DNA from: Delftia acidovorans NBRC 14950
GTDB taxonomy: Bacteria; Pseudomonadota; Gammaproteobacteria; Burkholderiales; Burkholderiaceae_C
Length of the DNA: 32,000 nt
Reading direction: 5' to 3'
Assembly (NCBI RefSeq): GCF_001598795.1
Contig: NZ_BCZP01000026.1
Location: 1 to 32,000 of the forward strand
Shown here: positions 1 to 32,000 of the stretch, piece after piece
Layout of the letters: every line of letters begins with the position of its first letter
Numbering within the stretch: the stretch's first letter is position 1
The notes under the pieces: model-generated
What the model saw: the letters and a program-made list of their open reading frames with translations, nothing else
The model's database searches: none
What the model was told of the DNA's origin: nothing
Position numbers and translations under genes: made by a program

Positions 1-120
1 GGTGTCGGGTTGACAGGTGTCGGGTTGACAGGCGTCGGACCCACAGGTGTCGGATTGACGGGTGCCGGATCTACAGGTGTCGGGCTGATAGGTCGCGGAG
101 TGACAGGCTGCGGATCAGAC
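1..120. repeat. Tandem 15-bp repeat of about 8 units (GGTGTCGGGTTGACA and variants) that continues off the left edge
   Basis: Units start at 1, 16, 31, 46, 61, 76, 91 and 106. The first two are identical and later ones diverge progressively. On the minus strand they lie in frame with the CDS below and encode P-x-P-V-x pentapeptides (..PVNPTPVNPT). Confidence 0.9.
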
Positions 121-677
121 TCTGCGCAGCTCAGATGAGCATTACATGTTCCTCCGCTCGGTATCAACATATTGGATTTACAGGCTCCAGGATCCGCACC
201 CTCTACAACAATTTCAGTAATACGCACGGACTTGCCACTCGTGTTGCGAACCTCAACAAATGGCAGCGGTGTAGTGACATCAATCGGAGGCACAGAAATA
301 CTCAACACACCACCAGAATCGGAGGAAAGCTCTAACGCGCTGGACTTCGCCTGTACTGCCAGACCTCCCAGTCCCAGAGAGCCGAGAAGACAAAATGCCA
401 GTAGCCCATAGAGCCCCCCTACCTGCTGCCGGCGCCAATAATACGTCCCTGCAATAGCCATCAGAACGACCAGTACACCGATACCGGTAGCGGACAAGGA
501 GGGAATTGAGGAAACGTCTGCAGGCACTCCTAACGTAGCAGCCATCTGATACGTTATCGTGTTTTCGCACACGTCGTACCTTGATGCGGGCTCCGCCAAC
601 GCGGTTAGCGGAAGGACAACAAGTGTCAAGAGTCCCCTTTTTTTGGAAGGAGTAATGTTAATTTTCCGAAGAGACAT
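1..677 (-). CDS. Partial secreted or membrane protein (3' end off-window) with a signal peptide, an internal IPTL-CTERM-like motif, a second signal-peptide-like segment and Pro-rich pentapeptide repeats
   Basis: This ORF is not in the supplied track because it runs off the edge. My minus-strand translation from ATG 677 reads MSLRKINITPSKKRGLLTLVVLPLTALAEP..ADVSSIPSLSATGIGVLVVLMAIAGTYYWRRQQVGGLYGLLAFCLLGSLGLGGLAVQAKSS..SDPQPVTPRPISPTPVDPAPVNPTPVGPTPVNPTPVNPT and stays open to position 1. An alternative in-frame ATG lies at 545. The region is AT-richer than the prophage. Confidence 0.55.
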   Translation of the reverse strand, partial: MSLRKINITPSKKRGLLTLVVLPLTALAEPASRYDVCENTITYQMAATLGVPADVSSIPSLSATGIGVLVVLMAIAGTYYWRRQQVGGLYGLLAFCLLGSLGLGGLAVQAKSSALELSSDSGGVLSISVPPIDVTTPLPFVEVRNTSGKSVRITEIVVEGADPGACKSNMLIPSGGTCNAHLSCAESDPQPVTPRPISPTPVDPAPVNPTPVGPTPVNPTPVNPT

Positions 678-901
678 AAAACGAATCCAATCCTATGAAG
701 ATAAGTTCACTGAAACCAACAAATTCATCGTGAAGCTCCTCACTAAAACAGTGAGGTCCTTCCCTCTGTTGTATTCATGCGGATGGACTCGTTGCACGCA
801 TATGAGAAGACATTCTCATCATGAAGCAAAACTATCGAAAATGACAAATCCAAGAAAATTTAACAATGTTGTCTCCAGGCCGCGTGGGTCTCATCGCCAA
901 A

Positions 902-1387
902 TCAGCGGGATAGCGTCCAGCTTGATGGCCACGCACCGTGAATCAATCGAACATCATCTGCGTGCCCTGCAGCCGTCGCTGCCATGTCTCCATACGCTGC
1001 GCGGCAGTCGTCGTATACGGCGTTGACGGCAGTGGCGTACTCAAGGACGGCAGCGGGGGGAGCGTCGGCAAGTCGGCGGGCTGCATCTGCGGATTGCTCG
1101 CGCAGGCCGTCAGAGACAGCGCGCAGCTGGTCAAGATCACGGCGCAGCAGCACCTCGCGGGTTCGGGCAGCATTCAGCGCCTCCTGGTATTTGGTGTTGA
1201 TGGCCTTCTCGGCCTGGCGCACGCGGGCGTCGGCCGCGCGCTGGGCTGTGCTGACAGCCAGCTTTTCGCCCACAGCTGCAGCGCGGGCCTCGGCCAGGTC
1301 GGCGCCCAGGCGCGCGCCCTGGTAGCTCCAGGCCAAGAACGCGGCCAGGCCGGCGGCGGCCAGATGGGTGATGGCGCGCACGCTCAT
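902..1387 (-). CDS. i-spanin (Rz-like)
   Basis: This is the internal ATG (MSVRAITHLAAAGLAAFLAWSY..) of ORF 902..1510. It has an N-terminal TM helix followed by a charged coiled-coil-like region. Its start overlaps the endolysin stop (ATGA), and it contains an embedded +1-frame lipoprotein ORF. Confidence 0.7.
   Translation of the reverse strand: MSVRAITHLAAAGLAAFLAWSYQGARLGADLAEARAAAVGEKLAVSTAQRAADARVRQAEKAINTKYQEALNAARTREVLLRRDLDQLRAVSDGLREQSADAARRLADAPPAAVLEYATAVNAVYDDCRAAYGDMAATAAGHADDVRLIHGAWPSSWTLSR
943..1173 (-). CDS. o-spanin (Rz1-like lipoprotein) embedded in the i-spanin gene
   Basis: The product MLPEPARCCCAVILTSCALSLTAC|ASNPQ.. has a lipobox (LTAC) followed by a Pro-rich mature part (PADLPTLPPLPSLSTPLPSTP). 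The ORF lies entirely inside 902..1387 in another frame. Confidence 0.7.
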   Translation of the reverse strand: MLPEPARCCCAVILTSCALSLTACASNPQMQPADLPTLPPLPSLSTPLPSTPYTTTAAQRMETWQRRLQGTQMMFD

Positions 1388-1962
1388 TGCTGCACACTCA
1401 TGCACGCCGCGTGCCGCGCCTGCTGGCGGGTCCAGACACCACGGCAAACCTTGTTGCCCGGCGCCGAGCAGTCGAAGCGCCACCGGGTGGGCTGACCGCC
1501 CACGCCCCACTGGTAGGCAGCGTAGCCCTGCAGGGGCTGAGTGCTGGTCATGAAGCGATAGGCCAGGTAGGCCTGGCAGGCGCCGGCATAGTCGCCGGCT
1601 CGCGTGCGCGACAGCATCGAGGAGCCGCGCCAGGCGCCGCAGCCGTACTGGCCCGCGAAGTCCACGGCCTGGGCGAACTCGGCCGGGTGCACCAGCGTGT
1701 CGCCCAGCGAGGCCCTCACGCAGGCGCCGTACTCCTGGTCCAGCAGGTTGGCAGCCAGGTCGCGCGCCCGTTCGCGTGTGATGGGCGGATCTGCCATGGT
1801 CACGCGCGTGCCGTCTTCATAGCGCGTGGCGCCATGGCCGATTGTTGGCACGTCGCCGCGCACCGGGATGATGGGGCCGGAACTGAAGCCCTCGGCAAGC
1901 ATCCAGCCGGCCAGGATGGCCGCACCCACGCGCAGGCCTGCAGCAGGCACACGGCCGGTCAT
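1384..1962 (-). CDS. Phage lysozyme (GH24-like) with an N-terminal SAR-type weakly hydrophobic segment
   Basis: This is the internal ATG (MTGRVPAAGLRVGAAILAGWMLAEGFSS..GDVPTIGHGAT..) of ORF 1384..2112. It shows an EG..D..T(I)G.G lysozyme-like motif. Its start overlaps the holin stop. Confidence 0.75.
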   Translation of the reverse strand: MTGRVPAAGLRVGAAILAGWMLAEGFSSGPIIPVRGDVPTIGHGATRYEDGTRVTMADPPITRERARDLAANLLDQEYGACVRASLGDTLVHPAEFAQAVDFAGQYGCGAWRGSSMLSRTRAGDYAGACQAYLAYRFMTSTQPLQGYAAYQWGVGGQPTRWRFDCSAPGNKVCRGVWTRQQARHAACMSVQQ

Positions 1963-2285
1963 TGCTCGTCTCCTTCGCGGCCACCCGCCATACGTACGAT
2001 GCGCGCGCGGTCCGTCTGGTGCTCCTGGTCCATGCGGTAGTCGCGGCGCCACTTCCAGGCAAGATGCGCCACCTGTAGGGCGATGAGGATCAGCGTGGCC
2101 ACGATCACCCAAGCATTGCCCGTGAGTCCCAACAACGTGGCCTCCGTCTGCTGGGTGGCGACGGCGCCCGCGCTGGCGCCCACGGCAGGCGCGGACTTCA
2201 CGCCGGCCAGAATCAGGTCGTTCTTGTGCTCGGCGGTCAGGCCGTTGGCCAGGCCGAGCACTTCCTTGAGGGTGTCGATATTCAT
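1959..2285 (-). CDS. Holin (possibly pinholin-like)
   Basis: The 108-aa product has a G/A-rich weak hydrophobic segment, a strong TM helix (NAWVIVATLILIALQVAHLAW) and a charged C-terminus. It lies immediately upstream of the endolysin, and its ATG overlaps the portal stop. Confidence 0.6.
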   Translation of the reverse strand: MNIDTLKEVLGLANGLTAEHKNDLILAGVKSAPAVGASAGAVATQQTEATLLGLTGNAWVIVATLILIALQVAHLAWKWRRDYRMDQEHQTDRARIVRMAGGREGDEQ

Positions 2286-4645
2286 TGTTCGGCGGCCGGC
2301 TGGCTGTCGGTGGTTGGGGAAGGAAAGCGGTTCAGTTGGGCGCCCACGGCGTCGAGCCGTTCGCGGCTGGCGGCCTGGATCTGGGCCACGCGCTCGCGCG
2401 AATCGGCCTCGATGTGGGCCACCTGCAGACGCACGTCCTGGTCGCCTTTGATCTGCAGCGTCTTGTTGGCCAAGTCGGCCTGAGCCTTGGCCAGCTTGCG
2501 GCGCGTCTCCTCTAGCTCCAGGTCTGCGTCGCGGCGCACCGTGGCTGCCACGCCTTCCATTTGCTGGGCCAGTGCCTGGTTGCCGCCGGCGGCGCGCAGC
2601 TGCTCGGCCTCGGCTTCCAGCTTCTCGGCGCGGGCATTGATCTCCCGGACCTTGGCCTGCTGCTCGGCCAGCGCCTGGCGCGCGCTCTCCTGCTGCATCT
2701 GCAGGGCCTCGGCCTGGGCCTGCATTTGCTGCTGCATCTGCTGCTGTTCCTCGGGCGTGAGCGGCTTGTTGGGATCGCGCTCACCGGTCAGCTTGCGCAT
2801 CTCGTCCGCCATCTGCTCATGGTTCGGCAGGTCGGAGTAGTCCATGGCCAGGGTCATCAGGCGCATGGCCGTGCTGGGCTCCATGCGGCCCGCCAGCTGC
2901 GTCATGGCATCGAACATCACCTGCCGCAGCGTGCCGGCATAGTCCTGCTCGGACACGATGAAGTCGGCCATGCTGGACGTGATGTCGTTCAGGTAGCGCA
3001 CGCTGCCGTCTGGCTGGACCTCGGGCTGGTTGACCTTCACCCAGTCCAGTTGCCCCTTGTGGCCCGTCAGGCGGATCACCTTCTCGTCCGTGTACCACTG
3101 CTCGACCAGGCTCAGTTGCTTCTCGCCCTGGATCTGGACGGACAGGCGCAGGTTGTCGAAGGGCTGCGTGGTCACGACCGAGCCCTGCAGCTGGCGGGCC
3201 TCGATGGCCTTGCCGCTGGTGGCATTGGTTCGCCGGCCCAGGTTCTCGTCGCTGATGCCCGCGGACTTCTGGATGGCCTGGCCGTCCAGCGTCATCATCT
3301 GCACTTGGCCAGCGGCCATCTCGCTATCTCGGTGGACCTCGAACTTCTTGCCGGCCCTGTAGATCACCACGCCGTCCGGCTGATTGACCTCATCGCGCGC
3401 TTCGTTGATGTCATCGAAGGCGCCCTTCTCCGCGAAGATCTGGTTCGTGGACAGCAGGAACAGCGCCTTGCTGGCCCGCTTGTTCAGGTCCATCTGCAGA
3501 TCGCGCACGCGGCGCACCACGCCATAGGGCATGCGGTCGCGGCCGCGGCGGTAGCACCAGATCGGTGTCAGGCTGAAACTGTTGTGCCGCATGGGCATGG
3601 GCCCCAGGGCCAGCAGGTGGCCCTCGGTGAAGACCGCGACGTGCATGCGCATGGCCACGCGGTCCACGATGGAGCCGCCAGCACGGCCAATGGCGTCCAG
3701 CAGCACCTGGTCCCAAGCCTCCACGAAGGCGCCCTTGAACGGCCCATCCGTCACGACCTTGACGGACACGGGCATGCGGAACTGACACTCGATCAGGCGC
3801 ACGCGGCTGCGGGCCTCGCTGTCGATGTTGCCCCGGCCGCCCGTGATGTAGCTGCCGCTGGTGCCGCTGGTGTGGCGCTCGCTGGTGTAGCCCTGGTGAT
3901 AGAACTCGTCCTCGGCCCACTGCTGTGCGCTGAACTCCTGCTCACGCAGCACCGCGCGCTCCAGCACGTCGCGCCGGCCCGGGTACATAGTGATGGCCAC
4001 GTCCTCGTCCACCCAGCGCGTGCGGAAGATGTAGCGCGCGTCGCTCAGGTCGTTTTCCATGGCCATCGAGTCCCAGAGCACGCTGCGCCAGTCCTCGTAT
4101 TTGGAATAGATCACGTCCTTGGTGGGGTCGTTGCACACGCCGTCGTCCAGCCAGCCCACGCCCACCTTGATGGCGTCCTCGAAAGCGCGCGAGCGGTTGA
4201 AGGTGGTCCGGTTCACGTCGCTGACGTACTTGAGCACCTTGGTCTTCACGTCGGCCAGTTGCACATCGTCCTCGGTGCGTGGCAGCACGCTCCAGTCCAC
4301 GCGCGCGCGCCGTTCGGTGCCGATCAGCCAGTCGCACATCACGGCCACCTCGTTGAACACCAGAGGCACCTGACCGCGCCCCTCCAGCGTGGCCGCGTCG
4401 GCCGGGTCCCACTGGTCGCCGTCGTAGTAGTCGGCGTCGATGGACATCTGCAGGCGGTTCTCGGCCTGGATCTCGCGCTCGCGGTAGTACCAGCTCAGGA
4501 GCTTGCGCAGGGTCTTGCGGGCCTCGGGCTGGTCCAGCGGGTGCGGCGGCGTCTCCTCGTCGGCGTCGAACTCCAGCGGCACGTCGTTCAGGATGCGCTC
4601 GCCCACGCCCGCGCGACGGTTGAAGCGGGCCTCAAGCTGGGACAT
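2282..4645 (-). CDS. Portal protein (P22-like, with a long C-terminal coiled-coil tail)
   Basis: The 787-aa product has an N-terminal region (..YYDGDQWDPADAATLEGRGQVPLVFNEV..) that resembles P22-type portals. It ends in a Q/A/E-rich helical tail, and it sits downstream of terL. Confidence 0.8.
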   Translation of the reverse strand: MSQLEARFNRRAGVGERILNDVPLEFDADEETPPHPLDQPEARKTLRKLLSWYYREREIQAENRLQMSIDADYYDGDQWDPADAATLEGRGQVPLVFNEVAVMCDWLIGTERRARVDWSVLPRTEDDVQLADVKTKVLKYVSDVNRTTFNRSRAFEDAIKVGVGWLDDGVCNDPTKDVIYSKYEDWRSVLWDSMAMENDLSDARYIFRTRWVDEDVAITMYPGRRDVLERAVLREQEFSAQQWAEDEFYHQGYTSERHTSGTSGSYITGGRGNIDSEARSRVRLIECQFRMPVSVKVVTDGPFKGAFVEAWDQVLLDAIGRAGGSIVDRVAMRMHVAVFTEGHLLALGPMPMRHNSFSLTPIWCYRRGRDRMPYGVVRRVRDLQMDLNKRASKALFLLSTNQIFAEKGAFDDINEARDEVNQPDGVVIYRAGKKFEVHRDSEMAAGQVQMMTLDGQAIQKSAGISDENLGRRTNATSGKAIEARQLQGSVVTTQPFDNLRLSVQIQGEKQLSLVEQWYTDEKVIRLTGHKGQLDWVKVNQPEVQPDGSVRYLNDITSSMADFIVSEQDYAGTLRQVMFDAMTQLAGRMEPSTAMRLMTLAMDYSDLPNHEQMADEMRKLTGERDPNKPLTPEEQQQMQQQMQAQAEALQMQQESARQALAEQQAKVREINARAEKLEAEAEQLRAAGGNQALAQQMEGVAATVRRDADLELEETRRKLAKAQADLANKTLQIKGDQDVRLQVAHIEADSRERVAQIQAASRERLDAVGAQLNRFPSPTTDSQPAAEQ

Positions 4646-5054
4646 ATTCGGCCCCCGCGTCCGGGATGGTCAGGGCCTCGGCCGCGATCTCCCGGCCTTC
4701 GGACTTGACCACCAGGCTGCCGAACTCGCGGCCCGGGCGCTGCCACGCGGGCTCGCTGGGCATGCTCACCAGGTCGGGCAGGCCCTCGTTGACGATGGTG
4801 GCCACGCGCACCCAGTTGGGCCGGTTGGGCTCGATGCCCAGCACCTCGCAGGCCTTGACGCAGGCCTTGGCCAGGTAGGCCGGGTCATCGTAGAGATAGG
4901 CGGCGCTCTCCATCACCACGTACCAGGGTGATTTCGGGCGGTAGGCCGGGATCAGGACCAGCGCGCGTTCGGCGTTGATCCAGGTGTAGACGGCCAGCAA
5001 GTCCCCATGCTGGCGGTGAAGGTGCGCTTTGCGCAGGTCGATACATGCAGGCAT
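4632..5054 (-). CDS. Hypothetical phage protein between terL and portal
   Basis: The 140-aa ORF has plausible composition and a 14-nt overlap with the portal start. I recognise no family. Confidence 0.5.
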   Translation of the reverse strand: MPACIDLRKAHLHRQHGDLLAVYTWINAERALVLIPAYRPKSPWYVVMESAAYLYDDPAYLAKACVKACEVLGIEPNRPNWVRVATIVNEGLPDLVSMPSEPAWQRPGREFGSLVVKSEGREIAAEALTIPDAGAEYVPA

Positions 5055-5084
5055 GCCCGCGAAAGTGGCAGGCTTGGTACGGGA

Positions 5085-6428
5085 TCAACGCGCCATGCCG
5101 CCTCCGCGCGGCTTCCTGGGCTTCGCACCTTGGGTGTCGTTGTCCATCAGCGGCAGGGCCATGTTGATGTAGCGCCACACGTCGGCGCCGTGGCTGGCCT
5201 CGTCGTGCAGCGGTGCCCCGGGCTCGTTCGTGCGCGGGTCGATCTGACGCCGGTACCGGCTCAGGCACTCCAGCAGCGCGGCGCAGCGCTTCCCATCGAT
5301 ATAAGCGGTGGCGAAGATGCCGCGCGCCAGGCGGATGCCCGACTCCAGGCCCGCGCGCTCCAGCACCTCCACCTCGCGGCCCATGTCCTCCAGGATCTGC
5401 TGGGCCGTCTGCCCGGTCTTGAAGTCGCCGTGGGCACCGTCGTGCGGCAGGAAGTCCGTGCCCCAGCGGTACGGCAGCTTCTCCATCTGCTCCACGTACC
5501 ACTCCAGCGTCTTCTGGTTGTCCTGCATGAAGTTGATGACGCGGAAATCCATGGCTGTGCGCTGCACGAATGCGATGGCCATGTTGTCGGCCCAGCCCAG
5601 GTCCCAGACCGTGTGCACGGGAAGCTTTGGGTTGTAGGGCACCAGGCACACGCGGTCGTCGTTGTACAGGCGCTCCACCTCCTTCGCGTAGATCGCGCCG
5701 GCCAGCGTGCGCTTGGGGCGGCCCTCCCAGACGTTCCAGTAGGTATCCGGGTCGCGCTTGAAGTGCCGGCGGCGCTCTTTCTCCAGCACCTCGGGGAACC
5801 AGGGGTTGTCCCGCCAGTTGATTTCGCACAACCAGGTGTCGCTGTCGGCGGCCTCGATGAACCGCGCATAGGTGGCGTCGGTGGCCAGGTCCGGATTGAG
5901 CGTGAGCCAGATTTCCGAGCCGGGCCGGCGGATGGTCGGCACCAACACCTCCCAGCTGCGCGCGCTGACGCTCTGGGCCTCTTCCACCCATACGATGTCA
6001 ATGGCCTCATAGGACTTGATCGAGTCCACCGTGTGGCTCTGCAGGCCCGCGAACAGGATCAGCGTGCCGTTGGCCCCGCGAATCTCCGTGTCCAGCACCT
6101 CGTAGAAGCCACCCAGGCCCAGGGCCGCGATCTGGTCGGACAGCAGGCGGTGCACCGAGTCCCGCATGGACTTCTGGATCTCGCGCGCGCACAGGATGCG
6201 CAATGGCCGGTTGCTGCCCATCACCAGCAGGGCCATGGCCACAGACCAGGACTTGGCGCCGCCGCGCCCGCCGTACATGACCTTGAAGCGCTTCGGCTGG
6301 AACAGGCCGCGCAGCTTCGAGGGGAACTCGACCCGGACGCGCGAGCGGTCTACCTCGTAGTCCTCGGCAAAGTCCGGCTCCTCATCGGCAAGGCGCGCGG
6401 CCTGCAGGCTGGCGGACAGCAGGTTCAT
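5085..6428 (-). CDS. terL: Terminase large subunit (PBSX / Terminase_3-like)
   Basis: The 447-aa product has a Walker A-like motif YGGRGGAKSW and the typical ..ILCAREIQKSMRDSV.. and ..VWVEEAQ.. motifs. Its start overlaps the terS stop. Confidence 0.9.
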   Translation of the reverse strand: MNLLSASLQAARLADEEPDFAEDYEVDRSRVRVEFPSKLRGLFQPKRFKVMYGGRGGAKSWSVAMALLVMGSNRPLRILCAREIQKSMRDSVHRLLSDQIAALGLGGFYEVLDTEIRGANGTLILFAGLQSHTVDSIKSYEAIDIVWVEEAQSVSARSWEVLVPTIRRPGSEIWLTLNPDLATDATYARFIEAADSDTWLCEINWRDNPWFPEVLEKERRRHFKRDPDTYWNVWEGRPKRTLAGAIYAKEVERLYNDDRVCLVPYNPKLPVHTVWDLGWADNMAIAFVQRTAMDFRVINFMQDNQKTLEWYVEQMEKLPYRWGTDFLPHDGAHGDFKTGQTAQQILEDMGREVEVLERAGLESGIRLARGIFATAYIDGKRCAALLECLSRYRRQIDPRTNEPGAPLHDEASHGADVWRYINMALPLMDNDTQGAKPRKPRGGGMAR

Positions 6429-7093
6429 GCGCCCTCCCCGTCCCGTGGATCGTGCTCACGCGCGGGCGCGTCCACGAAGTGCAGCTCGAAGTGGCCCACG
6501 TTGCCGCCACCGTTCGGCCCCTTGCCTGCGTCCTTGTCGTTCATGCCGAAGGCCTGGCGCTCCATGTCCACCACGATGCGCAGGCTCTCGGCCAGCACCT
6601 TCATGGTCTTGGAGCGCTCCGGCAGGCTGATGACCTTCTGGTAGAGGTCGTTCAGCTTGTCCATGCCGTTGTCGTCGGGCGAGCGCAGCATCTCACCCAG
6701 CTCCTGCAGGTAGGCCACCGTGTCCGCGTCAGCCATTTGCTCCAGCTCGTCCAGCAGCGCGTTGGTGATCTTGCGTGCCCGCTGGATGTCCCGCCTGTGC
6801 GCCAGCCTGATGGTGGCCACAGCCTGCGCATTCGCGTCCACTACCTCACGTTCGGACGCAGTACGCTCCGCGCGTACCTCGCTGCGTACCGCCTCCTTGC
6901 GTACCAGCTGCTCAGCCTTCTCCTGGATGCGCTCCGACAGGTCTCGGCTCCAGTCGTCACGCTTCGCGCGCTTGCGGATCGCTCCCTCGCTGATGCCCTG
7001 CTCTGCTGCGATCTGCCGAAGGCTCTTGATGCCCGCCCTGTAGTCCAGCTCGATGCGCTCCCACTGCGGGCTCTGCTTCTGTTCCTTGCTCAT
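6425..7093 (-). CDS. terS: Terminase small subunit
   Basis: This is the ATG at 7093 (MSKEQKQSPQWERIELDYRAGIKSLRQIAAEQGISEGAIRKRAKRDDW..). It has an HTH-like N-terminus and lies directly upstream of and coupled to terL. The track start at 7126 is a TTG. Confidence 0.7.
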   Translation of the reverse strand: MSKEQKQSPQWERIELDYRAGIKSLRQIAAEQGISEGAIRKRAKRDDWSRDLSERIQEKAEQLVRKEAVRSEVRAERTASEREVVDANAQAVATIRLAHRRDIQRARKITNALLDELEQMADADTVAYLQELGEMLRSPDDNGMDKLNDLYQKVISLPERSKTMKVLAESLRIVVDMERQAFGMNDKDAGKGPNGGGNVGHFELHFVDAPAREHDPRDGEGA

Positions 7094-7210
7094 GCTGCCG
7101 AAGCTGGCAGGCTTGGAACGATGCAAACGAGAAGAAAAGGCTTATGTTCAGAGCAAACGAATGAGCATCAAAAGCATTGAGAGCGCCGCGCAAGACTCAT
7201 TCCCGGTCTT

Positions 7211-8302
7211 CTACAGTTCGTAGAACGGGCGGTTGGCCTCAATGCGCGCCTGCTCGCTGACTGGGTAGCGGCGCTCGGCCAGCAACTGCTGCAGCGCGGC
7301 GCGGCCCAGGTCGCGCAGCGGGGTGTAGAAGGCGCTGACGGCCAGTTCGTCCAGCGCGCGCCAGTCATAGACCTGGGAATCGATGAACAGGATGTCTTCG
7401 GCCGGACGCGGCAGTGCGGCGGCCTGGCGTGCGAAGAGGCAGGCCAGGGCGAACTCGGAGCGTTCGCGGTGGTAGCGCGCCAGTTCGCACAAAGGCTCGG
7501 CCCGTTGCGGGCGCGCCGCATAGGCCGTGAGATAGGCCTCGCGCACGGCAGCGGGTTCGGCGCCGGATCGCTCCAGCAGCACGCCAATCTGGAACAGCGC
7601 AAACCACTGCTCCTCGGCCCAGCCGCCCATGGCGGCGCGCTGCCGGTACCAGTGCAGGCTGGGCTCGATCTGGCCCGCATCGCGGTGGCTTTGCGCCAGA
7701 TAGAACACGTTGCGCGTGTTGCCGGGCTGCTCGCGCACGGCCTTTTCGAGCACGGCGATGTCGCGCAGATAGGTCTGCGGGTCCCGGGCCCGAGCGCCGT
7801 CGTGCGAGACATCGATGAAGGGGCCCTCCAGCATCTGCCAAGGCTGGTGCGCCGGAGCTGTCAGGTATTCGTGCAGCACGCCTTCCCAGCGCCAGTCCAC
7901 GTGCGTGGCGATCAGGGCGTTGCGCTGGTATTCGGTGCCCGCCATGTGGCAGGACAGCATGCAGCCGTCCGCCTCCAGTGCAGGCCAGGCAAAGCCATCG
8001 GGCACGCGCAGTTGCTCATCGGCATCGATGAACAGCAGGTAGTCGCCGTGCGGGCGTGCCAGCTGCAGCGCCTCGTTGCGGTTGTGGGCGAAGTCCAACC
8101 AGAGCCGCTCATGCAGGCTGCCGGGCACGCCCTCCATGCACTCGCGCACCAGGGCCTGCGTGCCGTCGCTGGAGCCCGTGTCCACGATGACCCAGTGGTC
8201 CACCCAGGGCTTGACCGAGGCCAGGCAGCGTGCGATCACCGGGGCCTCGTTCTTGACAATCATGTTCAGGCAGATGCGAGGCCGAACGTTCAACATGACC
8301 AT
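7211..8302 (-). CDS. Family-2 glycosyltransferase with a TPR-like helical C-terminal half
   Basis: The N-terminus ..ICLNMIVKNEAPVIARCLASVKPWVDHWVIVDTGSSDGT.. and a ..FIDADE.. (DxD) motif point to GT2. The C-terminal region has helical repeats, and there is no signal peptide. Confidence 0.8.
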   Translation of the reverse strand: MVMLNVRPRICLNMIVKNEAPVIARCLASVKPWVDHWVIVDTGSSDGTQALVRECMEGVPGSLHERLWLDFAHNRNEALQLARPHGDYLLFIDADEQLRVPDGFAWPALEADGCMLSCHMAGTEYQRNALIATHVDWRWEGVLHEYLTAPAHQPWQMLEGPFIDVSHDGARARDPQTYLRDIAVLEKAVREQPGNTRNVFYLAQSHRDAGQIEPSLHWYRQRAAMGGWAEEQWFALFQIGVLLERSGAEPAAVREAYLTAYAARPQRAEPLCELARYHRERSEFALACLFARQAAALPRPAEDILFIDSQVYDWRALDELAVSAFYTPLRDLGRAALQQLLAERRYPVSEQARIEANRPFYEL

Positions 8303-8376
8303 AGCGCAGACACGAGACTCATTGGCAGGAGCACGACACCATCACCGCGATGCCAGACCAGCTAACTCGAGCATCA

Positions 8377-9357
<981 letters not shown>

Positions 9358-9365
9358 AGGTTTGT

Positions 9366-10064
9366 TCAGGAGCGGGTCGAATTGCGCTGACGATGCAGGG
9401 CCATGCCGCCGAGCAGTAGGCTCATCAACATCAGGCCATAGGTGTTGAGCGTGGGAATGCTGGCGGGCGATGTCACTACGGGAGCACCGATCTGCACGTT
9501 GCCGGGAACGGCACTGCCGCTGGGGTTGGATACCGTGGCTCCGGGGCCCAGAGTGACTACGGCCGTGCCGGGGCCCGACGAGGTCAGCACCACCGGCTTG
9601 CCGGGGGCGCCCAGCGTCAGCGTGCCCAGCACCGTGAGATTGGTGCCGGCGGGAAGCACGATGGTCGGGGGCGTCGGGCCGGTGCTGATCAGCGTCAGGT
9701 CCTTGACGACGATGTTGCCGCTGAGCGTCAGGGTCGTACCGGGTGCGCAGGTGTCTGAAAGCACCACGCTGCTGGTGCTCAGGTTCAGTGCCGATGCGCT
9801 GGTCAGGTCGCCGCCGACGTTGAGCACGCCGCCCGTGCCCGTCACCGAGGAGCCCGCATCGAAGCTCAAGGAGCCCGAGTCGAATGAGCCCGTACCCAGG
9901 GCCAGTTCCCCTCCCATCGAGACGGGGACGCAAAACGAAGTGAACGAGCCGCCGGCCAGATCGATGCTGGAGCCTGGAGGAAAAACGATCTGCCCCCACG
10001 CCGAGCCGCACAGCGCGGTGCCCAGGGCCAACGACGCAGCCCAACGTTTTCCAAAACCTGCCAT
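9366..10064 (-). CDS. IPTL-CTERM sorting-domain protein (secreted, Gly/Ser/Thr-rich repetitive body)
   Basis: It has a signal peptide ([24 protein letters not shown]|Q). The C-terminus ..[34 protein letters not shown] shows an IPTL motif, a TM helix and a basic tail. Its stop is 8 nt upstream of the collagen-like gene. Confidence 0.75.
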
Positions 10065-10139
10065 GTGTATCCGCCCCTAAGTACAGGCGTTGCACGCCCA
10101 ATGTAATTTGTGATTCCAGGCACACCCAAGCGGACAAGC

Positions 10140-10307
10140 TCGGCTTGCCGAAGCCGGCCAAATGATGAGTTAGAAAGTAATTCTCATGTAATAAAAATTA
10201 ACAATTGATTAAGAAGTCTCACATCAAAAAAACTATCAATCATTGAAATTTCATGAACCTCTCAATCGCACAACCGCCCAAAGAAGGCGCGAACCAGAGA
10301 AAGCAAC
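10140..10307. promoter_or_regulatory. AT-rich intergenic region upstream of the IPTL-CTERM operon (probable promoter or regulatory region)
   Basis: This is the most AT-rich stretch of the window. It contains TTGAT..ATCAA-type half-site palindromes (10204..10248). It lies between the stop of small gene A and the IPTL-CTERM gene. Confidence 0.35.
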
Positions 10308-10538
10308 TCACGAGCGCCTTTGCTCGTGATGCTGGCTGCTTTCCTTGACGTCATTGAACCTGTAACGCAGTATCGGCTTGCGCTCCGGCAGCTCGGTGAG
10401 CCGGCTTTCCACCTGGCCCTCGCGCACGAGGTACTGCAGCGCCCAATCGAGCTCCCCCTTGCTGCGGCCCAAGGTCAGGATCAGTTCGGAATGGAAGAAC
10501 CAGCGCCCAGGGGCCTGGCGTAGAAACTGCAGCAGCAC
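10308..10538 (-). CDS. Small winged-helix-like protein, paralog A (GTG start; possibly an N-terminally truncated copy)
   Basis: The 76-aa product ..LLQFLRQAPGRWFFHSELILTLGRSKGELDWALQYLVREGQVESRLTELPERKPILRY.. is about 80% identical to the product of 11547..11867. No upstream in-frame ATG exists. Confidence 0.45.
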   Translation of the reverse strand: MLLQFLRQAPGRWFFHSELILTLGRSKGELDWALQYLVREGQVESRLTELPERKPILRYRFNDVKESSQHHEQRRS

Positions 10539-10693
10539 GTCAGTGCCACTGCCCGGGCGGATGACTCCCGCAGGGCCGGTATGTGCGGTACCGCACAGCG
10601 CCGCTGGGCACGGCCCGTAAGATGAAATGGCGTCATTCCTATTGTCTTCACACTCTCTTGAAGAGGCGGGATGACTGCCCTGGGGTTTCCTTT

Positions 10694-11413
10694 ATGTCCA
10701 CTACCGCCGCATCCACGGGCAATTATTTGCTCGCCTCCTTGTCGCCTGGGCCATGGCAGCGGTGGGAGCCTGCGCTGGAGCCCGTGGAGCTCGCGCTAGG
10801 CCAAGTGCTTTATGAAGCAGACCGGGTCATGAGCCACGTGTACTTTCCCACGACCGCGATCGTCTCACTACTGTACGTGATGGAGAACGGTGCGTCGGCA
10901 GAGATCGCGGTGGTGGGCAACGAAGGGATTGTGGGCGTTTCCCTCTTCATAGGCGGAGGGTCCACTACCAGCAGGGCGGTCGTGCAAAGTGCCGGCAGGG
11001 CCTACCGGTTGAACGTGGGCGCCATGCATGCAGAGTTCGAGCGCGGCAGTCCCGTGCTTCACCCGCTGCTGCGCTACACGCAGGCGTTGATCACCCAGAT
11101 GGCCCAGACTGCCGTCTGCAACTGCCACCATTCACTTGACCAGCAACTCTGCCGCTGGCTGCTGCTGAGCCTGGATAGGCTTCAGGGCGCGGACCTGGTT
11201 ATGACGCAGGAGCTCATATCCAACATGCTGGGCGTGCGCCCCGATGGCGTGACCGAGGCCGCGCTGAAGCTTCAGCGCGCCGAGATCATCCACTATTCGC
11301 GTGGCCGCATCAGTGTGCTGGACCGTACGGGCCTGGAGCAGCGCTCCTGCGAGTGCTATGCGGTGGTGAGAAAAGAGTACGACCGCTTGCTGCCGGAAAT
11401 CACGGCTTGCTAG
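10694..11413 (+). CDS. Crp/Fnr-family transcriptional regulator
   Basis: From the ATG at 10694 the product is 239 aa. It has a cNMP-binding-like beta-roll region (..YFPTTAIVSLLYVMENGASAEIAVVGNEGIVG..) and a C-terminal HTH (..TQELISNMLGVRPDGVTEAALKLQRAEIIHYSRGRISVLD..). Confidence 0.85.
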   Translation: MSTTAASTGNYLLASLSPGPWQRWEPALEPVELALGQVLYEADRVMSHVYFPTTAIVSLLYVMENGASAEIAVVGNEGIVGVSLFIGGGSTTSRAVVQSAGRAYRLNVGAMHAEFERGSPVLHPLLRYTQALITQMAQTAVCNCHHSLDQQLCRWLLLSLDRLQGADLVMTQELISNMLGVRPDGVTEAALKLQRAEIIHYSRGRISVLDRTGLEQRSCECYAVVRKEYDRLLPEITAC

Positions 11414-11546
11414 GACGTGTCATCGCGATTTCCTCTATCGGGATTACAAAGCGGTTGTGTGCTGACAGTCTTAGACAGTGCAGTCGCCGCGTTACTGAGT
11501 TGGCAAATCACTAGGGATATTCTGGAATCCGGGGGCTATCTCACCA

Positions 11547-11867
11547 TCACCGTTGTCTTGAAATTCCTGGAGTCTCCTGCATCATGTAGCGCAGCACCGG
11601 CTTACGCGCCGGCAGCTCCGTGAGCCGGCTCTGCACCAGGCCCTCGCGCACCAGATAGCCCAGCGCCCAATCGATTTCCCCCTTGCTGCGCCCCAGGGCA
11701 AGAATCAGCTCGGCGTGAAAGAACCACCGTCCCGGGGCCTGGCGTAGAAACCGCAACAGTACGTCAGTGCCACTCCCCGGGCGTATGACGCCTTGAGGAC
11801 GCGGGTTGTTGCGGCGCGTGCCCTCCTCCTCCTGCCGGCCCTCCAGTTGACCAGCCATCCAGTCCAT
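11547..11867 (-). CDS. Small winged-helix-like protein, paralog B (full length)
   Basis: From the ATG at 11867 the product MDWMAGQLEGRQEEEGTRRNNPRPQGVIRPGSGTDVLLRFLRQAPGRWFFHAELILALGRSKGEIDWALGYLVREGLVQSRLTELPARKPVLRY.. is 106 aa. It is the 3' part of the spurious 452-aa track ORF. Confidence 0.55.
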   Translation of the reverse strand: MDWMAGQLEGRQEEEGTRRNNPRPQGVIRPGSGTDVLLRFLRQAPGRWFFHAELILALGRSKGEIDWALGYLVREGLVQSRLTELPARKPVLRYMMQETPGISRQR

Positions 11868-11950
11868 ACAGTTCAATCGGGGCCACCTTCTTGTTTTCGT
11901 TCGTCGTCGCGGTTCATCTTCGCGGCCTTGGTTTCCAAGATGGTCCTCTT

Positions 11951-12517
11951 TCAAAAATCCAGAATCGGCGTGGCGTTCAGCAGGCCCAGCGCCCACAGCA
12001 CAGCGGCGCGGTCGCGGGCATCGGTGTTGGGAGCGCCGGCCAGCGCACGCCATTCCAGGACCTGGCGCAGGTGCGCGGCCATGAACGCGGCTTCCTTGCG
12101 CGCGGCCGGCGCAGGCCCCTGGTCCAGCCAGGTATGGCACGCGGCGCAGCCCCAGGCGCTGTAGTGGTCGTCGGCCTTCCTGCGCTCCCCCTTCCCGTGG
12201 ATGGACAAATTGCTGTGGCAGCAGACGACCGTGGTGCTGTCGTTTGTGCAGATCCCGGGGACCAGCAACAGGCACTGCTGACCCTTGGCCAGCGCACGCA
12301 GGCGCGGGTTGCGCCGGGGCACGGTCTTCGGCGCGGGCACGACCTGGTGCTGGTCGATGAGGGCCACTGTGGCGGCGCGCGGCCGGGCTTCCGCCATGGC
12401 GCGGGCGGCGCGGGCCTCCAGGCGCTGCTCGCGCGCCAGCTCGTGGGCGCCCTGGGACGCAGGAGCGGCCCGCCGGCGAAACCCTGCCCCGCCGGACTTG
12501 ATGGCAGTGCGGCGCAT
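11951..12517 (-). CDS. YbcO/DUF1364-like phage protein (Cys/His-rich putative nuclease)
   Basis: This is the internal ATG at 12517. The region ..QQCLLLVPGICTNDSTTVVCCHSNLSIHGKGERRKADDHYSAWGCAACHTWLD.. resembles the lambdoid nin-region YbcO family, recalled from memory. Its start overlaps the upstream stop. Confidence 0.55.
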   Translation of the reverse strand: MRRTAIKSGGAGFRRRAAPASQGAHELAREQRLEARAARAMAEARPRAATVALIDQHQVVPAPKTVPRRNPRLRALAKGQQCLLLVPGICTNDSTTVVCCHSNLSIHGKGERRKADDHYSAWGCAACHTWLDQGPAPAARKEAAFMAAHLRQVLEWRALAGAPNTDARDRAAVLWALGLLNATPILDF

Positions 12518-12930
12518 CAGGACTGCAGCTCCATGAACAGGCCCAGCTGGTGGCCGCCCTGCTCCACCAGCCCACGGCGGGCCAGCGCACCGGCACGCCA
12601 GCGGGCGCGCATGGCCTCGGCCTGGAGTCCGGTGATTTCGGTCCTGCGGTCGCCGCTGTCGTGGCCTGGGCAGTAGTCGATGCTCTCTGCCCAAGAGCCA
12701 TGGCCGCGCATCCGGAAGAACATCGTCCCAGCGCTGTGGACACAGGCCTGGCACAACGGCGCATCGCAGGTATGGACTGCGCGGTACCGGATGGGGATCG
12801 CGTGCGACGGCGCCGCCAAAAGGTGCGGCGCCTTCTTCTCCAGCTCGCCCCGCTTGCGCTCCCAGCCCAGCCAGGTATCGCACAGCAATTCGGCCTTGCC
12901 GCCACAGAACAGGCATTTGCGCGCGGTCAT
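12517..12930 (-). CDS. Cys-rich hypothetical phage protein (putative zinc-binding)
   Basis: From the ATG at 12930 the product begins MTARKCLFCGGKAELLCD.., and CxxC-type motifs recur (..CDAPLCQAC..). It is coupled by overlaps at both ends. Confidence 0.5.
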   Translation of the reverse strand: MTARKCLFCGGKAELLCDTWLGWERKRGELEKKAPHLLAAPSHAIPIRYRAVHTCDAPLCQACVHSAGTMFFRMRGHGSWAESIDYCPGHDSGDRRTEITGLQAEAMRARWRAGALARRGLVEQGGHQLGLFMELQS

Positions 12931-13427
12931 GGGCACACCCCGCCAATCACCTCGCCCGTGTCCGGGTGGGTCTGCTCGCGCTCCCACTCCTCAAACGTGG
13001 CCGGGAACTCGACCTTCAAGTCATCGATGGCGTGCGCCATCACGCGGTCGATCAGGTCGCCGTACTCGCGCACGCACAGGCTCTCCGTGCTGATGCGCTC
13101 CTGCGTGGTGGTCGTGGCGCCGCTGATCGGGTCATGGTGCGTCACCGCGCGGCTGCCAAGGTACTCGGCGCGGAAGTGTTCCTTCCAAGTGGCCTTTGAA
13201 TGCCGGCGGCCGTCGATGACCACCTGGCGCGCGATCTCTGCCAGCACGAAGTCGTGATAGAAGGTCCGCTGCCGGTCGGTCTTGGCGTCCTCGTGCAGAC
13301 GCACGAACACCTCCAGCCGGCGGCCAGCCTCCCACTGCTGCATGCACCAGGGCGCCACGCGCTGCAGGAAGTTGGCCCGGGCCTGCTCAGGGCCATCCCA
13401 GCGGGCGTGCAGGGCAATTTCAGCCAT
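12927..13427 (-). CDS. NinB/Orf-like recombination mediator
   Basis: The ATG at 13427 has a GAGGAGG SD. The segment ..LEVFVRLHEDAKTDRQRTFYHDFVLAEIARQVVIDGRRHSKATWKEHF.. parallels the lambda NinB pattern, recalled from memory. Confidence 0.55.
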   Translation of the reverse strand: MAEIALHARWDGPEQARANFLQRVAPWCMQQWEAGRRLEVFVRLHEDAKTDRQRTFYHDFVLAEIARQVVIDGRRHSKATWKEHFRAEYLGSRAVTHHDPISGATTTTQERISTESLCVREYGDLIDRVMAHAIDDLKVEFPATFEEWEREQTHPDTGEVIGGVCP

Positions 13428-13884
13428 GGCGGCCTCCTCGAAGATCCGCAGCGCGACGGAATGGCCAGGCCACCATGGCCGCATCGCGGCTGTGCTCGTT
13501 GCTCGGGCCCGTCCAGCCCGTGATCGCGGCGAAGCGCTTCGCATCCAGCTTGCTGCCCTTCCCTGCCGGGCTGATGCCGTGGGCGGGGATGCCAAGGTCT
13601 GCACAGTGCGCCGTGATGTCCGCACAGCGCGCGTCCACCTGCCCCACGTTGCGCGCCATCTTGGCGCTGGCGGCGCCGGTCTTGCCGCGCGTCCAGGTGT
13701 GCGACTGCAGCCTGCTGTCCTCGAAGACCACGCGCGACGGCATGTGCGCGGCCAGCGTGCGCTCGATGTGGTGCGGGGGGATCGTCAGTAGCTCAACCAG
13801 CTGGCCATCCACGTAGACGGCCACGCCCGTGTTTGCGCCAGGGTCCATGCCCAGCACCACAGTGCCTTGTTGCTCTGTTGCCAT
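13420..13884 (-). CDS. RuvC-like Holliday-junction resolvase
   Basis: From the ATG at 13884 the product reads MATEQQGTVVLGMDPGANTGVAV.. and ends ..NEHSRDAAMVA.., which fits the catalytic acidic-residue layout of RuvC-fold resolvases. Confidence 0.7.
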   Translation of the reverse strand: MATEQQGTVVLGMDPGANTGVAVYVDGQLVELLTIPPHHIERTLAAHMPSRVVFEDSRLQSHTWTRGKTGAASAKMARNVGQVDARCADITAHCADLGIPAHGISPAGKGSKLDAKRFAAITGWTGPSNEHSRDAAMVAWPFRRAADLRGGRHG

Positions 13885-13891
13885 GGAACCC

Positions 13892-14401
13892 TCAGACGAC
13901 GATGAAATCATGGGTGTCGCGGCCGTAGCCGTTCACCAGCAACTCGCGCAGGCGGCGCTCGGTCGCCCGATGCGCGCGGATGTAGGTTCGGGCCGGGGTC
14001 TGCTGCAGCATCTGCGCATAGGCCTCGCCGAACTCCTGCAGGTGCTCCAGCTGCTCGGGGCGCAGCTGCATGCGCTCATCGCTGCCGTGCTGGCGGCCCA
14101 GCGTCACCACAGCGGCCACGCCGTCGCGGAACAGGTTGCCCGGGTCATCGAACACACGCATGTCCAGCAGCGTTTCAGCCAGGTTCGCCGCGTCGGCCAG
14201 CACGCGCCAGTGCTCCACGTCGGCGGCACCAGCGGCCACGGCCTGCACAGCAGCTGCGCACGCGGCGGTGATGGGTGCCAGCTTGCGCTGGTGCAGCGGG
14301 CGCACCTCGCTGGCGGAAAGCTCCTCGGCCACGCTGTAGCCGTAGCTCATCTGCAGGTAGGCGCGGGTAGCGGTGGGTTGCAAATTCGGTTGCATGGTCA
14401 T
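13892..14401 (-). CDS. Hypothetical phage protein
   Basis: The 169-aa ORF sits in a coupled operon context, with its start overlapping the upstream stop. I recognise no family. Confidence 0.5.
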   Translation of the reverse strand: MTMQPNLQPTATRAYLQMSYGYSVAEELSASEVRPLHQRKLAPITAACAAAVQAVAAGAADVEHWRVLADAANLAETLLDMRVFDDPGNLFRDGVAAVVTLGRQHGSDERMQLRPEQLEHLQEFGEAYAQMLQQTPARTYIRAHRATERRLRELLVNGYGRDTHDFIVV

Positions 14402-14598
14402 TTCGTGGAAAGGGCCAGGTGGTACACGCCGAAGCGGTCAGGCTCGGGGCTTTGAGGGCGGACGTGGCCAGCGCGGAATGCGGCTTCGGCCTCGACCTGG
14501 TTTACGGAGATCTCCCGGCCGCGCTGGACCGCATAGAAGCGGAACCCGGGCCGGTAGCGCAGCACGGCGCCTGTCTTGAGCAGCTGCAGCAAAGTCAT
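14398..14598 (-). CDS. Hypothetical small phage protein
   Basis: The 66-aa ORF has ATGA overlaps at both ends. Confidence 0.45.
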   Translation of the reverse strand: MTLLQLLKTGAVLRYRPGFRFYAVQRGREISVNQVEAEAAFRAGHVRPQSPEPDRFGVYHLALSTK

Positions 14599-15134
14599 CG
14601 CGGCCAGCCCTCCATGCCCAGGGCCTGCATAGCGGCGCGGATGGCGGTGCGCGTCAGCGTCTGGTCACCGGCCTGCACGCGCGCCACGATGCGGCGGGAC
14701 CAGTCCTTGCCATCGCCCTGCGGCTCGATCTGGACATGCACAGGCGCTGCGTTGGGTGCAGGCAGGGCCAGCCAACCATGCTCCTCGGCGTGCGTCTTGC
14801 GGGGCGTGGCGGCCCTGCACATGGCCTCGAACTGCGGCAGATGTGGCGGGTAGTCCGGGTGCTCTGCCGTGAGGCGCGCCACAGCGGACTCGATCACGTC
14901 GGGCGTGTACTTGGCCAGCGTCGTGCGCCAGACGCGCATCGCAGCGCGCACGCCCAGGTCGCGGCCTTGGTCGTCCAACACGCCCGTGGCGAACTTGCTC
15001 AGGAACAACGACCCGTAGCAGCCCTGCATCACGAGGAACAGGTTCTTCACGGCCGGGTTCGCGGCGGCCTGGTCCGCAGGCTCTCGCGCACCATCGCGCA
15101 GCGCTGCCGGTGCCAGCGCAGAAATTTTTTGCAT
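14595..15134 (-). CDS. Replication protein P-like (putative helicase loader)
   Basis: The 179-aa product contains ..MRVWRTTLAKYTPDVIESAVARLTAEHPDYPPHLPQFEAMCR... This parallels lambda P ..RRQWVLAFRENG..RPFLPSPGQFVAWCR.., recalled from memory. It lies directly downstream of the DUF1376 gene. Confidence 0.5.
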   Translation of the reverse strand: MQKISALAPAALRDGAREPADQAAANPAVKNLFLVMQGCYGSLFLSKFATGVLDDQGRDLGVRAAMRVWRTTLAKYTPDVIESAVARLTAEHPDYPPHLPQFEAMCRAATPRKTHAEEHGWLALPAPNAAPVHVQIEPQGDGKDWSRRIVARVQAGDQTLTRTAIRAAMQALGMEGWPR

Positions 15135-15137
15135 TGC

Positions 15138-16076
15138 TCAGTCCCCCACGATGGCCGCATAGGCGGCGCTGTGCTTGTTGTTGCCCCGGGTGGCGCGCTC
15201 GCCCTTCTCCCGCATGCAAGTCGCCTTCAGGTATTCCACGGGGTCCACCGGCCGCGCCACGACCGCAGCACGCACGGCATCGACCACGATCTGGTCGCCG
15301 TAGTCCTTGACCAGCTTTCCCACGAACGAGCCGCACTGAGCCGGCGGCAGGCCTGCCTGAGCCAGCAGCGACTTGCCCGCACGCCACAGCTCGTCCTTCG
15401 TCATCTCGCCCGGCGGCTTGGCGGCGACGCCGCCCGTAGCGTTAGCTACGGAATAAAGAGTTCCCTCTCCCTCTCCTTCTCCCTCTCTGTTCCCTCTAAG
15501 AGCGTTTTCCGCTGGAACTTGGCCGGAAGTCGCACCGTTTTCCGGGCGATTTCCGGCGGAAATCGCTTGGGGCTCCGGTGGAATTCCGTGGGGGTAGGCG
15601 CCGGAATTCCACTGCTCCGGCGTTGGAATTCCGAACAGGGGCTTGCCGGATTTCTCCCGCGCCTTGTTCTCTTTCCGCAGGCGGTCCAGGAACTTTCCGT
15701 AGGCGTGCCGCCGCTTCGCCGCGCCCGCAGCCACGGCCTTCTCCGCGATCACGGGGTGGTACAGACGGCCATCGCTGCACTTCACGAAGCCAGACAGTGC
15801 TTCGGCTCGCACCTTCTTCCATTCGCGCACGCTGATCGGCATGCGGCCGTAGCCGGCCAGGTTGGCCAGCTCCACGTCGTCATCGGGCAGCGAGGCAGCG
15901 GGAATCTGGTGCCAGGCCGCGCACCACAGCAGCACCCCAGCGCGGAACGCATCACCGTTGGGCGTCGATGCAAAACGCGAGTCGCGCAGGCGCCGAACAT
16001 CCAGCTCCATGTACGGGAAGTCGCTCAAGTCGCAGTCCGCGGGCACAAGTGGGTCAGGAAGCTGTTGCTCGGGCAT
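15138..16076 (-). CDS. DUF1376 (YdaU-like) phage replication-associated protein
   Basis: The ATG at 16076 has a GAGGTGGGGA SD. The N-terminus reads ..DFPYMELDVRRLRDSRFASTPNGDAFRAGVLLWCAAWHQIPAASLPDD... A low-complexity linker (GIPTPEQWNSGAYPHGIPPEPQ..GEGEGEG) coincides with the DNA repeats listed next. Confidence 0.75.
   Translation of the reverse strand: MPEQQLPDPLVPADCDLSDFPYMELDVRRLRDSRFASTPNGDAFRAGVLLWCAAWHQIPAASLPDDDVELANLAGYGRMPISVREWKKVRAEALSGFVKCSDGRLYHPVIAEKAVAAGAAKRRHAYGKFLDRLRKENKAREKSGKPLFGIPTPEQWNSGAYPHGIPPEPQAISAGNRPENGATSGQVPAENALRGNREGEGEGEGTLYSVANATGGVAAKPPGEMTKDELWRAGKSLLAQAGLPPAQCGSFVGKLVKDYGDQIVVDAVRAAVVARPVDPVEYLKATCMREKGERATRGNNKHSAAYAAIVGD
15461..15660. repeat. Iteron-like repeat cluster inside the DUF1376 gene (candidate phage origin)
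   Basis: GGAATTCC occurs at 15580, 15603 and 15625, a spacing of 23 and 22 bp. CGTTTTCCG occurs at 15503 and 15536. A near-palindrome CGATTTCCGGCGGAAATCG spans 15547..15565. A 28-nt pure pyrimidine tract spans 15461..15488. Confidence 0.5.
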
Positions 16077-16419
16077 TCCCCACCTCTTCCTCGGCCGCAG
16101 GCAGACCAAAGGTCTCCGGCGGGGCTCCAAGCGCTTCCACCAGCAGCGGATTGCCCCGCAGTTGGCGCACGATCAGACTTGCCTCATGCAACGCTTCTTT
16201 CGCATGCTCTTCCAGCAGCGCTTCGATATAGGTCGGGCGCTCCATGCCCTTGGCCCGGGCCAGCGCGTCGAGAACGCGCAGGGTGTTGGCGTCGCACTGT
16301 TGACGCAGCTCCATGGTGTCGGAGCAGCTGGTGCGACCGGCGCCGCGGGCGAAAGCAACTATCCGTTGCGATGCACGGCGAAGCACTGACTGCGGTGAGC
16401 TGGAACGGACTTCAAGCAT
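16054..16419 (-). CDS. Ribbon-helix-helix-like small regulator in the cII position
   Basis: The ATG at 16419 has a GGAAGGAG SD. The C-terminal segment ..ELRQQCDANTLRVLDALARAKGMERPTYIEALLEEH.. looks RHH-like. The gene overlaps the cro-like stop and the DUF1376 start. Confidence 0.45.
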   Translation of the reverse strand: MLEVRSSSPQSVLRRASQRIVAFARGAGRTSCSDTMELRQQCDANTLRVLDALARAKGMERPTYIEALLEEHAKEALHEASLIVRQLRGNPLLVEALGAPPETFGLPAAEEEVGNARATAS

Positions 16420-16624
16420 TGAGTCCTGCTCCTTCCACAGCGTTGCGCAAGGCCGGCCGATCAGCAAGCAGCCGCCCTTCGGTAGCCAACTGAATTTGGT
16501 ACTGGCGACCGTCAGGTATGTGGCCTTGCTCGACCCATCCCGAGATCGAGGATTGCGCACATCCCAGAGCACGGGCGGCAAGCGCCTGGGTCTTGAAGTA
16601 GGTGATGAGTTCGGAGGGTGTCAT
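16412..16624 (-). CDS. Cro/YdaS-like HTH protein
   Basis: From the ATG at 16624 the product MTPSELITYFKTQALAARALGCAQSSISGWVEQGHIPDGRQYQIQLATEG.. is 70 aa. It is divergent from the CI-like gene. The track TTG start at 16660 coincides with a -35 hexamer. Confidence 0.65.
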   Translation of the reverse strand: MTPSELITYFKTQALAARALGCAQSSISGWVEQGHIPDGRQYQIQLATEGRLLADRPALRNAVEGAGLNA

Positions 16625-16628
16625 GCCA

Positions 16629-16684
16629 CCGATTATTCGGTATTCCGATAAATCGGTCAACGAAAAAACATCGATTTTCCGAAT
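16629..16684. promoter_or_regulatory. OR-like operator cluster between the cro-like and CI-like genes
   Basis: CCGA and TCGG alternate every 8 bp across 16629..16656, a span that includes ATTCGGTATTCCGAT (16635..16649). A degenerate copy, ATCGATTTTCCGAAT, lies at 16670..16684. Confidence 0.55.
16632..16660 (-). promoter_or_regulatory. Sigma70-type promoter for the cro-like operon (TTGACC-N17-AATAAT)
   Basis: The -35 hexamer is at 16660..16655 and the -10 hexamer at 16637..16632. Only 7 nt separate the -10 from the ATG at 16624. The promoter overlaps the operator repeats. Confidence 0.55.
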
Positions 16685-16696
16685 TTTTAAGGATGG

Positions 16697-17173
16697 ATGA
16701 TTGTTCTTATGACGCCCCCTCCAGACTTCGCTACCTTCGGCGACCGCCTACAGTGGTGGATGGCACATCGTGGCTACAAACAGAAGGAACTCGCGGAGTT
16801 GGCTGGGATGGGCCAGCCCGCCCTAAACGAATTGTTGAAAGGGAAAACCAAGGAGCCGCGCGCGTCGCACTTCCTTGGTTTGTGTCATGCCCTTGCACTT
16901 CGTCCTGAGTACCTACTAGACGGCGAGGGCCCTCCAGAAGTCACTAACTTTGCGCAGCTCACCGGCTTGGAAGCCCAGCTTGTGATGCTCTTTCGCGGCC
17001 TCCCTGACGATGCAAAGCGCGACGCAATGCTCATCGACCTGAATCATGAGTTCAACAGTTATCAGGCCGCCAAATCTCCTCCCGCACCATCTGTTCGGCT
17101 CACAGCAGCAGCTGGACCGCGCTCGCCAGCGGTGAAGAAGCCAGCCAAAAAGCTCGTAGACCAGGGCCTTTGA
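16697..17173 (+). CDS. CI-like XRE-family HTH repressor with no S24 peptidase domain
   Basis: The 158-aa product has the HTH ..YKQKELAELAGMGQPALNELLKGKTKEP.. and an AAGGA SD. It is divergent from the cro-like gene. An alternative ATG lies at 16709. Confidence 0.75.
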   Translation: MIVLMTPPPDFATFGDRLQWWMAHRGYKQKELAELAGMGQPALNELLKGKTKEPRASHFLGLCHALALRPEYLLDGEGPPEVTNFAQLTGLEAQLVMLFRGLPDDAKRDAMLIDLNHEFNSYQAAKSPPAPSVRLTAAAGPRSPAVKKPAKKLVDQGL

Positions 17174-17472
17174 TCAGCGGAAACGGCACTTGGCTTGCGG
17201 ATGCGCTTGGCTTCGATCTTCCGCACCATCAGAGCCCTGATGCCGCTTTTCGCAAAACTATCGCCGAACAGCAGCTCGTGAGCACAGACACAAAATAGCT
17301 CCGACAGCTCTGCAAGTTGGATTGCGGAAGGCGAAGCTATCCCTCTTTCCCAAGCCGACACCGCTTGCCTCGTCCCACCGAGGGAACTGGCCACATAGTC
17401 CTGGCTCATCCCTAGCGCCACGCGCGCACTCTTGATCCGGGCACCCAACCCCTGCATCCGCTCCGACTTCAT
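17062..17472 (-). CDS. Second XRE-family HTH protein, predicted to be LexA-controlled
   Basis: The 136-aa product has the HTH ..LGMSQDYVASSLGGTRQAVSAWERGIASPSAIQLAELSELF... It is convergent with the CI-like gene, and the two ORFs overlap by 112 bp at their 3' ends. Confidence 0.7.
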   Translation of the reverse strand: MKSERMQGLGARIKSARVALGMSQDYVASSLGGTRQAVSAWERGIASPSAIQLAELSELFCVCAHELLFGDSFAKSGIRALMVRKIEAKRIRKPSAVSADQRPWSTSFLAGFFTAGERGPAAAVSRTDGAGGDLAA

Positions 17473-17483
17473 TCAGTTTTCCG

Positions 17484-17503
17484 TACTGTGTTTTTTAACA
17501 GTA
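17484..17503. promoter_or_regulatory. LexA (SOS) box TACTGTGTTTTTTAACAGTA
   Basis: The sequence is a perfect CTGT-N8-ACAG palindrome with a TACTGT/ACAGTA frame. It lies 12 to 31 nt upstream of the ATG at 17472 and overlaps the predicted -10. Confidence 0.7.
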
Positions 17504-17528
17504 TGGCAGACAGTTACATCCCTGTCAC
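17500..17528 (-). promoter_or_regulatory. Candidate promoter of the second HTH gene (GTGACA-N17-CATACT)
   Basis: The -35 hexamer is at 17528..17523 and the -10 hexamer at 17505..17500. The -10 shares 4 nt with the LexA box. Confidence 0.5.
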
Positions 17529-17529
17529 C

Positions 17530-17596
17530 CGCAATCGTGGTTTGCGCAATCCTAGATTGCGGAGCGCAACGCACAGTTGCGCAACCCAGGGTTGCG
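17530..17596. promoter_or_regulatory. Array of TTGCG/CGCAA palindromic elements
   Basis: The elements are CGCAA at 17530, TTGCGCAA at 17542..17549, TTGCGgagCGCAA at 17557..17569, TTGCGCAA at 17577..17584 and TTGCG at 17592. The spacing is 15, 20 and 15 bp. Confidence 0.45.
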
Positions 17597-17600
17597 TCTC

Positions 17601-17702
17601 TTCGGAGCACCGAACATTTCCCCAGGATGGCCATCCATGATCGCGGAAGAATTCTAAAAATAATTCGGAATTCCGATTGACAAGCAAATTCGGTGTTCCG
17701 AT
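17601..17702. promoter_or_regulatory. OL-like operator cluster
   Basis: The sites are TTCGGAGCACCGAA (17601..17614), ATTCGGAATTCCGAT (17663..17677) and ATTCGGTGTTCCGAT (17688..17702). They share the TCGG-N4-CCGA core seen at 16635..16649. Confidence 0.6.
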
Positions 17703-17705
17703 AAT
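17677..17705 (+). promoter_or_regulatory. Strong sigma70-type promoter, PL-like (TTGACA-N17-GATAAT)
   Basis: The -35 hexamer is a consensus match and the spacer is exactly 17 bp. One operator abuts the -35 and another covers the spacer and the -10. Confidence 0.65.
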
Positions 17706-17790
17706 TCATCCCGTCAGCAGCAATCTCGCTGCCGGCGGGCTCCACGGCATTGGCCGGGCTTGCCCCGGTCTTTCAAAAATTGCAGCCGAC

Positions 17791-17914
17791 GTTTGCCTCA
17801 CCTGCGAGGCATTCCGGCACACGCACCAGTGGGCATGGGCCACTGCTCTGCTCTGGCAGTCCTGCCAGGCCCAGTCGGCCAAGCGCCGTAGACGGGCAAT
17901 GAGGTGAGGCAAAC
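17791..17914. repeat. Perfect 13-bp inverted repeat (GTTTGCCTCACCT / AGGTGAGGCAAAC) enclosing 98 bp with internal hairpins
   Basis: The arms are at 17791..17803 and 17902..17914. Internal hairpins are CAGTGG..CCACTG and CTGGCAgtccTGCCAG. The repeat lies about 80 nt downstream of the PL-like promoter in a stretch with no convincing ORF. Confidence 0.6.
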
Positions 17915-18241
17915 AGGGTTGCCAAGAACAGAAAAGCCCTGCGCGCAAGCGCTGACAGCCCGGAAAGCACGGGCGACAAACCCCAACTTTGCGAGCAGAG
18001 TTGAGGTTTGCCAAGCTGCGAAAAAGAGTAATCCAGCGGCCCCCGGGCCATGGCTTCCATGGCATAACGGTAGTGCCCTCTCGATATGTGTTGCATACTG
18101 CAACAAGGGGCATCTTTGCCGCTTGGCCCCTAGTCTCGGAAGCTAAACTGCTTCTGGGCCACTCTCTTTCCCTAGCGACCCATCCCCCTGCTCCGTCTGG
18201 CATCCCTGCCACTTTCGGGCAGGTTTGTAGAAAGAGATACA

Positions 18242-18571
18242 GTGGTCGTAGCACAGCTCATCCTCAATCCAGCCGAATCGTCGGCGGTCTACTGCGCCAT
18301 GCGCGCAACGCACTCGGTAGTTGGCCGAGTCGATCTCACGTTGGACAGAGGAACGATATGTACGAGGGTGTTTGAGTACCCCAACGGCAGAATCCGCGTG
18401 TGGCGCTCAGAGGGCGACAGAAGCGACTGCGAAAACTACGCGGGCCATCTGGACTACGCGGCTGCCTATGGGCTAGATCCCACCTTCCCCTTCCAGGTAC
18501 TGCCGCTTTTTCCTCCGCAGCCCAGCGTTACGCACGAACACAGCGAAGTGCTTGAGTGCAGCCGTTCTTAG
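18242..18571 (+). CDS. Hypothetical protein (start uncertain: GTG 18242 or ATG 18299)
   Basis: The ORF is 109 aa. By eye its third codon positions are mostly G or C, which fits coding sequence. I recognise no family and see no clear SD. Confidence 0.4.
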   Translation: MVVAQLILNPAESSAVYCAMRATHSVVGRVDLTLDRGTICTRVFEYPNGRIRVWRSEGDRSDCENYAGHLDYAAAYGLDPTFPFQVLPLFPPQPSVTHEHSEVLECSRS

Positions 18572-18701
18572 AAGGCGTGCAGCTCCGCGCTCGCGAGCTT
18601 TTTCATTGCGGACCATCAGGCTCAGGACGCCGCCAACAAAGCGTGGAGACTGGCTCACGGTACTTGATCCAAGTCATGTAAGCCAAAAAGGCAGTCTTAG
18701 A

Positions 18702-18971
18702 ATGAAGGGCCATCCAAGAAGAGCGCCCTCTGTGACCAAGGAACTAAATGAATTGAAGGGACAGGTTCTCGCGTTGTCTCTGACGCTGAATGCTGTCATC
18801 TCGGCCCTGCCGCGCACGAGCGCTGCGCATGCGGCCGTTGGCTTGCAGATCCAACGCGAAGCTCTACAGGTCCCAGATGGGGTCTCGCTCGAGGAGGCTC
18901 ACTCACTCGACGCGACCTTGGATGAGTACATCAAAAAACTGACAGCGGCTGCGAAGTCTTCCCCAAACTAG
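18702..18971 (+). CDS. Hypothetical small protein
   Basis: From the ATG at 18702 the product MKGHPRRAPSVTKELNELKGQVLALSLTLNAV.. is 89 aa. A strong terminator follows it. Confidence 0.45.
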   Translation: MKGHPRRAPSVTKELNELKGQVLALSLTLNAVISALPRTSAAHAAVGLQIQREALQVPDGVSLEEAHSLDATLDEYIKKLTAAAKSSPN

Positions 18972-19002
18972 AGCACGCCGCAGAGCTCCGTATTTTTGTT
19001 CA

Positions 19003-19038
19003 GGCCCGCAGCTTCACAAGTTGCGGGCCTTTTCTTTT
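19003..19038 (+). terminator. Rho-independent terminator
   Basis: The stem is GGCCCGCA (19003..19010) pairing with TGCGGGCC (19022..19029), followed by TTTTCTTTT. Confidence 0.75.
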
Positions 19039-19181
19039 GGTCGCCTCTGCAGCCGACTTTGAGCGTGCACCCATCACGCAAGCGCCTTCCCATGAGGGCG
19101 TTGCCGCGATGGAGCCGGAGCCATCCGGCAATCTCAACCTTTGGAGTGGGTTCTGACCTGGCTCCATCGACCCACCCACAA

Positions 19182-19206
19182 GGGCCTGCACACGCAGGCC
19201 CTTTTT
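19182..19206 (+). terminator. Rho-independent terminator
   Basis: The stem is GGGCCTGC-acac-GCAGGCCC, followed by TTTTT. Confidence 0.7.
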
Positions 19207-19223
19207 CATTTCCGGAGGCCCAC

Positions 19224-19565
19224 ATGAATGCACGACTCCCCTCTATCTGCTGGGCCTCAGTGGCCGCGGCAGAGAACGCGGCGCGCTACGACCGCGCCGA
19301 GGCAGAAGACGCCGAACTCGACGCCTATGTCCGCGACTACTACGGCCCGCCATTCGCGGCCGAGTTCGTGCAGGAAGCCCTGCAGGCCGCGCAGTACGAG
19401 CTGGCCCAGCAGATCGCCACCGCCAGCGAGCGCATGGGCCAGAGCCTGAACCCCGAACACCCGCAGCTGGCCGTCATGGGCAACTCCATGGACGAGTGGC
19501 TGCGGGCCTATGCCCGCCAACGTGCCCGCGAAGACATCGCAGACCTTCAACGAAACCGCCACTGA
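19224..19565 (+). CDS. Hypothetical phage early protein
   Basis: The ATG at 19224 has a GGAGG SD, and the 113-aa product begins MNARLPSICWASVAAAENAARYDRAEAEDAELDAYVRDYYGPPF... Confidence 0.55.
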   Translation: MNARLPSICWASVAAAENAARYDRAEAEDAELDAYVRDYYGPPFAAEFVQEALQAAQYELAQQIATASERMGQSLNPEHPQLAVMGNSMDEWLRAYARQRAREDIADLQRNRH

Positions 19566-19578
19566 TCGAGGAGCCACC

Positions 19579-19788
19579 ATGCACCAACGTGACGAAATTC
19601 CGGACCCGCCGCCGCTGGCATGGCTGATTGCCGTGCTGCTGGGCATCAGCCTGCTGTGCCTGCAGGCAACGCTGGACGATGAGCCCGGCAAGGCGCCGCC
19701 TGCCACCGTCAGCGCCCTGGCATGCCCCGGAATGCACGCCGAATGGGTGAGCGAGAGCGTAGTGGAATGCCACCGCGAAAAGCCATGA
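19579..19788 (+). CDS. Small membrane protein
   Basis: The ATG at 19579 has a GAGGAG SD. The 69-aa product has one TM helix (PLAWLIAVLLGISLLCLQA). Confidence 0.5.
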   Translation: MHQRDEIPDPPPLAWLIAVLLGISLLCLQATLDDEPGKAPPATVSALACPGMHAEWVSESVVECHREKP

Positions 19789-19943
19789 AGCTGTCCGAAC
19801 TCACCGACGCCGAGAAGGTGCCGCTGCTGATGGAGTGGCTTGAGGAAACCGCACAGAAGCTGGACAGGGCCTGGCCCGCTGGCGGCGCCCGCTACCTGGC
19901 ATTCGTCAGGGAAATGCGCGGCGATCCGGAAGACCCGGAATGA
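19785..19943 (+). CDS. Hypothetical small protein
   Basis: The ATG at 19785 overlaps the upstream stop (ATGA). The product is 52 aa. Confidence 0.45.
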   Translation: MKLSELTDAEKVPLLMEWLEETAQKLDRAWPAGGARYLAFVREMRGDPEDPE

Positions 19944-19981
19944 ACGCCCCACCCACCAAGCGCCACGCCGGCGCCGACCAT

Positions 19982-20009
19982 CGCCCGCTGCTGCGGGCGT
20001 TTCTTTTTT
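19982..20009 (+). terminator. Rho-independent terminator
   Basis: The stem is CGCCCGC-tgct-GCGGGCG, followed by TTTCTTTTTT. It lies directly upstream of the erf SD. Confidence 0.7.
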
Positions 20010-20028
20010 GACAACCCGCGAGGATCCT

Positions 20029-20781
20029 ATGAACGCTGTTTCCAAGACTGAAGCGGCAGCAATCGACATGGTGCCAGCGGCAATCATGGCGCCCCCTGCC
20101 CCGGTCATGTCTCCTGCTGCGCACTTTCTGCTGACGCTCCAAGAGCGCGGCGTGCCCCCCGAGCAGATCGAAAAATTGATGGATCTGTGGGAACGGGGTG
20201 AGCGCCGAGAAGCCGAAAAGGCCTACAACGATGCGCTGGCGGCTTTCCAGGCCAAGGGGATCAGGATCGTGAAGCGCAAGGCCGTGGACTTCACCACCAT
20301 GAAGGGCCGCACCAGCTACATGCACGCCGAACTGGACGACGTGGTGCAGGCCGTGGGCCCGGAGCTGTCCGCCCACGGCTTCTCGCGGTCCTGGGAAACC
20401 AGCCAGGCCGGCCGCGACATCACCGTGACCTGCAAGCTGCGGCATCGTCTGGGGCACAGCGAGAAGATATCGCTCACGGCCCAGCCCGACGAGACGGGCG
20501 GCAAGAACGCCATCCAGGCGATCATTTCCACCACGACCTACTTGCAGCGGCACACGCTCAAGCAGATCACGGGCGTGGCCGAGGCCGGCGAGGATGACGA
20601 CGGCCAGGGCGGCGCGGCCGCGCCTCTCTCCGATCTGGCTCAGGGCTGGATGGACTACATCATCAGCGTGCGCGGTACCGACAAGTTCGCCGAGGCCTGC
20701 CGCGAAGGCCGTGCCGCCCTCACCGAAGACCGCGCCGGCCTCATCGCCTTCAACGCTGCCGCCACAAGAGGCGCGCCATGA
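20029..20781 (+). CDS. erf: ERF-family single-strand annealing protein
   Basis: The ATG at 20029 has a GAGGA SD. The region ..VKRKAVDFTTMKGRTSYMHAELDDVVQAVGPELSAHGFS.. matches the ERF pattern, recalled from memory. The gene is coupled to the downstream exonuclease. Confidence 0.7.
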   Translation: MNAVSKTEAAAIDMVPAAIMAPPAPVMSPAAHFLLTLQERGVPPEQIEKLMDLWERGERREAEKAYNDALAAFQAKGIRIVKRKAVDFTTMKGRTSYMHAELDDVVQAVGPELSAHGFSRSWETSQAGRDITVTCKLRHRLGHSEKISLTAQPDETGGKNAIQAIISTTTYLQRHTLKQITGVAEAGEDDDGQGGAAAPLSDLAQGWMDYIISVRGTDKFAEACREGRAALTEDRAGLIAFNAAATRGAP

Positions 20782-21869
20782 GGGCCATCCTGTTTCGCTG
20801 CTCGAGCATCGGCAGGTTGATGACCGCGCCCGCGAGCATCGACCACGCGCTGATCACGCCCGAGGTCGAGGCCATCCAGGCCAAGAAGGAGCGCACAGAC
20901 GAGGAAAAGGCCCTGCTCGAAGACCTCAAGCTACGCACGCTCAGCGAAGGCGCCAAGACCTATATCCGCGAGCTGGTGCGGCAGGAAATCTGGGGCGTGG
21001 ACTTCAGCTTTTCGAGCAAGTACACCGAAAAGGGCAAGGCCGTGGAAGCGGAGGGCCTGGCACTGCTGAACCGCGTGCGCGGACTGAACCTGGCCAAGAA
21101 CACGGAGCGGCGCAGCGACGGCCAGATCACGGGTGAAGCCGACACCGTGGACCTGGTGCGCCGCTGCGGCCACGATCTGAAGTGCTCATGGAGCCTGCAG
21201 ACCTTCCCGGCCTTTGTGCGTGACTGCGAGGACGCCCTGTATGCCTGGCAGATGCGAGGCTACATGCGGCTGTGGGACCTGGAGCGCTGGGAGGTCAATT
21301 ACGTCATGGTCAACACCCCTGAGGATCTGCTGGGCCAGCATGAGCCGCAACACATCCATCTGGTCGAGCACATTCCCGAGCATATGCGCCTGACCACCTG
21401 GGCCATTGAGCGCGACCGCGCGCTGGAGGCTCAGATGGACGTGAAGCTGGAACTGGCCCGGGCCTACTACGCGCAGTGCATCGCAGAATTCACGGCCACG
21501 CATCTCATCCCTGGCCTGCCCGCCACTTCGCTAGCTGCGCCCTGGCAGCCGCCGCTGGAGCTGATCGATATCCAAGAGCCGCCCCGCGTGCTGGGCCATG
21601 TGCAGGAAGATGGCCGCGCCCTCTTGCTGGTCGAGGAGCCCGCACCGGACCCAGCGCCACCAGAGACGGTGCCCACGCTGAACATCGGGCAGATCAACAA
21701 GCGCCTGGGCATCTTCGACGTAAAAGCCACCACGGCCGCGGCCCTGGGCATTCCCACGCTCAAGGACCGCAGCGCCGTGCATCTACCGGCCAGCAGCTTT
21801 ACGGACTTCTGCAATGGGCTCATCGCCCATATCGCCGACGTGCGCGACAGCTTCCAAGCCCAGCCATGA
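20778..21869 (+). CDS. YqaJ/lambda-Exo-like PD-(D/E)XK recombination exonuclease with a C-terminal extension
   Basis: The 363-aa product has ..GEADTVDLVRRCGHDLKCSW.., a D..D-x-K-like motif. Its start overlaps the erf stop. Its position as the SSAP partner supports the call. Confidence 0.65.
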   Translation: MRAILFRCSSIGRLMTAPASIDHALITPEVEAIQAKKERTDEEKALLEDLKLRTLSEGAKTYIRELVRQEIWGVDFSFSSKYTEKGKAVEAEGLALLNRVRGLNLAKNTERRSDGQITGEADTVDLVRRCGHDLKCSWSLQTFPAFVRDCEDALYAWQMRGYMRLWDLERWEVNYVMVNTPEDLLGQHEPQHIHLVEHIPEHMRLTTWAIERDRALEAQMDVKLELARAYYAQCIAEFTATHLIPGLPATSLAAPWQPPLELIDIQEPPRVLGHVQEDGRALLLVEEPAPDPAPPETVPTLNIGQINKRLGIFDVKATTAAALGIPTLKDRSAVHLPASSFTDFCNGLIAHIADVRDSFQAQP

Positions 21870-21988
21870 GTCTTCGCAGCGTTTTCCTTGGCCTCGCAGG
21901 CATGAGCCTGCTGGCCGACAGCATTGGCTTTGCCGGTGCATTCCTCCTGGCGGCCGCAATTGCGGCATGACCAGAACTTTTAATCCAT

Positions 21989-22019
21989 GGCCCTACCAAA
22001 AGAAGGGCCCTACTTTTCT
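21989..22019 (+). terminator. Possible terminator after the recombination genes
   Basis: The stem is GGCCCT-accaaaaga-AGGGCC, followed by ctacTTTTCT. The loop is long and the T-tract is interrupted. Confidence 0.35.
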
Positions 22020-22041
22020 AAACCCTACCGGAGAAAAACCA

Positions 22042-22323
22042 ATGAACGACTACAAGACCCTGCTGCAGCAAAAGGCAGAACTGGATGCACGCATCGCAGA
22101 AGCGATGAAGACTGAAAAAGCCGGCGCTGTGGCAGAGGTCCGCACACTGGTTCAGCAGTACCAGCTGACTGAGCAAGATGTCTTTCCTTCCCGCAGCGCC
22201 AAGCCGAAGGGCTCTGTGGGCGAGCCCAAGTACCGCGATCCGGCCACCGGCGCGACCTGGACCGGCCGGGGCAAGCCGCCTAACTGGATTCAAGGGAAAG
22301 ACAGATCTTCCTTTCAACTCTGA
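22042..22323 (+). CDS. H-NS-family nucleoid-associated protein, prophage-encoded
   Basis: The ATG at 22042 has a GGAG SD. The 93-aa product has an N-terminal coiled coil and the C-terminal motif ..YRDPATGATWTGRGKPPNWI.., which is typical of the H-NS DNA-binding domain. Confidence 0.8.
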   Translation: MNDYKTLLQQKAELDARIAEAMKTEKAGAVAEVRTLVQQYQLTEQDVFPSRSAKPKGSVGEPKYRDPATGATWTGRGKPPNWIQGKDRSSFQL

Positions 22324-22357
22324 ATCCGGACTTCACAATCCTTTTTTATCGAGTAAT

Positions 22358-22846
22358 TCATTTCCCCGGTGCTTGAACCGAGTTTTGACCCATCGTTGGC
22401 AATAAGTGAATTTGTGGCACTGGGGGTTCATGAAAAACACCTGCAATCGCTATCACTGCCGTTACAATTGCCCCTAGCGCCGTAGCAATCGCAGCCCATT
22501 TAGCCCAATTAGCGGCCCTTTCTGCTGCAACTGCTGCGCGTTCAGCAACCAAATACTCCGCGCGCACCATTTCATCTCGACGCTTACGCTCCTCTGCTTC
22601 AAGCCAGAGTTGCGCAAAGCGCCGTGACGTCTCATCGACTTCAGCGTTTACAGCCAATGCCACCCGGAGAAATGCCTCTCCGTCCGGATTGAAACCATCA
22701 ACCCAATTTTGCACTGAACTAACAGAAAGGAATTTCACACGCAAGTGCTGAGACGCCAAAGCCCTCTCTGGATTTTTAAAATAGAAATTGAACCATCCTT
22801 TTTTGCTCTCAGCAACGTCATCTATTTTATCCATAGCTACTATCAT
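22358..22846 (-). CDS. Unknown tail-anchored membrane protein (cassette gene B)
   Basis: Possible starts are ATG 22846, ATG 22834 and TTG 22855. The protein has an ~75-aa N-terminal domain, a charged helix (EAEERKRRDEMVRAEYLVAERAAVAAERAA) and a C-terminal TM helix (WAAIATALGAIVTAVIAIAGVF). It is AT-rich relative to its surroundings. Confidence 0.55.
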   Translation of the reverse strand: MIVAMDKIDDVAESKKGWFNFYFKNPERALASQHLRVKFLSVSSVQNWVDGFNPDGEAFLRVALAVNAEVDETSRRFAQLWLEAEERKRRDEMVRAEYLVAERAAVAAERAANWAKWAAIATALGAIVTAVIAIAGVFHEPPVPQIHLLPTMGQNSVQAPGK

Positions 22847-22884
22847 GATAGTCAACCGTTAGAAAACTAGCAAATTTTCAGAAT

Positions 22885-23457
22885 TTAAATCTTATACATA
22901 GTTACTCCGGGATGTTTTACTCTAACCATCTGAATAAAATCCTCAAGAGCTTCTTGCAACAATTTCGCAGTAGAAATAATTTCTGTGTTTTTCTCAGGAG
23001 ATTGAATCAATATCTCACATAATACCTTCGTCTGCGCCGATATAGATCTTGTCCCTTCGAGTGCAGCTGACCAACTTATATGCAAATATTCTGCCTGAAT
23101 TGTCGCAGCTATAGCTAATTGCTCGCATACGACCGCGTGTAGAAGCTTAACATCCGCTGTCGACAGGACCGAAACTGCCACAAGTCTTTCCAGATGGGAA
23201 GAGGTAGTTGCAACAAAAGTCCTTATCTTACTTATAGCTGATATTTTTTGCAAATGTACTTGCTTTGCGTACTGCAGCTTAACCACCAAAAACGCACCGA
23301 GCAACGCAAGCACAGAGCCGACGGCCTGGACCCACCCAGCCCACTCTGACTTTGTCATACAAACCGCCCACCAATCAATCCATAAAAAACAATATTCAAT
23401 TGGCTGGTTTACTATCTGACCATCGGTATTAGCACTAACCGCTTGACTCCATTCCAT
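22885..23457 (-). CDS. Unknown N-terminally anchored membrane protein (cassette gene A)
   Basis: The ATG at 23457 has an AAGGA SD 7 nt upstream. The 190-aa product has a Trp-rich N-terminus, a TM helix (WVQAVGSVLALLGAFLVV) and an ~130-aa helical domain. It is the AT-richest coding sequence in the window. Confidence 0.55.
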   Translation of the reverse strand: MEWSQAVSANTDGQIVNQPIEYCFLWIDWWAVCMTKSEWAGWVQAVGSVLALLGAFLVVKLQYAKQVHLQKISAISKIRTFVATTSSHLERLVAVSVLSTADVKLLHAVVCEQLAIAATIQAEYLHISWSAALEGTRSISAQTKVLCEILIQSPEKNTEIISTAKLLQEALEDFIQMVRVKHPGVTMYKI

Positions 23458-23541
23458 GGATTCATCCTTTAATACTCAGGAAAATGAACGCACACAGTCC
23501 TTCTTGTGCAGTCACCAGAGTTCATACGACCGATCACCAAG

Positions 23542-24255
23542 ATGTTGCCACAAAATATGAGTGCCAAAAAACAAAAACGAGCCATATGGAATGATCAGTT
23601 AACAAGTCAGCTTTACATCCTTTACCCGGACATGCCAACCGAGCAAGTAGCACAAATACTGGGGTGCAGCATGTCTGCAATCTACCGACAGGCTGTTGCC
23701 CTGGGGATCAAGAAATCCCAGGCCTTCAACGAAAGCGAGCACAGCGGACGAATTCAGCGCGGCAGGAATGACCCTCGGATGGTGGCCACGCAATTTCAAC
23801 CTGGACTCACGCCCTGGAACAAAGGCGTGCCTGGGTCGACGGGTCACCATGAAAACACCCGAGCAACGCAGTTCAAGACGCGCCGGCCGGAAGAGGCCAG
23901 GAACTACTTGCCCATCGGCAGCCTGCGCGTGACGCGCGACGGGCTTCTGGAACGCAAGATGACCGACGACCGGGCAATCGTCCCTGCACGGCGCTGGACA
24001 GGAGTGCACCGACTCGTCTGGGAAGCTGCGAACGGTCCAGTGCCAGAGGGTCACATCGTCGTGTTCCGGCCTGGCCAGCGGACTACCCAGGAGGCCGAAA
24101 TCACTATCGATCGCCTCGAATGCATCAGCCGCGCCGAGAACGCGCGCCGAAACCATCCCGCCCGCAAGTCTCCCGAGCTGGCCAAGCTGGTCCAGCTCAA
24201 GGGCGCCATCACTCGCCAGGTCAACCGCATTGCAAAAGAGAGCCAACCGAAATGA
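23542..24255 (+). CDS. HNH-type endonuclease-like protein with an N-terminal HTH-like region
   Basis: The start is uncertain (GTG 23506, ATG 23542 or ATG 23557). The C-terminus ..VPEGHIVVFRPGQ..ITIDRLECISRAENARRNH.. fits the phage HNH_3-like pattern. Confidence 0.65.
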   Translation: MLPQNMSAKKQKRAIWNDQLTSQLYILYPDMPTEQVAQILGCSMSAIYRQAVALGIKKSQAFNESEHSGRIQRGRNDPRMVATQFQPGLTPWNKGVPGSTGHHENTRATQFKTRRPEEARNYLPIGSLRVTRDGLLERKMTDDRAIVPARRWTGVHRLVWEAANGPVPEGHIVVFRPGQRTTQEAEITIDRLECISRAENARRNHPARKSPELAKLVQLKGAITRQVNRIAKESQPK

Positions 24256-24542
24256 GCACCCCGCACATCACCCTCGTTCGCCAGCAGTTGTTGGACACGC
24301 TGACAGATCTTCGCAACCGCGAGCAGCCCATGGACGTAGACCGCGCCCGTGCAGTGGCTCAGGTGGCCTCTGTTCTCGTTGACACGGCTAAGGTCGAAGT
24401 GGAGTACTTGAAGGTCACGCACTCGGACCGGAGCGACTTCCTCGAAGCACCGCCCACGGCGCCGCAGTTGCCTGCCCCCAGCAGCACGCCTACCCCACAC
24501 AACCCCTTTCCTACGTCGGTTCGGCACACCCTGGCCGGCTGA
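24252..24542 (+). CDS. Hypothetical phage protein
   Basis: The ATG at 24252 overlaps the HNH stop. The product is 96 aa. Confidence 0.5.
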   Translation: MSTPHITLVRQQLLDTLTDLRNREQPMDVDRARAVAQVASVLVDTAKVEVEYLKVTHSDRSDFLEAPPTAPQLPAPSSTPTPHNPFPTSVRHTLAG

Positions 24543-24602
24543 TCAACCGCATCCACCATGCTCCGGCCCGCCTTGCGCGGGCCGCTTCGTTTCTGCATCC
24601 AC

Positions 24603-24785
24603 ATGTCCAAGACCACACCCCAGAAGCCCTACACCCCTCCCAGCAACTGCTACCAGGGCACGGAGCTGAAACCGCATCCAGGCCTGCCGGCCTCGCGCTT
24701 CTATGCCTTCACGCTGCCCAGCCGAGTAGGCGGGCATCTGTACTACCCGGAACCCGCGCGCCGCGTCCAACCTTTCCCTGCCTGA
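24603..24785 (+). CDS. Hypothetical small protein
   Basis: The ATG at 24603 gives a 60-aa, Pro-rich product. Support is weak. Confidence 0.3.
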   Translation: MSKTTPQKPYTPPSNCYQGTELKPHPGLPASRFYAFTLPSRVGGHLYYPEPARRVQPFPA

Positions 24786-24798
24786 TCTGGAGCCTCTG

Positions 24799-25353
24799 AT
24801 GACGATGATCAACACACCTCTGGTGCTGCTGGCACAGCAGTGCGGCGGCACCTTTCACACGCCAGGCCCGACGCGCGCCATCCGCGGTATGTGCTTCACC
24901 TTCGAGCAGTTGGAAGCGCTGGCTGAACGGCTGCGTGAAAGCACGGCCGTAGGGGCTGTCGGGGAGCCAGTCTCGCCGAAAAAGCCTCTGCCTCATGTAT
25001 CGCGGCATCGGTCTGGCATTGGAACGCCAGATGGTGCTGCGCAGGAGATAGCGAAGGCATTTCTACAAGATGGCCTGACTGTTCTGGTCGTAACGCACGA
25101 CGGCAAGGCCGCGCCGCCTGGAGCTCGAGCATGTGGGCCTGAAGACCTTGAGCATTCACTCGGTCTGACGTTGCTGGACGAGATGGACAGCGACCGTCAG
25201 GAGAAGGTAGTTGTGGTGATTGATGCACAGCCAATTTTTCATGAGGGACGCGTTTTCCACCCAATTAAGCCTGAGACAGTGACCAACATGATCAATTCGA
25301 TGCTCTCGGAGTATCCAAACGATGACCTGGCTGTGATCTACGTCCAGGAGTGA
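24799..25353 (+). CDS. Hypothetical phage protein
   Basis: The ORF is 184 aa, and its 3' third is AT-richer than the rest. Confidence 0.5.
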   Translation: MTMINTPLVLLAQQCGGTFHTPGPTRAIRGMCFTFEQLEALAERLRESTAVGAVGEPVSPKKPLPHVSRHRSGIGTPDGAAQEIAKAFLQDGLTVLVVTHDGKAAPPGARACGPEDLEHSLGLTLLDEMDSDRQEKVVVVIDAQPIFHEGRVFHPIKPETVTNMINSMLSEYPNDDLAVIYVQE

Positions 25354-25373
25354 TTCAGAAAAATCCAGAAAAC

Positions 25374-25619
25374 ATGAACACCTTTTTTGCACTCATGGCG
25401 GAATATGGGACTGCCCACATTCCAGTAGAGAAATGCGCCGATATCTTCGGCCTTTCGCCAAGAAAGGCTTGCGAGGCGGCCGGCCGCCAACGGCTTCCGG
25501 TCCCCGCCTTTCGGTTGGGATCACAAAAAAGTCCGTGGTTGGTGGACGCACACAAGTTGGCCGAGTACCTCGACCGCCTCAAACAAGAAGCGGACGCCGA
25601 TTGGCAGAGGCTGCAGTAG
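25374..25619 (+). CDS. PrtN-family (pyocin-activator-like) or excisionase-like DNA-binding protein
   Basis: From the ATG at 25374 the product reads MNTFFALMAEYGTAHIPVEKCADIFGLSPRKACEAAGRQRLPVPAFRLGSQKSPWLVDAHKLAEYLD.., which matches the PrtN-family pattern from memory. It is adjacent to the integrase. Confidence 0.65.
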   Translation: MNTFFALMAEYGTAHIPVEKCADIFGLSPRKACEAAGRQRLPVPAFRLGSQKSPWLVDAHKLAEYLDRLKQEADADWQRLQ

Positions 25620-25637
25620 GCGCAGCTCCAAAGCCCA

Positions 25638-26693
25638 TCAACGCTCTTTGACGTTCTCAGGGCGCAGATGGGTATACCGTTTCAACGTGGCCCAGCTTTC
25701 ATGCAACGTGAACTGGGCAACCTCCTGGATGCTGTATCCCCTCTCGAAAAGCCTGCTTGTCGCCTCATGTCGCAAGTCGTGGAAGTGAAGATCCTCGATA
25801 CCAAGGACATGGCAGGCACGCGTGAATGCGGCTCCGACTGATCTGTTGTTGTAAGGGAAGACGAATTCCGCCCCCTCTTCTCTCGACTGACTTTTGATGA
25901 TCTCGGCTGCCGCCTTGAGCACCCGGAAGCACCGCCGGTTGCCCTTCTTCATGCGGGGGTGCTTCACGTCATCCAGCCACGCCACCCCCTTCTCAAAATC
26001 CACATCGTCCCAACGCAGGCGGCATATCTCCTCCTGGCGCCGCGCCGTGAGCAGCGCGAACTGCATGATGTCGCGCATGGGAATGGACGCCCTGCCGTCG
26101 CGGCTGGAGAAGTGCTCCAGTAGCTTGGCCTCTTCCTCGGGCAGCAGCCGGCGCGAGCGCTGGGCCGGCTTGGCGATCACCCGCGTGCGCAGCAGCTCGG
26201 ACTTGGCACGGTCCAGCACCTGCAGCGGCGCATCAATGCCGCGCGCGGCCGAAGCATGCAGGAACACCTGGCGCAGCCACACCATGTCATTGAGCACGGT
26301 GGCCGGGCCGGCCTCGTCTTCCGTGCGCCGCTTCTTGGCGTAGCCCATCAGATCCTGCACCGTGAGCTTGGTGGCCTGGAGGTCGGCCAGGCCAGAGGCC
26401 TGCAGGCGCGCGATGTCGGCTTTTTTACTACGGCCCCACTCAGTCACGTTTTCGGCCGCGCTGACATAATCCCGTAGTAGCTCCCCCACTGAAACTTTCT
26501 TGTGTAGAGCCTGGCCAGAAGCGCGCTCCTGCTCCAGCTCGTACTCCCGCCGGCGCAGCCATTCGCTGGCCAGAACCTTCCGGCTGAACGTCTGTGCTTC
26601 GCTGTAGATGACCTGGCCGCCTTCCTTGAGCCGGATCTGCGCGGTGTATGACTGCGAGCCGTCTGCTCGCTTGCGTGTGGTGATGGTTCCCAT
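25638..26693 (-). CDS. int: Tyrosine recombinase / phage integrase (dusA-associated type by context)
   Basis: The 351-aa product has the C-terminal catalytic region ..HFHDLRHEATSRLFERGYSIQEVAQFTLHESWATLKRYTH... It is divergent from and about 120 bp away from the dusA start. Confidence 0.9.
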   Translation of the reverse strand: MGTITTRKRADGSQSYTAQIRLKEGGQVIYSEAQTFSRKVLASEWLRRREYELEQERASGQALHKKVSVGELLRDYVSAAENVTEWGRSKKADIARLQASGLADLQATKLTVQDLMGYAKKRRTEDEAGPATVLNDMVWLRQVFLHASAARGIDAPLQVLDRAKSELLRTRVIAKPAQRSRRLLPEEEAKLLEHFSSRDGRASIPMRDIMQFALLTARRQEEICRLRWDDVDFEKGVAWLDDVKHPRMKKGNRRCFRVLKAAAEIIKSQSREEGAEFVFPYNNRSVGAAFTRACHVLGIEDLHFHDLRHEATSRLFERGYSIQEVAQFTLHESWATLKRYTHLRPENVKER

Positions 26694-26736
26694 TGAGTGC
26701 TACAAGCCAATTTTGTAGCACTCAATGTAGCACTCA
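26694..26736. repeat. Three copies of the 11-mer TGTAGCACTCA immediately upstream of int (candidate arm-type or operator sites)
   Basis: One inverted copy lies at 26694..26704. Two direct copies lie at 26714..26724 and 26726..26736. Confidence 0.5.
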
Positions 26737-26816
26737 GAGCTGAAAAAACAGGAAAAACGGGGTCCAACGGTGCAAAATCAGGAGCAGTCACCGGAGCAAG
26801 AAACCCAATCAAATCA

Positions 26817-27827
26817 ATGACAAACGTAGAAAATCAAGCACCTGCAAGCATGTGGCGCATGTCCGTTGCACCCATGATGGACTGGACCGACAAGCACTGC
26901 CGCTACCTGCACCGGCTTCTGAGCCGCCACACCTTGCTCTACACAGAGATGGTGACGACGGGCGCTCTGCTGCACGGTGATGTGCCGCGGCATCTGCGTT
27001 TCGAGGCCGAGGAGCATCCGGTGGCGCTGCAGCTCGGCGGCAGCGAGCCTTCCGATCTGGCGCAGGCTGCGCGGCTGGGGGCGCAGTGGGGGTATGACGA
27101 GATCAACCTCAATTGCGGCTGCCCCAGCGAGCGTGTGCAACGCGGCGCATTTGGCGCATGCCTGATGAATGAGGCGCCGTTGGTGGCCGATTGCGTGAAG
27201 GCGATGGTGGATGTGGTGGATGTGCCCGTCACGGTGAAGCACCGCATCGGCATCGACAAGGATGAGAGCTACCAGTTCGTGCGCGATTTCGTGGGCACGG
27301 TGGCCGATGCGGGATGCCGCGTGTTCATCGTTCACGCGCGTAATGCCTGGCTCAAGGGCCTGTCTCCCAAGGAAAACCGCGAGATCCCGCCGCTGCGCTA
27401 CGAGATCGTGGCCCGGCTCAAGCAGGATTTTCCGGAACTGACCATTGCCATCAATGGCGGCATCAAGGCCGATGCCACGGTGCAGGAACTGCTGCAGCAG
27501 GTCGATGGCGTGATGGTGGGCCGCGAGGCCTATCACAACCCCTGGTGGCTGGCCTCGTGGGATGCGCTGTACTACGGCGATGCGAGCGTGGAGCACACGC
27601 GCGAGTCCATCGAGGAGCAGATGGTGGCGTATATGGAGCGCGAGGCGCGCACGCATGGCACGCACTGGTACTCCATCGCGCGGCATATGTTGGGGTTGCG
27701 CAACGGGCTGGCGGGGGCGCGCCGCTGGCGCCAGGTGTGGAGCAATCACCAGTTCAAGCAATTGCCGCCTTCAGAGGTGATGCGGCTTGCGCGCACCAAA
27801 CCGGCCGAGGCGGCGCTTGCCGCCTAG
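26817..27827 (+). CDS. dusA: tRNA-dihydrouridine(20/20a) synthase DusA
   Basis: From the ATG at 26817 the product reads ..WRMSVAPMMDWTDKHCRYLHRLLSRHTLLYTEMVTTGALLHGD..EEHPVALQLGG..INLNCGCPSERVQ.., closely parallel to E. coli DusA. Confidence 0.9.
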   Translation: MTNVENQAPASMWRMSVAPMMDWTDKHCRYLHRLLSRHTLLYTEMVTTGALLHGDVPRHLRFEAEEHPVALQLGGSEPSDLAQAARLGAQWGYDEINLNCGCPSERVQRGAFGACLMNEAPLVADCVKAMVDVVDVPVTVKHRIGIDKDESYQFVRDFVGTVADAGCRVFIVHARNAWLKGLSPKENREIPPLRYEIVARLKQDFPELTIAINGGIKADATVQELLQQVDGVMVGREAYHNPWWLASWDALYYGDASVEHTRESIEEQMVAYMEREARTHGTHWYSIARHMLGLRNGLAGARRWRQVWSNHQFKQLPPSEVMRLARTKPAEAALAA

Positions 27828-27995
27828 CGCTGGGGACTGCATTGCAGGATGGCCAGGGCTAAGTCGACCGCCCGCCCAGGCCTATCGGTAAAAACTATCA
27901 CTTACGCGACAGCATCAAAGGGGTTTTACTACCAATTTTCTTAGCTTGCTGCTGATATATTGCACTGCAACATATCCAAACAACCCCTTGTATCC

Positions 27996-29369
27996 ATGCT
28001 CTATCAGCTCTACGAAATCCAGCGCGCCATGGTCGAGCCCTTTGCCGATTTCGCGCAAGCTGCAGCCAAGCTCTACAGCAACCCCCACTCGTTGCTGAGC
28101 CAAGGTCCGATGTCCCAGCGCATGGCCGCCGGGTTCGATCTGTTCTACCGCCTTGGCAAGGATTACGAGAAGCCCGAATTCAACCTGCACAGTGTGGATG
28201 TGGGCGGCGTTGACGTGACCATCCGCGAGCGCGTCGAAGTGGACAAGCCGTTTTGCGAGCTGCGCCGCTTCAAGCGCTTCTCCGACGACACCGATACGCT
28301 GCAGACCATGCTGAGCCAGCCCGTGGTGCTGATCGTGGCGCCGCTGTCGGGCCACTACGCCACGCTGCTGCGCGATACGGTGCAAAGCATGCTGGGCGGC
28401 CACAAGGTCTACATCACCGACTGGAAGAACGCCCGCCTGGTGCCCCTGGCCGATGGCGAGTTCCACCTCGACGACTACGTGAACTATGTGCAGGAGTTCA
28501 TCCGCTACCTGCAGGGCAAATACGGCCAGTGCCACGTGGTCAGCGTCTGCCAGCCCACGGTGCCGGTGCTGGCTGCCGTGTCGCTGATGGCCAGCCGTGG
28601 CGAGACGCCCCCGCTGTCCATGACCATGATGGGCGGCCCCATCGACGCGCGCCGCTCGCCGACCTCGGTGAACAACCTGGCGCAGAACCGCAGCTTCGAG
28701 TGGTTCGAGAACAACGTGATCTACCGCGTGCCCGAAGGCTATCCGGGCGTAGGCCGCCGCGTGTACCCGGGCTTCCTGCAGTACTCGGGCTTCGTGGCCA
28801 TGAATCCGGACCGCCACGCCAATAGCCACTACGACTACTTCAAGGACCTGATCAAGGGTGACGACGCCAGCGCCGAGCATCACCGCAAGTTCTATGACGA
28901 GTACAACGCCGTGCTCGACATGGATGCCGACTACTACCTCGAGACCATCGCCACGGTGTTCCAGGACTACAAGCTGGTCCATGGCACCTGGGAAGTGCGT
29001 TCGCCCGAAGGCCAGGCCGAGCTGGTGCGCCCGCAGGACATCAAGGGCAGCGCCCTGCTGACCGTCGAAGGCGAGCTGGACGACATCTCCGGCTCGGGCC
29101 AGACGCGTGCAGCGCACGATCTGTGCACGGGCATCGCGGCCGATCAGCGCAAGCACCTTGAAGTGCCGGGCGCCGGACACTACGGGATTTTCAGCGGCAG
29201 GCGCTGGAGAGAGATCGTCTACCCGCAGGTGCGCGAGTTCATCAGTGCCCACCAGCCCGAAAGCGCCACGGCCGCCAGCGCGGCAGGTCACACCAGCAGC
29301 CTGAGCGATGACGCGCCCTCGGCCACCGAGCAGCCGCGCAAGCGCGGTGCCAAGGTGCAGGCAGGCTGA
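27996..29369 (+). CDS. phaZ: Intracellular polyhydroxyalkanoate (PHB) depolymerase
   Basis: From the ATG at 27996 the product reads [30 protein letters not shown].., the characteristic N-terminus of the PhaZ family. The track start at 27960 is a TTG. Confidence 0.8.
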
Positions 29370-29392
29370 GCACCGAGCAAGCCAGGCCCGCC

Positions 29393-30109
29393 ATGTCCGC
29401 CTTCGCAATCCTTGCCCGCGACGATCTGGCAGCACGCATAGACGCGGCGCTGCCGCAGACGCAGTGCACGCGTTGCGGCTACCCCGACTGCGCCAGCTAT
29501 GCCCAGGCCGTGGCCTCGGGCGAGGCCGGCATCAACCAGTGCCCCCCCGGGGGCGCTGCGGGAGTGGAGAGGCTGGCTGCACTGACGGGCCGGCCCGCTG
29601 TCCCACTGAGCGCCGAGCACGGCACGGAAGCCCCGCGCACCGTGGCCGTGATCGACGAGGCATGGTGCATCGGTTGCACCCTGTGCATCAAGGCCTGCCC
29701 CACGGATGCCATCCTGGGCGCCAACAAGTTCATGCATACGGTGATCGCAGCCCACTGCACGGGCTGCGAGCTGTGCATCCCCGTCTGTCCCGTGGACTGT
29801 ATCGAGCTGCACAACGCCAGCGGCCCGGCCACAGGCTGGTCTGCCTGGAGCCCCCAGCAGGCCGAGCATGCGCGCCAGCGCTATGTGCTGCGCCGAGAGC
29901 GTGAACAGGAGCGCGAGCGCCTGGGTGCCTCCCGGGCGCAGATGCCTCTTGCATTGGGTGAGCAGGAAATGGCCGACGACGCCAGCCCTTCCACGCCCTG
30001 CCCGGCGCCCCCGCTGGCGACCGACAGCAAGCAAGCCACCATCGCAGCCATCCTGGCCCGCGCACGCGCCCAGCGTGCGGGTGGTGCCTCAACGCCCAAC
30101 GGGCATTGA
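29393..30109 (+). CDS. RnfB-related 4Fe-4S ferredoxin
   Basis: The product has ..[35 protein letters not shown].. plus two CxxCxxCxxxCP motifs ([12 protein letters not shown] and [12 protein letters not shown]). Confidence 0.8.
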
Positions 30110-30217
30110 GTGGATGTGGGCGGGCAGCGAGACCCGCCTACGCCCGCCAGTACAAGCCTATGGATGCCCATAGATGGTCATAGACCGCCATAGGCACCCA
30201 CGCAGGCCGTGGCAGGC

Positions 30218-31756
30218 CTACGCAGCCAGCGCCAGGCTCTTGTAGACCCCGCAACCCCAGTACAGCCCGCCATGCTTGCAGACGAAGGACATCTTGGTCT
30301 GTACCTGTTGCGTGGCAGGGTTTCTGAAGTCGTACTCCACCCAGCCTGGGCCGCGCTCGGCCTGGGCAATGATGTCGGCCAACAGTTGCTCACCCCGCAC
30401 GCCTGGCAGCTCCTGCACGCGCACGCCCACACGCGCAGGGTTGCCGCCGAAGGCGCGGTAGCTGCCGTCGGCGGCCAGGGCGAACACGTACATATCGCGG
30501 TCATGGAAGGGCTGGCCGGGGTCGTTCACGGCGGCCAGCAATGCCTCGGTGGCCACGCCGCGCCGCGCCAGGCCCAGGGCCGACTCGACCAGGGCCACGG
30601 CTTCCTCCGCCGTGCCCTGCTGCAGGCGAAAGCGCGACACCGCCCCTGACAGCATCTGCGCGCGCTGCTGCAGCGCGCGTGCCTGGTCCAGCGCGTGGCC
30701 CACCATCTGCGCGTTGTGCTGGGTGATCTCGTCGATCTGGTGCACGGCGCGGCTGATCTCGGCCAGGCCCGTGCTCTGGCTGCCGGTCGATTGCGAGAGC
30801 TCGCCCATGTGCTCGGCCACCTGGCGGATGCCTTCGGTCACGCGCTCCATGCCACGCCCGGCCGTGCGGATCAACTCGGTGCTGTGCTCCACCTGGGTCA
30901 GCGCATCGCCAATCAGGTGGCGAATCTCGCGCGCCGCCTCCGCCGAGCGGCCGGCCAGAGAGCGCACCTCGCTGGCCACCACGGCAAAGCCCCGGCCCTG
31001 CTCGCCAGCCCGTGCGGCCTCCACGGCGGCATTGAGCGCGAGGATATTGGTCTGGAAAGCAATGCCGTCGATCACGCCGATGATCTCCCGCATGCGCCCG
31101 GCGCTGTTCTCAATGGTCTCCACCGATTCCACGGCGCGGCCCATGGCCACCACGCCTTCATCGGCGGCGCCGCGCACGGCGCTGGCCTGGTGGTGGACCA
31201 CGCCCACCACATCGGCGTTGTGCTGCACGGCGCTGCTCAACTGCTCCACGCTGACCACGGTCTGGGCCAGGTTGGTGGCCTGCAGCTCGGTGCGATCGGA
31301 CAGCGCCTGGTGCTCGTTCACCAATTGCTGCCCGGCCTGCGCCACCAGGGCCGCGTTGCTGCGCACATCGGCCACCATGCCCGACAGCGAGGTGACCATG
31401 CCTCCCAGCAGCGCCTTGGGCGTCTGGACAGCACCAACGCCCTCCTGCGAGGCGGCCGCCTCCACGGTCACGCGCTGGCTCAGGTCGCCCTGGGCGATGC
31501 CCTGCATGGCCTGCTGCAGCAATTCGCGCTCGCCGATCACCCGCGACCAGAGCCTGTGCATGCCGCCCAGCAGCAGTCCGGCCCACAGCAGCAAGGCTCC
31601 CCAAACCCAGGGCCCCATGCCCGCCGAGCCGGCCACCAGCGCCAGCGGCGGCCCCGCCAATGCCCACACGGCGCATACAAGGAAGCCGGCCCCGGGGCCG
31701 GATGTATGCTTACGATGCCTGTTTCCCACTTTTTCCATGCCAGCGCCTGCCTGCAT
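30218..31756 (-). CDS. Methyl-accepting chemotaxis protein with a C-terminal Cache-like domain
   Basis: The product has an N-terminal TM pair, a HAMP-like segment and the MCP signalling-domain core (..[34 protein letters not shown]..). The C-terminal ~140 aa resemble a single-Cache fold. An alternative ATG lies at 31738. Confidence 0.85.
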
Positions 31757-31943
31757 AGCTGATTGCCTCTCTAGTCATTGATATCTGGAATTCACCGTTC
31801 ACGAGGCCCCGCCACACGAGATGGCATGGCCCCAGTCGAGACCATGCCAGAATAGGTAACAGAATGCAAAAAAGCCAGCGTGCAGACCCGCAGCCCCCTG
31901 TGACAACGGCATGCCGAAAGCGCATCAATCCATAATGCGAGCC

Positions 31944-32000
31944 CATGAATCCCCTGCTCTCCCGACTCCAGCCCTACCCGTTTGAGCGTCTTCGCAAACT
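31944..32000 (+). CDS. dapC: Succinyldiaminopimelate transaminase, N-terminal 19 codons only
   Basis: From the ATG at 31944 the product MNPLLSRLQPYPFERLRKL.. resembles the betaproteobacterial DapC N-terminus. It is truncated by the window edge. Confidence 0.5.

Follow-up and report, generated by a model that had tools for sequence, protein, structure and literature searches.

How does a lambdoid prophage respond to DNA damage when its CI-like repressor carries no domain for self-cleavage? This question is raised by the immunity region of a prophage found in the window, by which we mean the whole 32,000-nt (32-kb) stretch of DNA that was analysed. The window has a G+C content of approximately 65% and covers the right two thirds of a P22-like/lambdoid prophage, which continues past the left window end. 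Leftward from the Cro-like gene are encoded a lysozyme, a P22-type portal, a large terminase, NinB, a resolvase and a DUF1376 replication protein, and rightward from a strong PL-like promoter an Erf-like annealing protein and an exonuclease. The integrase gene lies on the strand opposite to the PL operon at the right-hand prophage end, where it adjoins a dihydrouridine-synthase (Dus) gene followed by host genes. It was noted that the integrase gene (25638..26693, minus strand) begins 3 nt from the Dus gene (26697..27827, plus strand), which is the layout of dusA-targeting integrases. A family-2 glycosyltransferase and a 594-aa collagen triple-helix repeat protein are encoded between the nin region and the terminase genes (7211..10161, minus strand). 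Within the leftward phage operon, a Crp/Fnr-family regulator gene (cNMP_binding and HTH_Crp_2; 10583..11413, plus strand) stands on the opposite strand at a lower G+C of 0.58 and is probably an accessory gene. Between the recombination genes and the integrase, a block of low G+C (22358..24255; 0.49-0.50) has an HNH_3 protein and two minus-strand ORFs of 165 and 190 aa that match no family; it may have been inserted as an accessory or defence element. A DNA similarity search against deposited phages gave no match to the window.

The immunity region reads, in order, cro (minus strand), PR/OR, the CI-like gene (plus), a 136-aa HTH gene of the XRE type (minus), a LexA box, four operators of a type we call B, and OL/PL (plus). 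The Cro-like gene (16412..16660, minus strand) belongs to the P22_Cro family (Pfam, 45.8 bits), and its true start is likely the Met at 16624, judging from homologues that begin MTP(S/T)ELI. A second palindrome, type A (TCGG-N4-CCGA), is found at PR and PL like classical OR/OL operators. The OR region (16632..16685) holds a PR-like promoter, TTGACC-17-AATAAT (16660..16632, minus strand), with type A operators at 16637..16648 and 16671..16682. The OL region (17602..17705) holds type A operators at 17602..17613, 17665..17676 and 17690..17701, and a PL-like promoter found by consensus scan, TTGACA-17-GATAAT (17677..17705, plus strand), divergent from the XRE promoter. The CI-like repressor (158 aa; 16697..17173, plus strand) matched HTH domains only in Pfam, with no Peptidase_S24, and has a basic, poorly conserved C-terminal tail. 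As no S24-like ORF was found anywhere in the window either, that is, in the right two thirds of the prophage, the view from the sequence-only reading of a repressor without an S24 domain was borne out. The CI-like protein had 40 homologue clusters, the named ones from Comamonas and Diaphorobacter. As a separate observation, a site 73-139 nt downstream of the PL-like promoter (17785..17851, minus strand) and one in a relative (L007 3624..3690) matched the Rfam family RF02917, 'Burkholderiales-2 RNA', at 65.3 and 66.9 bits against a gathering score of 67.9 (E 7e-10). The site lies on the strand opposite to PL, which is that of the LexA-box gene, approximately 300 nt upstream of that gene; at the gathering threshold there was no Rfam match in the window or in six relative loci.

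We then consider the putative damage input. The LexA (SOS) box TACTGTGTTTTTTAACAGTA at 17484..17503 is a 20-bp palindrome with a perfect CTGT-N8-ACAG 16-mer, and it is the single occurrence of that pattern in the window. On the minus strand upstream of the XRE gene, the consensus scan found one promoter-like site only (17500..17528), with a -35 of GTGACA (17528..17523), a 17-nt spacer and an extended -10 of TG-n-CATACT (TG at 17508..17507, hexamer at 17505..17500). TACTGTGTTTTTTAACAGTA covers the hexamer and the start point of this predicted promoter, and the ATG of the 136-aa gene (17472) follows 11 nt beyond the box. The sequence-only reading had thus seen correctly both the perfect box and its overlap with the predicted -10 (CATACT) and start region. 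The SOS box of most Betaproteobacteria is CTGT-N8-ACAG and was applied as such in Acidovorax, a member of the Comamonadaceae (PMC6595937, PMC3323433). The box matches the LexA motif of the host clade (CTGT-N8-ACAG, as in most Beta- and Gammaproteobacteria), the clade being taken from the sources of the XRE and CI homologues. By chance, 0.41 matches to CTGT-N8-ACAG are expected per window and at least one appeared in 33 of 100 shuffles, so one match is not rare; for a 20-bp palindrome with at most two mismatches the expectation is 0.19 per window. What raises the box above chance is its conservation in relatives.

A word-based search returned only six homologue clusters of the XRE protein, all of 132-136 aa, and the closest genome match to the gene was a 90%-identical homologue in Delftia tsuruhatensis. 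Together with the named sources of the CI homologues, this makes the host one of the Comamonadaceae, probably a Delftia. The box is perfect in three of the relatives (L001, L002 and L007) and reads TACTGGCAAAAAACACAGTA in a fourth (L003), with CTG-N10-CAG retained. The box is still kept, between flanks that have diverged, although the window is saturated at synonymous sites in comparison with L002 or L003. A profile search of 1.8 billion representative proteins, with a match list dominated by multi-HTH proteins, showed approximately 20 single-domain clusters with the family motif. The wider family has homologues of 87-162 aa, in short (87-106 aa) and long (136 and 162 aa) forms, and both forms have in common the motif ..VTRQxxSxWExG..PxAxQLxxLxxxxCxCAHxLLFG.., with its C-x-C-A-H-x-LLFG end. 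Judged by sequence, the gene defines a small unnamed XRE family in Comamonadaceae lambdoid prophages. Protein searches of deposited phages gave generic HTH matches only, below 45% identity, placing the family in no studied phage, and a literature search returned no description of this module.

In an IMG/VR scan, each of the 23 family loci with upstream DNA had a CTG-N10-CAG box whose core is A+T-rich and which lies 22-44 nt ahead of the start codon; three XRE genes from outside the family, found by the same scan, had no box. The family box consensus, tACTGTATaaAAAnACAGTa, is the same as the E. coli-type SOS box. When 16 lineages were aligned on the box, they had in common an extended -10, TGnNATACT, whose ACT opens the box, together with a weak -35. 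In several distant family members, the over-long N-terminus assigned by the gene caller reads '..NTV..', which is a translation of AACACAGTA. A Cro-anchored scan intended as an unbiased sample gave only two new loci, both without a repressor, and CI-anchored and PL-leader-anchored samples were used instead. All seven contexts reached solely through CI-like homologues, a route blind to the XRE gene, have the XRE gene and, again 22-44 nt ahead of the start, the box in a module adjoining PL, with boxes such as TACTGTATGTTTATACAGTA in Diaphorobacter and CACTGTATGTGCATACAGTA in Comamonas. Host LexA very probably controls the 136-aa XRE gene, to judge from these sites.

The four type B operators are tandem 15-bp palindromes (GCAAY-N5-RTTGC) upstream of the -35 of the XRE promoter, at 17531-45, 17546-60, 17566-80 and 17581-95 (together 17531..17595), with centres predicted near -45, -60, -80 and -95. 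The pattern GCAA-N7-TTGC occurs seven times in the window against 1.0 expected, and none of 100 shuffles reached seven. The array is present in 22 of the 23 family loci, with sites that begin at -42, -57, -72 and -87 relative to the box in a fixed register, and in some lineages a further type B site overlaps the -35. Between the array and PL, the distance ranges from 157 to 202 nt; on account of this variation and the fixed placement at its own promoter, the idea that the array activates PL was considered and rejected. No type B sites were found at OR, PRM or PL, and no DNA route to the switch promoters is visible. Three other strict type B matches in the window (6200, 12885 and 16355) were tried as operators and taken as chance, with approximately one expected and none at OR, PRM or PL. 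The last of them, a fifth strict GCAA-N7-TTGC (16355..16369), lies inside the gene downstream of cro and recurs in close relatives only (L001 3184..3198, L007 5104..5118 (changed spacer)), not being kept in L002 or L003; it is probably a chance match and, less likely, a distant operator.

The operators separate the XRE protein from a CI-type lysogeny repressor: type B sites stand only at the promoter of the XRE gene itself, and the type A sites at PL and PR co-vary with the CI-like repressor. The module occurs with three CI types, distinct from one another in HTH domain and operators, the PL operators being ATC(G/A)G-N4-CCGAAT for the window type, TAGTC(C/G)GACT for the type of L028 and AGCAA-N4-TTGCT for the type of L059. 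In all three, the XRE gene is accompanied by the GCAA-N7-TTGC array and the LexA box. XRE similarity was found to be independent of CI type (mean identity of 56.5% within types vs 56.2% between types), and two loci with different CI types, L054 and L089, have XRE proteins that are 99% identical. All three CI types gave HTH matches only, with no S24, and the third differs in its C-terminal part.

The XRE gene itself (17062..17472, minus strand) matches Pfam HTH_3 at 42.2 bits (cut-off 23) and encodes a core of residues 1-88 and a disordered tail of residues 89-136. In the AF2 model, residues 1-70 are well modelled (pLDDT approximately 90 for residues 10-60) and the pLDDT falls below 50 from residue 86, leaving 86-136 disordered; the core agrees with the five-helix fold of HTH_3 proteins. 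By sequence, the nearest solved relatives are the DNA-binding domains of the 434 and P22 c2 repressors, and the recognition helix aligns with that of 434 repressor, with R-Q where 434 has Q28-Q29. The best matches in a fold search were the restriction-modification controller proteins C.BclI and C.AhdI and P22 c2, all with weak E-values of approximately 1e-3; the top structures include 1Y7Y, 2B5A and 5WOQ. Pfam and PHROGs returned only HTH/transcription-regulator families, with no similarity to Tum, DinI, ANT, Bro-N, KilA-C or other known antirepressors, and no paralogy was detected between the XRE and CI-like proteins (E 0.47). Given a 434/P22-like recognition helix and operators of its own that are co-inherited with the gene and hold their register with the promoter, the protein is most likely a DNA-binding regulator of its own promoter. 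The R-Q pair would suit an operator with GCAA where that of 434 has ACAA. An XRE-type effector, taken as an atypical antirepressor analogous to Tum or those of Gifsy, had been put forward earlier; the XRE assignment stood, and the protein appears to be more than an odd antirepressor, with its 434/P22-like helix, its own four operators and a likely DNA-binding role. We also observed that the C-x-C-A-H motif (residues 61-65), with which the last core helix opens, hardly varies in the family, with CVSAH and CCCAN as rare variants, and is unusual for HTH_3; it could bind a metal, serve in redox chemistry or make a dimer contact.

The main argument that this module does the job of self-cleavage comes from its relation to the S24 repressors. 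An independent sample was drawn through a conserved PL-leader element of approximately 65 nt, blind to both the XRE gene and CI, which gave 29 loci with the full element. Nine of these have the module, all with HTH-only repressors, and seven were ambiguous. In five module-negative lineages (L091/L100/L167, L105, L112, L113/L138 and L114/L163), PL is followed directly by a repressor with Peptidase_S24 (52-63 bits), and a LexA-like box is absent within 3 kb; two lineages have an HTH-only repressor and no module. No S24-like ORF was found in the XRE-positive loci. Counted by lineage, repressors without and with S24 numbered 17 and 0 among module carriers vs 2 and 5 among the others (Fisher exact test; p = 5e-4), a value to be read as a guide only, since the lineages are related and their independence is overstated. 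Because the module and the S24 repressors are mutually exclusive, the module would take the place of repressor cleavage. The earlier idea that SOS induction runs through LexA de-repression of the XRE gene thus gained indirect support, as module and S24 never co-occur among loci sharing the PL leader.

The PL-leader element deserves a description of its own. It reads TGCAGC..GGCACGGCTGGGTAAACACAGGGCACCGCGGGCGGYAGCGGGATAnAAAAGG, is highly conserved, and is common to all CI types including S24. It lies at approximately 1720..1790 in L001 and at the same relative place in L002, L006, L023, L027, L028, L046, L048, L055, L059 and L064, and is not present in the window. RNAalifold gave two 4-bp hairpins only, with no covariation; the element may act in the way of a nut or put site, or may bind a protein.

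We propose that the XRE gene, together with its LexA box, promoter and four GCAA-N7-TTGC operators, would form one portable regulatory cassette, flanked by PL/OL on one side and by the end of the cI operon on the other, that serves as the SOS input of the prophage switch, a reading to which we give a probability of roughly 0.6. In the lysogen, as the sequence and its conservation suggest, host LexA would sit on the -10 and start region and keep the XRE gene off. Upon DNA damage, LexA would be cleaved and the XRE protein made. The protein would then occupy its own array, beside or over the weak -35, and set its own level, a step suggested by the fixed register and the co-inheritance of gene and array. 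Finally, and least certainly, it would switch the prophage to lytic growth, replacing the RecA-stimulated CI self-cleavage of the S24 sister phages, as the mutual exclusion suggests. For this last step, the XRE protein may antirepress CI by direct contact with its non-DNA-binding C-terminal part, in the manner of the Gifsy antirepressors, which is our preferred guess though less likely than not. Such a specific protein-protein model is strained by near-identical XRE proteins that occur with different CI types and by the different C-terminal part of the third type. A second LexA-controlled gene or antirepressor may also lie in the left arm of the prophage, beyond the window.

The module could instead be an SOS-inducible accessory cassette without a role in induction, namely a toxin-antitoxin-like pair, a regulator of defence or exclusion, or a regulator of host genes, that settled in the slot between cI and PL, a usual place for accessory genes in lambdoid phages. 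This is quite unlikely in our view. The same slot in relatives does hold SNase, SRAP, KilA-N, P63C and Dcm methylase genes, the arrangement of an HTH gene followed by a small gene with upstream palindromic operators resembles type II toxin-antitoxin operons and restriction-modification controllers, and the best fold matches are C.BclI and C.AhdI. However, the module was found in seven of seven CI-anchored contexts, always adjoining PL, unlike the variable accessory genes, and it excludes S24 repressors. The window also has no partner gene: we found no adjacent co-transcribed ORF for a toxin, the XRE gene being followed directly by the antisense strand of cI.

In a second alternative, the action is in cis. 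Once LexA is cleaved, a LexA-controlled convergent transcript would collide with PRM-driven cI transcription and, being antisense to the 3' end of cI, lower CI, with the protein only tuning the promoter. The XRE gene is always transcribed toward the cI operon, and in the window the two genes overlap tail-to-tail by 112 nt (17062..17173); the overlap is conserved in the Delftia clade, at 103-112 nt in L002, L003 and L007. The last ~50 residues of the XRE protein, predicted to be disordered, resemble read-through into the antisense strand of cI. No terminator-like site was found on either strand in 16300..18400, although scans between convergent genes gave no more terminators than the shuffle expectation and are uninformative. 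Since both tails are under low constraint and no terminator-like site intervenes, antisense interference at cI is possible in the window, and in this lineage such transcription from the LexA-controlled promoter would assist the XRE protein. It is not general, because other lineages have several genes between XRE and cI (one to five, in both orientations, over up to 2.9 kb, in L028, L048 and L087-L089). Weak terminator-like sites follow the XRE gene in L045 and L046, and the purifying selection on the protein core is strong, beyond the apparent need of a promoter tuner, which leaves cis action as the whole explanation improbable.

A third alternative turns on a small gene found in relatives. 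In approximately half of the lineages, a conserved ORF of 62-91 aa with its own ribosome-binding site follows right after the XRE gene on the same strand and is co-transcribed with it (L055 3791..4066; L056 3789..4061; L063 3800..4042; L064 3778..4026; and, on the minus strand, L086 4997..5269 and L048 7277..7474). Its motif is V..YAA.LA....LT.EE.....LG.......RS...VPVL, it has no Pfam or PHROG family, and its AF2 model is helical and poor (pLDDT 60), too poor for a fold search. An HMM built from the relatives' ORF found no match in any of the six reading frames of the window, and the ORF is also absent from L001-L007, L028, L045, L059 and L062. Where present, it is as good a candidate for the effector as the XRE protein; the antirepressor may then be the small protein, and the XRE protein its Arc-like regulator. 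Carried to the window, this would make the XRE protein a mere autoregulator of an SOS operon (compare Arc/ant of P22) and the window module a non-inducing remnant that has lost its effector. The usual antirepressors are indeed small proteins (PMC3121763, PMC10432266). However, the box and the operators persist beside an XRE gene with an intact protein in at least seven lineages that have no small ORF, and the constraint on their XRE core is strong: dN/dS was 0.05-0.13 in the window's clade, which has no small ORF, over saturated synonymous sites. Considering also that the small ORF has no known family and a low-confidence model, we regard the remnant status of the window module as improbable. 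It is very improbable that the palindrome arose by chance, or serves a phage protein as operator, instead of being a LexA site: 0.41 matches per window would be expected by chance, but in about 20 diverged lineages CTG-N10-CAG, with its A+T-rich core, is retained at this point of the promoter between differing flanks, the consensus is that of E. coli-type SOS boxes, and the control XRE genes lack the box.

The proposed SOS cassette can be compared with several known switches. Tum of coliphage 186 and AntC of phage N15 are LexA-controlled antirepressors that inactivate a repressor without a cleavage domain; 186 tum lies far from the 186 switch. The window module is like them in the LexA box at its promoter and in a partner repressor without a cleavage domain, and differs in that its XRE protein has no sequence or domain similarity to either (Pfam HTH_3 only). 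To our knowledge, neither Tum nor AntC regulates itself through operators of its own. In the arc-ant operon of P22 immI, the first gene encodes Arc, a small DNA-binding autoregulator, the second the antirepressor, and Mnt keeps the operon off in the lysogen. Here too an autoregulator gene would come first, with a separate repressor holding the operon off in the lysogen. In contrast, Arc is a ribbon-helix-helix protein, the repressor of its operon is the phage's Mnt and not LexA, P22 c2 is cleavable, and the window has the first gene only.

The C proteins C.AhdI and C.BclI have the same fold as the XRE protein (best PDB matches, at a weak E of approximately 1e-3) and, as here, tandem palindromic operators that lie directly upstream of their own -35 and overlap it. 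LexA control is not a feature of C proteins, however, and the window has no restriction-modification genes; one relative, L062, has a downstream methylase. In Gifsy-1 and Gifsy-3 of Salmonella, the antirepressors GfoA and GfhA act on the repressors GfoR and GfhR, and a single antirepressor is effective against heteroimmune repressors (Lemire et al. 2011, PMC3121763). Both there and here a lambdoid prophage with an uncleavable repressor has as its SOS input a small gene under direct LexA control (predicted for the window). GfoA and GfhA work on heteroimmune repressors, and the window module pairs with CI types of different operators. The XRE gene lies in the immunity region with four operators, whereas GfoA and GfhA lack an HTH as well as any operator array of their own. 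In the TF-smORF modules, an XRE-type factor turns on its own operon, and cI is put out of action by a small protein that does not cleave it (Silpe et al. 2023, PMC10432266). These modules are SOS-independent, have a cI that is still cleavable, and reside in linear plasmid-like phages of Vibrio and Aeromonas (PMC10432266). Their XRE factor was likened to 1Y7Y, 2B5A and 5WOQ, which are also at the top of our fold search (PMC10432266), and the relatives of the window likewise have an XRE gene and a small ORF. Their small ORF points the other way, whereas ours is co-transcribed where present and absent in the window, and the input here is LexA, as predicted. The module is closest in logic to the LexA-controlled antirepressors (GfoA/GfhA, Tum, AntC) and closest in parts to the XRE and small-protein modules of Silpe et al.

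Prophage induction sets the timing of phage-borne gene spread, and few ways of coupling it to DNA damage are known: CI self-cleavage, LexA-controlled small antirepressors, and LexA as a direct co-repressor. The module described here can be recognised by an SOS box, four GCAA-N7-TTGC operators and an XRE gene with C-x-C-A-H. It marks prophages with uncleavable repressors in Delftia, Comamonas, Diaphorobacter and related metagenomic phages, and it swaps between immunity types. A Comamonadaceae lambdoid clade may have exchanged self-cleavage for this portable SOS cassette with the XRE protein itself as the effector that disables CIs of different operator specificity, although we hold this to be doubtful. 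Equally doubtful at present, such an XRE effector would be a new class of antirepressor, a LexA-gated, self-regulating commitment switch in a cassette that sometimes includes a small helical protein. If the proposal is true, the module would be a predictive marker for SOS-inducible prophages in the Comamonadaceae, would add a natural LexA-gated and self-regulated genetic switch, and would offer a test case for an HTH protein overriding a repressor.

What the first reader, a model, noticed from the sequence alone, without database searches (positions are those of the whole stretch)
22358..23541. AT-rich antisense two-gene membrane-protein cassette inside the early-left operon: candidate novel prophage exclusion or defence module
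The plus-strand early operon (19224..25619) is GC-rich. It is interrupted by two minus-strand ORFs (22885..23457 and 22358..22846) that are visibly much more AT-rich than anything around them.

The cassette has its own upstream intergenic region (23458..23541). An HNH-like gene with an AT-rich 5' end shares that region divergently. The first gene has a good SD.

Protein A has a Trp-rich N-terminus, one TM helix and an ~130-aa helical domain. Protein B has an ~75-aa N-terminal domain, a long charged helix and a C-terminal TM anchor. I recognise neither family.

Opposite orientation, foreign composition, a position between the recombination genes and xis/int, and small membrane proteins also characterise lambda rexAB/sieB, P22 sieA and many prophage defence hotspots. 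A phage H-NS-like gene lies immediately downstream and could silence or tune this AT-rich locus.
Basis: partly seen in the sequence, partly recalled or inferred. Interest (0 to 1): 0.75.

Follow-up and report, generated by a model that had tools for sequence, protein, structure and literature searches.

The report
Two stacked orphan prophage membrane genes
An AT-rich insert in a Delftia prophage carries two unrelated, uncharacterised membrane-protein genes that recur, mostly apart, as backwards-facing cargo in related prophages, so they are plausible but untested phage-exclusion genes, not a fixed two-gene system.

Summary
Two minus-strand genes, A (22885..23457, 190 aa) and B (22358..22846, 162 aa), lie in the deepest GC trough of the window. 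They are antisense to the early-left operon of a dusA-integrated Delftia acidovorans prophage, between a phage hns gene and an HNH gene.

Sister prophages with the same backbone carry other cargo in this 2.2-kb slot, so it is a moron-type accessory insertion.

Neither protein matches Pfam, NCBIfam, PHROGs, PADLOC or PDB by sequence. The fold searches run (both models against PDB, A alone against BFVD) also found nothing.

Both belong to real Burkholderiales prophage families:
- **A:** at least 116 clusters. A constant N-terminal Cys/Trp hairpin and TM helix is fused to at least 49 unrelated C-terminal domains. Predicted topology is N-out, C-in.
- **B:** about 39 representatives. It is tail-anchored with a conserved cytoplasmic domain.

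Each family is usually alone as an antisense gene in the same kind of slot. They co-occur in only 3 contexts, with different gene order. A third small family, C, partners either one.

The pair is therefore not a conserved unit. A defence or exclusion role is plausible but untested.

The parts
22324..24562 (.). Variable accessory slot of the early-left operon. It holds B, A, the HNH gene and orf99.
   Evidence: blastn against sister Delftia dusA prophages L058 and L060 shows homology ending at about 22295-22320 and resuming at 24563-24624. Those phages carry other cargo in between.
22885..23457 (-). Gene A (190 aa). Bitopic inner-membrane protein of a polymorphic family. Annotated in Delftia acidovorans as QQB52932.1 / WP_155294231.1, 'hypothetical protein'.
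   Evidence: Evidence. GC is 0.43 and GC3 is 0.40.
23272..23397 (-). Constant N-module of A (residues 21-62), sequence EYCFLWIDWWAVCMTKSEWAGWVQAVGSVLALLGAFLVVKLQ. It holds the invariant residues C23 and C33 and a Trp-rich turn.
   Evidence: Invariant columns are listed. Median pairwise identity is 60% here, against 23% in the rest of the protein. AF2 predicts strands 21-25 and 31-35, which would place C23 opposite C33 (the pairing is inferred).
23281..23340 (-). Predicted TM helix of A (about residues 40-59).
   Evidence: Hydropathy scan and the AF2 helix at 36-97. Across the family, net charge is -2.45 on the N side and +2.41 in the 20 aa after the TM, which implies N-out, C-in (inference from the positive-inside rule).
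22888..23271 (-). Variable C-terminal helical domain of A (residues 63-190). It belongs to one of at least 49 sequence types.
   Evidence: C-block identity between family members equals the shuffled control, 23%. BLASTP gives 49 clusters among 103 members, and the window's type has 14 members. AF2 predicts three to four helices.
23384..23389 (-). T6 homopolymer inside codons 23-25 of A.
   Evidence: Contigs L001 and L002 have T5 here, which frameshifts A, and a 157-aa product was called there. This is either a sequencing error or a real on/off variant.
22358..22846 (-). Gene B (162 aa). Tail-anchored membrane protein with a conserved cytoplasmic N-domain. Annotated as QQB52933.1, 'hypothetical protein'.
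   Evidence: Evidence. GC is 0.49 and GC3 is 0.41.
22433..22498 (-). Predicted C-terminal TM helix of B (about residues 117-138), followed by a Pro-rich tail.
   Evidence: Hydropathy scan. Conserved W114, A118, A119, G125, P141 and P142 appear in alignments A2 and A4. The AF2 helix spans 72-138.
22847..22884 (-). A-B spacer of 38 nt.
   Evidence: Sequence. The only promoter-like hit, at 22873..22845, overlaps B's start and is no more than chance gives (1 found against 1.5 expected). Co-transcription of A and B is inferred.
23458..23541 (.). Divergent AT-rich intergenic region between A and the HNH gene. It contains the SD of A (AGGA at 23465-23468).
   Evidence: Sequence. No sigma-70 consensus match was found here.
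22042..22323 (+). Phage H-NS-like gene (93 aa). It is a backbone gene that converges on the cassette.
   Evidence: PF00816 at 1.3e-13. It is conserved in sister prophages. Homologues of 60-65% identity lie convergent to A-type genes in L063, L073, L077 and L091.
23542..24255 (+). HNH endonuclease-like gene with an N-terminal HTH. It lies in the variable slot and has an AT-rich 5' end.
   Evidence: Evidence. A positional counterpart in L060 is only 24% identical.
24243..24542 (+). orf99, the last gene of the variable slot. Function unknown.
   Evidence: Evidence.

Best explanation
The region is a moron-type accessory insertion. It sits in a recombination-prone slot just downstream of the phage hns gene, in the early-left operon of a dusA-integrated Delftia acidovorans prophage. 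It stacks two independent orphan genes rather than one obligate two-gene system.

Protein A belongs to a polymorphic family of Burkholderiales prophage proteins. A constant N-terminal module (a two-Cys, Trp-rich hairpin plus one TM helix) is fused to a swappable helical domain.
- Inferred: the hairpin faces the periplasm and is disulfide-stapled.
- Inferred: the variable domain is cytoplasmic.

Protein B belongs to a smaller family of tail-anchored proteins with a conserved cytoplasmic domain.

Both genes are antisense to an operon that is repressed in lysogens, so they are most likely transcribed on their own from the prophage (inferred, not shown).

The most likely role is in phage-phage conflict, either superinfection exclusion at the inner membrane or abortive infection. 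In that model, A's constant membrane module is the anchor or effector, and its hypervariable cytoplasmic domain sets specificity. B would act separately or additively. The adjacent phage H-NS may damp expression of this AT-rich DNA.

Shown here: the insertion, the composition, the families, their architecture, the antisense context and the lack of an obligate pairing.
Inferred: topology, the disulfide, expression in the lysogen and function.
For: - **Insertion:** sister prophages share flanks at 83-96% identity but hold different cargo between hns and the 184-aa gene.
- **Foreign composition:**
- **A family size and range:** 116 clusters, 37 loci in Burkholderiales genomes and 46 IMG/VR loci.
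- **A family architecture:** the N-block has 60% median identity, while the C-block is at shuffled level. There are 49 C-terminal types. Selection acts on the protein, not the DNA. Charge asymmetry is -2.45 against +2.41.
- **Orientation:** in every locus where early-left genes were recognised (RecT, ERF, YqaJ, RdgC, KTSC, H-NS, HNH, Dam), those genes are on the opposite strand to the A homologue. This covers about 21 distinct loci. phiE125 gp45 shares the TM motif and the antisense position.
- **B family:** 39 hits at E below 1e-3 and 12 below 1e-10. B homologues are also antisense next to RecT/YqaJ or integrase.
- **No fixed pairing:** no B-like gene follows the A homologues. Co-occurrence is limited to the window, L078/79 and L021, with differing order. 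Family C lies upstream of A in four loci and upstream of B in one.
- **A-type genes are consistently lower in GC than their flanks:**
- **hns convergent on A in four more phages:**
Against: - There is no expression evidence. No sigma-70-like promoter was found upstream of A, and no intrinsic terminator after B.
- No similarity to any known defence or exclusion protein was found. PADLOC, Pfam, PHROGs, NCBIfam, PDB sequence search and Foldseek against PDB were negative for both proteins, and Foldseek against BFVD, run for A only, was also negative.
- A hypervariable domain on the cytoplasmic side does not fit a simple block of DNA entry from the periplasm.
- Three A-B co-occurrences among about 7 known B contexts is more than nothing, so some functional link cannot be excluded.
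- The hotspot's other cargo also has no defence annotation.
Confidence: 0.6

Rival explanations
1. A and B form one obligate two-component exclusion or abortive-infection system. One protein would sense infection and the other would depolarise the membrane.
For: - The genes are adjacent, on the same strand and only 38 nt apart, so they are probably co-transcribed.
- Both are membrane-anchored.
- The two families share a cassette in three independent contexts: the window, L078/79 and L021.
Against: - A homologues are mostly solo, and B homologues are mostly solo or paired with other genes.
- Order and spacing differ between the three co-occurrences (A then B; B, orfX, A; B, C, A).
- The closest full-length A homologues (P0041, P0049, P0030; 39-43% identity) have no B next to them.
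- There is no match to RexA or RexB, or to any PADLOC model.
Confidence: 0.12
2. The genes are lysogenic-conversion or prophage-housekeeping functions unrelated to phage defence. Examples would be membrane-tethered modulators of host envelope physiology, of cell division, or of prophage induction and lysis timing.
For: - The architecture is generic: a membrane anchor plus a small cytoplasmic helical domain.
- No defence homology was found.
- One A homologue is the terminal gene of a small non-phage integrative island (L005).
- The other cargo in the same slot is heterogeneous, for example a G/Q/Y-rich 244-aa protein in L058.
Against: - Extreme C-terminal polymorphism on a constant module (49 types) is more typical of conflict genes than of housekeeping genes.
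- The strict antisense placement in prophage early operons matches known exclusion genes. That comparison rests on established knowledge of morons (PMC3594210) and P22 sieA (PMC10883804).
Confidence: 0.22
3. The pair is a toxin-antitoxin or addiction pair. A small membrane toxin would be neutralised by its neighbour, which would stabilise the prophage.
For: The pair consists of two small adjacent genes on a mobile element, and one has a Trp-rich membrane module that could perturb membranes.
Against: - The partners are not conserved together.
- Solo A genes are common, which would be lethal if A were an unneutralised toxin.
- No TA family match was found.
Confidence: 0.04
4. The genes are phage lysis genes (holin-like or spanin-like), or the ORFs are chance features of AT-rich DNA.
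For: A has the gross shape of an i-spanin, with an N-terminal TM followed by helices.
Against: - The prophage has its own lysis genes elsewhere. A lysozyme lies at 1384..2112. An Rz-like ORF at 902..1510 has an embedded lipoprotein ORF at 943..1173 (read from the sequence).
- The position and strand of A and B are wrong for a late lysis cassette.
- Both ORFs have diverged homologues under purifying selection.
Confidence: 0.02

Closest known systems
Morons, meaning independently transcribed accessory genes of temperate phages (Cumby et al. 2012, PMC3594210)
   Same: The cassette is present or absent between otherwise syntenic phages. Its base composition is foreign, and it points against the surrounding operon. 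It encodes small membrane proteins.
   Different: The defining private promoter and terminator could not be shown. Two unrelated genes are stacked. One of them belongs to a family with a constant N-module and at least 49 C-terminal types.
P22 SieA, an inner-membrane superinfection exclusion protein (Leavitt et al. 2024, PMC10883804)
   Same: Both are small prophage-encoded proteins that are shown (SieA) or predicted (A, B) to sit in the inner membrane. SieA also exists in several types less than 30% identical to each other.
   Different: SieA has three predicted TM helices and a conserved cytoplasmic motif, FxRYPxEAxxFNK. A and B have one TM helix each, show no sequence similarity to SieA, and sit in a different genome position.
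Lambda RexAB and the lambda/P22 SieB abortive-infection genes
   Same: Both are lysogen-side conflict genes embedded in or beside the early-left region, and both have a membrane component. This comparison rests on established knowledge, not on a test here.
   Different: No Pfam, PHROG or PADLOC match to Rex or SieB was found. RexB is polytopic. The A-B pair is not conserved.
Burkholderia phage phiE125 gp45 (hypothetical protein; weak match to phrog_33632, function unknown)
   Same: It shares the TM motif SEWxxWVQAVGSxxAI..., and it is antisense in the early-left region.
   Different: gp45 has a full first TM helix where A has the Cys/Trp hairpin. Its C-terminal domain is unrelated, and its function is equally unknown.
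Polymorphic toxin systems (Zhang et al. 2012, PMC3482391)
   Same: Both have a constant N-terminal module joined to many unrelated C-terminal domains.
   Different: The proteins here are small, the variable domain is predicted to be cytoplasmic, there is no secretion apparatus, and no cognate immunity gene follows.
Prophage-encoded xenogeneic silencers, for example CgpS of the Corynebacterium CGP3 prophage (PMC5137423)
   Same: A phage-borne nucleoid-protein gene lies next to AT-rich prophage DNA.
   Different: Binding or silencing was not tested here. The hns gene is a backbone gene that is also present in sister phages lacking A and B.

Membership tests
Moron (phage accessory transcription unit) | Present in one phage and absent from otherwise syntenic relatives | tested here: met
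   Sister dusA prophages L058 and L060 share the flanks but carry other cargo in the slot at 22324-24562.
Moron (phage accessory transcription unit) | Base composition distinct from the phage backbone | tested here: met
   GC3 is 0.40-0.41 against 0.62-0.84 for the neighbours, and the trough is 4.2 sd below the mean.
Moron (phage accessory transcription unit) | Own promoter and terminator | tested here: inconclusive
   No sigma-70 consensus was found upstream of A. The single hit overlaps B's start and is within the chance expectation. The hairpin after B has z = -0.8 and no U-run.
Moron (phage accessory transcription unit) | Expressed from the repressed prophage | not testable with these tools
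   This needs RNA-seq or 5'-RACE of the lysogen. Only the antisense orientation argues for it.
RexAB-like two-gene abortive infection system | The two genes are conserved as a pair | tested here: not met
   A is solo in L004, L043, L046 and L047 and in the genome loci. B is solo or has other partners. The families co-occur in only 3 contexts, with different order.
RexAB-like two-gene abortive infection system | Sequence homology to RexA or RexB, and a polytopic membrane partner | tested here: not met
   PADLOC, Pfam and PHROGs gave no hit. A and B have one TM helix each.
P22 SieA | Three TM helices and the motif FxRYPxEAxxFNK (PMC10883804) | tested here: not met
   Each protein has a single TM helix, the motif is absent from both sequences, and no PHROG or BFVD match was found.
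SieB (Pfam PF14163) | Match to the family profile | tested here: not met
   The Pfam scan at E up to 1 returned nothing for A or B.
Any catalogued defence system (PADLOC-DB 2.0) | Match to a component model | tested here: not met
   No families matched A, B or the HNH protein at E up to 1.
Polymorphic toxin-immunity cassette | Constant N-terminal region with many unrelated C-terminal domains | tested here: met
   Identity is 60% in the N-block against 23% in the C-block, which equals the shuffled control. There are 49 C-terminal clusters.
Polymorphic toxin-immunity cassette | Cognate immunity gene immediately downstream, and a secretion or delivery domain | tested here: not met
   No conserved downstream partner was found. 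The proteins are 160-260 aa and have no trafficking domain.
Phage lysis cassette (holin or spanin) | Located with the endolysin in the late operon | tested here: not met
   The lysozyme at 1384..2112 and the Rz-like ORF at 902..1510 lie 20 kb away. A and B lie in the early-left region.

The most novel reading that the evidence does not exclude
Family A is a previously undescribed, polymorphic class of prophage immunity proteins. A constant periplasm-facing, disulfide-stapled Trp hairpin and TM helix would serve as the membrane effector. It would be fused to dozens of interchangeable cytoplasmic sensor domains. The genes would be mixed and matched with families B and C in an antisense hotspot, and kept in check by the phage's own H-NS gene lying convergent to them.
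Probability: 0.2. Interest if true: 0.75.

Novelty: new member of a known kind. Interest (0 to 1): 0.5.

Why it matters
If A, or A with B or C, excludes phages, it would add a Burkholderiales-wide family of membrane defence genes that no current catalogue detects. The family has a clear handle for specificity studies, because one constant module carries at least 49 natural C-terminal variants. It would also give a concrete case for testing whether a phage-borne H-NS regulates adjacent AT-rich cargo.

If the genes do nothing against phages, the locus is still a well-delimited example of cargo turnover at one slot of a dusA prophage lineage.

Tried and rejected
- **Profile searches of A and B:** Pfam, PADLOC, PHROGs and NCBIfam gave nothing. 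PHROGs gave only noise at E above 0.1 for A and B. phrog_33632 (function unknown) weakly matches gp45-type relatives.
- **PDB by sequence profile:** only coiled-coil noise at E of 0.12 or higher.
- **Foldseek:** the A model against PDB and BFVD, and the B model against PDB, gave no hit at E of 0.001 or below. The best hits were generic helical bundles. The afdb50 library was unavailable.
- **Close phage relatives in INPHARED:** none by megablast.
- **B family in other collections:** scans of IMG/VR and JGI metagenomes gave no confirmed locus. The first attempt failed for lack of a conserved stretch.
- **Promoter and terminator scans:** not above chance. Repeats in the slot are only short chance-level pairs, with no flanking direct repeats that would mark a transposon-like insertion. 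No tRNA is present.
- **dN/dS between near-identical copies:** not informative, because there is only 1 nt difference in A and none in B.
- **All-against-all clustering of neighbouring ORFs:** very noisy in these high-GC loci because of shadow ORFs. Only family C was taken from it.
- **Literature:** nothing on these proteins or on phiE125 gp45 function.
- **Conserved 5' end of A as a DNA-level signal:** rejected, because third codon positions are only 45% identical.
Full report
**1. Observation**

The two minus-strand ORFs exist as described. A is 22885..23457 (190 aa) and B is 22358..22846 (162 aa). B also has an alternative TTG start at 22855, and NCBI annotates a 158-aa form.

They lie in the deepest GC trough of the window:
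- Mean GC is 0.634, and 300-nt windows have sd 0.069.
- The minimum is 0.347 at 22751, which is 4.2 sd below the mean.
- GC3 is 0.40 for A and 0.41 for B, against 0.62-0.84 for the neighbours.

A has an AGGA 7 nt before its ATG.

- ERF at 20029..20781.
- An H-NS-like gene at 22042..22323 (PF00816, 1.3e-13), convergent on B.
- An HNH_3 gene divergent from A. Its first 180 nt are 0.46 GC.
- A PrtN-like excisionase and a tyrosine integrase next to dusA.

Exact-sequence look-up places the window in Delftia acidovorans. A is QQB52932.1 and B is QQB52933.1, both annotated 'hypothetical'.

**2. The cassette is an insertion in a variable slot**

Prophages at the same dusA site share ERF, a 373-aa gene, hns, a 184-aa gene, xis and int with the window (L058-L062). 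blastn shows 83-96% identity on both sides. Homology stops at about 22295-22320 and resumes at 24563-24624.

In between, the sister prophages differ:
- L058 has three other antisense genes of 82, 244 and 94 aa. The 244-aa protein is rich in G, Q and Y.
- L060 has no antisense gene. A diverged HNH-like gene, 24% identical to the window's, follows hns directly.

The slot at 22324..24562 is therefore a cargo hotspot. A and B are an insertion between hns and the HNH gene.

**3. Protein A**

Homologues:
- A single-sequence search found 19 relatives.
- A profile search found 116 clusters.
- A pattern scan found 37 loci in GTDB genomes, nearly all Burkholderiales such as Acidovorax, Variovorax, Comamonas and Delftia.
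- The same scan found 46 loci in IMG/VR.
- All are annotated 'hypothetical', and none has a Pfam domain.

Architecture:
- The alignment shows an almost invariant N-terminal block, EYCFLWIDWWxxCMTKSEWxGWVQAxGS, followed by a TM helix. After that the sequences stop being alignable.
- The 42-aa N-block has 60% median pairwise identity. The rest has 23%, the same as a shuffled control.
- BLASTP groups the C-terminal parts of 103 members into 49 clusters, 34 of them singletons. The window's type is the second largest, with 14 members.
- Codon-position identities of 0.67/0.81/0.45 show that the N-block is conserved as protein, not as DNA.

Structure and topology:
- AF2 (pLDDT 77.8) predicts strands at 21-25 and 31-35. 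That would put the invariant C23 opposite C33. The model continues with a long helix containing the TM segment and three further helices.
- Across the family, net charge is -2.45 before the TM and +2.41 in the 20 residues after it.
- By the positive-inside rule this implies N-out and C-in. The Cys/Trp hairpin would then be periplasmic and could be disulfide-bonded, and the variable domain would be cytoplasmic. This is inference, not a result.
- Shorter relatives keep two Cys residues, for example HCFVWC in L073 and GCIFPC in L091.
- Burkholderia phage phiE125 gp45 shares the TM motif but has a full first TM helix in place of the hairpin.

**4. Protein B**

The word-indexed search found only identical copies. 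The exhaustive HMMER search found 39 representatives at E up to 1e-3 and 12 at E up to 1e-10.

The alignment shows these conserved features:
- a WF(N/E)(Y/F)F motif;
- an FxSLxxVxxWV...G.LR core;
- an SRRxAxxWL motif;
- a long helix;
- an SA(K/R)W..WAA TM segment;
- a Pro-rich tail.

AF2 (pLDDT 80.8) gives a small helical N-domain and a 67-residue helix ending in the TM segment. B is therefore tail-anchored, with its bulk in the cytoplasm.

**5. Context of the two families**

Annotated contigs show A homologues as single antisense genes inside early-left operons:
- L004 lies between int and a gp49/RecT block.
- L043 lies between AlpA/int and RdgC-KTSC-YqaJ-RecT.
- L046 and L047 are similar.
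- One homologue is the last gene of a small integrase/AlpA/primase island (L005).

I ran a phmmer panel of early-left proteins over all held loci. Every recognised early-left gene was on the strand opposite to the A homologue, in about 21 distinct loci. A genes are consistently lower in GC than their flanks. No B-like gene follows them.

B homologues are likewise antisense, next to RecT/YqaJ or integrase. They are solo or preceded by unrelated small genes (L050, L052, L054, L055/56).

A B-family HMM run over all held loci found two further cassettes that also contain an A-type gene:
- L078/79, in the order B-short, orfX, A.
- L021, in the order B-like, C, A-like.

A third family, C (79 aa, motif GGPNWTV...YRADIAxIIR), came out of the neighbour clustering:
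- It lies directly upstream of A in L004, L009, L064 and L069.
- It lies between B and A in L021.
- It lies upstream of B in L054.
- It is absent from the window.
- It has no significant Pfam hit and no PDB hit.

The picture is a small pool of orphan genes (A, B, C and others) combined in different ways in one kind of slot. It is not a fixed A-B operon.

**6. The hns adjacency**

In L063, L073, L077 and L091 an A-type gene lies convergent to a phage hns gene. The gap between the A-gene stop and the hns stop ranges from an 11-nt overlap to 216 nt. These genes have 0.42-0.44 GC against 0.56-0.67 in their flanks. The H-NS proteins are 60-65% identical to the window's, and each A gene has a different C-terminal domain.

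The arrangement therefore recurs across diverged phages. However, hns is a backbone gene that is also present in sister phages without A. The adjacency could be functional, with H-NS silencing AT-rich cargo as the prophage-encoded silencer CgpS does (PMC5137423). It could equally just mark the hotspot. Nothing here tests binding.

**7. Tests against known families**

- Pfam, PADLOC, PHROGs and NCBIfam gave nothing for A or B.
- PDB profile searches gave only coiled-coil noise.
- Foldseek found no hit at E up to 0.001, for the A model against PDB and BFVD and for the B model against PDB.
- P22 SieA has three TM helices and a cytoplasmic FxRYPxEAxxFNK motif (PMC10883804). Neither A nor B has either feature.
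- The Rex and SieB profiles do not match.
- The prophage has its own lysis genes 20 kb away. A lysozyme lies at 1384..2112. An Rz-like ORF at 902..1510 has an embedded lipoprotein ORF. A and B are therefore not the spanin or holin.

**8. Expression signals**

The consensus scans give no support for a private promoter or terminator:
- One promoter-like site overlaps B's start, with 1.5 expected by chance.
- The hairpin after B has z = -0.8 and no U-run.

Lysogen expression therefore rests only on the antisense orientation.

**9. Interpretation**

The best-supported reading is a moron-type insertion that stacks two independent orphan membrane-protein genes. I give that reading 0.6 confidence.

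The specific role is less certain. I put about 0.35-0.4 on a role in phage-phage conflict, either exclusion at the inner membrane or abortive infection. In that model A's constant membrane module is the anchor or effector and its variable cytoplasmic domain sets specificity. The extreme polymorphism on a constant module and the strict antisense prophage position favour conflict. The complete lack of homology and of expression data keeps this a hypothesis.

**10. Novelty**

The kind of thing is familiar: prophage accessory genes for small membrane proteins. The families themselves are uncatalogued. A's design of one constant module with many C-terminal domains, and the mix-and-match of A, B and C next to a phage hns gene, are worth a targeted experiment.

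Noticed in passing
window 23384-23389 (codons 23-25 of A); L001 and L002: A T6 run inside the invariant motif of A is T5 in two metagenome contigs that are otherwise 99.9% identical. This frameshifts A, and a 157-aa product was called there. It could be a sequencing error or a homopolymer on/off switch.
   Followed up: partly
L004:3475-3714, L009:5695-5934, L064:5798-6037, L069:7743-7985, L021:5578-5910, L054:7620-7967: A third orphan family, 'C' (79 aa, motif GGPNWTV...YRADIAxIIR), lies directly upstream on the same strand of A-type genes in four loci. It also lies between a B-like and an A-like gene, and upstream of a B homologue. It has no significant Pfam hit and no PDB hit, and it is absent from the window.
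   Followed up: partly
L046:1110-1859: Downstream of an A homologue is a second membrane protein of 249 aa. Its TM segment (SWLQAIGAVAAIWW) resembles the A/gp45 motif, so it may be a tandem distant paralogue. It matches phrog_33632 weakly (E = 0.004).
   Followed up: partly
L058:8222-8956 (minus strand): In a sister Delftia prophage the same slot holds an antisense 244-aa low-complexity protein rich in G, Q and Y, plus two small ORFs. None has a Pfam or PADLOC match.
   Followed up: partly
window 10583-11413 (+): A Crp-like regulator (cNMP_binding plus HTH_Crp_2) sits in a local GC dip (0.58), within a region whose identified late genes (portal, lysozyme) are on the minus strand. It is another possible moron.
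   Followed up: no
window 551-950: This is the only other AT-rich patch in the window (GC 0.42-0.43). It lies just beyond the Rz-like ORF (902..1510, minus strand), which has an embedded Pro-rich lipoprotein ORF (943..1173). It may be the prophage end or another piece of cargo.
   Followed up: no
window 20778-21869 (+): A 363-aa protein immediately after ERF is conserved in all sister prophages (373 aa there) but has no Pfam or NCBIfam match. It may be the unknown partner of the ERF recombinase.
   Followed up: no
window 23542-24255 versus L060:7960-8643: The HNH/HTH genes occupying the same slot in sister prophages are only 24% identical. The HNH gene is therefore itself a fast-turnover allele and not part of the conserved backbone. 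HNH homologues also lie near A-type genes in L016, L070 and L091.
   Followed up: partly
L001, L003 (both end at window position 22251, inside hns): Contigs L001 and L003, from different sequencing runs, both break at the same base inside the hns gene. This suggests that the 3' part of hns is repeated or polymorphic in those samples.
   Followed up: no
L054:4865-6349: In the Xylophilus prophage that carries the C-B cassette, a Schlafen/AlbA_2-HATPase_c_4 protein sits next to the integrase.
   Followed up: no
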